The notes under the pieces: model-generated
What the model was told of the DNA's origin: nothing
What the model saw: only the letters and a program-made list of their open reading frames with translations
The model's database searches: none
Shown: positions 1 to 14,244 of the stretch, piece after piece
Layout: the number at the start of each line of letters is the position of its first letter
Numbering within the stretch: the stretch's first letter is position 1
Position numbers and translations under genes: made by a program
Origin: a virus
Taxonomy: Duplodnaviria; Heunggongvirae; Uroviricota; Caudoviricetes
Direction: 5' to 3' (one strand)
Virus record (IMG/VR): IMGVR_UViG_2859777919_000005
Length of the DNA: 14,244 nucleotides

Positions 1-491
1 CTACGATAACCGCGCATTCAACATGGCTATCTGTTCGTCGTTCATGTCATCAATCCACATACCGTAAATTTCATACACCATTTGCGCAGTTTCATGCCCC
101 ATCTGGCTGGCTATAAATGCCGGGTTCGCTCCTGCCGTCAACAGCCAGCAGGCAAAAGTATGTCGCGTATGGTACGGATTACGGCGGCGAATACCAGCAC
201 GTTTTACTGCTGCATTCCATCTTGCACCCAAACTGCTTACCGAGTAATAAGGTTTCTGTTTTTCGTTACACACCCTGGGCATGAAAACAAAATGCAGTTT
301 TTGCTTTTCAGTTCTGCCGTACTCCCGATGATAAAAAGTGATTTCGCTTTTGCGATGATGCCCGGTCAGTTTGTATTGCTCCTTCAGTGCTTCAAGAGCC
401 GGCTGCAGTAATGTTACCGTCCGGATCCCGGCATTTGTTTTTGGGGGACCGAACATATCAAGTATCGTCAGGTTTCTTCTGACATTCACAA
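1..491 (-). pseudogene. Phage tyrosine integrase, C-terminal catalytic fragment (N-terminus removed by IS600)
   Basis: Minus-strand frame is open from the IS600 junction at 491 to a TAG stop at 3..1. The translation contains YHTRHTFACWLLTAGANPAFIASQMGHETAQMVYEIYGMW, the R-H-x-x-R...Y catalytic region of tyrosine recombinases. Only about 163 codons remain of an expected 350-400. The MPVHL N-terminus in the ORF track is IS600-derived (TTG pseudo-start). Confidence 0.8.
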
Positions 492-534
492 TGAGGTGTA
501 CTGGCAATAGCGGACACTACCATTTGTTCTTTTT

Positions 535-1353
535 TTAAGCAGCCATCTGATGATATTTTTCCCTGAAGGCTGCCGGGGAGATATTCCCCAGACGAGAGTG
601 ACGACGCTGACGATTGTAGAAAATCTCAATGTATTCCCGTATTACTGAGATGGCTTCATCCCGGTTATTAAAACGATAGTGGCTCAGGCTCTCATTTTTC
701 AGCGTTCCCCAGAAGCTTTCCATCGGAGCGTTGTCGTAACAGTTACCTTTACGCGACATTGATGTTTTCAGACCAGACTGCTCCTGTATGACCCGGTAAT
801 CGTATGCGCAGTACTGTGAACCTCGATCAGAGTGGTGGATTAGCCCGGCAGGTGGGCGCTGGCTCCTGAGCGCCATAAACAGGGCTTTACCTGTCAGCTC
901 TTTTGTCATGCGCTCTCCCATGGCGTAGCCGACAATTTCGCACGTATAAACATCTTTGATGCCAGCGAGGTACAACCATCCCTCCTGTGTGGCAACATAC
1001 GTCAGGTCCGCCACCCAGACCTGATTTGGTGCTGTAGGAGCGAACGTCTGGTTCAGCAGATTTGGCGCAACTGGCAGATTGTGGTTCGAGTTCGTAGTCG
1101 CTCTGAACTTGCGTTTCTGCTTACAGCGTAGCCTTAGCTCCTTACGAAGACGTGCCAGTCGGTCACGACCAACGATGATGCCATTCTCTGCCAGCTCCGT
1201 CTGGAGCCGCCGGGTTCCATATGTTTCGCGAGTGCGGATATGTGCCACCTTAATCTCCAGTTTTAGCCGCTCATCACTTTGTTTTCTGTCTGAGGGTTCA
1301 TGCTGTACCCAGTTGTAATAACCGCTCCTGGATACACCAAATACCTGACACAT
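535..1353 (-). CDS. IS600 OrfB (272 aa; DDE integrase-like catalytic domain)
   Basis: ORF with its own ATG; its frame stays open upstream through the A7 run, consistent with OrfAB fusion by -1 frameshifting (established for the IS3 family). This is the only IS600 copy in the window in which that fused frame is unbroken. Confidence 0.8.
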   Translation of the reverse strand: MCQVFGVSRSGYYNWVQHEPSDRKQSDERLKLEIKVAHIRTRETYGTRRLQTELAENGIIVGRDRLARLRKELRLRCKQKRKFRATTNSNHNLPVAPNLLNQTFAPTAPNQVWVADLTYVATQEGWLYLAGIKDVYTCEIVGYAMGERMTKELTGKALFMALRSQRPPAGLIHHSDRGSQYCAYDYRVIQEQSGLKTSMSRKGNCYDNAPMESFWGTLKNESLSHYRFNNRDEAISVIREYIEIFYNRQRRHSRLGNISPAAFREKYHQMAA

Positions 1354-1388
1354 CGCTTCAATGGGAAATTGTTGTCGCCATTGTTCGA

Positions 1389-1691
1389 TTAACGCGTATT
1401 TTTCAGCGACTCCTGTGCAAAATACGCTGTTGCTTTTTTTAATATATCTCGCTCAAGGCGAGCTTCATTTAACGCCTTACGCAGTTGCAGAATTTCAGAT
1501 TCCAGTTCAGCCACCGTGCGGGAACCAGGAGTACCGAGCCCTTTTCTGGCGGCGGTAACCCATTGTCCTAAAGTGCCTTCAGGAAGAGATAATCGGGAAG
1601 CGCCTTCACTGATCGAAAGTTGATTTTCAGGAACCGTTCTGACAGCTTCGGCTTTGAACTCTTTAGAGTAACGTTGGGTTTTTCTGCTCAT
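1389..1691 (-). CDS. IS600 OrfA (100 aa; HTH DNA-binding part of the OrfAB transposase)
   Basis: ORF MSRKTQRYSKEFKAEAVRTV... with the same protein repeated in the other three IS600 copies. An A7 run (complement of 1434-1440) near its 3' end is a candidate -1 programmed frameshift site, and the orfB frame is open across it. Confidence 0.8.
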   Translation of the reverse strand: MSRKTQRYSKEFKAEAVRTVPENQLSISEGASRLSLPEGTLGQWVTAARKGLGTPGSRTVAELESEILQLRKALNEARLERDILKKATAYFAQESLKNTR

Positions 1692-1884
1692 TATTAGCTC
1701 CTTCTGATGCCATTCTATTTCAGGAAGGAGTGTCCGTTAAACTCAGGCTACCTCACTATGCAGCGCGTGCTGGCGTTTTATCAGGGGAAATTTCAGGAGG
1801 CGGTACTGTGAGTAAAATTAGCTATCAGGCTTCAATTACCGCTGGTATTCGCATCAAAGGAGAGGAGCATGGAAATAAAACCAG

Positions 1885-1894
1885 AAGATGAGTT
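1885..1894. repeat. IS1 target-site duplication, left copy (AAGATGAGTT)
   Basis: Identical 10-mer immediately flanks both ends of IS1 copy 1 (also at 2663-2672). IS1 usually makes 9-bp duplications, so this is a 9-10 bp duplication. Confidence 0.85.
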
Positions 1895-1909
1895 GGTAAT
1901 GACTCCAAC

Positions 1910-2413
1910 TTATTGATAGTGTTTTATGTTCAGATAATGCCCGATGACTTTGTCATGCAGCTCCACCGATTTTGAGAACGACAGCGACTTCCGTCCCAGC
2001 CGTGCCAGGTGCTGCCTCAGATTCAGGTTATGCCGCTCAATTCGCTGCGTATATCGCTTGCTGATTACGTGCAGCTTTCCCTTCAGGCGGGATTCATACA
2101 GCGGCCAGCCATCCGTCATCCATATCACCACGTCAAAGGGTGACAGCAGGCTCATAAGACGCCCCAGCGTCGCCATAGTGCGTTCACCGAATACGTGCGC
2201 AACAACCGTCTTCCGGAGACTGTCATACGCGTAAAACAGCCAGCGCTGGCGCGATTTAGCCCCGACATAGCCCCACTGTTCGTCCATTTCCGCGCAGACG
2301 ATGACGTCACTGCCCGGCTGTATGCGCGAGGTTACCGACTGCGGCCTGAGTTTTTTAAGTGACGTAAAATCGTGTTGAGGCCAACGCCCATAATGCGTGC
2401 AGTTGCCCGGCAT
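1910..2413 (-). CDS. insB: IS1 InsB (167 aa; expressed as InsAB' by -1 frameshift)
   Basis: ORF ...[53 protein letters not shown]..., overlapping the insA 3' end in the -1 frame. Confidence 0.9.
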
Positions 2414-2607
2414 CCAACGCCATTCATGGCCATATCAATGATTTTCTGGTGCGTACCGGGTTGAGAAGCGGTGTAAGTGAACTGCAGTTGCCATGTTTTA
2501 CGGCAGTGAGAGCAGAGATAGCGCTGATGTCCGGCAGTGCTTTTGCCGTTACGCACCACCCCGTCAGTAGCTGAACAGGAGGGACAGCTGATAGAAACAG
2601 AAGCCAC
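2332..2607 (-). CDS. insA: IS1 InsA (91 aa)
   Basis: [42 protein letters not shown]..., the zinc-finger/HTH IS1 InsA. The A6C frameshift motif (TTAAAAAAC on the minus strand, about 2350-2358) sits at its 3' end. Confidence 0.9.
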
Positions 2608-2662
2608 TGGAGCACCTCAAAAACACCATCATACACTAAATCAGTAAGTTGGCAGCATCACC

Positions 2663-2672
2663 AAGATGAGTT
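2663..2672. repeat. IS1 target-site duplication, right copy (AAGATGAGTT)
   Basis: Exact direct repeat of 1885-1894. Confidence 0.85.
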
Positions 2673-3095
2673 AAGCAATATCGTTTTATTTCCGGTAAAA
2701 GAGGATGACCCACGTAATCAGGTTAATTTTCTTTATGAACCATCGGAAAGACCATATTGCCATCACGCCTCTGTCCGGGTTGACGAAAAAGAGCGTCAGG
2801 TCCGCTGTAAAATCTGCGGTGCGGTTGTGGAGCCGTTTGACTGGATGCTCTCTGTGGCAAAAAGAGAAACCAGACTGGCAGATGATGTAAGGCTATTGCG
2901 CCAGGAGGAACAGGAAAGGCGGAGAAATATAGAAAAGCTGATACAGATTGAGCGTAACGCGAAAGCGCGGATACGCAGGGCGACAAAATCCAGAACTGAA
3001 TAATTAAATTTAGCACTGTTAAAAATTTAATCCTTAACCGGAGGGATTTCTGCACCCTCAAATCATCAGGAGACCGCCCGAAAGGGCGGTAATGA

Positions 3096-3314
3096 ATGGT
3101 TACATTATTTAGAAAAAAATATCCGCGAAAGAGTAGAACAACAGAATTCCTGTTTCTCATTCTGTTTATCGTGTTGATGACACCGATATCCCCGCTAATT
3201 TTTGTCTGGATAATCGGAAAAATAATTGAGCCAGTTATTGAATTGTATAACGACGTGGTATGGGCGTCATTCAACACACTGCACAATAAAATTAATCCGT
3301 ATAAGGAAAGCTGA
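3096..3314 (+). CDS. Small membrane protein (72 aa), hypothetical
   Basis: AT-rich ORF MVTLFRKKYPRKSRTTEFLFLILFIVLMTPISPLIFVWIIGKIIEPVIEL... with one clear hydrophobic helix. Its stop (3312-3314) is 1 nt before the HNH start codon, so the two are translationally coupled. The SD is weak, so the start is uncertain. Confidence 0.4.
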   Translation: MVTLFRKKYPRKSRTTEFLFLILFIVLMTPISPLIFVWIIGKIIEPVIELYNDVVWASFNTLHNKINPYKES

Positions 3315-3315
3315 T

Positions 3316-3681
3316 ATGGCACTGACGAAAAAACAACGTGCAGAACTGCGCATGAAGTTCGGTGGTCGCTGCGCTTATTGCGGCTGCGAACTTGGCGAAA
3401 AGTGGCATGCAGACCATGTAAAACCGGTCATTCGTTTTGATGGAAATATGCTTCACCAGGAACGTGACGATATATCCAACATGGTACCAGCATGCCACCC
3501 ATGCAATCTGCACAAGCATTGCAGTAGCCTGGAAGATTATCGACGAATTATCAGTGATGGTCGTCGTGAATTCCTTGCGTCCGGGAAAGGCAAAGCGCTG
3601 GTTCGTATGGGATTGGTTGAAATGAAATCTGACCCGGTTGTGTTCTGGTTTGAAAAATATCAAGAAGGGGCTACGGCATGA
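3316..3681 (+). CDS. HNH endonuclease (121 aa)
   Basis: SD AAGGAAAG then ATG. Translation has CAYCGCEL...HADHVKPV...NMVPACHPCNLHK, a zinc-binding CxxC pair around the H-N-H catalytic motif. Confidence 0.8.
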   Translation: MALTKKQRAELRMKFGGRCAYCGCELGEKWHADHVKPVIRFDGNMLHQERDDISNMVPACHPCNLHKHCSSLEDYRRIISDGRREFLASGKGKALVRMGLVEMKSDPVVFWFEKYQEGATA

Positions 3682-4343
3682 CCACTATTACCAAAGAGCG
3701 ACTGCAATGGCTGGCTAACATTTCTGGCCGCGATGATATTGACGATATAGACGGCGGTGAAATTCGTGAACTGGCGCTTATCGCTCTGGCATCACTGGAA
3801 GCAGAGCCTGTAGCGGAATGCATTGTTGAAGATGGGGGCATGTGTATTGACGGGTTCGGTGAGTATGTGGGTCACTCGCTGCCTGATGGAATGCATGAGC
3901 TTTATGCTGCCCCGCGAATGCGACAACCTGATGGATGGAAAGCCGTAGCTGTAGCGTGGAAGGTGACGTTTACTCAAGTTGACCAGGAATCTAATACGTT
4001 CACTGCTATATATTTTGACAAAGCGGAAGTTGAGTGTTGGGTACGACTGCATAAAGCATGTGATTTTCGGGCAGATATAACACCGCTTTACGCAGCGCCG
4101 GCAGTGCCGGTTGCAGTAAACGACGACATGGCTTACGCATTCCATCACGCACTGTCAGATTCATCGCTTGGCTCTGATGAAATCGAAGAAATTAAAACCG
4201 GTTTGCGTGCTGCCTTTGCCAACGTCACTATCCAACCAGAGCCGATAGTGCCGGATGAAATCGGGCCAAACGATAGTAATACGTTTGATTATGTTGATGG
4301 CTGGAACGCCTGCCGCGCTGCCATGCTTAAGGGAGATAAATAA
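3678..4343 (+). CDS. Hypothetical prophage early-region protein (221 aa) with duplicated LYAAP motif
   Basis: Start overlaps the HNH stop (ATGA), with SD AAGGGG upstream. Acidic protein containing two LYAAP-containing segments (MHELYAAPRMRQPDGWKAVAV and ITPLYAAPAVPVAV). No family recognised. Confidence 0.7.
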   Translation: MTTITKERLQWLANISGRDDIDDIDGGEIRELALIALASLEAEPVAECIVEDGGMCIDGFGEYVGHSLPDGMHELYAAPRMRQPDGWKAVAVAWKVTFTQVDQESNTFTAIYFDKAEVECWVRLHKACDFRADITPLYAAPAVPVAVNDDMAYAFHHALSDSSLGSDEIEEIKTGLRAAFANVTIQPEPIVPDEIGPNDSNTFDYVDGWNACRAAMLKGDK

Positions 4344-4708
4344 TGATTAATCGAACCAAACTGGAGCACATTCTCGAATATGCCAGGCAGCAGAAATGTA
4401 TTGGGCAACTTTGTAAAATTCCACCAGGAGATATGGTTGAAATCGTGGAAATGGCCATGCGTAAGGCTGGCAACTCTCCGGTAGCTCCGGCTGGCTGGAT
4501 AAGCTGTAGTGATGCAGTTCCTGCTGAATATTGCGATGTGATTCTTCTCGATGATCTCGGGAATGTATTCCCCGGTTCCTGGGATAAGGTTTTTTGCCCC
4601 ACTCGTGGCGGGAATAAGATGGCTTTTGTGGACAAAGACGGCGTTGAAGTAGAGAGCTCAACTCACTGGATGCCGCTACCGGAACCACCGCAGGAGGTGA
4701 ATCAATGA
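4343..4708 (+). CDS. DUF551-family prophage protein (121 aa)
   Basis: Start overlaps the upstream stop (TAATG), with SD AAGGGAGA. The C-terminal ...THWMPLPEPPQE matches the W-x-PLP-x-PP tail I recall for DUF551 proteins of enterobacterial prophages. Confidence 0.7.
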   Translation: MINRTKLEHILEYARQQKCIGQLCKIPPGDMVEIVEMAMRKAGNSPVAPAGWISCSDAVPAEYCDVILLDDLGNVFPGSWDKVFCPTRGGNKMAFVDKDGVEVESSTHWMPLPEPPQEVNQ

Positions 4709-4788
4709 CCTGGCCTGAGGCATTCACCACGGTAGGAATTGCGATGGCGGTGGCGCTGGTGGTGTATTCGATTTGCCGTTGGGGTTAA
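4705..4788 (+). CDS. 27-aa hydrophobic peptide (MTWPEAFTTVGIAMAVALVVYSICRWG), hypothetical
   Basis: Strong SD AGGAGGTGA 7 nt upstream; ATG overlaps the DUF551 stop (ATGA); a single predicted transmembrane helix; followed directly by an intrinsic terminator. Below the ORF-track length cutoff. Confidence 0.5.
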   Translation: MTWPEAFTTVGIAMAVALVVYSICRWG

Positions 4789-4798
4789 CAAACAAAAA

Positions 4799-4824
4799 CC
4801 CCGGATTGATGGTCCGGGGTTTTT
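4799..4824 (+). terminator. Rho-independent terminator ending the plus-strand operon
   Basis: CCCCGGA (4799-4805) / TCCGGGG (4813-4819) perfect 7-bp GC stem with a 7-nt loop, followed by TTTTT; preceded by an A run, so it could act in both directions. Confidence 0.75.
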
Positions 4825-5162
4825 GAAGGAAACAAAACAGAAACAGCAATTGCCGTTACCTGTTGTTACCATGGCAAGTAAACGTATCTCAGGCGAGCGC
4901 ATTGCGCCGTTCTGACGCAGATAAACTAGCCTGGATAGATGGTGCTGGCAATAAAAAATAGCGTTTTCTTATCGGTGTCGGTAAGATTGCTGCGGGTGCT
5001 TGAGGCTGTCTGCCTCGGGTATGTCACTGTAAGGCAGACAGAGAAAAGCCCCAGTTAACATTACGCGTCCTGCAAGACGCTTAACATTAATCTGAGGCCC
5101 AATCTATGTCTCACAAATGTAGGTTAGCCTCTTACGTGCCGAAAGGCAAGGAGAAGCAGGCT

Positions 5163-5318
5163 ATGAAGCAGCAAAAGGCGATGTTAATCGCCCTGATCGT
5201 CATCTGTTTAACCGTCATTGTGACGGCACTGGTAACGAGGAAAGACCTCTGCGAGGTACGAATCCGAATCGGCCAGACGGAGGTCGCTGTTTTCGTAGAC
5301 TACGAATCTAGAGAGTAA
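5163..5318 (+). CDS. hok: Hok/Gef-family type I toxin (51 aa)
   Basis: MKQQKAMLIALIVICLTVIVTALVTRKDLCEVRIRIGQTEVAVFVDYESRE has an N-terminal transmembrane helix and the conserved TRKDLCEV...GQTEVAVF core. It is closest to HokD/RelF and HokC/Gef as I remember them. The ORF-track extension to 5106 is in frame but probably not the start; SD AAGGAGAAG precedes the ATG at 5163. Confidence 0.85.
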   Translation: MKQQKAMLIALIVICLTVIVTALVTRKDLCEVRIRIGQTEVAVFVDYESRE

Positions 5319-5380
5319 GAGTGACCAGGCGGGAGAGTAATCTCCCGCCACCTTTGATGTGTCAGGCATCCTCAACGCAC

Positions 5381-5410
5381 CCGCACTTAACCCGTTTCGG
5401 CGGTTTTTTT
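5381..5410 (+). terminator. Probable 3' end/terminator of the hok mRNA (abutted by IS1)
   Basis: GC-rich segment CCGCACTTAACCCGTTTCGGCGG followed by T7 at 5404-5410. The stem is imperfect. Preceded by a perfect 9-bp hairpin GGCGGGAGA-GTAA-TCTCCCGCC (5328-5349) right after the hok stop. Confidence 0.4.
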
Positions 5411-5425
5411 GGTAATGACTCCAAC

Positions 5426-5928
5426 TTATTGATAGTGTTTTATGTTCAGATAATGCCCGATGACTTTGTCATGCAGCTCCACCGATTTTGAGAACGACAG
5501 CGACTTCCGTCCCAGCCGTGCCAGGTGCTGCCTCAGATTCAGGTTATGCCGCTCAATTCGCTGCGTATATCGCTTGCTGATTACGTGCAGCTTTCCCTTC
5601 AGGCGGGATTCATACAGCGGCCAGCCATCCGTCATCCATATCACCACGTCAAAGGGTGACAGCAGGCTCATAAGACGCCCCAGCGTCGCCATAGTGCGTT
5701 CACCGAATACGTGCGCAACAACCGTCTTCCGGAGACTGTCATACGCGTAAAACAGCCAGCGCTGGCGCGATTTAGCCCGACATAGCCCCACTGTTCGTCC
5801 ATTTCCGCGCAGACGATGACGTCACTGCCCGGCTGTATGCGCGAGGTTACCGACTGCGGCCTGAGTTTTTTAAGTGACGTAAAATCGTGTTGAGGCCAAC
5901 GCCCATAATGCGTGCAGTTGCCCGGCAT
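5426..5928 (-). pseudogene. insB: IS1 insB, frameshifted (copy 2)
   Basis: The InsB reading frame is split into two overlapping ORFs (5426-5791 and 5668-5928) by the 1-bp deletion. Confidence 0.8.
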
Positions 5929-6122
5929 CCAACGCCATTCATGGCCATATCAATGATTTTCTGGTGCGTACCGGGTTGGGAAGCGGTGTAAGTGAACTGC
6001 AGTTGCCATGTTTTACGGCAGTGAGAGCAGAGATAGCGCTGATGTCCGGCAGTGCTTTTGCCGTTACGCACCACCCCGTCAGTAGCTGAACAGGAGGGAC
6101 AGCTGATAGAAACAGAAGCCAC
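5847..6122 (-). CDS. insA: IS1 InsA (91 aa), copy 2
   Basis: Identical protein to copy 1 insA. Confidence 0.85.
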
Positions 6123-6283
6123 TGGAGCACCTCAAAAACACGATCATACACTAAATCAGTAAGTTGGCAGCATCACCTTTTGTCTCTATGTTGATATAAC
6201 CGTTTGTACTTATAAACCTTGAGGTAGCCTGAGTTTAACGGACACTCCTTCCTGAAATAGAATGGCATCAGAAGGAGCTAATA

Positions 6284-6586
6284 ATGAGCAGAAAAACCCA
6301 ACGTTACTCTAAAGAGTTCAAAGCCGAAGCTGTCAGAACGGTTCTTGAAAATCAACTTTCGATCAGTGAAGGCGCTTCCCGATTATCTCTTCCTGAAGGC
6401 ACTTTAGGACAATGGGTTACCGCCGCCAGAAAAGGGCTCGGTACTCCTGGTTCCCGCACGGTGGCTGAACTGGAATCTGAAATTCTGCAACTGCGTAAGG
6501 CGTTAAATGAAGCTCGCCTTGAGCGAGATATATTAAAAAAAGCAACAGCGTATTTTGCACAGGAGTCGCTGAAAAATACGCGTTAA
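6284..6586 (+). CDS. IS600 OrfA (100 aa), copy 2
   Basis: Full-length OrfA; differs from copy 1 at one residue (L versus P in RTVLENQ). Confidence 0.75.
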   Translation: MSRKTQRYSKEFKAEAVRTVLENQLSISEGASRLSLPEGTLGQWVTAARKGLGTPGSRTVAELESEILQLRKALNEARLERDILKKATAYFAQESLKNTR

Positions 6587-6623
6587 TCGAACAATGGCGA
6601 CAACAATTTCCCATTGAAGCGAT

Positions 6624-7438
6624 GTGTCAGGTATTTGGTGTATCCAGGGCGGTTATTACAACTGGGTACAGCATGAACCCTCAGACAGAAAACAAAGTGA
6701 TGAGCGGCTAAAACTGGAGATTAAGGTGGCACATATCCGCACTCGCGAAACATATGGAACCCGGCGGCTCCAGACGGAGCTGGCAGAGAATGGCATCATC
6801 GTTGGTCGTGACCGACTGGCACGTCTTCGTAAGGAGCTAAGGCTACGCTGTAAGCAGAAACGCAAGTTCAGAGCGACTACGAACTCGAACCACAATCTGC
6901 CAGTTGCGCCAAATCTGCTGAACCAGACGTTCGCTCCTACAGCACCAAATCAGGTCTGGGTGGCGGACCTGACGTATGTTGCCACACAGGAGGGATGGTT
7001 GTACCTCGCTGGCATCAAAGATGTTTATACGTGCGAAATTGTCGGCTACGCCATGGAGAGCGCATGACAAAAGAGCTGACAGGTAAAGCCCTGTTTATGG
7101 CGCTCAGGAGCCAGCGCCCACCTGCCGGGCTAATCCACCACTCTGATCGAGGTTCACAGTACTGCGCATACGATTACCGGGTCATACAGGAGCAGTCTGG
7201 TCTGAAAACATCAATGTCGCGTAAAGGTAACTGTTACGACAACGCTCCGATGGAAAGCTTCTGGGGAACGCTGAAAAATGAGAGCCTGAGCCACTATCGT
7301 TTTAATAACCGGGATGAAGCCATCTCAGTAATACGGGAATACATTGAGATTTTCTACAATCGTCAGCGTCGTCACTCTCGTCTGGGGAATATCTCCCCGG
7401 CAGCCTTCAGGGAAAAATATCATCAGATGGCTGCTTAA
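6624..7438 (+). pseudogene. IS600 orfB, frameshifted (copy 2)
   Basis: OrfB sequence is split across two overlapping ORFs (6624-7067 and 6995-7438). Confidence 0.8.
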
Positions 7439-7531
7439 AAAAAGAACAAATGGTAGTGTCCGCTATTGCCAGTACACCTCACACTCTATCCAACAAACCA
7501 CCCACAGTTAATCGGAATAAAAGCAGAGTGC

Positions 7532-7604
7532 TTATGAATGATCGCACGCCCGAAGGTTAGTATTTCTGCACAGCAATTTTGCAAAAAAAGGCGATCATTC
7601 ATAA
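7532..7604. repeat. Perfect 14-bp inverted repeat (TTATGAATGATCGC / GCGATCATTCATAA) with 45-bp spacer
   Basis: Read directly: arms at 7532-7545 and 7591-7604. The spacer contains the palindrome TTTTGCAAAA. Lies on the 3' side of the tRNA array. Confidence 0.6.
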
Positions 7605-7611
7605 CTTAAAC

Positions 7612-7657
7612 GTCTTTCAGTCACTCCGGGATTTCCCATCATCGCAGACTGAAAGAC
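7612..7657. repeat. Perfect 11-bp inverted repeat (GTCTTTCAGTC / GACTGAAAGAC) with 24-bp spacer
   Basis: Read directly: arms at 7612-7622 and 7647-7657, 6 nt beyond the 3' end of tRNA-Gly on the transcribed (minus) strand. Could form a processing or termination hairpin. Confidence 0.6.
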
Positions 7658-7663
7658 TCTGAC

Positions 7664-7738
<75 letters not shown>

Positions 7739-7741
7739 ATA

Positions 7742-7817
<76 letters not shown>

Positions 7818-7819
7818 GC

Positions 7820-7896
7820 TGGCCCACCACCGAGGACTCGAACCTCGCACCGTCAACTTAGAAGGTTGATGCTCTATCCGGATGAGCTAGTGGTGG
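7820..7896 (-). tRNA. tRNA-Arg (anticodon UCU), argN-like
   Basis: Reverse complement CCACCACTAGCTCATCCGGATAGAGCATCAACCTTCTAAGTTGACGGTGCGAGGTTCGAGTCCTCGGTGGTGGGCCA; acceptor CCACCAC/GTGGTGG, anticodon stem TCAAC/GTTGA, loop CTTCTAA, T stem CGAGG/CCTCG, encoded CCA. The unusual C1:G72 start makes the exact 5' boundary less certain. Confidence 0.8.
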
Positions 7897-7897
7897 T

Positions 7898-7974
7898 TGG
7901 TGGCCCTTGCTGGACTTGAACCAGCGACCTGGCGATTATGAGTCGCTCGCTCTGACCAACTGAGCTAAAGGGCC
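7898..7974 (-). tRNA. tRNA with CAU anticodon, ileX/ileZ-like (Ile2, lysidine-dependent) or Met
   Basis: Reverse complement GGCCCTTTAGCTCAGTTGGTCAGAGCGAGCGACTCATAATCGCCAGGTCGCTGGTTCAAGTCCAGCAAGGGCCACCA; anticodon loop CTCATAA. Overall close to E. coli ileX as I recall it, hence probably an AUA-reading tRNA-Ile2. Confidence 0.8.
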
Positions 7975-8062
7975 GGAGGCAGAATAATAACCATATGTCA
8001 TCACATCTGCAAACTCATCTGACCACCAGCACGTTTAACGTCCTGTGCCGTTTTTCAGGTAT

Positions 8063-8084
8063 AAAAAAACCCGCATAAAGCGGG
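8063..8084 (-). terminator. Rho-independent terminator downstream of the Q-like gene (tR'-like)
   Basis: On the minus strand: GC hairpin GCGGG-TTTAT-CCCGC (plus coordinates 8070-8084) followed by U7 (complement of A7 at 8063-8069). It lies about 80 nt downstream of the Q-like stop and about 90 nt upstream of the tRNA array, the position of tR' in lambdoid late operons. Confidence 0.7.
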
Positions 8085-8163
8085 CTCTTTCAAATGTCCA
8101 TGTCTGCTATTCGCCTCGCGGTACAGCTTTGCGAAGCGTACAAGAATTGAAGCAGTTTTTACG

Positions 8164-8718
8164 TCAAAAAGCAATAACTTTTTTCTCTATACCAAAAGCC
8201 ATAACCATTGGTTTGTACAAAATAAATTCTGCCACCTTTAGCCAATGCTCAATGCGTCTTTCACAGGTTCTTAAACTCCATTTCGGGTGTGCATCATTCA
8301 GCAGTTCAGCCATTTTGCGTTTGGTCATCCCCCGCCCCTCATACCGTTGCCGAAGGACGCTAATCAATCCTGGATGCTCTGCCAGCACCTCACTTATGAC
8401 CCGATCAATACATAACGCCTCTGCATCAGTACAATGCGCCAGCCAGCTCTTTTGCTTACCGTTAATCATATCCCGCAAAAAAGCCTCAAGTTCAGACTTG
8501 TTCAGACCTGCTTTTTTCATCCTCCGGAGCGCCTCGTTAATTGCCGTTTTTGTCAGCTTTTTAGAGGTCAACATCAGGTTAAACATATTCCCCGTCTTAC
8601 CGCCACCAATATACGACCAGCGCCCCCACATACGTAGTTTTCCCTGAATCCAGACACTTTCCAGCGTGGTGAGACGAAGGTGTTCTCCGCTTTTTCCTGT
8701 ATTCGTTGGGTAAATCAT
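8164..8718 (-). CDS. Probable late-gene antiterminator Q (184 aa)
   Basis: Start chosen at ATG 8716-8718 (SD AAGGAGGG 8 nt upstream; ATGA overlap with the upstream gene's stop) rather than the longer ORF-track start. Assignment rests mainly on position: last gene of a nin-like block, followed by an intrinsic terminator and phage tRNAs. No catalytic motif recognised; the family is not verified. Confidence 0.55.
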   Translation of the reverse strand: MIYPTNTGKSGEHLRLTTLESVWIQGKLRMWGRWSYIGGGKTGNMFNLMLTSKKLTKTAINEALRRMKKAGLNKSELEAFLRDMINGKQKSWLAHCTDAEALCIDRVISEVLAEHPGLISVLRQRYEGRGMTKRKMAELLNDAHPKWSLRTCERRIEHWLKVAEFILYKPMVMAFGIEKKVIAF

Positions 8719-9005
8719 AAATATCCCTCCTTTCTCCAGATTTCTTGTGTGCGAAAAACACCTTCTGCATGCATCAGGCGTAATTCTTCTTTGGTGTAAT
8801 CGCTGGTTTTTACCCGCCCGTCGATTAAATCGTGGCACGAGCTACAGGCAATCGCTGCCTGCATATCGTGTGGCTTTATCGCTGTTCCGCACGTTCCCGC
8901 CAGTCGGTAATGCGCCAGCACAGACGTTTCCGGATCGTGATTGCAGTAGCCAGGAATTCTGACGGTGCACATCTGCCCCCGCGCCGCTTTACGTAAATCC
9001 ACCAT
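8715..9005 (-). CDS. DUF1364 (YbcO-like) nin-region protein (96 aa)
   Basis: MVDLRKAARGQMCTVRIPGYCNHDPETSVLAHYRLAGTCGTAIKPHDMQAAIACSSCHDLIDGR... with the Cys/His pattern I recall for YbcO of the DLP12 nin region. Start overlaps the upstream stop (TAATG). Confidence 0.7.
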   Translation of the reverse strand: MVDLRKAARGQMCTVRIPGYCNHDPETSVLAHYRLAGTCGTAIKPHDMQAAIACSSCHDLIDGRVKTSDYTKEELRLMHAEGVFRTQEIWRKEGYL

Positions 9006-9604
9006 TACGCAAACTCCAGCAGCTGCGCGGCCACATTTTCGACTTGTTCCGGAGAGGAAAATTTACGGAACAGAATCCAGTTCCACAGCACATTCAGAAC
9101 AGATTTATAAACCTGCTGAAACTCGGTTTCGTCCATATTCGCAAAAGCGATGGATTTTGCCCGACGCCCGCGGCTACCGTCCGGATAAAAATGTTCGGTG
9201 TAAAATCCAGCCTGAATGGTTACCCACTCGCGAAAAGCCTCAAACGACTTTAGCAATGCCGTATCCCGGGTTCTGCGTGTCGCAACTGTATTCAGATATT
9301 GCTCTGCGGCTTCGCTCAGAGCTGGCGTATGTTCCCGACCTACTGATTCGCACAGGTAATCAACGAAACCAGACAGCAGTTCTCGTTCGCGAGGCGTGAT
9401 CGCCCCACCGACCGGAGTCCAGTAATCGAATCCCAGTTGCAGGAGTTTGAAAAAACGCTTGTGGAATGCGTAGTTACGCACACGCTTAAAGTCTGCGTGT
9501 ATCCACTCACCTGTTTTGATTTGATGCAGAAAATCGCAACTCTCCGGCGTCGCCGGGAGAAGTAATCCGGAAGAGGTTTGTTTGATCAGTTGTATATGCG
9601 CCAT
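9005..9604 (-). CDS. Nin-region protein, possibly DUF1367 family (199 aa)
   Basis: ORF MAHIQLIKQTSSGLLLPATPESCDFLHQIKTGEWIHADFKRVRNYAFHKRFF... with SD GGAGAA upstream; translationally coupled to the DUF1364 gene. Family assignment from memory only. Confidence 0.45.
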   Translation of the reverse strand: MAHIQLIKQTSSGLLLPATPESCDFLHQIKTGEWIHADFKRVRNYAFHKRFFKLLQLGFDYWTPVGGAITPRERELLSGFVDYLCESVGREHTPALSEAAEQYLNTVATRRTRDTALLKSFEAFREWVTIQAGFYTEHFYPDGSRGRRAKSIAFANMDETEFQQVYKSVLNVLWNWILFRKFSSPEQVENVAAQLLEFA

Positions 9605-9675
9605 CGTAGTTCTCCGCTGGCGCAGTAGAATGGGTGTTCAGCCCGTTATGTAGTATACCAGAATTAATGCCAATA

Positions 9676-9893
9676 CTAACAGGATGCTCTGACTCGCAAT
9701 TCATCCAGCAGTTTATCATTTCCCATAATGTCACTTACCCTCATCGGTAAAAAAATTGCCTTTCGACCATTACGATACATCATTGATTTTTTGGTTTCAG
9801 GGAAGTAATCCATTTCGACTATAACTGACAGGTCATCACGACGTATGACTGCGTATTTACTACTAAATAGTTTCTTTATTTTTTCCACGATGC
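9676..9893 (-). pseudogene. C-terminal 72 codons of an AT-rich gene truncated by IS600 copy 3
   Basis: Minus-strand frame runs from the IS600 junction (9893) to a TAG at 9678-9676: ...SIVEKIKKLFSSKYAVIRRDDLSVIVEMDYFPETKKSMMYRNGRKAIFLPMRVSDIMGNDKLLDELRVRASC. Lies just upstream of the nin genes. No family recognised. Confidence 0.4.
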
Positions 9894-9936
9894 TGAGGTG
9901 TACTGGCAATAGCGGACACTACCATTTGTTCTTTTT

Positions 9937-10749
9937 TTAAGCAGCCATCTGATGATATTTTTCCCTGAAGGCTGCCGGGGAGATATTCCCCAGACGAGAG
10001 TGACGACGCTGACGATTGTAGAAAATCTCAATGTATTCCCGTATTACTGAGATGGCTTCATCCCGGTTATTAAAACGATAGTGGCTCAGGCTCTCATTTT
10101 TCAGCGTTCCCCAGAAGCTTTCCATCGGAGCGTTGTCGTAACAGTTACCTTTACGCGACATTGATGTTTTCAGACCAGACTGCTCCTGTATGACCCGGTA
10201 ATCGTATGCGCAGTACTGTGAACCTCGATCAGAGTGGTGGATTAGCCCGGCAGGTGGGCGCTGGCTCCTGAGCGCCATAAACAGGGCTTTACCTGTCAGC
10301 TCTTTTGTCATGCGCTCTCCCATGGCGTAGCCGACAATTTCGCACGTATAAACATCTTTGATGCCAGCGAGGTACAACCATCCCTCCTGTGTGGCAACAT
10401 ACGTCAGGTCCGCCACCCAGACCTGATTTGGTGCTGTAGGAGCGAACGTCTGGTTCAGCAGATTTGGCGCAACTGGCAGATTGTGGTTCGAGTTCGTAGT
10501 CGCTCTGAACTTGCGTTTCTGCTTACAGCGTAGCCTTAGCTCCTTACGAAGACGTGCCAGTCGGTCACGACCAACGATGATGCCATTCTCTGCCAGCTCC
10601 GTCTGGAGCCGCCGGGTTCCATATGTTTCGCGAGTGCGGATATGTGCCACCTTAATCTCCAGTTTTAGCCGCTCATCACTTTGTTTTCTGTCTGAGGGTT
10701 CATGCTGTACCCAGTTGTAATAACCGCTCATACACCAAATACCTGACAC
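9937..10749 (-). CDS. IS600 orfB, copy 3 (270 aa, GTG start, altered N-terminus; probably non-functional without orfA)
   Basis: ORF identical to copy 1 OrfB after residue 10; the N-terminus is shifted by the 4-bp deletion. Confidence 0.5.
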   Translation of the reverse strand: MSGIWCMSGYYNWVQHEPSDRKQSDERLKLEIKVAHIRTRETYGTRRLQTELAENGIIVGRDRLARLRKELRLRCKQKRKFRATTNSNHNLPVAPNLLNQTFAPTAPNQVWVADLTYVATQEGWLYLAGIKDVYTCEIVGYAMGERMTKELTGKALFMALRSQRPPAGLIHHSDRGSQYCAYDYRVIQEQSGLKTSMSRKGNCYDNAPMESFWGTLKNESLSHYRFNNRDEAISVIREYIEIFYNRQRRHSRLGNISPAAFREKYHQMAA

Positions 10750-10786
10750 ATCGCTTCAATGGGAAATTGTTGTCGCCATTGTTCGA

Positions 10787-11066
10787 TTAACGCGTATTTT
10801 TCAGCGACTCCTGTGCAAAATACGCTGTTGCTTTTTTTAATATATCTCGCTCAAGGCGAGCTTCATTTAACGCCTTACGCAGTTGCAGAATTTCAGATTC
10901 CAGTTCAGCCACCGTGCGGGAACCAGGAGTACCGAGCCCTTTTCTGGCGGCGGTAACCCATTGTCCTAAAGTGCCTTCAGGAAGAGATAATCGGGAAGCG
11001 CCTTCACTGATCGAAAGTTGATTTTCAAGAACCGTTCTGACAGCTTCAGCTTTGAACTCTTTAGAG
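10787..11066 (-). pseudogene. IS600 orfA, 5'-truncated (copy 3)
   Basis: OrfA residues from SKEFKAEAV onward are present; the first 8 codons and the left inverted repeat are missing. Confidence 0.8.
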
Positions 11067-11739
11067 GTATCGATACCGGCTGACCACACAGCGCTTCGGG
11101 AACGCTGTAACGATTACCACCAACCTCGATATAGCTGTCCCAGGACACATGGCGGATATCGAAGTAACTGGTATCGAAGTCTGTATCCGGTAACGGCTGC
11201 AGATGTTCCTGCTCCAGCGCGAAGCGCTGTTCCGGCGTTTCTTTGAACTGGCGAAGCTCCCGTTTGTCAGCCACATCGGCTATCCATTGCTCCAGTTGTT
11301 GATTGACATGAGTGAAGCTGTCGAACCTGCGGTACCGGACGAAGAAGTTCTCCTTGAGGTATTTCACCATCCGCTCAACCTTACCTTTTGTTCTGGCCCT
11401 GCGTGGACGGCATGCCCGTGGCAGGAAGTTATAGTGGTCAGCCAGCAACAGGAATCCGGAGTTGAACACGACTTTCCCGTTGTTATTCTTCAGCACCGCA
11501 GCCTTCTGGTTATCAACCAGCACCGTTTTCACACAATCACCGAAGTAGCGGAAGGCGCGAACCAGTGATTCGTAGGTATGCTCAGCATCCTGTTTTGGTG
11601 CGGCGAAGACATGGAAGCTGCGGGAGAACCCCAGCGTATTAACCGCAAAGTTAACTTTGCACCGTTGCCCGGCAACCTCCACCTCAACTTCGCCCCAGTC
11701 ATGCTGGAGCTGGTATCCAGGCTGAGTTTCGAAGCGAAC
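11067..11739 (-). pseudogene. IS21-family transposase istA, internal fragment
   Basis: Minus-strand frame encodes ...FHVFAAPKQDAEHTYESLVRAFRYFGDCVKTVLVDNQKAAVLKNNNGKVVFNSGFLLLADHYNFLPRACRPRRARTKGKVERMVKYLKENFF..., which I recognise as the catalytic region of IstA-type transposases. Cut at both ends by IS600 copies; no start codon and no inverted repeats of its own. Confidence 0.65.
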
Positions 11740-11803
11740 TGAGGTAGCCTGAGTTTAACGGACACTCCTTCCTGAAATAGAATGGCATCAGAAGGAGCTA
11801 ATA

Positions 11804-12136
11804 ATGAGCAGAAAAACCCAACGTTACTCTAAAGAGTTCAAAGCCGAAGCTGTCAGAACGGTTCTTGAAAATCAACTTTCGATCAGTGAAGGCGCTTCCC
11901 GATTATCTCTTCCTGAAGGCACTTTAGGACAATGGGTTACCGCCGCCAGAAAAGGGCTCGGTACTCCTGGTTCCCGCACGGTGGCTGAACTGGAATCTGA
12001 AATTCTGCAACTGCGTAAGGCGTTAAATGAAGCTCGCCTTGAGCGAGATATATTAAAAAAAGCAACAGCGTATTTTGCACAGGAGTCGCTGAAAATACGC
12101 GTTAATCGAACAATGGCGACAACAATTTCCCATTGA
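11804..12136 (+). pseudogene. IS600 orfA with frameshifted 3' end (copy 4)
   Basis: 110-aa ORF: OrfA residues 1-96, then a frameshifted tail IRVNRTMATTISH. Confidence 0.65.
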
Positions 12137-12142
12137 AGCGAT

Positions 12143-12957
12143 GTGTCAGGTATTTGGTGTATCCGGGGCGGTTATTACAACTGGGTACAGCATGAACCCT
12201 CAGACAGAAAACAAAGTGATGAGCGGCTAAAACTGGAGATTAAGGTGGCACATATCCGCACTCGCGAAACATATGGAACCCGGCGGCTCCAGACGGAGCT
12301 GGCAGAGAATGGCATCATCGTTGGTCGTGACCGACTGGCACGTCTTCGTAAGGAGCTAAGGCTACGCTGTAAGCAGAAACGCAAGTTCAGAGCGACTACG
12401 AACTCGAACCACAATCTGCCAGTTGCGCCAAATCTGCTGAACCAGACGTTCGCTCCTACAGCACCAAATCAGGTCTGGGTGGCGGACCTGACGTATGTTG
12501 CCACACAGGAGGGATGGTTGTACCTCGCTGGCATCAAAGATGTTTATACGTGCGAAATTGTCGGCTACGCCATGGGAGAGCGCATGACAAAGAGCTGACA
12601 GGTAAAGCCCTGTTTATGGCGCTCAGGAGCCAGCGCCCACCTGCCGGGCTAATCCACCACTCTGATCGAGGTTCACAGTACTGCGCATACGATTACCGGG
12701 TCATACAGGAGCAGTCTGGTCTGAAAACATCAATGTCGCGTAAAGGTAACTGTTACGACAACGCTCCGATGGAAAGCTTCTGGGGAACGCTGAAAAATGA
12801 GAGCCTGAGCCACTATCGTTTTAATAACCGGGATGAAGCCATCTCAGTAATACGGGAATACATTGAGATTTTCTACAATCGTCAGCGTCGTCACTCTCGT
12901 CTGGGGAATATCTCCCCGGCAGCCTTCAGGGAAAAATATCATCAGATGGCTGCTTAA
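12143..12957 (+). pseudogene. IS600 orfB, frameshifted (copy 4)
   Basis: OrfB sequence is split across two overlapping ORFs (12143-12598 and 12514-12957). Confidence 0.8.
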
Positions 12958-13000
12958 AAAAAGAACAAATGGTAGTGTCCGCTATTGCCAGTACACCTCA

Positions 13001-14244
13001 GCCGTCTGGCGATACCCGGCGCATTCGGCTTTGGGTGTGCTTTTCTGCCTGAAGATGTTATCCGTTTTGACACTAAGAGTGATTTCCTGGCCTGGGTAAG
13101 GAATGCGCTGCCAGGTGAATATTCCGTTGCTGGCCCCTACGACATCATCATACCCGACACACGGTTTGAAGGGGTGCTCAGCATCCGGTGGACTGATGCA
13201 CGCCCTGAGACAACAGAACCGAGGTACAGAGCCAAATCCCTTACTTTTTACGGCATTAACGGCCCCATTTATCACACCCGCTACTGCTACTGGCCCATAT
13301 CCAGACTGACTGGCTGGGTGAAAATAAATATAACCACAGAAGATATTATTTACAGAATCGTGGCGAGCTCTGTCTGCAACAGATGGGGAGACCCTGACAT
13401 TGGCGGGCTGATTATTGCTGCGTACCAGGGAGAAGCTGACGGTGATAAAGTCATCAGACTTGTCAGGGGGCAGTCATACAGAGGCTCACGACTGGGACCG
13501 GTGGGGATTTCAGTGCCCAGTACTCCCACCGGAACGTATATAGCATCCCCACAATTTTCATTACGGGATGTTCAGAGCATTCATTACCGGGGTCATATAG
13601 CGCCCTGTCCGGGGTGCCGGATGCTCATGTCTCTGGCGCAATGCCCGGGCTTTTTATTCGCACATCGTGAGGAATGCACCGTGGAAATTAAAAAAATCAT
13701 TAATCCCCGTTATACCGAAAGTGGCGCAGTAGACTGTGACGTTTTTTTTGACGACAGGGACCAGGCAGTCCCCTACACAGCCACCGCTGATGATGTCGCA
13801 CCGACGGGTCAGCGAATCTGGCAGGAACTGCAAAGTGGCAAATGGGGTGAGATAGCCCCATTCACTGTGACACCAGAAATGCTGGAAGCGGCCAGAGAGG
13901 CCAGACGTCAGGGAATTGAAGCATGGCGCACAGAACAGGAGGCGAAGCCGTTCACGTTTGAATGGAACGGTCGTATCTGGAATGCTGGCCCCAACTCACT
14001 GGGCCGCCTTTATCCGGTGGTAATGGCTGCGAAATCCGACATTGTACGGGACGTGATGACGTGGGGTGATGCCGATAATCAGCAGGTGAAACAGTCGATG
14101 CCGGAACTGGAAGAACTGGCGGCAGCAATGGCTCAGGCACAGGTTGAGCGCAATGACGAGATTTATCGCCGTCAGCGGGAGCTGAAGGAAGAGCTGAATA
14201 GTCTGAAGGATTTGAATTCGGTTAGGAATTTTATCGTGGAATAA
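13001..14244 (+). pseudogene. C-terminal 414 codons of an unidentified protein, N-terminally truncated by IS600 copy 4
   Basis: Long open frame from the IS600 junction to TAA at 14242-14244. The N-terminal part is Cys/Gly-rich and looks beta-rich (...YDIIIPDTRFEGVLSIRWTDARPETTEPRYRAKSLTFYGINGPIYHTRYCYWPISRLTGWVKINITTEDIIYRIV...); the last 60 aa are a charged, coiled-coil-like tail (...MPELEELAAAMAQAQVERNDEIYRRQRELKEELNSLKDL...). No family recognised; a phage tail-fibre distal domain is one guess. Confidence 0.6.

Follow-up and report, generated by a model that had tools for sequence, protein, structure and literature searches.

Organisation of the split gene and its surroundings

The segment studied within the window, by which we mean the whole stretch of 14,244 bp analysed here, corresponds to the nin-like part of a lambdoid prophage of the Rac type and adjoins dbpA-ttcA and an integrase remnant. 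Its genes are arranged in the order DUF977 (tail only), the split gene, DUF4014 (3096–3314, + strand), an HNH endonuclease (3316–3681, + strand), a protein of 221 amino acids belonging to no family (3678–4343, + strand), DUF551 (4343–4708, + strand) and hok/sok. The DUF977 gene, which normally precedes the split gene, is represented by its last 56 nt (...MQRVLAFYQGKFQEAVL*; 1756–1811, + strand), and an element of 1264 bp named IS600 from its annotation (492–1755, – strand) ends 56 nt before the DUF977 stop. A PADLOC search of the neighbourhood returned matches for the HNH protein only, and these were weak similarities to PtuB-type HNH profiles.

The 5′ fragment of the split gene (1869–1894, + strand) comprises codons 1–8 and two nucleotides of codon 9. 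It is 100% identical to positions 7367–7392 of the corresponding E. coli FDAARGOS_944 locus (L003) and is preceded by the Shine-Dalgarno sequence AAGGAG (1857–1862, + strand), located 6 nt before the ATG at 1869. The Stx2a phage ArgO145, phage 640R1 and E. coli FDAARGOS_944 have the same AAGGAG ahead of their intact gene. The 3′ fragment (2673–3003, + strand) extends from the last nucleotide of codon 9 to the stop and encodes the zinc knuckle and the basic helix discussed below. Joining 1869–1894 to 2673–3003 yields 357 nt, that is 118 codons plus the stop. The original prediction that deletion of the IS1 element and one flanking repeat restores an open reading frame of 118 codons behind a near-consensus Shine-Dalgarno sequence was thereby confirmed, the product being identical to WP_000403784.1, a hypothetical protein of 118 amino acids from E. 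coli FDAARGOS_944.

As it now stands, the 5′ fragment reads on into IS1 and specifies a peptide of 15 residues. The frame of the 3′ fragment is closed upstream by a stop inside IS1 at about position 2572, and its next potential start is a GTG at 2827; no in-frame ATG, GTG or TTG was found between these two positions, which leaves the zinc knuckle without a standard start codon from which it could be translated.

Two smaller features were observed beside the split gene. A short frame (1810–1891; VSKISYQASITAGIRIKGEEHGNKTRR*) runs over the DUF977 stop and into the start of the split gene, and its TGA (1889–1891) sits in the left repeat flanking IS1 and was thus kept by the duplication. In ArgO145, the 3′ end matching this frame belongs to an Ea22-like gene, and the database entries P0002, P0004 and P0043 are among the Ea22-like::zinc-ribbon fusions. 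Furthermore, a G+C-rich hairpin (GACCGCCC-GAAA-GGGCGGT; 3067–3090) without a T run lies between the split gene and the start codon of DUF4014. It is conserved in 640R1, not in ArgO145, and may act on translation or RNA stability.

The IS1 element and its target-site duplication

The two fragments of the gene are separated by an IS1 element of 768 bp (copy 1; 1895–2662, – strand) with the right inverted repeat IRR at 1895–1917 and the left inverted repeat IRL at 2640–2662. The element begins at 1895 with GGTAATGACTCCAACTTATTGAT and terminates at 2662 with ATCAGTAAGTTGGCAGCATCACC, and the canonical IRR and IRL sequences match exactly at both ends. The insA gene (2607–2332, – strand) encodes InsA of 91 amino acids, and the A6C frameshift motif AAAAAAC at IS1 nucleotide 307 leads, after a –1 shift, to an intact InsAB′ protein of 232 amino acids. 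Because InsAB′ is intact, this copy looks intact and potentially active. Its length, terminal inverted repeats and InsAB′ frameshift are those of the IS1 family, which is characterised by about 768 bp, roughly 23-bp imperfect terminal inverted repeats and an insA/insB′ –1 frameshift at A6C. E. coli IS1 copies with about 98–99% identity to copy 1 are annotated as ‘IS1-like element IS1A family transposase’, and the Pfam families Zn_ribbon_InsA, HTH_Tnp_IS1 and DDE_Tnp_IS1 match the same transposase gene in the chromosome locus L005.

As originally predicted, the element is abutted on both sides by the same 10-mer, AAGATGAGTT, at 1885–1894 and 2663–2672. The 14,244-bp window contains this 10-mer at these two places only, each touching IS1 copy 1, and the chance expectation for a 10-bp match at two fixed positions is about 4^-10 (1e-6). 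The junctions read GATGAGTT|GGTAATGACTCC and GCATCACC|AAGATGAGTTAAGC. We regard the length of 10 bp as genuine because the element between the repeats measures exactly 768 bp and has canonical ends. The insertion point had been placed after codon 8, which is close to its true location inside codon 9 (TT|A), after nucleotide 26 of the open reading frame. The target is AT-rich, with a G+C content of 30% in the 10-mer and 41% over about 50 bp on each side.

Simple insertions of the IS1A/IS1R type resemble the one described here in the length of 768 bp, the inverted repeats, insA, the A6C site and the 232-residue InsAB′ as well as in the AT-rich target and the flanking direct repeat. They differ in the size of the duplication, which in this family is usually 8–9 bp according to a passage in PMC12903888, whereas the direct repeat of copy 1 measures 10 bp. 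A full-text literature search yielded nothing relevant on 10-bp IS1 duplications. The duplications made by IS1 are said to vary in length, going by the title of a 1985 report by Iida et al. (PNAS 82:839), which PMC12903888 cites.

The empty site and its distribution among genomes

The same prophage segment is present in E. coli FDAARGOS_944 (NZ_CP065613.1, locus L003) with a single AAGATGAGTT and no IS1. The flanks of this empty site are 100% identical to those in the window, and the downstream 2.7 kb are 99.8% identical. Because the empty site contains one copy of the 10-mer, the repeat around IS1 is a true duplication. An uninterrupted allele with a single 10-mer in a related genome had been named as a check of the prediction, and the lack of any homologue or a different frame at the uninterrupted locus as its refutation; the allele was found, with the same frame, and the outcome favours the prediction. 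At the position of the repeat, ArgO145 and 640R1 carry AGGATGAGTT, with G at position 2 where the window has A; the presence of the strain-specific A in both repeats is expected if this allele was the one duplicated.

Exact look-up of the neighbouring 221-residue protein retrieved ten complete chromosomes. The right junction was present in all ten and both junctions in eight, and the empty site was found in none (0/10). Two of these chromosomes, CP019689 (strain 75/02) and CP026802 (strain ATCC 29930), are confirmed Shigella sonnei, and CP049183.1 (L013) matches window positions 1–10340 at 99.97%. In addition, the database protein P0063, described as ‘partial [Shigella sonnei]’, reads from IS1 into the open reading frame exactly as in the window. 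The insertion had been called a dated event, and this holds for its relative order, as the ten chromosomes share it and the E. coli relative does not have it; the comparison gives no absolute date. The insertion could be used to mark lineages within S. sonnei.

A further change of the locus was seen in CP044191.1 and CP064376.1 (L008 and L012). At about 4160–4225, the end of an IS600 element (...GGCTACCTCA) abuts IS1, which lacks its first GG, and the left repeat is deleted together with nucleotides 1–26 of the open reading frame. This deletion represents a later decay step of the same locus.

The protein encoded by the reconstructed gene

The reconstructed protein matched PHROG 1621, a family annotated as function unknown (E=3e-56; residues 1–117 on profile positions 1–120 of 134), and it is 99% identical to an annotated coding sequence in Stx2a phages. 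A search of 5426 complete E. coli genomes with the reconstructed open reading frame alone revealed intact copies in 1679. PHROG 1621 is thus an uncharacterised family that roughly one in three complete E. coli genomes carries, as do Stx2a phages. Full-length homologues with 45–72% identity were found in Klebsiella, Kluyvera, Salmonella, Serratia, Yersinia, Erwinia and Pluralibacter.

In an alignment of 36 sequences with 45–96% identity, the residues M1, F15, P16, C38, H40, C54 and C57 are invariant. F15 and P16 fall in the N-terminal motif ELSNVVxFP (alignment residues 8–16), which, together with the helix NIEKLIQIERNAKARIRR (alignment residues 84–110), is nearly invariant from Escherichia to Erwinia and Yersinia at an overall identity of about 45%. 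Within this helix, much of LRxEExxRRxNIEKLIQIERNAKARIRR is invariant in the 36 sequences, and each invariant helix column is encoded by two to five different codons across six genera; it is therefore the protein, not the DNA, that is under constraint. The near-invariance of the helix and of ELSNVVxFP points to a binding partner that would likewise be conserved.

The C-HH...C-x2-C motif described originally is present as C38-x-H40...C54-x2-C57, with these four residues invariant, whereas H39 varies. All four predicted ligands of a zinc knuckle (C38, H40, C54 and C57) are thus found, accompanied by model strands at 43–46 and 51–54. The structural model was generated with AlphaFold2 for P0001, which is 96% identical to the reconstruction, using 35 sequences. 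It has a mean pLDDT of 76.5, with low confidence for residues 1–40, and consists of short beta hairpins at 43–61 followed by a single helix at 63–117 with pLDDT values >90 at 81–110. The basic C-terminus noted originally is accordingly a predicted helix of 55 residues with a pI of 11.1; the N-terminal third of the protein is acidic (pI 4.3) and probably disordered. The four invariant ligands, the weak similarities to TFIIB zinc ribbons described below and this model make it plausible that a knuckle binding zinc is joined to a long basic helix.

Searches of Pfam (with the single sequence and with the 36 family members), NCBIfam and PADLOC gave no match above threshold for the split protein, sequence and profile searches of the PDB were empty, and a fold search with the model gave no significant match. 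The best similarities in Pfam and Foldseek were both to zinc ribbons of the TFIIB type. Pfam PF08271 (Zn_Ribbon_TF) scored 21.5 bits (E=1.7e-4), which is under its gathering score of 29, and matched 12 of the 36 family members with E values up to 0.1; the best Foldseek match was the TFIIB ribbon 1pft (E=0.41, probability 0.80, 27 columns). Both proteins share two knuckles on short beta hairpins. In the TFIIB-type ribbon, however, the second ligand is a cysteine and cyclin-fold repeats follow, whereas in the split-gene protein it is a histidine followed by one long basic helix, and there is no sign in it of RNA polymerase binding. Ea8.5 and Orf73 of lambda's exo-xis region are comparable as small metal-binding accessory proteins of the lambdoid early region, metal binding being predicted for the protein studied here. 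Orf73 of phage 24B was called a ‘C4 zinc finger protein’, and regulatory roles are suspected for these small proteins (PMC4195576). The architecture of the split-gene protein, a ribbon and a long helix, differs from that of Ea8.5 and Orf73, and it shows no sequence similarity to any solved structure, either as a single sequence or as a profile. We infer that the protein may depend on zinc, that its helix may pair and that it may bind nucleic acid or another protein.

Gene context in other prophages and the right end of IS1

In prophages of Klebsiella, Serratia and Yersinia, the gene is located 3′ of YbcO, RusA, NinG or NinH with a 4-nt overlap. A small open reading frame comes next (YlcG-like in Klebsiella), followed by a Q-type antiterminator in Klebsiella and Yersinia or a protein of 204 amino acids belonging to no family in Serratia, and then by the lysis genes. 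The gene shares with nin-region genes a place in the delayed-early rightward operon, the 4-nt overlap and a Q-type antiterminator one small open reading frame further downstream, but its product does not match the named Nin families in Pfam, and in ArgO145, unlike in this setting, the same gene belongs to the leftward early region, where an Ea22-like gene comes before it. The neighbours differ again in Salmonella, in several coliphages including 640R1 and in E. coli TW14425.

The almost invariant helix and the usual site of the gene one small open reading frame before Q would fit a role of PHROG 1621 as an unrecognised zinc-dependent regulator or host-factor binder at the early-to-late switch, which Shigella would have lost repeatedly through IS elements. 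We regard this idea as doubtful.

A consensus scan of the right IS1-gene junction detected no sigma-70-like site on the + strand. The only promoter-like site at this end of the element is the inward promoter of IS1 itself, on the – strand. If TTGGCA of the IS1 end is taken as a –35 element, the hexamer at 17-nt spacing is TAAGCA, which agrees with TATAAT at 2 of 6 positions, and insA and insB are transcribed away from the downstream genes.

Origin and consequences of the insertion

We favour, with a probability of roughly 0.88, a simple IS1 insertion that caused a null mutation of the zinc-ribbon gene during neutral, IS-driven decay of the prophage. In this account a potentially active IS1 inserted into one of the small early genes of a lambdoid prophage (Rac-type, on the ttcA side), in an ancestor of the S. 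sonnei-type chromosomes retrieved here. A staggered cut over nucleotides 17–26 of the open reading frame was repaired with duplication of these 10 bp. The outcome is a null mutation: the 5′ stub specifies the 15-residue peptide, and the 3′ part retains knuckle and helix, having lost the ribosome-binding site and the start codon, behind an oppositely transcribed IS1 of 768 bp. The lost protein of 118 amino acids would normally be produced from the delayed-early (nin-region) transcript, a short distance ahead of the Q antiterminator. IS1 elements are polar whichever way they are oriented; the likely consequence of the insertion is loss of the protein together with a block to read-through from upstream. 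It would represent one neutral step in the IS-driven decay of a prophage that was already non-functional. The insertion, its duplication, the empty site, the existence of the gene and its conservation are demonstrated here, and zinc binding, oligomerisation, a binding partner and neutrality are inferences.

The original prediction went further and suggested that the protein may be a nucleic-acid-binding regulator of the downstream HNH/DUF551 genes, which are considered here together with DUF4014, and that outward promoter elements of the IS1 ends may change their expression. The split gene and these genes are co-oriented and closely spaced both here and in FDAARGOS_944, DUF4014 and HNH lie a few genes downstream also in ArgO145, and the C-terminal helix is basic (pI 11.1); moreover, IS1 is reported in PMC12903888 to form gene-activating fusion promoters in some cases. 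A dedicated regulator should however remain linked to its targets, and this linkage was found to be broken across genera and in several coliphages: neither HNH nor DUF551 follows the gene in the relatives from Klebsiella, Serratia, Yersinia and Salmonella, and the downstream genes of 640R1 and E. coli TW14425 also differ. A dedicated regulatory role is therefore unsupported. The junction is likewise without a + strand promoter, TAAGCA is a poor –10 element, and insA and insB point away, so that the outward promoter was not borne out either. We consider this explanation very improbable.

Inactivation of the gene by selection, for example if the protein harms the host or promotes induction, is improbable in our view. 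Shigella lineages would then have fixed IS knock-outs of it repeatedly, and three or more further alleles of this protein that are chimeric and truncated speak for this, namely P0050 (S. sonnei), broken after residue 81, and P0058 (S. flexneri) and P0057, both broken after residue 77; their sequences suggest independent interruptions of paralogous prophage copies. Such broken alleles are, however, expected in Shigella because its IS density is high: the reference chromosomes contain 229–348 IS copies and at least 199 pseudogenes (Hawkey et al. 2020, PMC7373316). The window alone contains two IS1 and four IS600 copies or fragments in addition to inversions, and the early region of the prophage is already lost in this strain, which also argues against selection. 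A chance frame, or a coincidental 10-mer around an IS1 that arrived by recombination between IS1 copies, has a practically negligible probability. The second IS1 copy (5411–6177) lacks a duplication, which indicates IS1-mediated rearrangement nearby, but the empty site, which has just one 10-mer between flanks that are identical, and the chance expectation of about 1e-6 contradict such an origin. Full-length homologues across genera show constraint at the protein level, and the gene is annotated as a coding sequence in phages and in E. coli. This candidate was accordingly refuted by the empty site, the conservation in the alignment and the codon variation.

Neutral decay through a simple insertion, the reading we prefer, agrees with what has been described for Shigella, where the five IS elements expanded in all species include IS1 and IS600 (PMC7373316). 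As there, a coding sequence has been inactivated and strains are rearranged relative to each other; the locus is the same in kind, differing in that one accessory prophage gene is concerned here and not one for metabolism or virulence. The feature, which public genomes already contain, is an unexceptional instance of a known phenomenon. It represents a fully reconstructable IS1 pseudogenisation with a less usual 10-bp duplication and has little wider importance. Together with the neighbouring IS600 events, the insertion forms a record of a Rac-type prophage decaying stepwise.

Further IS elements and rearrangements in the window

Four IS600 copies or fragments were identified, at 492–1755, 6220–7481, 9894–11066 and 11740–13002. 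In S. sonnei ATCC 29930 (L014), the 3-bp duplication CTA of IS600 is kept, whereas in the strain of the window the left flank of IS600 492–1755 is replaced by an integrase fragment, through a secondary rearrangement. This left-flank replacement and the rearrangements have left these genes, in this strain, without the prophage's early promoters upstream of them. In a comparison of four chromosomes, window positions 6220–9893 were inverted relative to L005, L008 and L014 and collinear with CP049183.1 (L013). The third IS600 breaks off at 11066 beside a stretch of about 670 bp with an rve/Mu-transposase-C-like fragment (10966–11682, – strand).

IS1 copy 2 (5411–6177, – strand) is 767 bp long and has the same orientation as copy 1, from which it differs by two substitutions and a 1-bp deletion at alignment column 366, in the transposase coding region. 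Its flanks (...GGTTTTTTT | TTTTGTCTC...) showed no target duplication. Judged by these features, the copy is probably defective and located at the border of a rearrangement or deletion. Directly before it lies the hok/sok-type toxin-antitoxin locus (4994–5318), in which Rfam sok scored 118 bits (4994–5168) and the Hok/Gef open reading frame (5106–5318) matched Pfam with E=1.7e-21.

The prophage also carries a tRNA cluster (7664–7974, – strand) with the order Gly(tcc)-Thr(tgt)-Arg(tct)-Met(cat). The CAT tRNA of its E. coli counterpart (L003, 98.6% identity) is listed in RefSeq as tRNA-Ile, which is presumably lysidine-modified. After the cluster come DUF1133/Q-like, YbcO and DUF1367 genes, inverted here.

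Follow-up and report, generated by a model that had tools for sequence, protein, structure and literature searches.

The exo-xis (ea) and nin regions of lambda and Stx phages are composed of small, non-essential early genes, mostly uncharacterised, with overlapping starts and stops and a mosaic arrangement. The characterised exo-xis genes are orf60a, orf61, orf63, orf73, ea8.5 and ea22 (PMC10789677, PMC10834534). Mosaicism is also seen among Ea22 variants, and DUF551 behaves as a portable C-terminal domain (PMC10834534); YfdS of CPS-53 (PMC4776307) belongs with these modular proteins. Diverged prophage sequences, nin regions included, recombine with one another through the action of Rad52-like phage recombinases (PMC3945230).

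A string of genes resembling these is present in the window, as we call the whole 14,244-nt stretch of DNA analysed here. Five intact ORFs are located on the same strand between positions 3096 and 4788 (Table 1) and are joined by TGAtATG, ATGA, TAATG and ATGA, from which their co-transcription and coupled translation can reasonably be inferred. The ORFs, gene identities and coupling junctions given in the original prediction agree with our ORF reading and Pfam searches. However, that prediction took the five genes for one co-adapted module, whereas we consider it very probable that they are part of a string of hypervariable accessory genes in a lambdoid prophage of the Rac/DLP12 type and not a dedicated five-gene defence unit. 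The mosaic character of such regions is already known, and the five-gene set is one transient combination. The string shares its small, overlapping, mosaic genes with the exo-xis and nin regions; more specifically, the up119, DUF4014, HNH, p27 and Ea22-like cassettes are common to the exo-xis region of ArgO145, VT2-Sakai and 933W and to the replication-to-Q interval of Rac-like prophages. On the other hand, none of the characterised exo-xis genes named above is found among the five ORFs.

Prophage setting of the gene string

Table 1. Positions of the genes, control elements and insertion sequences in and around the string.
Feature	Coordinates	Strand	Details
up119 (118-aa gene, PHROG 1621)	1869-1894 plus 2673-3003	+	split by IS1
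IS1 copy 1	1895-2662	-	768 bp; simple insertion, 9-10 bp target duplication; InsA/InsB ORFs
Leader of DUF4014 gene (92 nt, conserved)	3004-3095	+	AGGAG 3068-3072, hairpin 3074-3089, ATG 3096
DUF4014 gene	3096-3314	+	72 aa
HNH gene	3316-3681	+	121 aa; preceded by TGA 3312-3314, one T, then ATG
221-aa gene	3678-4343	+	ATGA overlap with the HNH gene
DUF551 gene	4343-4708	+	121 aa; TAATG junction; helical N-module 1-42, small beta domain about 50-117
27-aa gene (p27)	4705-4788	+	ATGA overlap with the DUF551 gene
Intrinsic terminator-like hairpin	4793-4825	+	flanking A- and U-runs; closes the string
hok/sok type I toxin-antitoxin cassette	4994-5318	+	Rfam RF01794, PF01848
IS1 copy 2	5411-6177	-	767 bp, one base shorter; no target duplication

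The string is longer than was proposed originally. Instead of starting at 3040, it extends upstream to up119 which is, in turn, preceded by the 3' end of an Ea22-like gene. Removing the first IS1 copy together with one copy of its target duplication (AAGATGAGTT, at 1885-1894 and 2663-2672) restores an up119 ORF that matches WP_000403784.1 (E. coli FDAARGOS_944) exactly. This insertion cuts the string off from any promoter formerly upstream, and the native region upstream of the string has been replaced by IS elements in the window.

The two IS1 copies, whose ends were read directly, are 99.6% identical. The flanks of the second copy differ from each other (GGTTTTTTT versus TTTTGTCTC), and this copy marks a rearrangement that severed the block from the downstream late-regulator genes. 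Indeed, in FDAARGOS_944 the downstream DUF1367 gene and tRNA cluster share the strand of the block, whereas in the window they are found on the other strand. A composite transposon made of the two IS1 copies was ruled out, since only copy 1 is flanked by a target duplication of its own, and that duplication lies within a gene. The prophage carrying the string is a decayed, dead lambda-like remnant, cut by IS elements, in a Shigella-type genome. This assignment to Shigella is based on the names borne by exact protein matches; scanning species-representative genomes for exact copies of the IS1 junction gave no match.

In intact relatives, the string occupies the nin-region position, with replication genes on one side and the DUF1367/DUF1364/Q-type late-regulator genes on the other, while Stx phages carry the same cassettes in the exo-xis region, adjoining int. 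For instance, an identical block (99.8%) is found in E. coli FDAARGOS_944 between the YdaU/DnaC-like/DUF977 genes and the DUF1367/DUF1364/DUF1133 genes. Phage ArgO145 has the up119, DUF4014, HNH and p27 genes in the exo-xis region, between the exonuclease gene and int, and in phage vB_EcoS-689R5 the corresponding slot is filled by other small genes, ending with p27 and hok. Both the position and the hypervariable mosaic content are those of a lambdoid accessory string of the nin or exo-xis type.

The prophage setting beside hok, as originally described, was confirmed by Rfam (sok, RF01794, 118 bits at 4994-5168) and by Pfam (mok/hok ORF at 5106-5318; PF01848, 1.7e-21). This intact cassette lies directly downstream of the string, as mokW/hokW/sokW does in 933W, but it constitutes a separate transcription unit beyond the terminator. 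In ArgO145 the same string is not followed by hok/sok, which therefore does not belong to the five-gene set.

A promoter scan revealed no sigma-70-like site on the + strand between 2600 and 5450. The string would be transcribed within a longer delayed-early operon, from a promoter upstream of 3040, and the terminator 3' of the 27-aa gene would close it before the autonomous hok/sok cassette. Its products would be individually acting accessory proteins rather than a five-part machine, namely a membrane protein and an HNH nuclease, both small, an acidic protein of modular build, the DUF551 protein and a membrane micro-peptide that is conserved.

Independent assortment and the joints between cassettes

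Neighbourhood analysis, which the original prediction had called for, revealed that the five genes do not stay together: of 5,426 complete E. coli genomes, 2 contain the whole block, which is also seen in 17 viral contigs that are nearly identical. At 80% coverage or more, the DUF4014 gene is present in 787 of the same genomes the HNH gene in 385, the 221-aa and DUF551 genes in 2 each and p27 in 1,287. Partners of the HNH gene, counted by junction-anchored ORF extraction, belong to at least 23 families on its downstream side and 19 on its upstream side, and the junctions stay the same: ATGA is kept in 93 of 95 cases, TGAnATG in 93 of 97. Of 74 DUF4014 loci, 31 have HNH as the next gene and the remaining 43 have no HNH, with the caveat that related loci were the best 80 matches per query and such counts are therefore biased toward close relatives. 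Annotated relatives generally show overlapping junctions regardless of which genes they carry, and such junctions are not specific to the five-gene set. Collectively, independent assortment is seen for every ORF and, within the 221-aa and DUF551 proteins, for every sub-module.

The joints between cassettes are visible at the DNA level. They consist of the stop/start overlap and the first 15 or so nucleotides of the gene, for example TGAnATG or ATGAC-N-ACT-W-TTACC, and are conserved and common to many alternative cassettes. Termination-reinitiation at the overlaps would let any cassette be translated, whatever its neighbour, and phage Rad52-type recombinases, acting on diverged sequences, could swap cassettes at these short joints. 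Stretches of about 15 nt may be enough for recombination, or they may reflect selection on N-termini and ribosome sites. It is improbable, in our opinion, that the string is a true cassette-exchange array, in which the joints would be dedicated recombination sites, breaks made by the HNH protein would trigger the swaps and p27 would be a functional end-piece; if so, it would represent a recombination-based counterpart of the integron for phage accessory genes.

Control elements and protein products

Genes 38 and 25 of T4 use 'split' ribosome-binding sites. The leader of the DUF4014 gene is similarly organized, with the Shine-Dalgarno-like AGGAG placed 23 nt from the ATG and a stable hairpin between them which, were it to form, would bring the effective spacing to about 5 nt. 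Unlike the T4 sites, however, other DUF4014 alleles have an ordinary AAGGAG at normal spacing. The GC hairpin CCGCCC-GAAA-GGGCGG of the original prediction does exist, but its 5' end is two bases inside the 3072 start that had been claimed. The leader RNA folds at -16.6 kcal/mol (z = -5.2) over 3066-3098 and at -27.2 kcal/mol (z = -4.2) over 3040-3110. The GNRA hairpin is kept upstream of most DUF4014 alleles, and changes in its stem are mostly C to T, so that G-U pairing is retained. The hairpin was rejected as an intrinsic terminator, since no U-run follows it. A nut/boxB-like site was also considered, owing to the GNRA loop, but its position is wrong, and no boxA-like element was seen on reading the leader.

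At the other end of the string, the strong terminator noted originally was borne out by a terminator scan and by folding: the hairpin, followed by UUUUUG, has an energy of -23 kcal/mol (z = -5.75), and none of 200 shuffled sequences folded as well. It is potentially bidirectional, judging from its flanking runs.

The DUF4014 protein matches PF13198 over its full length (1.3e-25, 90 bits versus a cut-off of 23.2) and phrog_1832 (1.5e-44), and has one predicted membrane helix at residues 18-41 or so (Kyte-Doolittle 2.61 for residues 21-37). The p27 product, MTWPEAFTTVGIAMAVALVVYSICRWG, is a single-helix membrane peptide (2.11 for residues 7-23). Two small membrane-inserted products had indeed been predicted, and each has one hydrophobic segment on the Kyte-Doolittle scale. 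Neither DUF4014 nor the p27 peptide sequence is mentioned in the literature searched.

The 221-aa protein yielded no Pfam (E <= 0.1) or NCBIfam family and seven partial PHROG matches. From sequence comparison, it reads as a chain of portable modules (residues about 1-46, 47-79, 88-136 and 137-221), and at least 3,289 relatives have single modules in common with it, frequently as fusions with DUF551 or Ead_Ea22. The two copies of LYAAP are present, at residues 75-79 and 137-141, but the internal repeat of homologous segments that they had been thought to mark is not; LYAAP is a linker motif ending two unrelated portable modules. An AlphaFold2 model has a mean pLDDT of 52.8, with only residues 90-138 or thereabouts moderately confident. 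Similarly to Ea22, the protein is modular with swapped C-terminal domains, and it is acidic (39 D+E versus 17 K+R), as was reported for the C-terminal domains of Ea22 (PMC10834534). Unlike Ea22, it has no match to Ead_Ea22 (PF13935) and no predicted long coiled coil, though some relatives fuse PF13935 to its C-module. The DUF551 protein is assigned by PF04448 (3.4e-19, 69.9 bits versus a cut-off of 22) and, in contrast to the fused forms, is encoded by a separate ORF with its own N-module. A PDB sequence search matched nothing for either the 221-aa or the DUF551 protein.

The HNH protein scores 28.2 bits with PF01844 (gathering cut-off 21.4), and its best PHROG is a generic HNH family (phrog_2118, 8.8e-57). 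Its CxxC...HADH...N...CxxC-N motifs are intact (C19/C22...H30-A-D-H33...N55...C59/C62-N64) as aligned to PDB 4h9d, which is itself a weak match in the PDB sequence search (E = 0.058). HNH genes of the HK97 gp74 type adjoin the terminase and portal genes near cos. The HNH gene examined here is not of this terminase-associated type in FDAARGOS_944, where the terminase gene lies about 8.6 kb further downstream, beyond the Q-type and lysis genes.

Alternative functions of the string and of its parts

Nucleases and membrane proteins are common in exclusion and abortive systems, and both are present here, in a tightly coupled set with a shared terminator and a hok toxin next door, features that could suggest a co-adapted module for superinfection exclusion or host takeover. 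We find this barely credible, considering how rare the complete set is in genomes and viral contigs and that every junction is common to many alternative partners. Since independent assortment in lambdoid regions had been named beforehand as the refuting outcome, the module reading is not supported. A scan of six proteins against PADLOC-DB v2 gave no defence-system signature; the only matches were weak HNH-domain similarities to Septu PtuB (3.2e-8) and to PDC-M01B, with no PtuA or other partner gene and no match for the other four of the five proteins, and a defence-system reading was rejected on account of this generic similarity. Tentatively, the key element could instead be p27, the one cassette retained as the last in most variants, acting on the inner membrane (as a toxin, in lysis timing or in exclusion) or through its translation, which would modulate termination. 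The 27-aa ORF, as predicted, is coding: over 23 intact alleles, dN/dS is 0.14, third positions are variable in 20 of 27 codons and stops occur in the other frames. By these measures, p27 is a real, conserved gene. It was found in 1,298 of the 5,426 complete E. coli genomes (about 24%) and, by tblastn against phages, in 88 phage records including that of 933W, though neither of the two records read (RefSeq FDAARGOS_944 and GenBank 933W) annotates it as a gene of its own. It is retained after 15 different partner families, with ATGA coupling in 76 of 85 cases, encodes one hydrophobic helix, and has its stop codon (4786-4788) just upstream of the terminator stem, 4-9 nt before it. Type I toxins are small hydrophobic peptides with a cis-encoded antisense RNA and their own promoter; the p27 ORF, which was considered as such a toxin, is coupled to the upstream gene and not stand-alone. 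Pfam and PHROG searches gave no family for p27, and an Rfam search for an antisense RNA gave none at E <= 1 over 4705-4788, except for chance-level terminator matches. Sequences downstream of p27 alleles vary, comprising at least three different terminators, none, or another gene, which argues against a fixed attenuation device, and selection on the amino acids points to the peptide itself and not to the act of translation.

Two further explanations concern the nuclease. Free-standing HNH homing endonucleases, such as MobE and I-HmuI, are known from T-even and SPO1-like phages. The HNH gene of the string resembles them in being a small ORF placed precisely between genes, present or absent, and highly conserved across backgrounds. 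It behaves as an optional, stand-alone cassette in the loci compared: the empty site TGAtATGACCACTATTACC differs from the filled one by exactly a 363-nt ORF insert, bounded by ATG, and the gene is found in many different flanking contexts with its catalytic motif intact. In shared haplotypes, it is much less diverged than its neighbour (dS 0.08 versus 0.265). Among E. coli genomes searched by megablast, 701 of 704 HNH records are at least 95% identical whereas 451 of 1,067 DUF4014 records are 80-90% identical, although the sample is biased toward similar HNH alleles, and megablast misses diverged ones. It is nevertheless unlikely that the gene is a homing-type selfish cassette, cutting HNH-less relatives, spreading by recombinational repair and feeding local mosaicism. 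The protein has only 121 aa and, unlike homing endonucleases, no separate DNA-binding domain detected by Pfam, and the non-nuclease cassettes are equally optional and precisely bounded, so that the presence/absence pattern is not specific to HNH. We also doubt that the protein is a structure-specific nuclease of phage recombination or replication, resolving or nicking branched DNA in the manner of lambda Rap/NinG and T4 endonuclease VII. It has in common with these enzymes an HNH-type fold, a location in the phage early region (in relatives, a nin-type position near recombination and replication genes) and a weak profile similarity, with secondary PHROG matches to endonuclease VII families (2.8e-12 and 2.6e-8) and a Pfam match to NinG/Rap (PF05766, E = 0.0024). 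However, the latter match, at 18.2 bits, is below the cut-off of 25.4 and covers only positions 93-147 of the 193 of the profile; at 121 aa, the protein is much shorter than NinG, the best PHROG remains a generic HNH family, and the gene is optional, being missing from most DUF4014-bearing strings.

Read as part of a lambdoid accessory string, the five-gene unit is itself of little consequence, as a transient combination in a decayed prophage remnant. One of its parts, p27, is a membrane peptide gene under purifying selection, carried by Stx phages such as 933W and by roughly one in four complete E. coli genomes, and the precise empty/filled pair available for the small HNH gene makes a test of homing straightforward. 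The stop/start overlaps of phage early regions are, on this account, joints of interchangeable cassettes and not evidence of functional partnership.

Organization of the string and its surroundings

The original prediction of five translationally coupled ORFs at 3040-4824 proved to be an accurate description of ordinary lambdoid-prophage accessory DNA. All five ORFs are intact and lie on the same strand, their coordinates are confirmed, Pfam places three of them in families, and the junctions TGAtATG, ATGA, TAATG and ATGA are exactly as first read. The strong terminator after the block is a hairpin with a U-run at 4793-4825 (-23 kcal/mol, z = -5.75), the neighbouring hok is a hok/sok locus at 4994-5318, 3' of the block, and the two proposed small membrane products, the DUF4014 protein and the 27-aa peptide, each carry one strongly hydrophobic stretch. 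Neither an ORF nor an RNA-family match is present in the 169-nt spacer from terminator to hok/sok (4825-4993); among relatives, the 27-aa gene and mok are separated by varying distances (about 157 vs 320 nt).

Features of the window
Feature	Position	Strand	Details
Phage integrase fragment	1-507	-	left edge of window
IS3-family copies/fragments	535-1691, 6284-7438, 9937-11089, ~11804-12957		100-aa HTH_Tnp_1 ORF and ~270-aa rve ORF; second ORF broken in 6284-7438; ~11804-12957 inferred from ORF sizes alone
IS1 copy 1	1895-2662		768 bp; 1885-2672 with flanking repeats
ORF 1, DUF4014	3096-3314	+	72 aa; Pfam 1.3e-25
ORF 2, HNH	3316-3681	+	121 aa; Pfam 28.2 bits, cut-off 21.4
ORF 3, 221-aa protein	3678-4343	+	no Pfam family
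ORF 4, DUF551	4343-4708	+	121 aa; Pfam 3.4e-19
ORF 5, 27-aa product	4705-4788	+	no Pfam family
IS1 copy 2	5411-6177		767 bp, one base shorter; 99.6% identical to copy 1
tRNA cluster	7664-7974	-	Gly-TCC, Thr-TGT, Arg-TCT, one CAT-anticodon tRNA
DUF1367 gene	9005-9604	-
DUF4376-containing ORF	12985-14244	+	at least 419 aa, runs past right edge; probably tail-fibre-related

The GC hairpin with a GAAA loop noted before the first ORF is also present, at 3074-3089 (-16.6 kcal/mol, z = -5.2). This GNRA hairpin, which has no U-run on its 3' side, is placed between AGGAG (3068-3072) and the DUF4014 ATG (3096). It is conserved, the changes among the DUF4014 alleles compared being mostly wobble-compatible; other alleles have an ordinary AAGGAG instead and are coupled to the upstream gene. 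The arrangement may resemble that of T4 genes 38 and 25, whose ribosome sites are bridged by a hairpin.

Insertion sequences crowd the window (two IS1 and about four IS3-family copies). A simple insertion of IS1 copy 1, flanked on both sides by the target duplication AAGATGAGTT, has split the 118-aa gene lying next 5' of DUF4014; removing this copy in silico gives an ORF identical to WP_000403784.1 of E. coli FDAARGOS_944. Further 5', an Ea22-like gene truncated by an IS3-family element is represented by its 3' end. Thus, the string does not start at 3040 but well upstream, and the insertions cut it off from its native promoter in this genome. In IS1 copy 2 the transposase frame is broken and its flanks (GGTTTTTTT and TTTTGTCTC) show no target duplication, which suggests an IS1-mediated rearrangement, not a simple insertion. 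The DUF1367 gene and the four-tRNA cluster are inverted relative to the block; in the intact relative, FDAARGOS_944, they lie 3' of hok on the same strand. RefSeq gives the corresponding first tRNA in the cluster of this E. coli relative as tRNA-Ile. The window is a scrambled prophage remnant, and exact matches to the five proteins bear the names Shigella sonnei and Shigella flexneri.

Distribution of the five genes among relatives

E. coli FDAARGOS_944 carries the same 2.7-kb block (99.8% identical) between the YdaU/DnaC-like ATPase/DUF977 replication genes and DUF1367/DUF1364/DUF1133, followed by tRNAs, lysis genes and terminase; in a Rac/DLP12-like lambdoid prophage, this place corresponds to the nin region. 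The Stx2a phage ArgO145 has the 118-aa gene, DUF4014, HNH and the 27-aa gene in its exo-xis region, adjoining int, and no hok after the string. In vB_EcoS-689R5, other small genes fill the interval from replication protein O to Q, with the 27-aa ORF and hok again at its end. Two phages, Av-05 (record H121, 120,938 bp) and vB_EcoM_TH18 (record H120, 133,882 bp), encode homologues that are 81% identical to the 27-aa peptide, and in Av-05 (viral locus L022) the 221-aa protein also has a relative over its full length, about 45% identical. Since these 120-134 kb Escherichia phages are far above lambdoid size, the cassettes travel beyond lambdoid phages.

The tight coupling had been taken to imply co-expression, and the unit to be a plausible superinfection-exclusion or host-takeover module, with independent assortment named as evidence against it; the neighbourhood analysis found that the five genes do not stay together. 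At a coverage of at least 80%, 2 of 5,426 complete E. coli genomes and none of the phage records contain the whole block; 17 IMG/VR contigs have it, all with a 221-aa protein at least 98% identical. At the same threshold, DUF4014 with its leader is carried by 787 of these genomes, HNH by 385, and the 221-aa and DUF551 genes by 2 each; the 27-aa gene is found in 1,287-1,298, the lower figure applying at this coverage. Among 97 HNH-anchored viral loci (related loci are the best 80 hits per query, biased toward close relatives), upstream neighbours fall into 19 clusters with the one-base gap TGAnATG in 93/97, and downstream neighbours into 23 clusters with an ATGA-overlap start in 93/95. HNH follows DUF4014 in 31 of 74 DUF4014-anchored loci; the other 43 have a member of one of at least five different families there, invariably after the same single-base gap. 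An ATGA overlap likewise joins the 27-aa gene to its upstream neighbour in 76 of 85 cases, these neighbours forming 15 clusters, and in annotated relatives junctions of -4, -8, -1 and +1 are found all along these regions, independently of gene identity. Because the same junctions occur whatever the genes, coupling is a generic property of the region. A PADLOC-DB v2 scan of six proteins found no defence signature. With varying neighbours and a rare whole block, the data do not support the idea of a functional module made of these five genes.

Cassette joints and the HNH gene

Each junction coincides with a short stretch of conserved DNA, a joint. The one 3' of HNH reads ATGAC[C/G/A/T]ACT[A/T]TTACCA, beyond which the partners diverge completely. 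Comparison of the empty site in HNH-less strings (...AAGGAAAGCTGAtATGACCACTATTACC...) with the filled site in the window (...AAGGAAAGCTGAtATG[GCACTG...363 nt...GGCATG]ACCACTATTACC...) identifies the HNH ORF as a precise optional insert. Viral locus L172 (IMGVR_UViG_2574180332_000004, ~2716-2760) has three tandem copies of the 9-nt joint unit ACCACTATT where the gene following DUF4014 begins, encoding MTTITTITTIT, a pattern suggestive of slippage or unequal exchange right at the joint between cassettes. Diverged phage and prophage sequences, nin regions included, are known to be exchanged with the help of Rad52-type phage recombinases (PMC3945230), and cassettes would be swapped at these short joints. 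On the other hand, the joints could also owe their conservation to selection acting on ribosome-binding sites and N-termini. In two related loci (L128 and L092), the HNH-end junction is ATGG, not ATGA, and the HNH stop codon is lost; their HNH may be fused in frame to extra residues or read on.

The HNH protein retains its zinc-binding cysteines and H-N-N catalytic pattern. It is an unlikely homing-type selfish cassette: in favour are the precise empty and filled sites, together with an unusually low divergence (dS 0.08 vs 0.265 for the adjacent DUF4014 over 22 shared haplotypes; 701/704 E. coli records at least 95% identical), both samples being biased toward similar alleles; against it, non-nuclease cassettes show the same optional, precise behaviour. 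A Rap/endonuclease VII-like structure-specific nuclease is similarly doubtful; the top match is to a phage HNH PHROG of generic type (8.8e-57), with secondary matches to endonuclease VII PHROG families and a sub-threshold one to NinG. A packaging-type identity is ruled out, the gene being far from terminase genes.

The 221-aa protein and the 27-aa peptide

Parts of the 221-aa protein recur in at least 3,289 proteins of the database. Mapping of relatives, 40 of them aligned, delimits modules at about 1-46, 47-79, 88-136 and 137-221, which recur singly, reordered, or in one polypeptide with DUF551 (PF04448) or Ead_Ea22 (PF13935). Motifs recurring at module ends are IALASLEAEPVA, (P)LYAAP, GWNACRAAML, PDGWISCSERMP and HWMPLPEPPQEV. 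The duplicated LYAAP is indeed present (residues 75-79 and 137-141), but the suggested internal repeat is not, the two copies being linkers that close unrelated modules. The protein is acidic (39 D+E vs 17 K+R), as are the C-terminal domains of Ea22, in whose NMR study DUF551 is termed a portable domain (PMC10834534).

The DNA of the last module-end motif, HWMPLPEPPQEV, includes the GGAGG that serves the 27-aa gene as its ribosome site. This ORF is a real gene. Its 32 DNA variants differ from the window overwhelmingly at third positions, often leaving the peptide unchanged, with dN/dS 0.14 over 23 intact alleles and stops in both other frames. Present in 88 phage records, it is kept behind 15 different upstream genes and before at least four different downstream sequences. 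In 933W (locus L232 2501-2581; AF125520 58829-58909, - strand of the record), an unannotated homologue, 81% identical, lies between L0139 and sokW, sharing an ATGA overlap with the end of L0139 and separated from sokW by about 95 nt. RefSeq makes no separate gene call for it in FDAARGOS_944, and the few GenBank entries that annotate the exact peptide name it a hypothetical or 'bacteriophage' protein. A membrane-acting role is a natural guess. This under-annotated conserved micro-peptide, and the cassette joints with the empty and filled HNH site, are modest, testable by-products of the analysis.

Follow-up and report, generated by a model that had tools for sequence, protein, structure and literature searches.

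Here we describe a short open reading frame (sORF) that, on comparative sequence evidence, is a real protein-coding gene under purifying selection. It lies at positions 4705–4788, on the plus strand, of a 14,244-nucleotide stretch of viral DNA (IMGVR_UViG_2859777919_000005; the whole stretch is hereafter referred to as the window), and an ORF listing gives it 27 codons, a TAA stop and the product MTWPEAFTTVGIAMAVALVVYSICRWG. We consider it reasonably probable that this is a phage gene for a 27-residue, single-helix inner-membrane microprotein that is translationally coupled to the gene before it and acts by packing of helices within the membrane. Profile searches indicate that the peptide belongs to a widespread, unnamed family of phage microproteins (the WPEAF family), which is without a Pfam or NCBIfam match and to which a function can be given by inference only. 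The family is new and lies within a known class, that of the phage small membrane proteins.

Anatomy of the sORF

The gene immediately upstream (4343–4708, plus strand) encodes a protein of 121 amino acids with a DUF551 domain at residues 51–117 (Pfam PF04448, E=3.4e-19; 69.9 bits against a cut-off of 22) and carries the RefSeq name DUF551 domain-containing protein. The same domain is present in variant V2 of the Stx-phage protein Ea22 and in YfdS of K-12 (PMC10834534). The TGA of this gene (4706–4708) overlaps the ATG of the sORF (4705–4707), the two forming a 4-nt ATGA. The Shine–Dalgarno sequence AGGAGGTG (4692–4699, plus strand) lies within the terminal P-Q-E-V codons of the DUF551 gene, and its GGAGG is separated from the ATG by 7 nt. 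The window contains a single copy of the heptamer AGGAGGT (4692–4698), against a chance expectation of about 1.2, so that its presence alone is not significant and it is the placement before the ATG that counts. A pattern scan of both strands for sigma-70-like promoters between 4200 and 5500 returned none.

An earlier note on this DNA had described a hydrophobic 27-codon ORF here, with a very good ribosome-binding site, a start codon overlapping the DUF551 stop, and a product forming a single helix with a short basic and aromatic tail. The ORF, its coordinates and its product are all present, the ribosome-binding site contains the sole AGGAGGT of the window at the spacing given above, and the 4-nt overlap is confirmed; the helix and tail are supported by prediction (hydrophobicity, AlphaFold and the CRWG end). 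Because local motifs prove nothing by themselves, the case for a gene was built on comparison and conservation across sequences.

Coding status and selection

A set of loci unbiased with respect to the peptide was assembled by anchoring on the DUF551 protein, and yielded 18 distinct nucleotide variants of the ORF. The full 27-codon frame is present in 16 of them (one without a stop codon), and the remaining two have a stop at codon 3. Pooled over these loci, dN/dS is 0.26 in the ORF frame, the two other sense frames giving 1.18 and 1.54. The set was then enlarged by two DNA-pattern scans and further records to 249 loci with 75 distinct ORF sequences; judged on flanks of 150 nt, they represent 117 unique contexts, 115 of which have a complete upstream flank. 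The minimum spanning tree of the 63 intact variants contains 117 synonymous and 111 non-synonymous changes (omega 0.30, binomial p=1.2e-18). Each of the two DNA patterns fixed either codons 1–7 or codons 23–27, which inflates the apparent conservation there; over codons 8–22, left unconstrained by the patterns, omega is 0.39 (p=4.6e-9). Neither of the other sense frames is open in any of the 63 variants. The comparison proposed in the earlier note as a challenge to the gene, a search for lack of conservation at the amino-acid level, thus came out in favour of the ORF, with omega at about 0.26–0.30 against 1.2–1.6 in the other sense frames.

The translation signals are conserved together with the frame. 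An intact 27-codon ORF is found in 99 of the 115 contexts and a disrupted copy in 9; the 4-nt overlap, as ATGA or GTGA, is kept in 94 of 115 and a 1-nt overlap occurs in a further 11. An SD-like tetramer precedes the start in 111 of 115 contexts, with GGAGG spaced 7 nt from the start in 72. In ungapped alignment, identity to the window rises above background about 45 nt upstream and is high between about −18 and the stop codon, directly after which it is back at background. The surroundings are diverse, with 63 different upstream 30-mers and 35 different downstream 14-mers. Since identity is confined to the Shine–Dalgarno sequence and the ORF while the flanks vary, the conserved unit comprises these two elements and little more.

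Knock-out alleles recur at codon 3 (TGA, TAG, AGG and GGG) in otherwise near-identical backgrounds, a faint hint that the gene carries a cost for the host.

The WPEAF family

The family profile was built first from an alignment of the tandem-doubled peptide and later from members of natural length, mostly 23–45 residues. A word-seeded profile search of 5.8 billion proteins gave 197 clusters, all of 25–89 amino acids, with no functional name and no relevant Pfam domain (there was one unrelated match, to PF14359). Named sources among these clusters are E. coli, E. albertii, Shigella and Salmonella, together with many unnamed metagenomic entries. A full HMMER scan, covering 1.84 billion representatives, yielded 160 clusters when grouped at 50% identity; most are of 25–45 amino acids and a few are longer, and the best profile scores reach 72 bits (E=1.6e-15).

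The signature that defines the family is MxWPEAFxxVGxAxAxA with a basic residue further along, near position 25. The N-terminal part, M-x-W-P-[E/D/Q]-A-[F/I/L], is present in 223 of the 257 proteins retrieved, and the window peptide begins MTWPEAF. Counted over 119 non-redundant relatives, the small residues of the motif are G11 in 118, A15 in 106, A17 in 97 and A13 in 87, and the positions between and after them are bulky (V/I at 12, F/W/M at 14, V/I/F at 16, L/W/F at 18). The window peptide has the same core (V10, G11, I12, A13, M14, A15, V16, A17), with R25 and a length of 27. Distant relatives, at less than 50% identity, have no nucleotide similarity but are alike in length, motif and hydrophobicity; the divergent relatives in metagenomic phage contigs lie beside DNA ligase, ThyX or HNH genes, or within dense arrays of small ORFs.

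Searched with the window peptide, Pfam and NCBIfam gave nothing above cut-off. At E≤1 the matches were KdpF (TIGR02115; E=0.024, 14.7 against 26.85 bits) and DUF883_C (14 bits, cut-off 27). The longer relatives have no significant Pfam match, and PADLOC returned none. The one library family with any signal was phrog_4612 of PHROGs, which has no assigned name or function and is a profile of 57 positions on which residues 1–23 align with positions 33–54 (E=0.019, weak). This is probably the same frame called from an upstream start, as in two of the family members (P0018 and P0024).

Predicted membrane topology and mode of action

By prediction, the product folds into one hydrophobic helix of sufficient length to cross a bilayer. 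The peptide has a GRAVY of 1.09, and AlphaFold2, run on a 30-residue relative (P0112) with the family alignment, modelled one helix over residues 6–29 at a pLDDT of 88.7. On the Hessa scale the 19 residues from 6 to 24 sum to +0.2 kcal/mol, which is borderline and not strongly favourable. Across the family, the first seven residues contain 0.03 K/R and 0.88 D/E per protein, and the stretch from residue 21 to the end contains 2.0 K/R, the first of them most often at position 25. With its acidic N terminus and basic tail, the peptide is predicted by the positive-inside rule to adopt an N-out/C-in topology.

Membrane insertion, this topology, packing through the small-residue motif and an effect on the host are inferred steps, which we picture as follows. 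Ribosomes that end at the overlapping TGA would re-initiate at the sORF ATG, aided by the GGAGG 7 nt upstream, so that the peptide would be coupled to whichever early gene precedes it. The peptide would then insert with the acidic N terminus MTWPEAF at the periplasmic face and the basic and aromatic CRWG at the cytoplasmic face. The alternating small residues G11, A13, A15 and A17 would present two flat faces and allow close helix–helix packing in the membrane, so that the peptide would either self-assemble into an oligomer or dock onto a membrane protein of host or phage. In both cases the host envelope would be altered while the early operon of the phage is expressed. A single conserved helical face was also considered: the periodicity of entropy at 100° per residue is not significant (p=0.74), and a single conserved binding face is therefore not supported.

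The packing step, which we regard as the most likely mode of action, is drawn solely from the alternation of small and bulky residues and from an analogy with the c subunit of ATP synthase. In helix 1 of that subunit a GxGxGxG motif (AxAxAxA in alkaliphilic Bacillus) permits very close packing in a homo-oligomeric ring, and the WPEAF family likewise has small residues at every second helix position, namely 11, 13, 15 and 17. The analogy is one of motif and not of homology, and the two differ in that the sORF peptide forms one helix rather than a hairpin and has no ion-binding carboxylate.

A bolder version of this mechanism would have the peptide form, through its near-invariant WPEAF...VGxAxAxA helix, a homo-oligomeric ring in the inner membrane, or a wedge in a conserved host membrane machine, that reprograms the envelope during infection, and would make it the founding example of a widespread family of phage early-gene microproteins; we rate this as a decidedly long shot. 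If it holds, the peptide could exclude the DNA of superinfecting phages, disarm a membrane-bound defence effector or tune the membrane potential, and it would be a membrane switch shared by temperate lambdoid and P22-like phages, phage-plasmids and the virulent Vequintavirinae.

Comparison with known small membrane proteins

KdpF (29 amino acids), AcrZ (49), MgtS (31) and MgrB (47) are small inner-membrane proteins that bind larger membrane proteins. The sORF peptide resembles them in consisting of one hydrophobic helix, in the size range of about 25–50 residues and in having been missed by annotation. It differs from them in that there is no sequence relation and in being phage-borne and mobile rather than the fixed partner of a chromosomal operon. 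Action of this type, by binding to a larger membrane protein, is what we consider most likely for the peptide.

Short membrane effectors offer a second comparison. LysM of levivirus M (37 amino acids) acts on MurJ, the transmembrane domain of phiX174 E on MraY, and Caulobacter SidA (29 amino acids) on the divisome. All three share with the sORF peptide a short single transmembrane helix working within the membrane and conserved proline or small residues near the interface. They differ from it as lysis or checkpoint effectors with known targets; the sORF has no sequence similarity to them and lies in early and accessory arrays far from the lysis cassette. Nor does the sORF have the lysis-cassette position of a holin or pinholin, beside endolysin and spanin genes, lying instead among the early genes HNH, DUF4014 and DUF551. 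The lysis genes of a near-identical E. coli locus (class II holin, lysozyme and lysis protein) are about 4 kb farther downstream, past a Q-like gene and tRNAs.

The type I toxins, among them DinQ (27 amino acids), TisB (29), ShoB, Ibs, Ldr and Hok, are similar in size, hydrophobicity and prophage or accessory location. One of them is a neighbour: the window has a hok/mok/sok toxin–antitoxin locus some 300 nt past the sORF (4994–5318, plus strand), identified by the Rfam family sok (RF01794, 118 bits, 4994–5168) and by Pfam HOK_GEF on the ORF at 5106–5318. Hok-type sequence follows the sORF stop directly in about 28 of 110 contexts, an arrangement shared by phage 933W. The sORF differs from these toxins in its accessible consensus Shine–Dalgarno sequence and operon coupling, and in a helix that is rich in Ala, Val and Gly with an uncharged core. 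At the gathering threshold, Rfam finds sok for the neighbouring hok only and no RNA family between 4690 and 4830, and hence no cognate antisense or overlapping sRNA of a described family such as type I toxins have; an sRNA of an undescribed kind would escape this search. Type I toxins are also made from a separate transcript whose ribosome-binding site is weak or sequestered. This has no counterpart here, given a GGAGG at 7 nt and a 4-nt overlap, conserved in 94–111 of 115 contexts.

These comparisons bear on the possibility, related to the likeness to small membrane toxins and phage membrane modulators that the earlier note drew, that the sORF encodes a small membrane toxin or viroporin-like peptide, which would form a pore or perturb the membrane and so depolarize or kill the cell, as DinQ and TisB do. 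The 27-residue size and the hydrophobicity would fit, the alternating small residues could support a homo-oligomeric bundle, the recurrent codon-3 knock-outs and the 9 disrupted copies among 115 contexts could mean a cost to the lysogen, and the sORF often adjoins hok/sok. We nevertheless regard a toxin as unlikely. Its Shine–Dalgarno sequence is of consensus type and unsequestered, and its translation is coupled within an operon, in contrast to the separate, tightly repressed mRNA of a type I toxin; Rfam is blank at the sORF; and the core contains no charged or polar residues that could line a pore, with 0.32 polar residues per protein at positions 8–20. The gene is moreover intact in 99 of 115 contexts and reaches seven copies per genome, and virulent phages carry it in their early regions, where early killing would be counter-productive.

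The upstream gene is interchangeable

The genes upstream of the sORF vary: at least six unrelated C termini are coupled to the same peptide. They include that of DUF551, ending ...PLPEPPQEVNQ, that of a 131-amino-acid zinc-ribbon and coiled-coil protein, ending ...NIEQEVNR, that of a 114-amino-acid protein, ending ...ISVEDILR, that of an EaA-like protein, ending ...KKKGMNQ, and two more, unrelated. Conversely, most DUF551 genes are followed by genes other than the sORF. The conserved DUF551 C terminus PPQEV, whose codons contain GGAGG, is coupled to about ten unrelated downstream genes, which makes the strong ribosome-binding site in part a general trait of DUF551 gene ends. Because the upstream genes differ between contexts, DUF551 is an interchangeable neighbour and not an obligate partner. 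Of the coupling to DUF551 claimed in the earlier note, the overlap and the anatomy of coupling therefore stand, and a specific partnership does not.

A programmed frameshift that would fuse DUF551 to the peptide was rejected on the sequence. Although the frame of the sORF is −1 relative to DUF551, the heptamer G AAU CAA U is not of the slippery kind, and reading on from the DUF551 stop after a +1 shift gives D-L-A-stop. Rare in-frame fusions do exist. One protein of 143 amino acids (P0142) matches Pfam Ead_Ea22 and has the peptide at its C terminus, and another of 206 amino acids (P0143), whose C-terminal half is closely related to the first, is fused to it in the same way. Such fusions are singletons, found on 1–4 contigs.

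The peptide might on these grounds be a detachable membrane anchor or stoichiometric partner that tethers the upstream Ead/Ea22-like (DUF551) protein. The two fusions would agree with this, as would the position of the sORF in enterobacterial prophages, where it always closes a mosaic array of Ead/Ea22-like genes, and the 4-nt overlap, which suits equimolar synthesis. The diversity of at least six unrelated upstream C-terminal domains, the singleton status of the fusions, the many DUF551 genes that precede something else, and distant relatives that follow unrelated genes (a YqeY-like protein or small ORFs), with which they do not always overlap, make a dedicated anchor very unlikely.

Sequences downstream of the sORF

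An intrinsic-terminator hairpin, AAAAACCCCGG...CCGGGGTTTTT, lies at 4793–4825 in the window and begins 5 nt past the sORF stop (pattern scan and RNA fold). It has a CCCCGG/CCGGGG core and a run of five T, and its folding energy is −23 kcal/mol (z=−5.75 against shuffled sequences). With an A-tract on one flank and a T-tract on the other, the hairpin could terminate transcription in both directions. Among 110 contexts, this terminator sequence is downstream of the sORF in just 7, and in about 6 others its place is taken by an unrelated sequence that also resembles a terminator. Elsewhere the sORF is followed by the hok-type sequence described above, by a DUF4222 gene and then xis-int, or by a second small hydrophobic ORF. 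The terminator is context-specific and lies outside the conserved module. A terminator directly after the sORF, as reported in the earlier note, is thus a feature of the window and of a minority of contexts, and not specific to the gene.

It could be argued that the act of translation alone matters, in that it shields the 3′ end of the transcript from Rho and RNases or tunes the terminator and read-through into hok. The sORF stop is 5 nt from the extended stem and 11 nt from its G-C core, so that a terminating ribosome would overlap the 5′ arm of the hairpin, and two non-homologous terminator-like sequences occur at the same position in different contexts. This reading is nonetheless highly improbable, since an omega of about 0.3 and conservative replacements amount to selection on the amino-acid sequence, 35 different sequences stand right after the stop, with no terminator in most contexts, and distant relatives are alike at the protein level only.

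The antisense strand

Replacements in the sense frame are conservative (mean BLOSUM62 +0.06) compared with those in the codon-aligned antisense frame, where they are radical (−0.75). Omega is also low, at 0.33, in the wobble-sharing antisense frame, and 62 of the 63 variants keep this frame open. By themselves, these statistics do not tell it from the sense frame; we ascribe its low omega and its openness to the amino-acid make-up of the sense peptide, in which Tyr occurs once and His and Gln are absent. Two antisense ORFs of the window, at 4702–4902 and 4347–4730, were considered as genes and rejected, because their ends lie in non-conserved flanks and the codon-aligned antisense frame shows radical replacements. 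That the block is no gene, but DNA conserved as a recombination linker or as an antisense or sRNA element in which the frame is incidental, is scarcely credible: the block does sit exactly on a module boundary, lambdoid mosaic junctions often have conserved linker sequences, and the antisense frame is open, but third-position bias and omega well below 1 are seen in the ORF frame and its wobble-sharing mirror only, the limits of homology match the sense Shine–Dalgarno sequence and stop codon, the antisense ORFs run out into flanks that are not conserved, relatives below 50% identity retain length, motif and hydrophobicity, and Rfam is blank at the sORF.

Distribution and annotation

By tblastn, the peptide is found in 94 phage records at 59–100% identity, among them 933W, VT2-Sakai, many Stx phages, ArgO145, P22-like phages with ea-region genes, and virulent Vequintavirinae. 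In P22-like contexts the sORF stands just upstream of DUF4222-xis-int. Of 5,426 complete E. coli genomes, 1,705 (about 31%) contain the sORF, with up to seven copies per genome, and 163 of its places in these genomes are on plasmids of about 95 kb. E. coli O157:H7 EDL933 has four copies, one of them within NZ_CP008957.1:1901406-1901506. A contig scan with a single restrictive pattern, which for that reason says little on taxonomic range, gave matches confined to E. coli and Shigella flexneri, apart from two short contigs, one labelled as a Segatella MAG and the other as Xanthomonas pisi, that are probably contaminants. The sORF is absent from the K-12 prophages CPS-53 (which carries the DUF551 gene yfdS), Qin and Rac, so that K-12 Ribo-seq data are inapplicable, at least for those regions. 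YfdT and YpdJ, which come after yfdS in K-12, are unrelated to the peptide.

The sORF is not annotated in the three RefSeq records and five phage records that we inspected. The exact peptide has been deposited in some GenBank genomes as a 27-amino-acid hypothetical or bacteriophage protein (for example AOM45384.1 and ASL59396.1), and a variant differing by one residue class as BAI35516.1. The expectation of the earlier note that standard annotation would miss the ORF thus applies to the RefSeq and phage records inspected, with a few GenBank submissions as exceptions. A literature search for the peptide strings or the WPEAF motif gave no paper in a relevant sense, and the papers found on DUF551, on exo-xis and on phage small membrane proteins do not mention the ORF. 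The portions consulted of the supplements to a Sakai Ribo-seq paper (PMC5597208) and to a preprint on the Enterobacteriaceae microproteome (PMC11188072) contain no match to it.

Small single-helix membrane proteins are increasingly seen as regulators, yet they are routinely dropped by annotation. The evolutionary evidence for the sORF is by itself unusually strong, and the sORF is also exceptionally common, EHEC Stx prophages included; its family, with a motif of some 15 residues, is therefore a compact one in which to ask what phage early-region microproteins do. In Stx phages the sORF lies within or beside the exo-xis/ea region, which influences the choice between lysis and lysogeny, and beside the Ea22-type genes studied there; genetics of this region that ignores the sORF may misattribute phenotypes. 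The family could also be added to gene-calling models.

Source of the window

At 99.8% identity, the region matches a lambdoid prophage of E. coli FDAARGOS_944, in which the gene order is DUF4014, HNH, a 221-amino-acid protein, DUF551, an unannotated gap and Hok. The window itself is a degraded copy with four identical IS3-family elements and two copies of IS1, and its DUF1367-YbcO-DUF1133-tRNA block is inverted relative to FDAARGOS_944.

Coupling of DUF551 to the genes that follow it

The DUF551 gene (window 4343–4708, plus strand) lies directly upstream of the sORF, a 27-codon reading frame (4705–4788, plus strand) for a predicted single-helix membrane microprotein. The conserved C-terminus of DUF551, HWMPLPEPPQEV(N/K)(Q/R)*, encodes GGAGG, and the end of the gene overlaps the start of any following gene as ATGA (window 4680–4708; homologous loci L024–L081). 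The same nucleotides therefore serve both the C-terminal residues of DUF551 and the ribosome-binding site of the next gene. Across different loci, about ten unrelated genes were found 3′ of DUF551.

Small hydrophobic ORFs of unrelated sequence occupy the sORF position, directly after the DUF551 stop, in L024, L027 and L056 (41 aa, MMNKCNALLYAMVIGFGLAAG...; 31 aa; and 29 aa, MMPPVKVVIITLVMIVIARIMSGEVWWIW). A second small hydrophobic ORF (MSDDISLAMEGALAVIAVVGVYCLVVLLMERLGN), with its own ribosome-binding site (AAGGAGGG), is located about 35 nt past the sORF stop in L013, L144 and related loci. The deposited 74-aa proteins P0069 and P0102 are read-through fusions of the sORF peptide and this second hydrophobic peptide.

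Variation and surroundings of the sORF

The sORF is disrupted in 9 of the 115 prophage and phage contexts compared. Codon 3 (Trp-3, TGG) is repeatedly mutated, to TGA, TAG, AGG or GGG (L058, L066, L221 and others), in backgrounds that are otherwise near-identical; in addition, one lineage shows a 1-nt deletion and another an in-frame loss of W-P. These disruptions may reflect ordinary prophage decay or be a sign of cost to the host.

In the window, an intact hok/mok/sok locus is present at 4994–5318 (Rfam sok, 118 bits; Pfam HOK_GEF). Adjacency of the sORF and hok/sok is recurrent across contexts: phage 933W and approximately 28 of 110 other contexts have hok/sok starting directly after the sORF stop codon.

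Upstream of DUF551, the window encodes a 221-aa protein (3678–4343) with the C-terminal end ...DGWNACRAAMLKGDK. The 'EaA' protein of vB_EcoM_TH18, a virulent member of the Vequintavirinae (L084), shares this C-terminal module (...DGWNACRAAMLKKKGMNQ), and its gene is coupled straight to the sORF. Modules of the Ead/Ea22/EaA type are shuffled between temperate and virulent phages.

Insertion sequences and rearrangement of the prophage

The window prophage is a remnant riddled with IS elements, as is typical of Shigella. An IS3-family element of about 1.26 kb, with reading frames orfA (100 aa, HTH_Tnp_1) and orfB (272 aa, rve), occurs as four identical copies in both orientations (492–1755, 6220–7481, 9892–11066 and 11740–13002), together with two copies of IS1 (1893–2660 and 5409–6175). 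In the protein collection, Shigella sonnei and S. flexneri are named sources of an identical DUF551 protein.

The block comprising DUF1367, YbcO, DUF1133 (a Q-like antiterminator) and four tRNAs (7667–9604, minus strand) is oriented opposite to its counterpart in the prophage of E. coli FDAARGOS_944, which is elsewhere near-identical to the window. Because the block is also flanked on either side by inverted IS copies, this arrangement suggests an IS-mediated inversion.

What the first reader, a model, noticed from the sequence alone, without database searches (positions are those of the whole stretch)
4830..5410. Hok/Gef-family type I toxin locus with the structured leader and 3' hairpins expected of a hok/sok module
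The 51-aa ORF is an unmistakable Hok-family membrane toxin. Upstream there is a long untranslated leader containing a perfect 9-bp inverted repeat (TGTCTGCCT...AGGCAGACA, about 5008-5039) and an in-frame upstream extension from 5106 that may be Mok-like. Downstream there is a perfect 9-bp GNRA-looped hairpin (5328-5349) and a T7 tract. In hok/sok systems a short antisense Sok RNA is encoded opposite the leader, and 5'/3' mRNA pairing (tac/fbi) controls translation (established knowledge). IS1 copy 2 abuts the T tract at 5411, so the 3' control element may be intact or clipped. Whether this copy is functional or one of the decayed chromosomal hok loci is open.
Basis: partly seen in the sequence, partly recalled or inferred. 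Interest (0 to 1): 0.45.

Follow-up and report, generated by a model that had tools for sequence, protein, structure and literature searches.

The report
Prophage hok/sok toxin-antitoxin locus, IS1-flanked
This is an ordinary, apparently complete copy of the well-known hok/sok (hokW/sokW-type) RNA-controlled toxin-antitoxin module. It sits in an insertion-sequence-riddled prophage remnant of Shigella sonnei, and an IS1 element stops one base short of the end of its transcript.

Summary
A 51-aa Hok/Gef toxin ORF lies at 5163-5318 (Pfam 6.7e-22). An in-frame 70-aa mok-type ORF starts at 5106. The 5' inverted repeat, the 3' GNRA hairpin and the T7 tract are all present, and IS1 starts at 5411.

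The conserved module is 4986-5410, not 4830-5410. Its closest characterised relative is hokW-sokW of Stx2 prophage Sp5. The antisense Sok gene maps to 5114->5044 (minus strand), and its -35/-10 region is identical to the experimentally tested sokW promoter. Folding reproduces the classic switch: tac (4994-5005) pairs with fbi (5370-5382) in the full-length RNA, and tac pairs with ucb, and the mok SD with dcb, after 3' trimming. Fifteen base pairs covary across 53 relatives.

IS1 removed one T of the terminator tract and 135 bp of downstream spacer, but none of the transcript. This contrasts with K-12 hokC, where IS186 lies 19 nt after the stop codon.

Three points count against full function. 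The Thr36Ile change is fixed in the S. sonnei copies sampled, at a position that varies across the family. The terminator hairpin is weak, and that weakness is older than the IS1 insertion. Activity is untested.

The exact protein occurs in S. sonnei Ss046, with the same hok-IS1 junction. This is already known biology and of low interest.

The parts
4982..4987 (+). Putative hok promoter -10 hexamer TAAGAT, 6 nt upstream of the inferred +1 at 4994. The -35 is weak or unclear.
   Evidence: It fits the TANNNT rule cited for the hok promoter (PMC9841398). Most relatives have TAGAAT at the same place. The consensus scan found no strong promoter. The position is inferred by homology only.
4994..5005 (+). 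tac, the translational activator element: 5' end of hok mRNA, GGGUGCUUGAGG
   Evidence: It pairs with 5370-5382 in the full-length MFE fold and with 5046-5052 in 3'-trimmed folds. It is near-invariant in 53 relatives, including the R1-type and K-12 hokC loci. The Rfam sok model starts here.
5006..5041 (+).
   Evidence: 10-bp stem in the fold. One pair shows an A-U to G-C compensatory change in 18 of 53 sequences, and 97.2% of cells are paired.
5046..5054 (+). ucb, the upstream complementary box (AAGCCCCAG). It sequesters the mok Shine-Dalgarno in the full-length RNA and pairs with tac after 3' trimming.
   Evidence: Folds. The tac/ucb helix is 99.5% paired across 53 sequences.
5044..5114 (-). 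Sok-type antisense antitoxin RNA, about 71 nt. The 5' end lies opposite mok codons 1-3. A long terminator hairpin is followed by GGGGCUUUUC.
   Evidence: Coordinates transferred from the annotated sokW of VT2-Sakai (L011 1559-1629) and SokC of K-12. The slightly longer stretch 5114->5036 folds at -37.5 kcal/mol, z=-7.04.
5121..5149 (-). Sok promoter: -35 TTGCCT (5149-5144), 17-nt spacer, -10 TAACCT (5126-5121). The start site lies 7 nt downstream at 5114.
   Evidence: The stretch is identical to the hokW-sokW probe YO-597. The -10 is the element mutated in the 'pro-less' construct that abolished antitoxin activity (PMC8621323). It is near-invariant in relatives. It falls below the threshold of the generic promoter scan.
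5106..5318 (+). mok-type leader ORF, 70 aa, in frame with hok and ending at the same stop. Its SD is GAGG at 5094-5097.
   Evidence: It has the same 213-nt in-frame layout as the annotated mokW and mokC.
5108..5113 (+). dcb, the downstream complementary box (GUCUCA). It pairs with the mok SD region 5093-5098 in the trimmed RNA to form the Sok-target hairpin.
   Evidence: Folds of 4994-5365 and 4994-5360. 79.8% of cells are paired in relatives, in a hypervariable stretch.
5163..5318 (+). hok toxin gene, 51 aa: MKQQKAMLIALIVICLTVIVTALVTRKDLCEVRIRIGQTEVAVFVDYESRE. SD is AAGGAG at 5148-5153. Ile36 codon is at 5268-5270.
   Evidence: Pfam HOK_GEF 6.7e-22. The exact protein is found in Shigella sonnei genomes, including Ss046. 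It differs by one residue (Thr36Ile) from the IS1-free E. coli allele.
5296..5310 (+). Small hairpin UAGA-CUACGAA-UCUA that presents the Tyr47 codon UAC (5301-5303) in a tRNA-Arg-like loop. It is a candidate TadA A-to-I editing site (Tyr to Cys).
   Evidence: Present in the full-length fold. Two of its four pairs show compensatory changes (helix 5). Editing at the homologous position of hokC/D/E is reported in PMC12214031. On its own the hairpin is weak, at -0.2 kcal/mol.
5328..5349 (+). Stable 3' UTR hairpin, 9 bp with a GUAA loop. It is the probable stop point for 3' exonucleolytic trimming.
   Evidence: -19.7 kcal/mol, z=-6.45. Five of nine pairs have compensatory changes (helix 6). The role as a trimming stop is inferred from the R1 model.
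5370..5382 (+). fbi, the fold-back inhibitory element CCUCAA-C-GCACCC. It is complementary to tac, with one bulged C.
   Evidence: MFE fold. 99.4% of cells are paired in relatives. Three relatives change the bulged C (to U or A), as expected for an unpaired base.
5392..5410 (+). Terminator: weak 4-bp hairpin CCGU-UUCG-GCGG followed by T7
   Evidence: -3.8 kcal/mol against -11.8 for the family consensus. The two weakening substitutions are also present in the IS1-free allele L001. The tract is T7 here and T8 in L001.
5411..6177 (-). IS1 copy 2. It abuts the T tract, and its transposase genes read toward hok.
   Evidence: Its ends were identified. It is identical to copy 1 over the 300-nt stretches compared. 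It has no target duplication, and 135 bp present in L001 are missing, which indicates an adjacent deletion. The same junction occurs in all six S. sonnei contigs examined.

Best explanation
The locus is a hok/sok-family type I toxin-antitoxin module of the hokW/sokW (hokC/hokD-like) subgroup. It is carried in the early-gene (nin-like) region of a degraded lambdoid prophage of Shigella sonnei.

Likely mechanism:
1. A weak promoter (-10 at 4982-4987) makes an mRNA of about 415 nt, from 4994 to about 5410.
2. The 5' end (tac) pairs with the 3' fbi element, and ucb covers the mok Shine-Dalgarno. The full-length RNA is therefore stable and can neither be translated nor bound by Sok.
3. Slow 3' trimming back towards the 5328-5349 hairpin removes fbi. 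tac then switches to ucb, and the mok SD pairs with dcb to form the Sok-target hairpin.
4. While the short-lived Sok RNA (5114->5044, from its own promoter at 5149-5121) is being made, it pairs across the mok start and the duplex is destroyed.
5. If Sok falls, mok is translated, and hok translation is coupled to it. The 51-aa Hok then inserts into the inner membrane and kills the cell.

IS1 landed at the terminator T tract and deleted the spacer beyond it, leaving the whole transcription unit in place.

Shown here: the presence, position, conservation and predicted pairing of every element.

Taken from the literature on R1 hok/sok and Sp5 hokW-sokW: the processing, RNase III decay, translational coupling and killing steps.

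Not shown: expression or toxicity of this particular copy.
For: - Toxin: Pfam HOK_GEF 6.7e-22.
- Leader: the Rfam sok model matches 4994-5168 at 118 bits.
- tac-fbi pairing of 12 bp in the MFE fold, z=-5.87.
- Switch to tac-ucb and SD-dcb pairing when the RNA is cut back to 5365 or less. This matches the published R1 model (PMC9841398).
- Conservation: across 53 relatives 96.5% of structure cells are paired. 15 pairs show double changes, against 5.7 +/- 1.3 in shuffles and 4-6 in slid controls.
- Sok: the position comes from the annotated sokW and SokC. Its -35/-10 stretch is identical to the sokW region whose -10 mutation abolished antitoxin activity. The Sok region folds with z=-7.
- mok has the same in-frame layout as mokW and mokC.
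- Context: prophage genes DUF4014, HNH, DUF551, then hok, then DUF1367/YbcO/DUF1133. The same order is seen in E. coli prophages.
- Only three point differences separate this copy from an IS1-free allele over 621 nt.
- Position 36 varies across the family: T, S, D, Y, N, L, H, R, V and others.
Against: - No expression or toxicity data exist for this copy.
- Ile36 replaces a Thr that is near-invariant within the close subgroup. Its effect is unknown.
- The terminator hairpin is reduced to 4 bp, at -3.8 kcal/mol, no better than shuffled sequence. 3'-end formation may therefore be inefficient, with transcripts running into IS1.
- The generic sigma-70 scan found no promoter for either strand. Both promoters rest on homology.
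- Chromosomal hok loci tested earlier (hokA, hokB, hokC) did not mediate post-segregational killing (bioRxiv 10.1101/2025.08.07.668861).
- The tac-fbi helix is almost invariant among relatives, so it is supported by conservation and energy, not by covariation.
Confidence: 0.93

Rival explanations
1. The locus is a decayed, non-functional hok relic, either attenuated by Thr36Ile or mis-expressed. It has the family's architecture but no longer kills, like the K-12 chromosomal hok loci, and persists only because it is neutral in a dead prophage.
For: - Thr36 is near-invariant in close relatives, and Ile36 is present in every S. sonnei copy sampled.
- The terminator hairpin is degenerate.
- The surrounding prophage is broken by two IS1 and four IS600-like copies and an inversion.
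- Most K-12 chromosomal hok loci are regarded as inactivated (PMC12214031), and the chromosomal loci tested did not mediate post-segregational killing (bioRxiv).
Against: - The ORF has no stop codon, frameshift or truncation.
- All regulatory elements are intact, and the Sok promoter is identical to a functional one.
- Position 36 accepts L, V and Y in natural Hok representatives.
- The weak terminator is shared with IS1-free E. coli alleles. Functional hokW lacks this terminator altogether.
- IS1 and its 135-bp deletion stop exactly at the transcript's end, whereas in K-12 hokC IS186 removes the 3' UTR.
Confidence: 0.3
2. IS1 changes how the locus is regulated. One route is read-through of hok transcripts into IS1. 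The other is IS1 transposase transcripts running antisense into the hok 3' UTR. Either would alter 3' processing and the timing of activation, or silence hok.
For: - IS1 lies directly after a weak terminator.
- Its insA/insB genes are on the minus strand and converge on hok.
- The junction is the same in all six S. sonnei contigs examined.
Against: - The terminator was already weak before IS1 arrived.
- fbi, the GNRA hairpin and T7 are unchanged.
- There is no evidence for outward transcription from this IS1 end.
- The family tolerates quite different sequence downstream of fbi.
Confidence: 0.08
3. The two directly repeated IS1 copies (1895-2662 and 5411-6177) and the 2.7 kb between them form a Tn9-like composite transposon that carries hok/sok as an addiction cargo.
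For: The two IS1 copies are identical over the stretches compared, lie in the same orientation, and bracket DUF4014-HNH-ORF221-DUF551-hok/sok.
Against: - Copy 1 has its own 10-bp target duplication, AAGATGAGTT, so it is an independent simple insertion.
- Copy 2 has no duplication and has an adjacent deletion.
- The outer flanks of the pair do not match each other.
- The enclosed genes are in their normal prophage order.
Confidence: 0.02

Closest known systems
hokW-sokW (with mokW) of Stx2 prophage Sp5 / VT2-Sakai / 933W, E. coli O157:H7
   Same: - Same lambdoid-prophage setting, downstream of a DUF551 gene.
- Same 51-aa toxin length, and the same 70-codon in-frame mok.
- 92.7% nucleotide identity over window 4986-5392.
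- Identical Sok promoter stretch, and the same tac, ucb and fbi sequences.
- hokW-sokW was shown experimentally to be a type I TA system that depends on RNase III and Hfq and aids phage release after SOS induction (PMC8621323).
   Different: - The toxin C-terminus is ...VDYESRE here against ...VDYESEK, and residue 36 is Ile here against Thr.
- The Sok 5' recognition / mok start stretch differs (ATCTATGTCTCACAAATG against ATCCATGCTGAACACATG), so cross-repression is unlikely.
- Sp5 lacks the CCCG...CGGCGG-T terminator found here.
- The host prophage here is a disrupted remnant, not an inducible phage.
hok/sok (parB) of plasmid R1 and F-type plasmids
   Same: Same gene set (hok, mok, sok) and the same tac/fbi/ucb/dcb logic. 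The 5' end GG(G/C)(U)GCUUGAGGCU and the ucb AGCCCC are conserved. The Sok promoter is at the homologous place.
   Different: - Per PMC8621323, HokW is 44% identical to R1 Hok.
- In the R1-type locus mok is out of frame with hok: the mok and hok start codons are 58 nt apart, against 57 nt here (read).
- It is plasmid-borne with a post-segregational killing role.
- The Sok hairpin is shorter.
hokC (gef)/mokC/sokC of E. coli K-12
   Same: Close toxin sequence, an in-frame mokC, an annotated SokC at the homologous position, and the same tac and 5' hairpin.
   Different: - In K-12, IS186 lies 19 nt after the hokC stop and removes the GNRA hairpin, fbi and terminator. Here IS1 lies 92 nt after the stop and removes none of them.
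- hokC lacks the 18-nt extension of the Sok hairpin.
hokD (relF) of the K-12 Qin prophage
   Same: Toxin of the same subgroup. NCBI's pipeline names many alleles of this locus 'HokD'.
   Different: K-12 hokD is reported to lack the canonical toxin-antitoxin components after a genomic rearrangement (PMC12214031). The window copy has all of them. This contrast was not re-examined at the sequence level here.

Membership tests
Hok/Gef toxin family (Pfam PF01848) | Small (about 50 aa) protein that matches the HOK_GEF profile above the curated cut-off | tested here: met
   77.3 bits against a cut-off of 22, E=6.7e-22, covering residues 6-47.
Hok/Gef toxin family (Pfam PF01848) | N-terminal hydrophobic helix followed by the conserved periplasmic motif (R-K-x-L-C-E ... 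G ... E-V-A ... Y/C-E) | tested here: met
   Read directly from the sequence and from the alignment with 84 family representatives. Cys15, Arg26-Lys27, Cys30-Glu31, Gly37, Glu40 and Tyr47-Glu48 are all present. Only position 36 is unusual.
Hok/Gef toxin family (Pfam PF01848) | The peptide is toxic and damages the membrane when expressed | not testable with these tools
   Shown for HokW (PMC8621323) and for diverse Hok representatives (bioRxiv abstract). Not shown for this Ile36 variant.
[quoted passage not shown] | Overlapping mok leader ORF upstream of hok, with its own Shine-Dalgarno | tested here: met
   ORF 5106-5318 with GAGG at 5094-5097. Same layout as the annotated mokW and mokC.
[quoted passage not shown] | Cis-encoded antisense Sok RNA opposite the mok translation start, with its own promoter and terminator | tested here: met
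   Homologous to the annotated sokW and SokC at 5114->5044. -35 TTGCCT, 17-nt spacer, -10 TAACCT, identical to the sokW region tested by mutation. A hairpin plus U-tract follows, and the region folds with z=-7. Transcription itself was not observed.
[quoted passage not shown] | 5' tac / 3' fbi long-range pairing that closes the full-length mRNA | tested here: met
   12 bp, 4994-5005 with 5370-5382, in the MFE fold. 99.4% paired in 53 relatives, but nearly invariant, so there is no covariation test.
[quoted passage not shown] | Alternative tac/ucb and mok-SD/dcb pairings in the 3'-processed mRNA | tested here: met
   Both appear when the RNA is truncated to 5365 or 5360. tac/ucb is 99.5% paired and SD/dcb 79.8% paired in relatives. 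The real processing site is unknown. Truncation at 5370-5375 instead gives an alternative 5'-3' pairing.
[quoted passage not shown] | Sok neutralises Hok, and loss of Sok activates killing | not testable with these tools
   Demonstrated for hokW-sokW. Needs experiment here.
IS-inactivated chromosomal hok locus (K-12 hokA/C/E type) | The insertion sequence removes or separates the 3' UTR control elements (fbi, terminator) from hok | tested here: not met
   IS1 starts after the seventh T of the terminator tract. Everything up to 5410 aligns with IS1-free alleles. By contrast IS186 lies 19 nt from the hokC stop.

The most novel reading that the evidence does not exclude
The IS1 insertion, and the adjacent 135-bp deletion that ends exactly at the transcript's last T, may not be a neutral near-miss. 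Two mechanisms are possible:
- Events that cut into fbi or the terminator were lethal, so the boundary marks a selective limit.
- IS1 now modulates hok 3'-end formation or supplies a second antisense transcript.

Together with the lineage-fixed Thr36Ile, this would make the S. sonnei copy a re-tuned variant of hokW-sokW, not a plain copy.
Probability: 0.07. Interest if true: 0.35.

Novelty: already known. Interest (0 to 1): 0.1.

Why it matters
[quoted passage not shown] They occur in most E. coli genomes: 4720 of 5426 complete genomes match this query, with a median of two places each. They are known to be enriched in prophages. The three Hok genes of S. sonnei Ss046 were catalogued in 2010 (PMC2887945).

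The useful outcome is a precise map of every regulatory element in this copy. The adjacent IS1 spared the transcript, unlike the IS-disrupted K-12 loci. If anyone studies type I TA activity in S. sonnei, this copy is a reasonable candidate for an intact locus. It carries one natural substitution (Thr36Ile) that is worth testing.

Tried and rejected
1. Generic sigma-70 and terminator scan of 4700-5500. It found no promoter on either strand and missed the hok terminator, whose stem is under 5 bp. Promoter calls therefore rest on homology.
2. Permissive Rfam search of 4600-5500. It gave only sub-threshold hits driven by the 4793-4825 terminator hairpin.
3. Supplementary tables of the FASTBAC-Seq paper, to see whether the R1 residue equivalent to position 36 tolerates substitution. 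They are not held. I used family-wide residue counts instead.
4. Composite-transposon idea for the two IS1 copies. It was rejected on the flank analysis.
5. Covariation test of tac-fbi. It is uninformative because both sides are almost invariant.
6. The strand of the Rfam 'sok' hit. The model matches the hok-sense leader (plus strand), so it cannot be used to orient the Sok gene. I oriented Sok with the annotated sokW and SokC instead.
7. Exact ancestry of the IS600 junctions at 6219/6220 and 9893/9894. Four bases (GGAG) of the Ss046 sequence are unaccounted for. I did not pursue this.

Full report
**Observation**

- The toxin ORF runs from ATG 5163 to the stop at 5316-5318 (51 aa). It matches Pfam HOK_GEF at 77 bits against a cut-off of 22, E=6.7e-22.
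- An in-frame ATG at 5106 gives a 70-aa ORF.
- The 3' hairpin GGCGGGAGA-GUAA-UCUCCCGCC lies at 5328-5349. It is very stable: -19.7 kcal/mol, z=-6.45.
- T7 occupies 5404-5410, and IS1 begins at 5411 with its GGTAATGACTCC end.
- The transcript 4994-5410 folds far better than shuffled sequence (z=-5.87).
- The Rfam sok model matches 4994-5168 at 118 bits. That match is on the hok-sense strand, and the model ends at the hok AUG. It therefore describes the hok leader and does not orient the antisense gene.

**Boundaries and origin**

The exact 51-aa protein is encoded in Shigella sonnei genomes, including Ss046 (CP000038). The hok-IS1 junction is the same in all six contigs examined.

In E. coli, 4720 of 5426 complete genomes hold a related sequence, but only 26 records cover 80% or more of 4790-5420. 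Phage records match only from window 4986 to between 5392 and 5411.

The flanking genes place the locus in the early region of a lambdoid prophage. Upstream are DUF4014, HNH, a 221-aa ORF and DUF551. Downstream in intact relatives are DUF1367, YbcO, a DUF1133/Q-like gene, tRNAs and lysis genes.

**Closest characterised relative**

The best-studied homologue is hokW-sokW (with mokW) of Stx2 prophage Sp5/VT2-Sakai/933W, at 92.7% identity over 4986-5392. In the VT2-Sakai record, mokW is a 213-nt ORF that ends at the hokW stop, and sokW is annotated antisense across the mokW start.

- Transferring those coordinates gives mok 5106-5318 and Sok 5114->5044. The SokC annotation of K-12 gives the same 5' end when mapped through an alignment.
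- The published primers and probes for hokW-sokW (PMC8621323) show that the stretch CCTTGCCTTTCGGCACGTAAGAGGCTAACC is identical in the window. It holds the Sok -35 TTGCCT, a 17-nt spacer and the -10 TAACCT.
- The 'pro-less' construct that lost antitoxin activity changed exactly this -10.
- The Sok region folds as a long hairpin followed by GGGGCUUUUC (-37.5 kcal/mol, z=-7.04).

**RNA switch**

In the full-length fold, GGGUGC/UUGAGG (4994-5005) pairs with CCUCAA-C-GCACCC (5370-5382). At the same time GCC.CAG (5048-5054) covers CUG.GGC (5092-5098), which contains the mok Shine-Dalgarno.

When the 3' end is cut back to 5365 or 5360, the 5' end instead pairs with AAGC/CCC (5046-5052). UGAGGC (5093-5098) then pairs with GUCUCA (5108-5113), forming a hairpin around the mok start. 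This is the tac/fbi to tac/ucb plus SD/dcb rearrangement described for R1 hok (PMC9841398). Truncation at 5370-5375 gives a different 5'-3' pairing, so the result depends on the real processing site, which is unknown.

Across 53 distinct relatives (51 phage, prophage and E. coli copies plus an R1-type plasmid locus and K-12 hokC):

- The full-length structure is 96.5% paired.
- It has 15 pairs with compensatory changes, against 5.7 +/- 1.3 in shuffles and 4-6 in slid controls.
- The covariation lies in the 5' hairpin, the Sok hairpin, the small hairpin around Tyr47, the GNRA hairpin and the terminator.
- tac, ucb and fbi are almost invariant, which is compatible with the model but does not test it.

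**Effect of IS1**

E. coli FDAARGOS_944 carries an IS1-free allele that is 99.5% identical. Over 621 nt the window differs at three positions:
- 5020, in a hairpin loop.
- 5269, ACC to ATC, which gives Thr36Ile.
- 5291, a synonymous change.

In the IS1-free allele the terminator tract is T8, followed by 135 bp of spacer and then TTTTGTCTCTATG. In the window IS1 sits between the seventh T and that TTTTGTCTC, with no target duplication. IS1 therefore inserted at or near the T tract and deleted the adjacent spacer, and no part of the transcript was lost.

K-12 hokC is the contrast. There IS186 ends 19 nt after the stop codon, and the homology stops inside the GNRA hairpin. The K-12 hokA, hokC and hokE loci are reported as inactivated by insertion elements (PMC12214031).

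**Points against full function**

1. Thr36 is near-invariant among the 77 close copies sampled; Ile36 appears only in the S. sonnei-type allele and once elsewhere. In 84 family representatives clustered at 50% identity, the position is variable: T 30, S 8, D 6, Y 3, N 2, L 2, H 2, R 2 and others. The change is therefore not at a fixed site, and its effect is unknown.
2. The terminator stem is reduced to 4 bp (-3.8 kcal/mol), against -11.8 for the family consensus AACCCGC-UUCG-GCGGGUU. Both weakening substitutions are already in the IS1-free allele. Functional hokW lacks this terminator altogether.
3. Neither promoter reaches the threshold of a generic scan.
4. Chromosomal hok loci tested in earlier work did not give post-segregational killing.

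**Additional features**

- The Tyr47 codon UAC (5301-5303) lies in a CUACGAA loop closed by UAGA/UCUA, and the stem covaries. By my own knowledge that loop sequence matches the anticodon loop of tRNA-Arg(ACG), the natural TadA substrate. A-to-I editing that recodes this position to Cys is reported for hokC, hokD and hokE (PMC12214031). Editing here is an inference.
- The stretch opposite the Sok 5' end (5099-5120) is the most variable part of the module among relatives, while the Sok promoter and hairpin barely change. This would be expected if co-resident copies avoid cross-repression. That is my inference, not a tested claim.

**Verdict**

This is a member of a very well-known family. Its exact toxin sequence and hok-IS1 junction are already present in public S. 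sonnei genomes, and the Hok genes of Ss046 were counted in a 2010 survey (PMC2887945). The open question about the 3' element is answered: it is intact. What remains open is experimental activity. Novelty: already known. Interest: low.

Noticed in passing
window 4705-4788 (+), with hairpin 4793-4825: A 27-aa hydrophobic ORF (MTWPEAFTTVGIAMAVALVVYSICRWG) starts in an ATGA overlap with the DUF551 gene stop. A bidirectional terminator-like hairpin follows it. The same peptide occurs in at least 28 of the fetched loci, and the Sp5 copy reads differently after residue 7 (38 aa), apparently frameshifted. It has no Pfam hit and may be an unannotated small membrane protein.
   Followed up: partly
window 5296-5310 (+): The hok Tyr47 codon UAC sits in a 7-nt CUACGAA loop on a 4-bp stem. 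By my own knowledge this resembles the tRNA-Arg(ACG) anticodon arm that TadA edits. Editing to Cys at this position is published for hokC/D/E, and the stem covaries among relatives.
   Followed up: partly
window 5392-5410 (+): The hok terminator hairpin of this allele is only 4 bp (-3.8 kcal/mol), against 7 bp (-11.8 kcal/mol) in the family consensus. The two responsible substitutions are also in the IS1-free E. coli allele, so the weakening predates IS1.
   Followed up: yes
window 5411-6177 and 6178-6219; L001 6622-6756: IS1 copy 2 has no target-site duplication. 135 bp of spacer present in E. coli FDAARGOS_944 is missing next to it, which points to an IS1-associated adjacent deletion. IS1 copy 1 (1895-2662) is a simple insertion with the 10-bp duplication AAGATGAGTT.
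   Followed up: yes
window 492-1755, 6220-7483, 9894-~11157, 11740-~13002: There are four copies of an IS3-family element about 1264 bp long, which I take to be IS600-like. It encodes a 100-aa HTH_Tnp_1 ORF and a roughly 270-aa rve ORF. Together with the two IS1 copies, insertion sequences make up about 46% of the window.
   Followed up: partly
window 7484-9893: This segment carries four tRNA genes (7667-7974, minus strand), a DUF1133/Q-like gene, YbcO, DUF1367 and the 70-aa ORF. It is inverted relative to S. sonnei Ss046 and to the E. coli prophages, and is bounded by oppositely oriented IS600-like copies. This is consistent with an IS-mediated inversion. Four bases (GGAG) at the junctions are unaccounted for.
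   Followed up: partly
window 5099-5120 and the homologous stretch of L011-L092: The mok start / Sok 5' recognition stretch falls into many distinct sequence classes among otherwise near-identical modules. The adjacent Sok promoter and terminator hairpin are almost invariant. This suggests diversification of Sok specificity between co-resident copies.
   Followed up: no
window 4994-5168 (+): Rfam RF01794 is named 'sok antitoxin', yet it matches the hok-sense strand and ends at the hok AUG. A hit to it marks the hok leader, not the orientation of the Sok gene.
   Followed up: yes
window 10966-11682 (-) and 12985-14244 (+): A truncated rve / Mu-transposase-C-like ORF lies between two IS600-like copies. 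A DUF4376-containing ORF (419 aa or more) runs off the right end of the window. Neither was examined further.
   Followed up: no

Follow-up and report, generated by a model that had tools for sequence, protein, structure and literature searches.

The window (the whole stretch of 14,244 nucleotides that was analysed) contains on its minus strand a Q-type late antiterminator gene followed by a tR'-like hairpin, a sigma-70 promoter-like site and an array of tRNA genes whose last member is tRNA-Gly(UCC) (Table 1). A counterpart of the promoter-like site, likewise a consensus match only, was found in phage vB_EcoS-689R5 (locus L001) as TTGCAA-17-TATTAT. The element described here begins at the base directly after the CCA end of tRNA-Gly and is truncated on its other side by an IS600 copy. 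The boundaries that the earlier note had given to this segment are correct, with tRNA-Gly ending at 7664 and the IS600 copy at 7481. One further promoter-like match on the minus strand, TCGGCA-16-TATAAT at 7723-7750 (10 of 12 positions), is probably coincidental; its -10 hexamer is the D-loop of tRNA-Gly and it would start transcription inside that tRNA.

The prophage in the window is defective and IS-ridden, and it is heavily rearranged in a Shigella-like manner. Four IS600 copies (492-1755 and 9894 to about 11155 on the minus strand, 6220-7481 and 11740 to about 13002 on the plus strand) and two IS1 copies (about 1893-2660 and about 5409-6176) were observed within 14 kb. The long ORF is split into two overlapping 147-aa ORFs in the IS600 copies at 6220-7481 and 11740-13002 and forms a single ORF of 270-272 aa in the other two, which fits a 1-nt difference near 7056. 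Also present in the window, at 4994-5318 on the plus strand, is a hok/sok toxin-antitoxin locus, where sok (RF01794) scored 118 bits and a 70-aa Hok/Gef protein is encoded at 5106-5318.

Table 1. Features of the locus and parts of the conserved RNA. Positions are those of the window except in the last line, where they are those of the HK639 locus.
Feature	Position	Strand	Basis and remarks
Q-type late antiterminator gene	8164..8838	-	Pfam DUF1133 3.8e-107, Phage_antitermQ 1.7e-6
tR'-like hairpin GCCCGC-UUUAU-GCGGG + U7	8063..8086	-	Downstream of Q gene; read from the sequence, not listed by the consensus scan
Sigma-70 promoter-like site TTTGCA-18-TATTAT	7984..8013	-	Immediately upstream of tRNA-Met; consensus match only
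tRNA array Met(CAU)-Arg(UCU)-Thr(UGU)-Gly(UCC)	7664..7974	-	ARAGORN and Rfam
P1 hairpin	7612..7657	-	Outer helix 7647-7657 with 7612-7622 (11-bp repeat); RNAalifold and pair counts
P1 asymmetric internal loop, conserved	7638-7646 (UGCGAUGAU) and 7623-7627 (GGAGU)	-	
P1 inner stem-loop GGG-AAAU-CCC	7628-7637	-	
P1-P2 linker, single-stranded, 7 nt, variable	7605..7611	-	Columns 52-59 of alignment A1 vary freely
P2 domain	7532..7604	-	Lower helix 7591-7604 with 7532-7545 (14-bp repeat); encloses P2a and P2b
P2a inner hairpin UUUUUGCA / UGCAGAAA	7563..7587	-	9-nt loop AAAUUGCUG nearly invariant
P2b short hairpin CC-UUCG-GG (UUYG loop)	7550..7556	-	RNAalifold; only 2 pairs, weak support
P3 hairpin, truncated	7482..7531	-	Outer helix GCACUCU(G) 7524-7531 with (U)AGAGUG 7482-7488
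P3b inner helix	7506-7516 with 7489-7499	-	
P3 invariant G/U-rich stretch GUGGGUGGUUUGUUGGA	7489-7505	-	
IS600 copy truncating the element	6220..7481	+	Ends set against the three further IS600 copies of the window
STnc100 and isrJ-like RNA in HK639 (L002)	3706-3911 and 4338-4410	-	Unannotated in the GenBank record

The earlier note had reported two perfect inverted repeats in the segment, and both were recovered with matching sequences: arms of 14 nt separated by a 45-nt spacer, and arms of 11 nt separated by a 24-nt spacer. Its view that such repeats are unlikely to arise by chance also holds, as a repeat of at least 14 nt occurred in none of 5000 dinucleotide-preserving shuffles of 7482-7663 and one of at least 11 nt in 17. 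We found that the two repeats are the main helices, P2 and P1 respectively, of an RNA with three hairpins, and that the minus strand of 7482-7663 is the first 182 nt of this conserved structured RNA of about 190 bases (P1-P2-P3). The consensus fold, with 54 pairs in 7 helices, was obtained with RNAalifold from alignment A1, which consists of 34 diverged sequences in the minus-strand orientation, reduced from about 160 loci of IMG/VR and of one genome per species. Minus-strand folding, a check that the earlier note had proposed, gave the same three hairpins from the window's own 182 nt. An intact copy folded on the minus strand has an MFE of -83.2 kcal/mol (z -5.7, the MFE structure being the centroid) while the plus strand reaches -65.1.

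The outer helix of P1 was observed to be 97.7% paired, and in two of its pairs both partners differ (U-A replaced by C-G, and C-G by U-A); an A-U/G-U switch is also present. More compensatory variants of P1 are found outside the alignment, as GGCC/GGCC in a Yokenella locus (L170) and as a C-G pair in L005. The lower helix of P2 reaches 15-16 bp in relatives, and of its 15 aligned pairs, which are 97% paired, four are changed on both sides. In L148 the interior of P2 is deleted, yet a G-U-rich stem of 15 bp is kept. The helix of P2a is 99.3% paired, with one pair occurring as U-A, U-G and C-G, and its 3' arm has the consensus UGYRRAAA across A1 opposite UUUUUGCA. The palindrome TTTTGCAAAA, which the earlier note had placed in the spacer of the 14-nt repeat, is present there; in the conserved fold it forms the 5' arm and the start of the loop of P2a, its first half being the 5' arm of the small inner hairpin TTTTTGCA/TGCAGAAA. 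A poly-U tract just 5' of P2a varies in length by 1-3 nt among close relatives.

A third helix, which was not part of the earlier description, pairs GCACTCT (7525-7531) with AGAGTG (7482-7487) and is truncated by the IS600 copy. This P3 hairpin adjoins P2 without a linker, and its complete outer helix reads GCACUCU/AGAGUGC; the final C is present in all intact copies and is here replaced by the end of the IS600. The outer helix of P3 is the best-supported helix of the RNA, since five of its eight pairs are changed on both sides and four types of arms were observed (CUCU/AGAG, UCUC/GAGG, CUCC/GGAG and CCUU/AAGG). P3b shows A-U/G-U switches that face an invariant 3' strand. A closing helix P0, between the 5' end and the region after P3, was predicted in L001; it was unsupported in the HK639-type lineage and was dropped.

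Over the whole fold, 97.5% of the cells of the 34 sequences hold a standard pair, against 37-51% when the partners are slid by 1-3 columns. Thirteen pairs are changed on both sides, a number matched by 1 of 500 shuffles, and the cells changed on both sides number 98 against 34 expected, which no shuffle of the 500 matched. The number of independent covariation events is modest, because much of the covariation stems from two main lineages. The fold also has a strand: G-U pairs, which can form only in the minus-strand RNA, occupy 184 cells in 29 pairs, against 38 cells in 13 pairs for the A-C combinations that would read as G-U on the plus strand, so the minus strand is the RNA strand. A covariance model built from A1 gave a single match in the window, at 7481-7663 on the minus strand with 191 bits; its E-values are rough, and its effective sequence number is only 1.2.

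These observations bear on a feature at the level of DNA, for which the earlier note had offered paired palindromic sites for a protein or a 73-bp MITE with 14-bp terminal repeats. The arms in the window copy are indeed perfect palindromic arms. However, arms that differ between lineages stay complementary through compensatory changes, and many pairs are G-U on one strand only, a strand asymmetry that is not expected of DNA palindromes; paired protein-binding sites are therefore disfavoured. A MITE fares no better, as the median is one copy per genome, the copies occupy one slot in the late leader throughout, no target-site duplication flanks the 73-bp unit and its arms co-vary. The dispersed copies that would mark such an element were looked for among the E. 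coli carriers, in which at most three places per genome were found, all in that same slot and none on plasmids. We consider a DNA-level feature to be very improbable.

The element was found in 536 of 5426 complete E. coli genomes, and all the matches are chromosomal with no annotation beneath them. Six enterobacterial genera are represented among its hosts, namely E. coli, Shigella flexneri (with two intact copies in one genome), Enterobacter hormaechei, Phytobacter ursingii, Yokenella regensburgei and Citrobacter sedlakii. Conservation in homologous prophages, for which the earlier note had asked, was seen in phage HK639, where the same segment has 75% identity and both repeats are kept via compensatory changes. 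A comparison with Stx phages had also been suggested; the segment is absent from Stx2a phages, in which only the IS600 part of the query matches. Phage phi467 (L003) is a Shiga-toxin phage with the order Q, stx, tRNAs, element, holin, where stxA and stxB (4850-6085, minus strand) lie upstream of tRNA-Thr, tRNA-Gly and the element.

The slot of the element in the lambdoid late region is constant, with the Q antiterminator or tRNA genes on one side and the lysis genes on the other, and its neighbours vary, with different Q types and different holin types around it. An intact tRNA-Gly(UCC) ends at most 12 nt before the element in 116 of 157 copies; a tRNA abuts it in 118, two of which are next to a tRNA other than Gly, and a 3' fragment of a tRNA precedes many of the remaining copies. 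It is well supported that the element is a non-coding RNA module of the lambdoid late leader that is linked to tRNA genes. The tRNA fragments that are common just upstream of the element could also be read in another way, with the element as a functionless relic of decayed tRNA genes or spacer whose copies are similar only through recent kinship of the prophages. P1 and the part of tRNA-Gly from the anticodon to the T-arm have the motifs GAUGAUG and CAG(C/U)C in common. In the chimeric locus L126 (about 1900-1960, plus strand) the P1 internal loop follows directly, at UGCGAUGAUGGG, on a 5' half of tRNA-Gly that runs as far as the anticodon stem. The common GAUGAUG heptamer suggests either recombination at microhomology or an old relationship between tRNA-Gly and P1. 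However, at about 25% divergence compensatory and wobble changes have kept the helices 97.5% paired, in contrast to freely varying linkers, and the element is retained across the six genera, so a relic is improbable.

Intact relatives are found in phages vB_EcoS-689R5, phi467, PhiR47_1 and 606R7 and in many E. coli prophages. An A/U-rich spacer and an intrinsic terminator follow the element in every intact relative examined, and in most of them the holin gene comes next. The terminator was observed 15-30 nt past P3 in each intact copy examined and in every lineage, and the holin lies within 100 nt of the end of the match (terminator included) in 87 of 157 copies. For example, L001 has the one extra base of P3, an A/U-rich spacer of about 30 nt and the terminator GCCCGC-UUUU-GCGGG-U5, with a class II holin gene about 70 nt after it. 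The 3' arm of the terminator was noticed to be GCGTTTTTTT and not GCGGGTTTTT in L169 (S. flexneri SFBU1023) and L167 (E. coli ECMA0423), which gives a weaker hairpin. HNH/homing endonuclease genes were also seen in the late leader, between tRNA-Asn and the element in L005 (2547-2972) and near the terminase genes in L001 (803-1153).

Compared with these relatives, IS600 has deprived the window copy of the final P3 base and of what would follow it, namely the spacer, the intrinsic terminator and the connection to the holin gene. The far flank of this IS600 copy is unrelated sequence adjoining IS1, and therefore an IS-mediated rearrangement and not a simple insertion lost the terminator and the lysis genes. 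The window copy is thus a truncated remnant. The role that the earlier note had considered for the repeats, a processing or termination structure on the minus-strand transcript just 3' of tRNA-Gly, is upheld as regards an RNA in the trailer of the tRNA operon, given the covariation, the excess of G-U and the conservation in homologous prophages. The termination part is not: GUUUAAG follows P1 and GCACUCU follows P2, so that neither hairpin has a U-tract after it, and the true terminator lies beyond the third helix in intact relatives. A consensus scan found no terminator-like site in the window between 7400 and 8250.

The three hairpins do not always occur together. P1 is missing from some copies, others combine P1 with a different P2 interior, and still others have P1-P2 and no P3; such separable, recombining modules argue against one obligatory three-hairpin unit. 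The late leader itself is modular in HK639, where the order is an isrJ-like RNA at pR'-tR', tRNA-Asn, the element with its terminator, STnc100 with its terminator, and the holin. In this phage STnc100 scored 52.6 bits, above the gathering score of 47, and the isrJ-like RNA 34.6 bits, which is below threshold. There are four terminators between Q and the holin of HK639. In both HK639 and L005, 400-700 nt with other modules and terminators lie between the element and the holin.

Covarying stems and invariant junction and loop nucleotides, with a terminator 15-30 nt downstream and then an operon, are also what a regulated attenuator would present, whether riboswitch-like or protein-dependent, that gates read-through from the tRNA promoter into the lysis genes. 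A candidate antiterminator pairing of GUGAGG with CCUCGC was noticed by eye; however, it occurs only in the HK639-type and not in the window-type lineage. There is also no match to a riboswitch of Rfam, and in lambdoid phages the Q-modified polymerase ignores terminators, which counts further against an attenuator. We therefore regard this reading as quite improbable.

No known family was found to account for the element. Searches of Rfam 15 with the window, an intact copy and HK639, at gathering and at permissive thresholds, matched the element to no family and returned only tRNA there; the families covered include AgvB, AsxR, STnc100, isrJ, Esr41, sok, riboswitches and ribozymes. Weak matches to istR, isrB and RsmY are confined to the terminator of HK639. 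The sequence of the P1 internal loop misses what we take to be the consensus cores of the K-turn, C/D-box, loop E and hammerhead-like motifs, and no Rfam model supports any of these. Likenesses to GcvB (the common GGUCUGCGAU and UUUGCAA) and to the RybB seed were judged to be coincidental or lineage-specific. Two small ORFs, one of 38 aa on the minus strand that starts from the P2 arm and one on the plus strand that is annotated as a 'hypothetical protein' in ON470583, were rejected because the frames are unconserved and are broken by differences of 1-3 nt in the length of the U-tract between near-identical copies. In HK639 the ATG is missing and the frame ends early.

The element is also distinct from the small RNAs described in prophage late regions. 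The probes and sequence of PasA/PasC (PMC8550237 table S6, figure S5) are unrelated to it and their orientation is opposite, and no copy was found in prophage PP2 of E2348/69, which holds PasA and PasD2. AgvB and AsxR are short, convergent and unrelated in sequence (PMC4104026), they gave no Rfam match here, and the supplements of Tree et al., searched for sequence strings, contained none. In addition, a search for literature on HK639 found no paper on its late leader.

Several known systems resemble the element in part. The closest functional precedent is 3'ETS(leuZ), the external transcribed spacer at the 3' end of the glyW-cysT-leuZ tRNA operon of E. coli, a tRNA trailer that acts in trans as a base-pairing sponge for sRNAs (Lalaouna et al. 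2015, as cited in PMC5286369). The element likewise lies directly 3' of the last tRNA. It is described there that 3'ETS(leuZ) is co-transcribed with the tRNAs and ends at the operon terminator, and the intact relatives of the element also end at a terminator. The element has no sequence relation to 3'ETS(leuZ); it is borne by phages, contains three covarying hairpins and, at about 230 nt, would far exceed 3'ETS(leuZ) in length.

STnc100/PasD (RF02076), which is the very next module after the element in HK639, has the same orientation as late transcription, lies between Q and the holin and has a terminator at its end, as the element does in intact relatives. These RNAs are about 170-200 nt long and are abundant, Hfq-associated sRNAs in lysogens (PMC8550237, with table S6; bioRxiv 10.64898/2026.05.13.724894). 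The element differs from STnc100 in sequence and fold, the covariance model of which misses it, and the link with tRNA is specific to the element. AgvB/AsxR and PasA/PasC similarly occupy the prophage 'moron' slot downstream of pR' and next to the holin but are only 51-85 nt long and convergent, that is, antisense to late transcription (PMC4104026; PMC8550237).

Two further groups of phage RNAs invite comparison. The species 1 and 2 RNAs of phage T4 (rnaC and rnaD) are structured, stable RNAs that are encoded with a tRNA cluster and processed from its transcript; they can be likened to the element by description, although they belong to a different phage group and lysis genes are not next to them. 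Lambda 6S RNA/StxS is a short non-coding RNA of pR'-tR' which ends at the terminator that Q overrides. It thus lies upstream of the tRNAs, whereas the element is found downstream of tR' and the tRNAs; the weak isrJ-like match of HK639 is at the position of lambda 6S/StxS.

We infer that the RNA of the element is the 3' trailer of the prophage tRNA operon and serves as an sRNA-like module of the late leader, and we hold this with about even confidence. The assignment as a 3' external transcribed spacer rests on the observed fold and its strand, on its conservation and on its place between the last tRNA and the terminator. In a lysogen, transcription of the RNA would begin at the promoter-like site that precedes tRNA-Met, and late in lytic growth at pR' under Q. 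An endonuclease cut beside the CCA end, which would mature the 3' end of the tRNA, would free the RNA from tRNA-Gly. The junction between tRNA-Gly and the element reads CCAG/UYA, which is close to what we take to be the preference of RNase E. With its other end at the terminator, the RNA would be stable, U-tailed and about 230 nt long, and its helices would protect it from degradation. Contacts would be made by the invariant segments that are unpaired or weakly paired: the internal loop of P1, the loop AAAUUGCUG of P2a and the G/U-rich strand of P3. Its most likely role would be base pairing with other RNAs, as an sRNA or as a sponge of the Hfq-binding type. The late leader of HK639 lends support by analogy, being a series of modules of this sort with the Hfq-associated STnc100 immediately downstream of the element. 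In the papers searched, no report of expression, end-mapping, Hfq binding or interactions was found for the RNA of this element.

On the trailer reading, the same fold would also form a structured 5' leader of the lysis mRNA in the Q-dependent late transcript. The main rival to a trailer with an sRNA-like role is a purely cis-acting element; the attenuator and the functionless relic are less likely. The cis element would provide processing sites for RNase III/RNase E or a 5' stabiliser, with no function in trans, and would serve to part the tRNAs from the lysis mRNA and to set holin mRNA levels. In favour of this reading are a position that is always upstream of the lysis cassette, 87 copies in which the holin starts less than 100 nt from the terminator of the element, the long helices of 11-16 bp and their asymmetric internal loop, and stems that are kept where the interior of P2 is replaced (L129 and L148). 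HK639 points in the same direction, for no promoter-like site was found by consensus scan between its tR' and the holin; independent transcription is therefore not general. However, a mere stabiliser would not need near-invariant loop and bulge sequences. A terminator stands between the element and the holin, and in HK639 and L005 the two are separated by 400-700 nt with other modules. We consider a purely cis role to be unlikely overall, though a serious candidate.

A bolder form of the trailer reading was also considered, in which the element represents a new family of phage regulatory RNAs at the ends of prophage tRNA operons, whose GGGUGGUUUGUUGG strand and P2a loop would target transcripts of the host or the phage, or would bind a protein. 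The invariant G/U-rich strand GGGUGGUUUGUUGG resembles the GcvB seed in composition. This proposal is tentative and we regard it as rather doubtful.

Lambdoid prophages are major carriers of virulence genes, and the RNAs AgvB, AsxR, StxS and PasD/STnc100 of their late leaders alter host regulation. What the element adds to this region is a structured RNA with good support, for which Rfam has no entry and none of the records examined an annotation. About 10% of complete E. coli genomes carry it, and it occurs in further enterobacteria as well. The copy in the window matters less in itself, being a truncated remnant in a defective prophage. The mode of expression of phage tRNA genes is still described as unknown (PMC8022706), and the element is a defined candidate for work on tRNA-linked regulatory RNAs in phages. 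On the bolder reading of a new RNA family, its action would connect tRNA supply and host physiology with lysis timing, and the RNA may also be expressed in the uninduced lysogens of about a tenth of E. coli strains.

Follow-up and report, generated by a model that had tools for sequence, protein, structure and literature searches.

Comparison of the window (the whole stretch of DNA analysed, 14,244 nt) with related genomes demonstrated that its last part, 13001–14244, is the remnant of a fibre gene followed by a separate complete gene and not a single protein fragment. We hold with high confidence that these two genes represent the right end of a decayed phiP27-like prophage, fused in the reading by one missing T. 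The segment forms the prophage-derived arm of the sit island, and the host is most likely Shigella sonnei. A preceding sequence-only reading had proposed one 414-codon protein; in its place, a fibre remnant (13001–13670) and a gene (13681–14244) were found to be joined by a 1-nt deletion private to the window.

The longest ORF of the window runs uninterrupted on the plus strand from 12985 to 14244 (419 codons plus TAA, or 414 codons if counted from 13003), in agreement with the earlier description of this segment as the largest coding one. It opens after TAG at 12973–12975, its sole start candidate is TTG at 12985 within the IS600 end, and its first in-frame ATG occurs only at 13621. The frame thus indeed continues in phase from the IS end, and the TAA codon (14242–14244) fills the last three bases of the window, both as previously noticed. 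In the 419-residue translation (plus strand throughout), residues 1–5 (12985–12999) derive from the IS600 end and residues 6–191 (13000–13557) from the fibre remnant read in its authentic frame. Residues 192–232 (13558–13680) are encoded by 41 codons without biological meaning (SLRDVQSIHYRGHIAPCPGCRMLMSLAQCPGFLFAHREECT), comprising the out-of-frame 3′ end of the fibre gene and a 10-nt spacer, and residues 233–419 (13681–14241) constitute the complete DUF4376 protein. The frame across the junction as read in the window is …SPQFSLRDVQSIHYRGH…. Four of the eight Cys residues of the ORF fall inside the 41 out-of-frame codons (9.8% Cys), and two of the three present in the fibre part result from Arg-to-Cys changes in the pseudogene that are common to the S. 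sonnei copies compared. Hence, the Cys-richness ascribed to the product was largely an artefact, and it illustrates that this and similar oddities can arise from out-of-frame translation. The ORFs on the minus strand within 13001–14244 are all of 97 aa or less, and no gene is annotated on the minus strand over the equivalent stretch of the enteroinvasive E. coli (EIEC) genome.

The fibre remnant (13001–13670, plus strand) shows 97% DNA identity to EIEC CFSAN029787 and corresponds approximately to codons 200–422 of the intact 422-aa fibre. Similarity to prophage DNA sets in precisely at 13001, past IS600 copy 4, whose right end (…CACCTCA) abuts the remnant; codons 1–199 are gone, as expected from the claim that IS600 took the N-terminus. 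The window ORF matched PHROG 2636 (E 3.8e-76, residues 6–204 aligned with profile positions 339–543 of 568), and the match of the intact fibre to the same profile reaches position 567 of 568. The segment had been regarded as one that cannot be placed in any family; PHROG 2636 together with PHROG 1141 and Pfam DUF4376, matched by the second gene, placed it confidently and removed the supposed novelty. Over the 186 residues after the IS, identity to a full-length fibre of 421 aa is 84%. When 1.84 billion representatives were searched exhaustively, the distal module was recovered in 83 representative clusters at 50% identity, near the C-terminus of full-length fibres of ~300 to ~1,300 aa; these distal domains make up a small family of modular character. 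The suggestion of a receptor-binding or tail-fibre distal domain therefore holds for these first 186 residues (PHROG 2636) and fails for the remainder of the ORF.

The N-terminal attachment domain PF08400, located at residues 1–131 of the intact EIEC orthologue (E 5e-68), was not found by Pfam in the window ORF. A PDB sequence search with the intact fibre matched only this attachment domain (9e7m, 7kjk), i.e., the part missing from the window, and the AF2 model of the fibre distal region, based on a 9-sequence alignment, was unusable (mean pLDDT 35.4). All three substitutions relative to the EIEC copy in 13001–13680 are non-synonymous (two Arg-to-Cys, one Cys/Ser), which fits a gene freed from selection, small as the numbers are. 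The remnant represents the distal portion of a side tail fibre of the lambdoid type and is a dead pseudogene.

The authentic fibre frame runs through 13003–13557 and is then shifted by the missing T. The T4 run at 13555–13558 (plus strand; the deletion itself is numbered 13554) produces the single gap in the alignment to the EIEC copy. TTTTT is present in all six other S. sonnei loci (L003–L008), which have an identical IS600/fibre junction, and in the EIEC locus (L001), and three further Shigella loci have TATTT of the same 5-nt length. Four S. sonnei loci differ from the window over 13001–14244 by the T gap alone (1 gap in 1245 columns). The lack of this T moves the fibre frame into the DUF4376 frame through the 41 nonsense codons and so gives rise to the 414/419-codon ORF. 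The true last 37 fibre codons (FITGCSEHSLPGSYSALSGVPDAHVSGAMPGLFIRTS) and the stop codon TGA (13668–13670) lie in another frame; restoration of the T in silico gave …SPQFFITGCSEHSLPGSYSALSGVPDAHVSGAMPGLFIRTS, followed by the stop at 13668–13670. The reading frame of the conserved C-terminal ~37 residues (…HSLPG.Y.ALSG…LF[IV]R..) is accordingly broken in the window copy by the 1-nt deletion and, because of this shift, the remnant should be counted as a pseudogene of the PHROG 2636 family and not as a functional member.

The intact fibre aligns to the last residue of L56 of phage phiP27 (…HSLPGSYCALSGVPDAHVSGAMPGLFIRTS vs …TLPGTYVALSGGPDVKFYNRGLVSLFVRIA), and the window ORF loses similarity to L56 at residue ~196. 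Two other proteins, P0133 (55% identical) and the partial P0121 (100% identical), continue in the T5 frame, and most full-length matches to the remnant in the 1.84-billion search finish ~30–45 residues short of the protein C-terminus. On the basis of the L56 alignment, the extent of the PHROG 2636 match, P0133/P0121, and this 30–45-residue tail, four independent lines in all, the T5 frame was shown to be the authentic fibre frame, with the frameshift private to the window among the genomes compared. Phase-variable or programmed frameshifting at the T run was considered and rejected: all ten other aligned Shigella/EIEC loci are in the 5-nt state and the gene has no start.

The second gene (13681–14244, plus strand) consists of 187 codons and TAA and encodes a presumed tail-fibre chaperone, now orphaned. 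Its product matched Pfam PF14301 (DUF4376) with 52–53.5 bits against a cut-off of 25 at residues 70–174 of 187 (window ~13888–14202), and PHROG 1141 with E 8e-86 when the window ORF was used and 3e-86 for the DUF4376 part. The charged helical tail attributed to the 414-codon protein turned out to belong to this separate gene, which is equipped with a GAGGA ribosome-binding site and a GTG start codon of its own. The initiation region (13669–13683, plus strand) comprises GAGGAA at 13669–13674 overlapping the fibre TGA, a 6-nt spacer, and GTG at 13681–13683. The gene thus lies directly downstream of the fibre gene, with the GTG 10 nt past the fibre stop, and is coupled to it. The TGAGGA…(A/G)TG arrangement is conserved in Shigella, EIEC, and phiP27, and it is also found in phage Av-05. 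PGAP-style annotations place the start at ATG 13621 instead (207 aa), and 189 blocks of the assembly collection contain a product identical to this 207-aa protein, the closest clusters being named Shigella sonnei. The comparison favours GTG 13681 as the probable start, since ORF residue 233 is aligned to residue 2 of L57 from phiP27 and to position 4 of the PHROG 1141 profile, most of the 1770 homologues found are 187–188 aa long, and the TGAGGA motif is conserved.

The AF2 model of the DUF4376 protein (pLDDT 91.9) contains three N-terminal strands, a helical body, two β-hairpins, and a long C-terminal helix. Foldseek of this model against BFVD gave 36 hits at E ≤ 1e-3, all with probability 1.0 and many named DUF4376; they are predicted DUF4376 proteins from very diverse phages. 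Foldseek against PDB yielded nothing at E ≤ 1e-3, PDB sequence searches with the protein and with a 37-sequence DUF4376 profile gave no match, and NCBIfam assigned no family to the DUF4376 protein, to the intact fibre, or to two genes in their neighbourhood. A part of the gene (window ~14053–14135) is strongly diverged from the EIEC copy between near-identical flanks, and across it the window protein is nearer to phiP27 L57 (LYPVVMAAKSD…TWGDAD); the patch represents a mosaic recombination tract.

Ten complete E. coli genomes carry 13001–14244 at 94–97% identity, each under two annotated genes, described as 'prophage tail fiber N-terminal domain-containing protein' and 'DUF4376 domain-containing protein'. 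EIEC CFSAN029787 resembles the window in DNA sequence (97% identity over 13001–14244) and in having sitDCBA, uspF, and ompN downstream. Unlike the window, it has both genes intact (WP_046881251, the 422-aa fibre, and WP_046881248, DUF4376), no IS600, and the T5 run, and its DUF4376 gene is in a different frame from the fibre gene. An intact gene, which the sequence-only reading had hoped to recover from IS600-free genomes, is therefore available here with 422 codons. Upstream of it, there are baseplate genes, a first fibre gene, and a classical tail-fibre assembly gene. The Stx2e phage phiP27 likewise encodes L56 (fibre, 490 aa, NP_543108) followed by L57 (188 aa, NP_543109). The two genes keep the order of the window, follow a first fibre/Tfa pair, and lie at the right prophage end (L54/L55, then L56, L57, then attR), and the layout of stop, ribosome-binding site, and start is the same as in the window. 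L57 is 78% identical to the window DUF4376 protein over all 187 residues, and the N-terminus and C-terminal ~40 residues of L56 are conserved with the intact fibre. In contrast to the window copy, L56 is intact, its shaft is 68 residues longer, and its distal domain is only ~26% identical.

Genes of this kind have been linked to fibre assembly in other phages. Alteromonas phages V22 (gp26/gp27) and A5 (gp8/gp9) encode, like the window, a protein of ~190–240 aa with a C-terminal DUF4376 directly after a fibre gene. The V22 fibre gp26 bound cells only when gp27 was co-expressed, and gp27 was absent from the mature complex (PMC7289586). Both A5 gp9 and V22 gp27 have been listed as DUF4376 tail-fibre chaperones and portrayed as trimeric 'caps' at the tip of the fibre, whose N-terminal strands pair with the fibre head (PMC10579305). 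The H-fibre of Campylobacter CJIE1 also requires a downstream DUF4376 gene (PMC7882524). The predicted architecture of V22 gp27/A5 gp9 (N-terminal β-strands, helical body, and β-hairpin(s)) is like that of the window model, with the likeness of V22 gp27 to the window protein being one of Pfam domain and architecture and not of close homology. From where it lies, how it is coupled to the fibre gene, and its architecture, the gene may be inferred to encode the equivalent chaperone for an L56-type fibre. Its genomic position and presumed job are those of Caudo_TAP proteins (PF02413: lambda Tfa, Mu U, P2 G), and the same prophage carries a classical Tfa gene after the first fibre gene. The window DUF4376 protein gave no Pfam hit to PF02413 at E ≤ 0.01, and hhalign against the neighbouring Tfa assigned a probability of 0.2%; it is a different family.

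The loss of the T was considered in the context of the remaining differences between the window and the other S. sonnei loci. Seven 1-nt deletions are private to the window, which has no insertion, however short or long, of its own. A homopolymer is shortened in five cases (5775, 7054, 12091, 12588, and 13554), and the other two are at CCAGG, the Dcm methylation motif (6648 and 12164); four of the seven lie inside IS600 copies 2 and 4, whose transposase frames are broken. Nanopore base-calling classically makes systematic errors at homopolymers and Dcm sites, and such a deletion pattern is typical of long-read base-calling error. Because the seven deletions have one direction, fall at homopolymers or CCAGG, and in four cases lie in IS600 copies with broken transposase frames, the missing T is probably a base-calling error of this type and not a real mutation, as judged from the deletion pattern. 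The pattern looks like unpolished long-read error, and further short or odd ORFs of the window are to be distrusted. The same two genes could also have been joined by real, strain-specific slippage in a dead pseudogene, neutral and with a coincidental in-frame join. Homopolymers are natural slippage sites, the remnant appears to be under no selection (3/3 of the substitutions noted above are non-synonymous), and other S. sonnei assemblies have their own indels in this stretch (+2 nt at 13242 in L003, −1 nt at 13466 in L005), which could be errors or real drift. Against this explanation, it would have to be accepted that within ~10 kb of a clonal species, whose genomes hardly differ otherwise, seven private single-base deletions in one direction arose, located at homopolymers and Dcm CCAGG sites and with four of them inside the near-identical IS600 copies 2 and 4, whose transposase frames are broken. 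We therefore regard real slippage as unlikely, albeit worth keeping in mind.

Whether the missing T is real or an artefact, the fusion ORF is biologically meaningless, since the remnant lacks the first 199 codons with PF08400, there is no in-frame ATG before 13621, no promoter-like site was detected, and IS600 and istA sequences lie to the left. A real single polypeptide, in which the fibre tip is covalently fused to its chaperone and expressed by read-through from IS600, could draw on the frame being open from inside the IS600 end and on the intramolecular chaperone domains known at the C-termini of fibres of other phages (PMC10579305). The fusion is absent from 10/10 other aligned Shigella/EIEC loci and from phiP27, its linker results from out-of-frame reading, by which the conserved last 37 residues of the fibre are lost, and it would be devoid of an attachment domain, a start codon, and a promoter (0 sigma-70-like sites in the scan of 12900–14244; the 2 terminator-like sites there, vs 1.2 expected, are uninformative). 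Exact look-up of the 419-aa product in the gene collection gave no record, a weak argument given that the nested 207-aa product could be called in its place, also in T4 genomes. A fusion polypeptide is already contradicted by these comparative data and is extremely improbable. Even less credit, close to none, can be given to a toxin, an effector, or a novel domain unrelated to phage tails, for which no support was found beyond the first impression of an odd composition. Both halves strongly match tail-fibre families, the genes are syntenic with baseplate, fibre, and assembly genes in EIEC and phiP27, and PDB sequence searches gave no significant match relevant to toxins; these homology results already refute it.

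The preferred explanation, two genes joined by a missing T, involves the following course of events. IS600 and IS-mediated rearrangement removed approximately the first 199 fibre codons together with the PF08400 domain, the promoter, and the start. In a working phage, the DUF4376 protein would act as an intermolecular chaperone; by analogy with V22 gp27, A5 gp9, and the CJIE1 protein, it would trimerise, bind the nascent fibre at its C-terminal tip, and aid its folding into the receptor-binding trimer, without becoming part of the mature fibre. Here, the protein would have lost its client, and the missing T in the T5 run places the remnant in the chaperone frame via the 41 meaningless codons. 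We consider it very unlikely that the orphan gene has stayed intact in S. sonnei genomes, despite the destruction of its fibre, by being put to another use, with T4 as a genuine variant giving a fibre-tip/chaperone fusion; were it so, the DUF4376 protein might assist a fibre that belongs to another resident prophage or tailocin, or alternatively be expressed by read-through from IS600 beside the sit island. A more general caution follows from the two-gene reading: one homopolymer error can join a pseudogene to its neighbour, giving a long family-less ORF beside an IS.

The downstream context, missing from the window and pointed out as such previously, was recovered from full genomes, in which sitDCBA, uspF, and ompN follow the window end. 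The sit island was first described in S. flexneri as 'PAI sit' (PMC7545054). As the phage end of the Shigella/EIEC sit island, the locus has been described before and is nothing new; the finding counts as known because hundreds of genomes carry routine annotations of both genes. What is gained is one more DUF4376 gene at the tail-fibre-chaperone position, on the cargo-bearing side of phiP27-like prophages. A homologue in the P-Eib prophages of E. coli ECOR-9, ORF-191, is ~40% identical over the full length and also lies at the cargo end of its prophage; unlike the window gene, it precedes eib genes and not sit. In ECOR-9, ORF-191 is encoded at the 5′ ends of the eib-region fragments. Three DUF4376 copies were found in S. 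dysenteriae loci L012–L014 (4779–8630), each followed by an ipaH-type effector (LRR_TTSS + NEL) and not by sit, and an intact fibre gene (423 aa) was called ahead of DUF4376 only in L012. Given the sit, ipaH, and eib neighbours, the DUF4376 gene marks the end at which prophages of this type carry their cargo.

The remainder of the window is a heavily IS-ridden lambdoid prophage remnant with an early-region HNH endonuclease, DUF551, DUF4014, hok/sok, and a Q-like antiterminator module (DUF1367, YbcO (DUF1364), and a DUF1133 gene weakly matching Phage_antitermQ). Self-BLAST revealed two IS1 copies and IS600 copies at 492–1755 (copy 1, minus strand), 6220–7481 (copy 2, plus), and 9894–11066 (copy 3, minus, truncated, 1177 bp), in addition to copy 4 at 11740–13000 (plus, IS3 family). 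The IS600 copies are 99.6–99.8% identical to each other and to annotated IS600 elements (full length ~1264 bp, ends TG…CA), the identity between copy 4 and the other copies being 99.6–99.7%. E. coli records annotate the copy 4 element as 'IS3-like element IS600 family transposase', and its transposase frames are broken in the window by the private deletions at 12091, 12164, and 12588. To the left of the fibre remnant, IS600 and then an IS21 istA fragment are found, not the rest of the fibre gene. This 673-bp istA fragment (99.9% identical to IS21) is wedged directly between the truncated IS600 and IS600 copy 4. Nested insertions of IS elements (9894–11739) have here replaced the phage structural-gene region. 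Loci L003–L008 share the IS600/fibre junction and differ beyond the IS pair, some having lambda-like tail genes (gpI, gpJ, and Lom) and others the Q-region genes of the window, which points to IS600-mediated inversions or rearrangements between strains.

Several minor features of the window were also recorded. A hok/sok type I toxin–antitoxin locus occupies 4994–5318, with the sok RNA recognised as Rfam RF01794 (118 bits, 4994–5168, plus strand) and a hok-like 70-codon ORF at 5106–5318, inside the prophage remnant between the IS1 copies. Four tRNA genes at 7664–7974 (minus strand; Gly-tcc, Thr-tgt, Arg-tct, and Met-cat) adjoin the DUF1133, DUF1364 (YbcO), and DUF1367 late-regulation genes. Finally, a 9-bp direct duplication (GCCGGCAGT) at 4097–4105, absent from L005, lies in frame inside a 221-codon prophage ORF.
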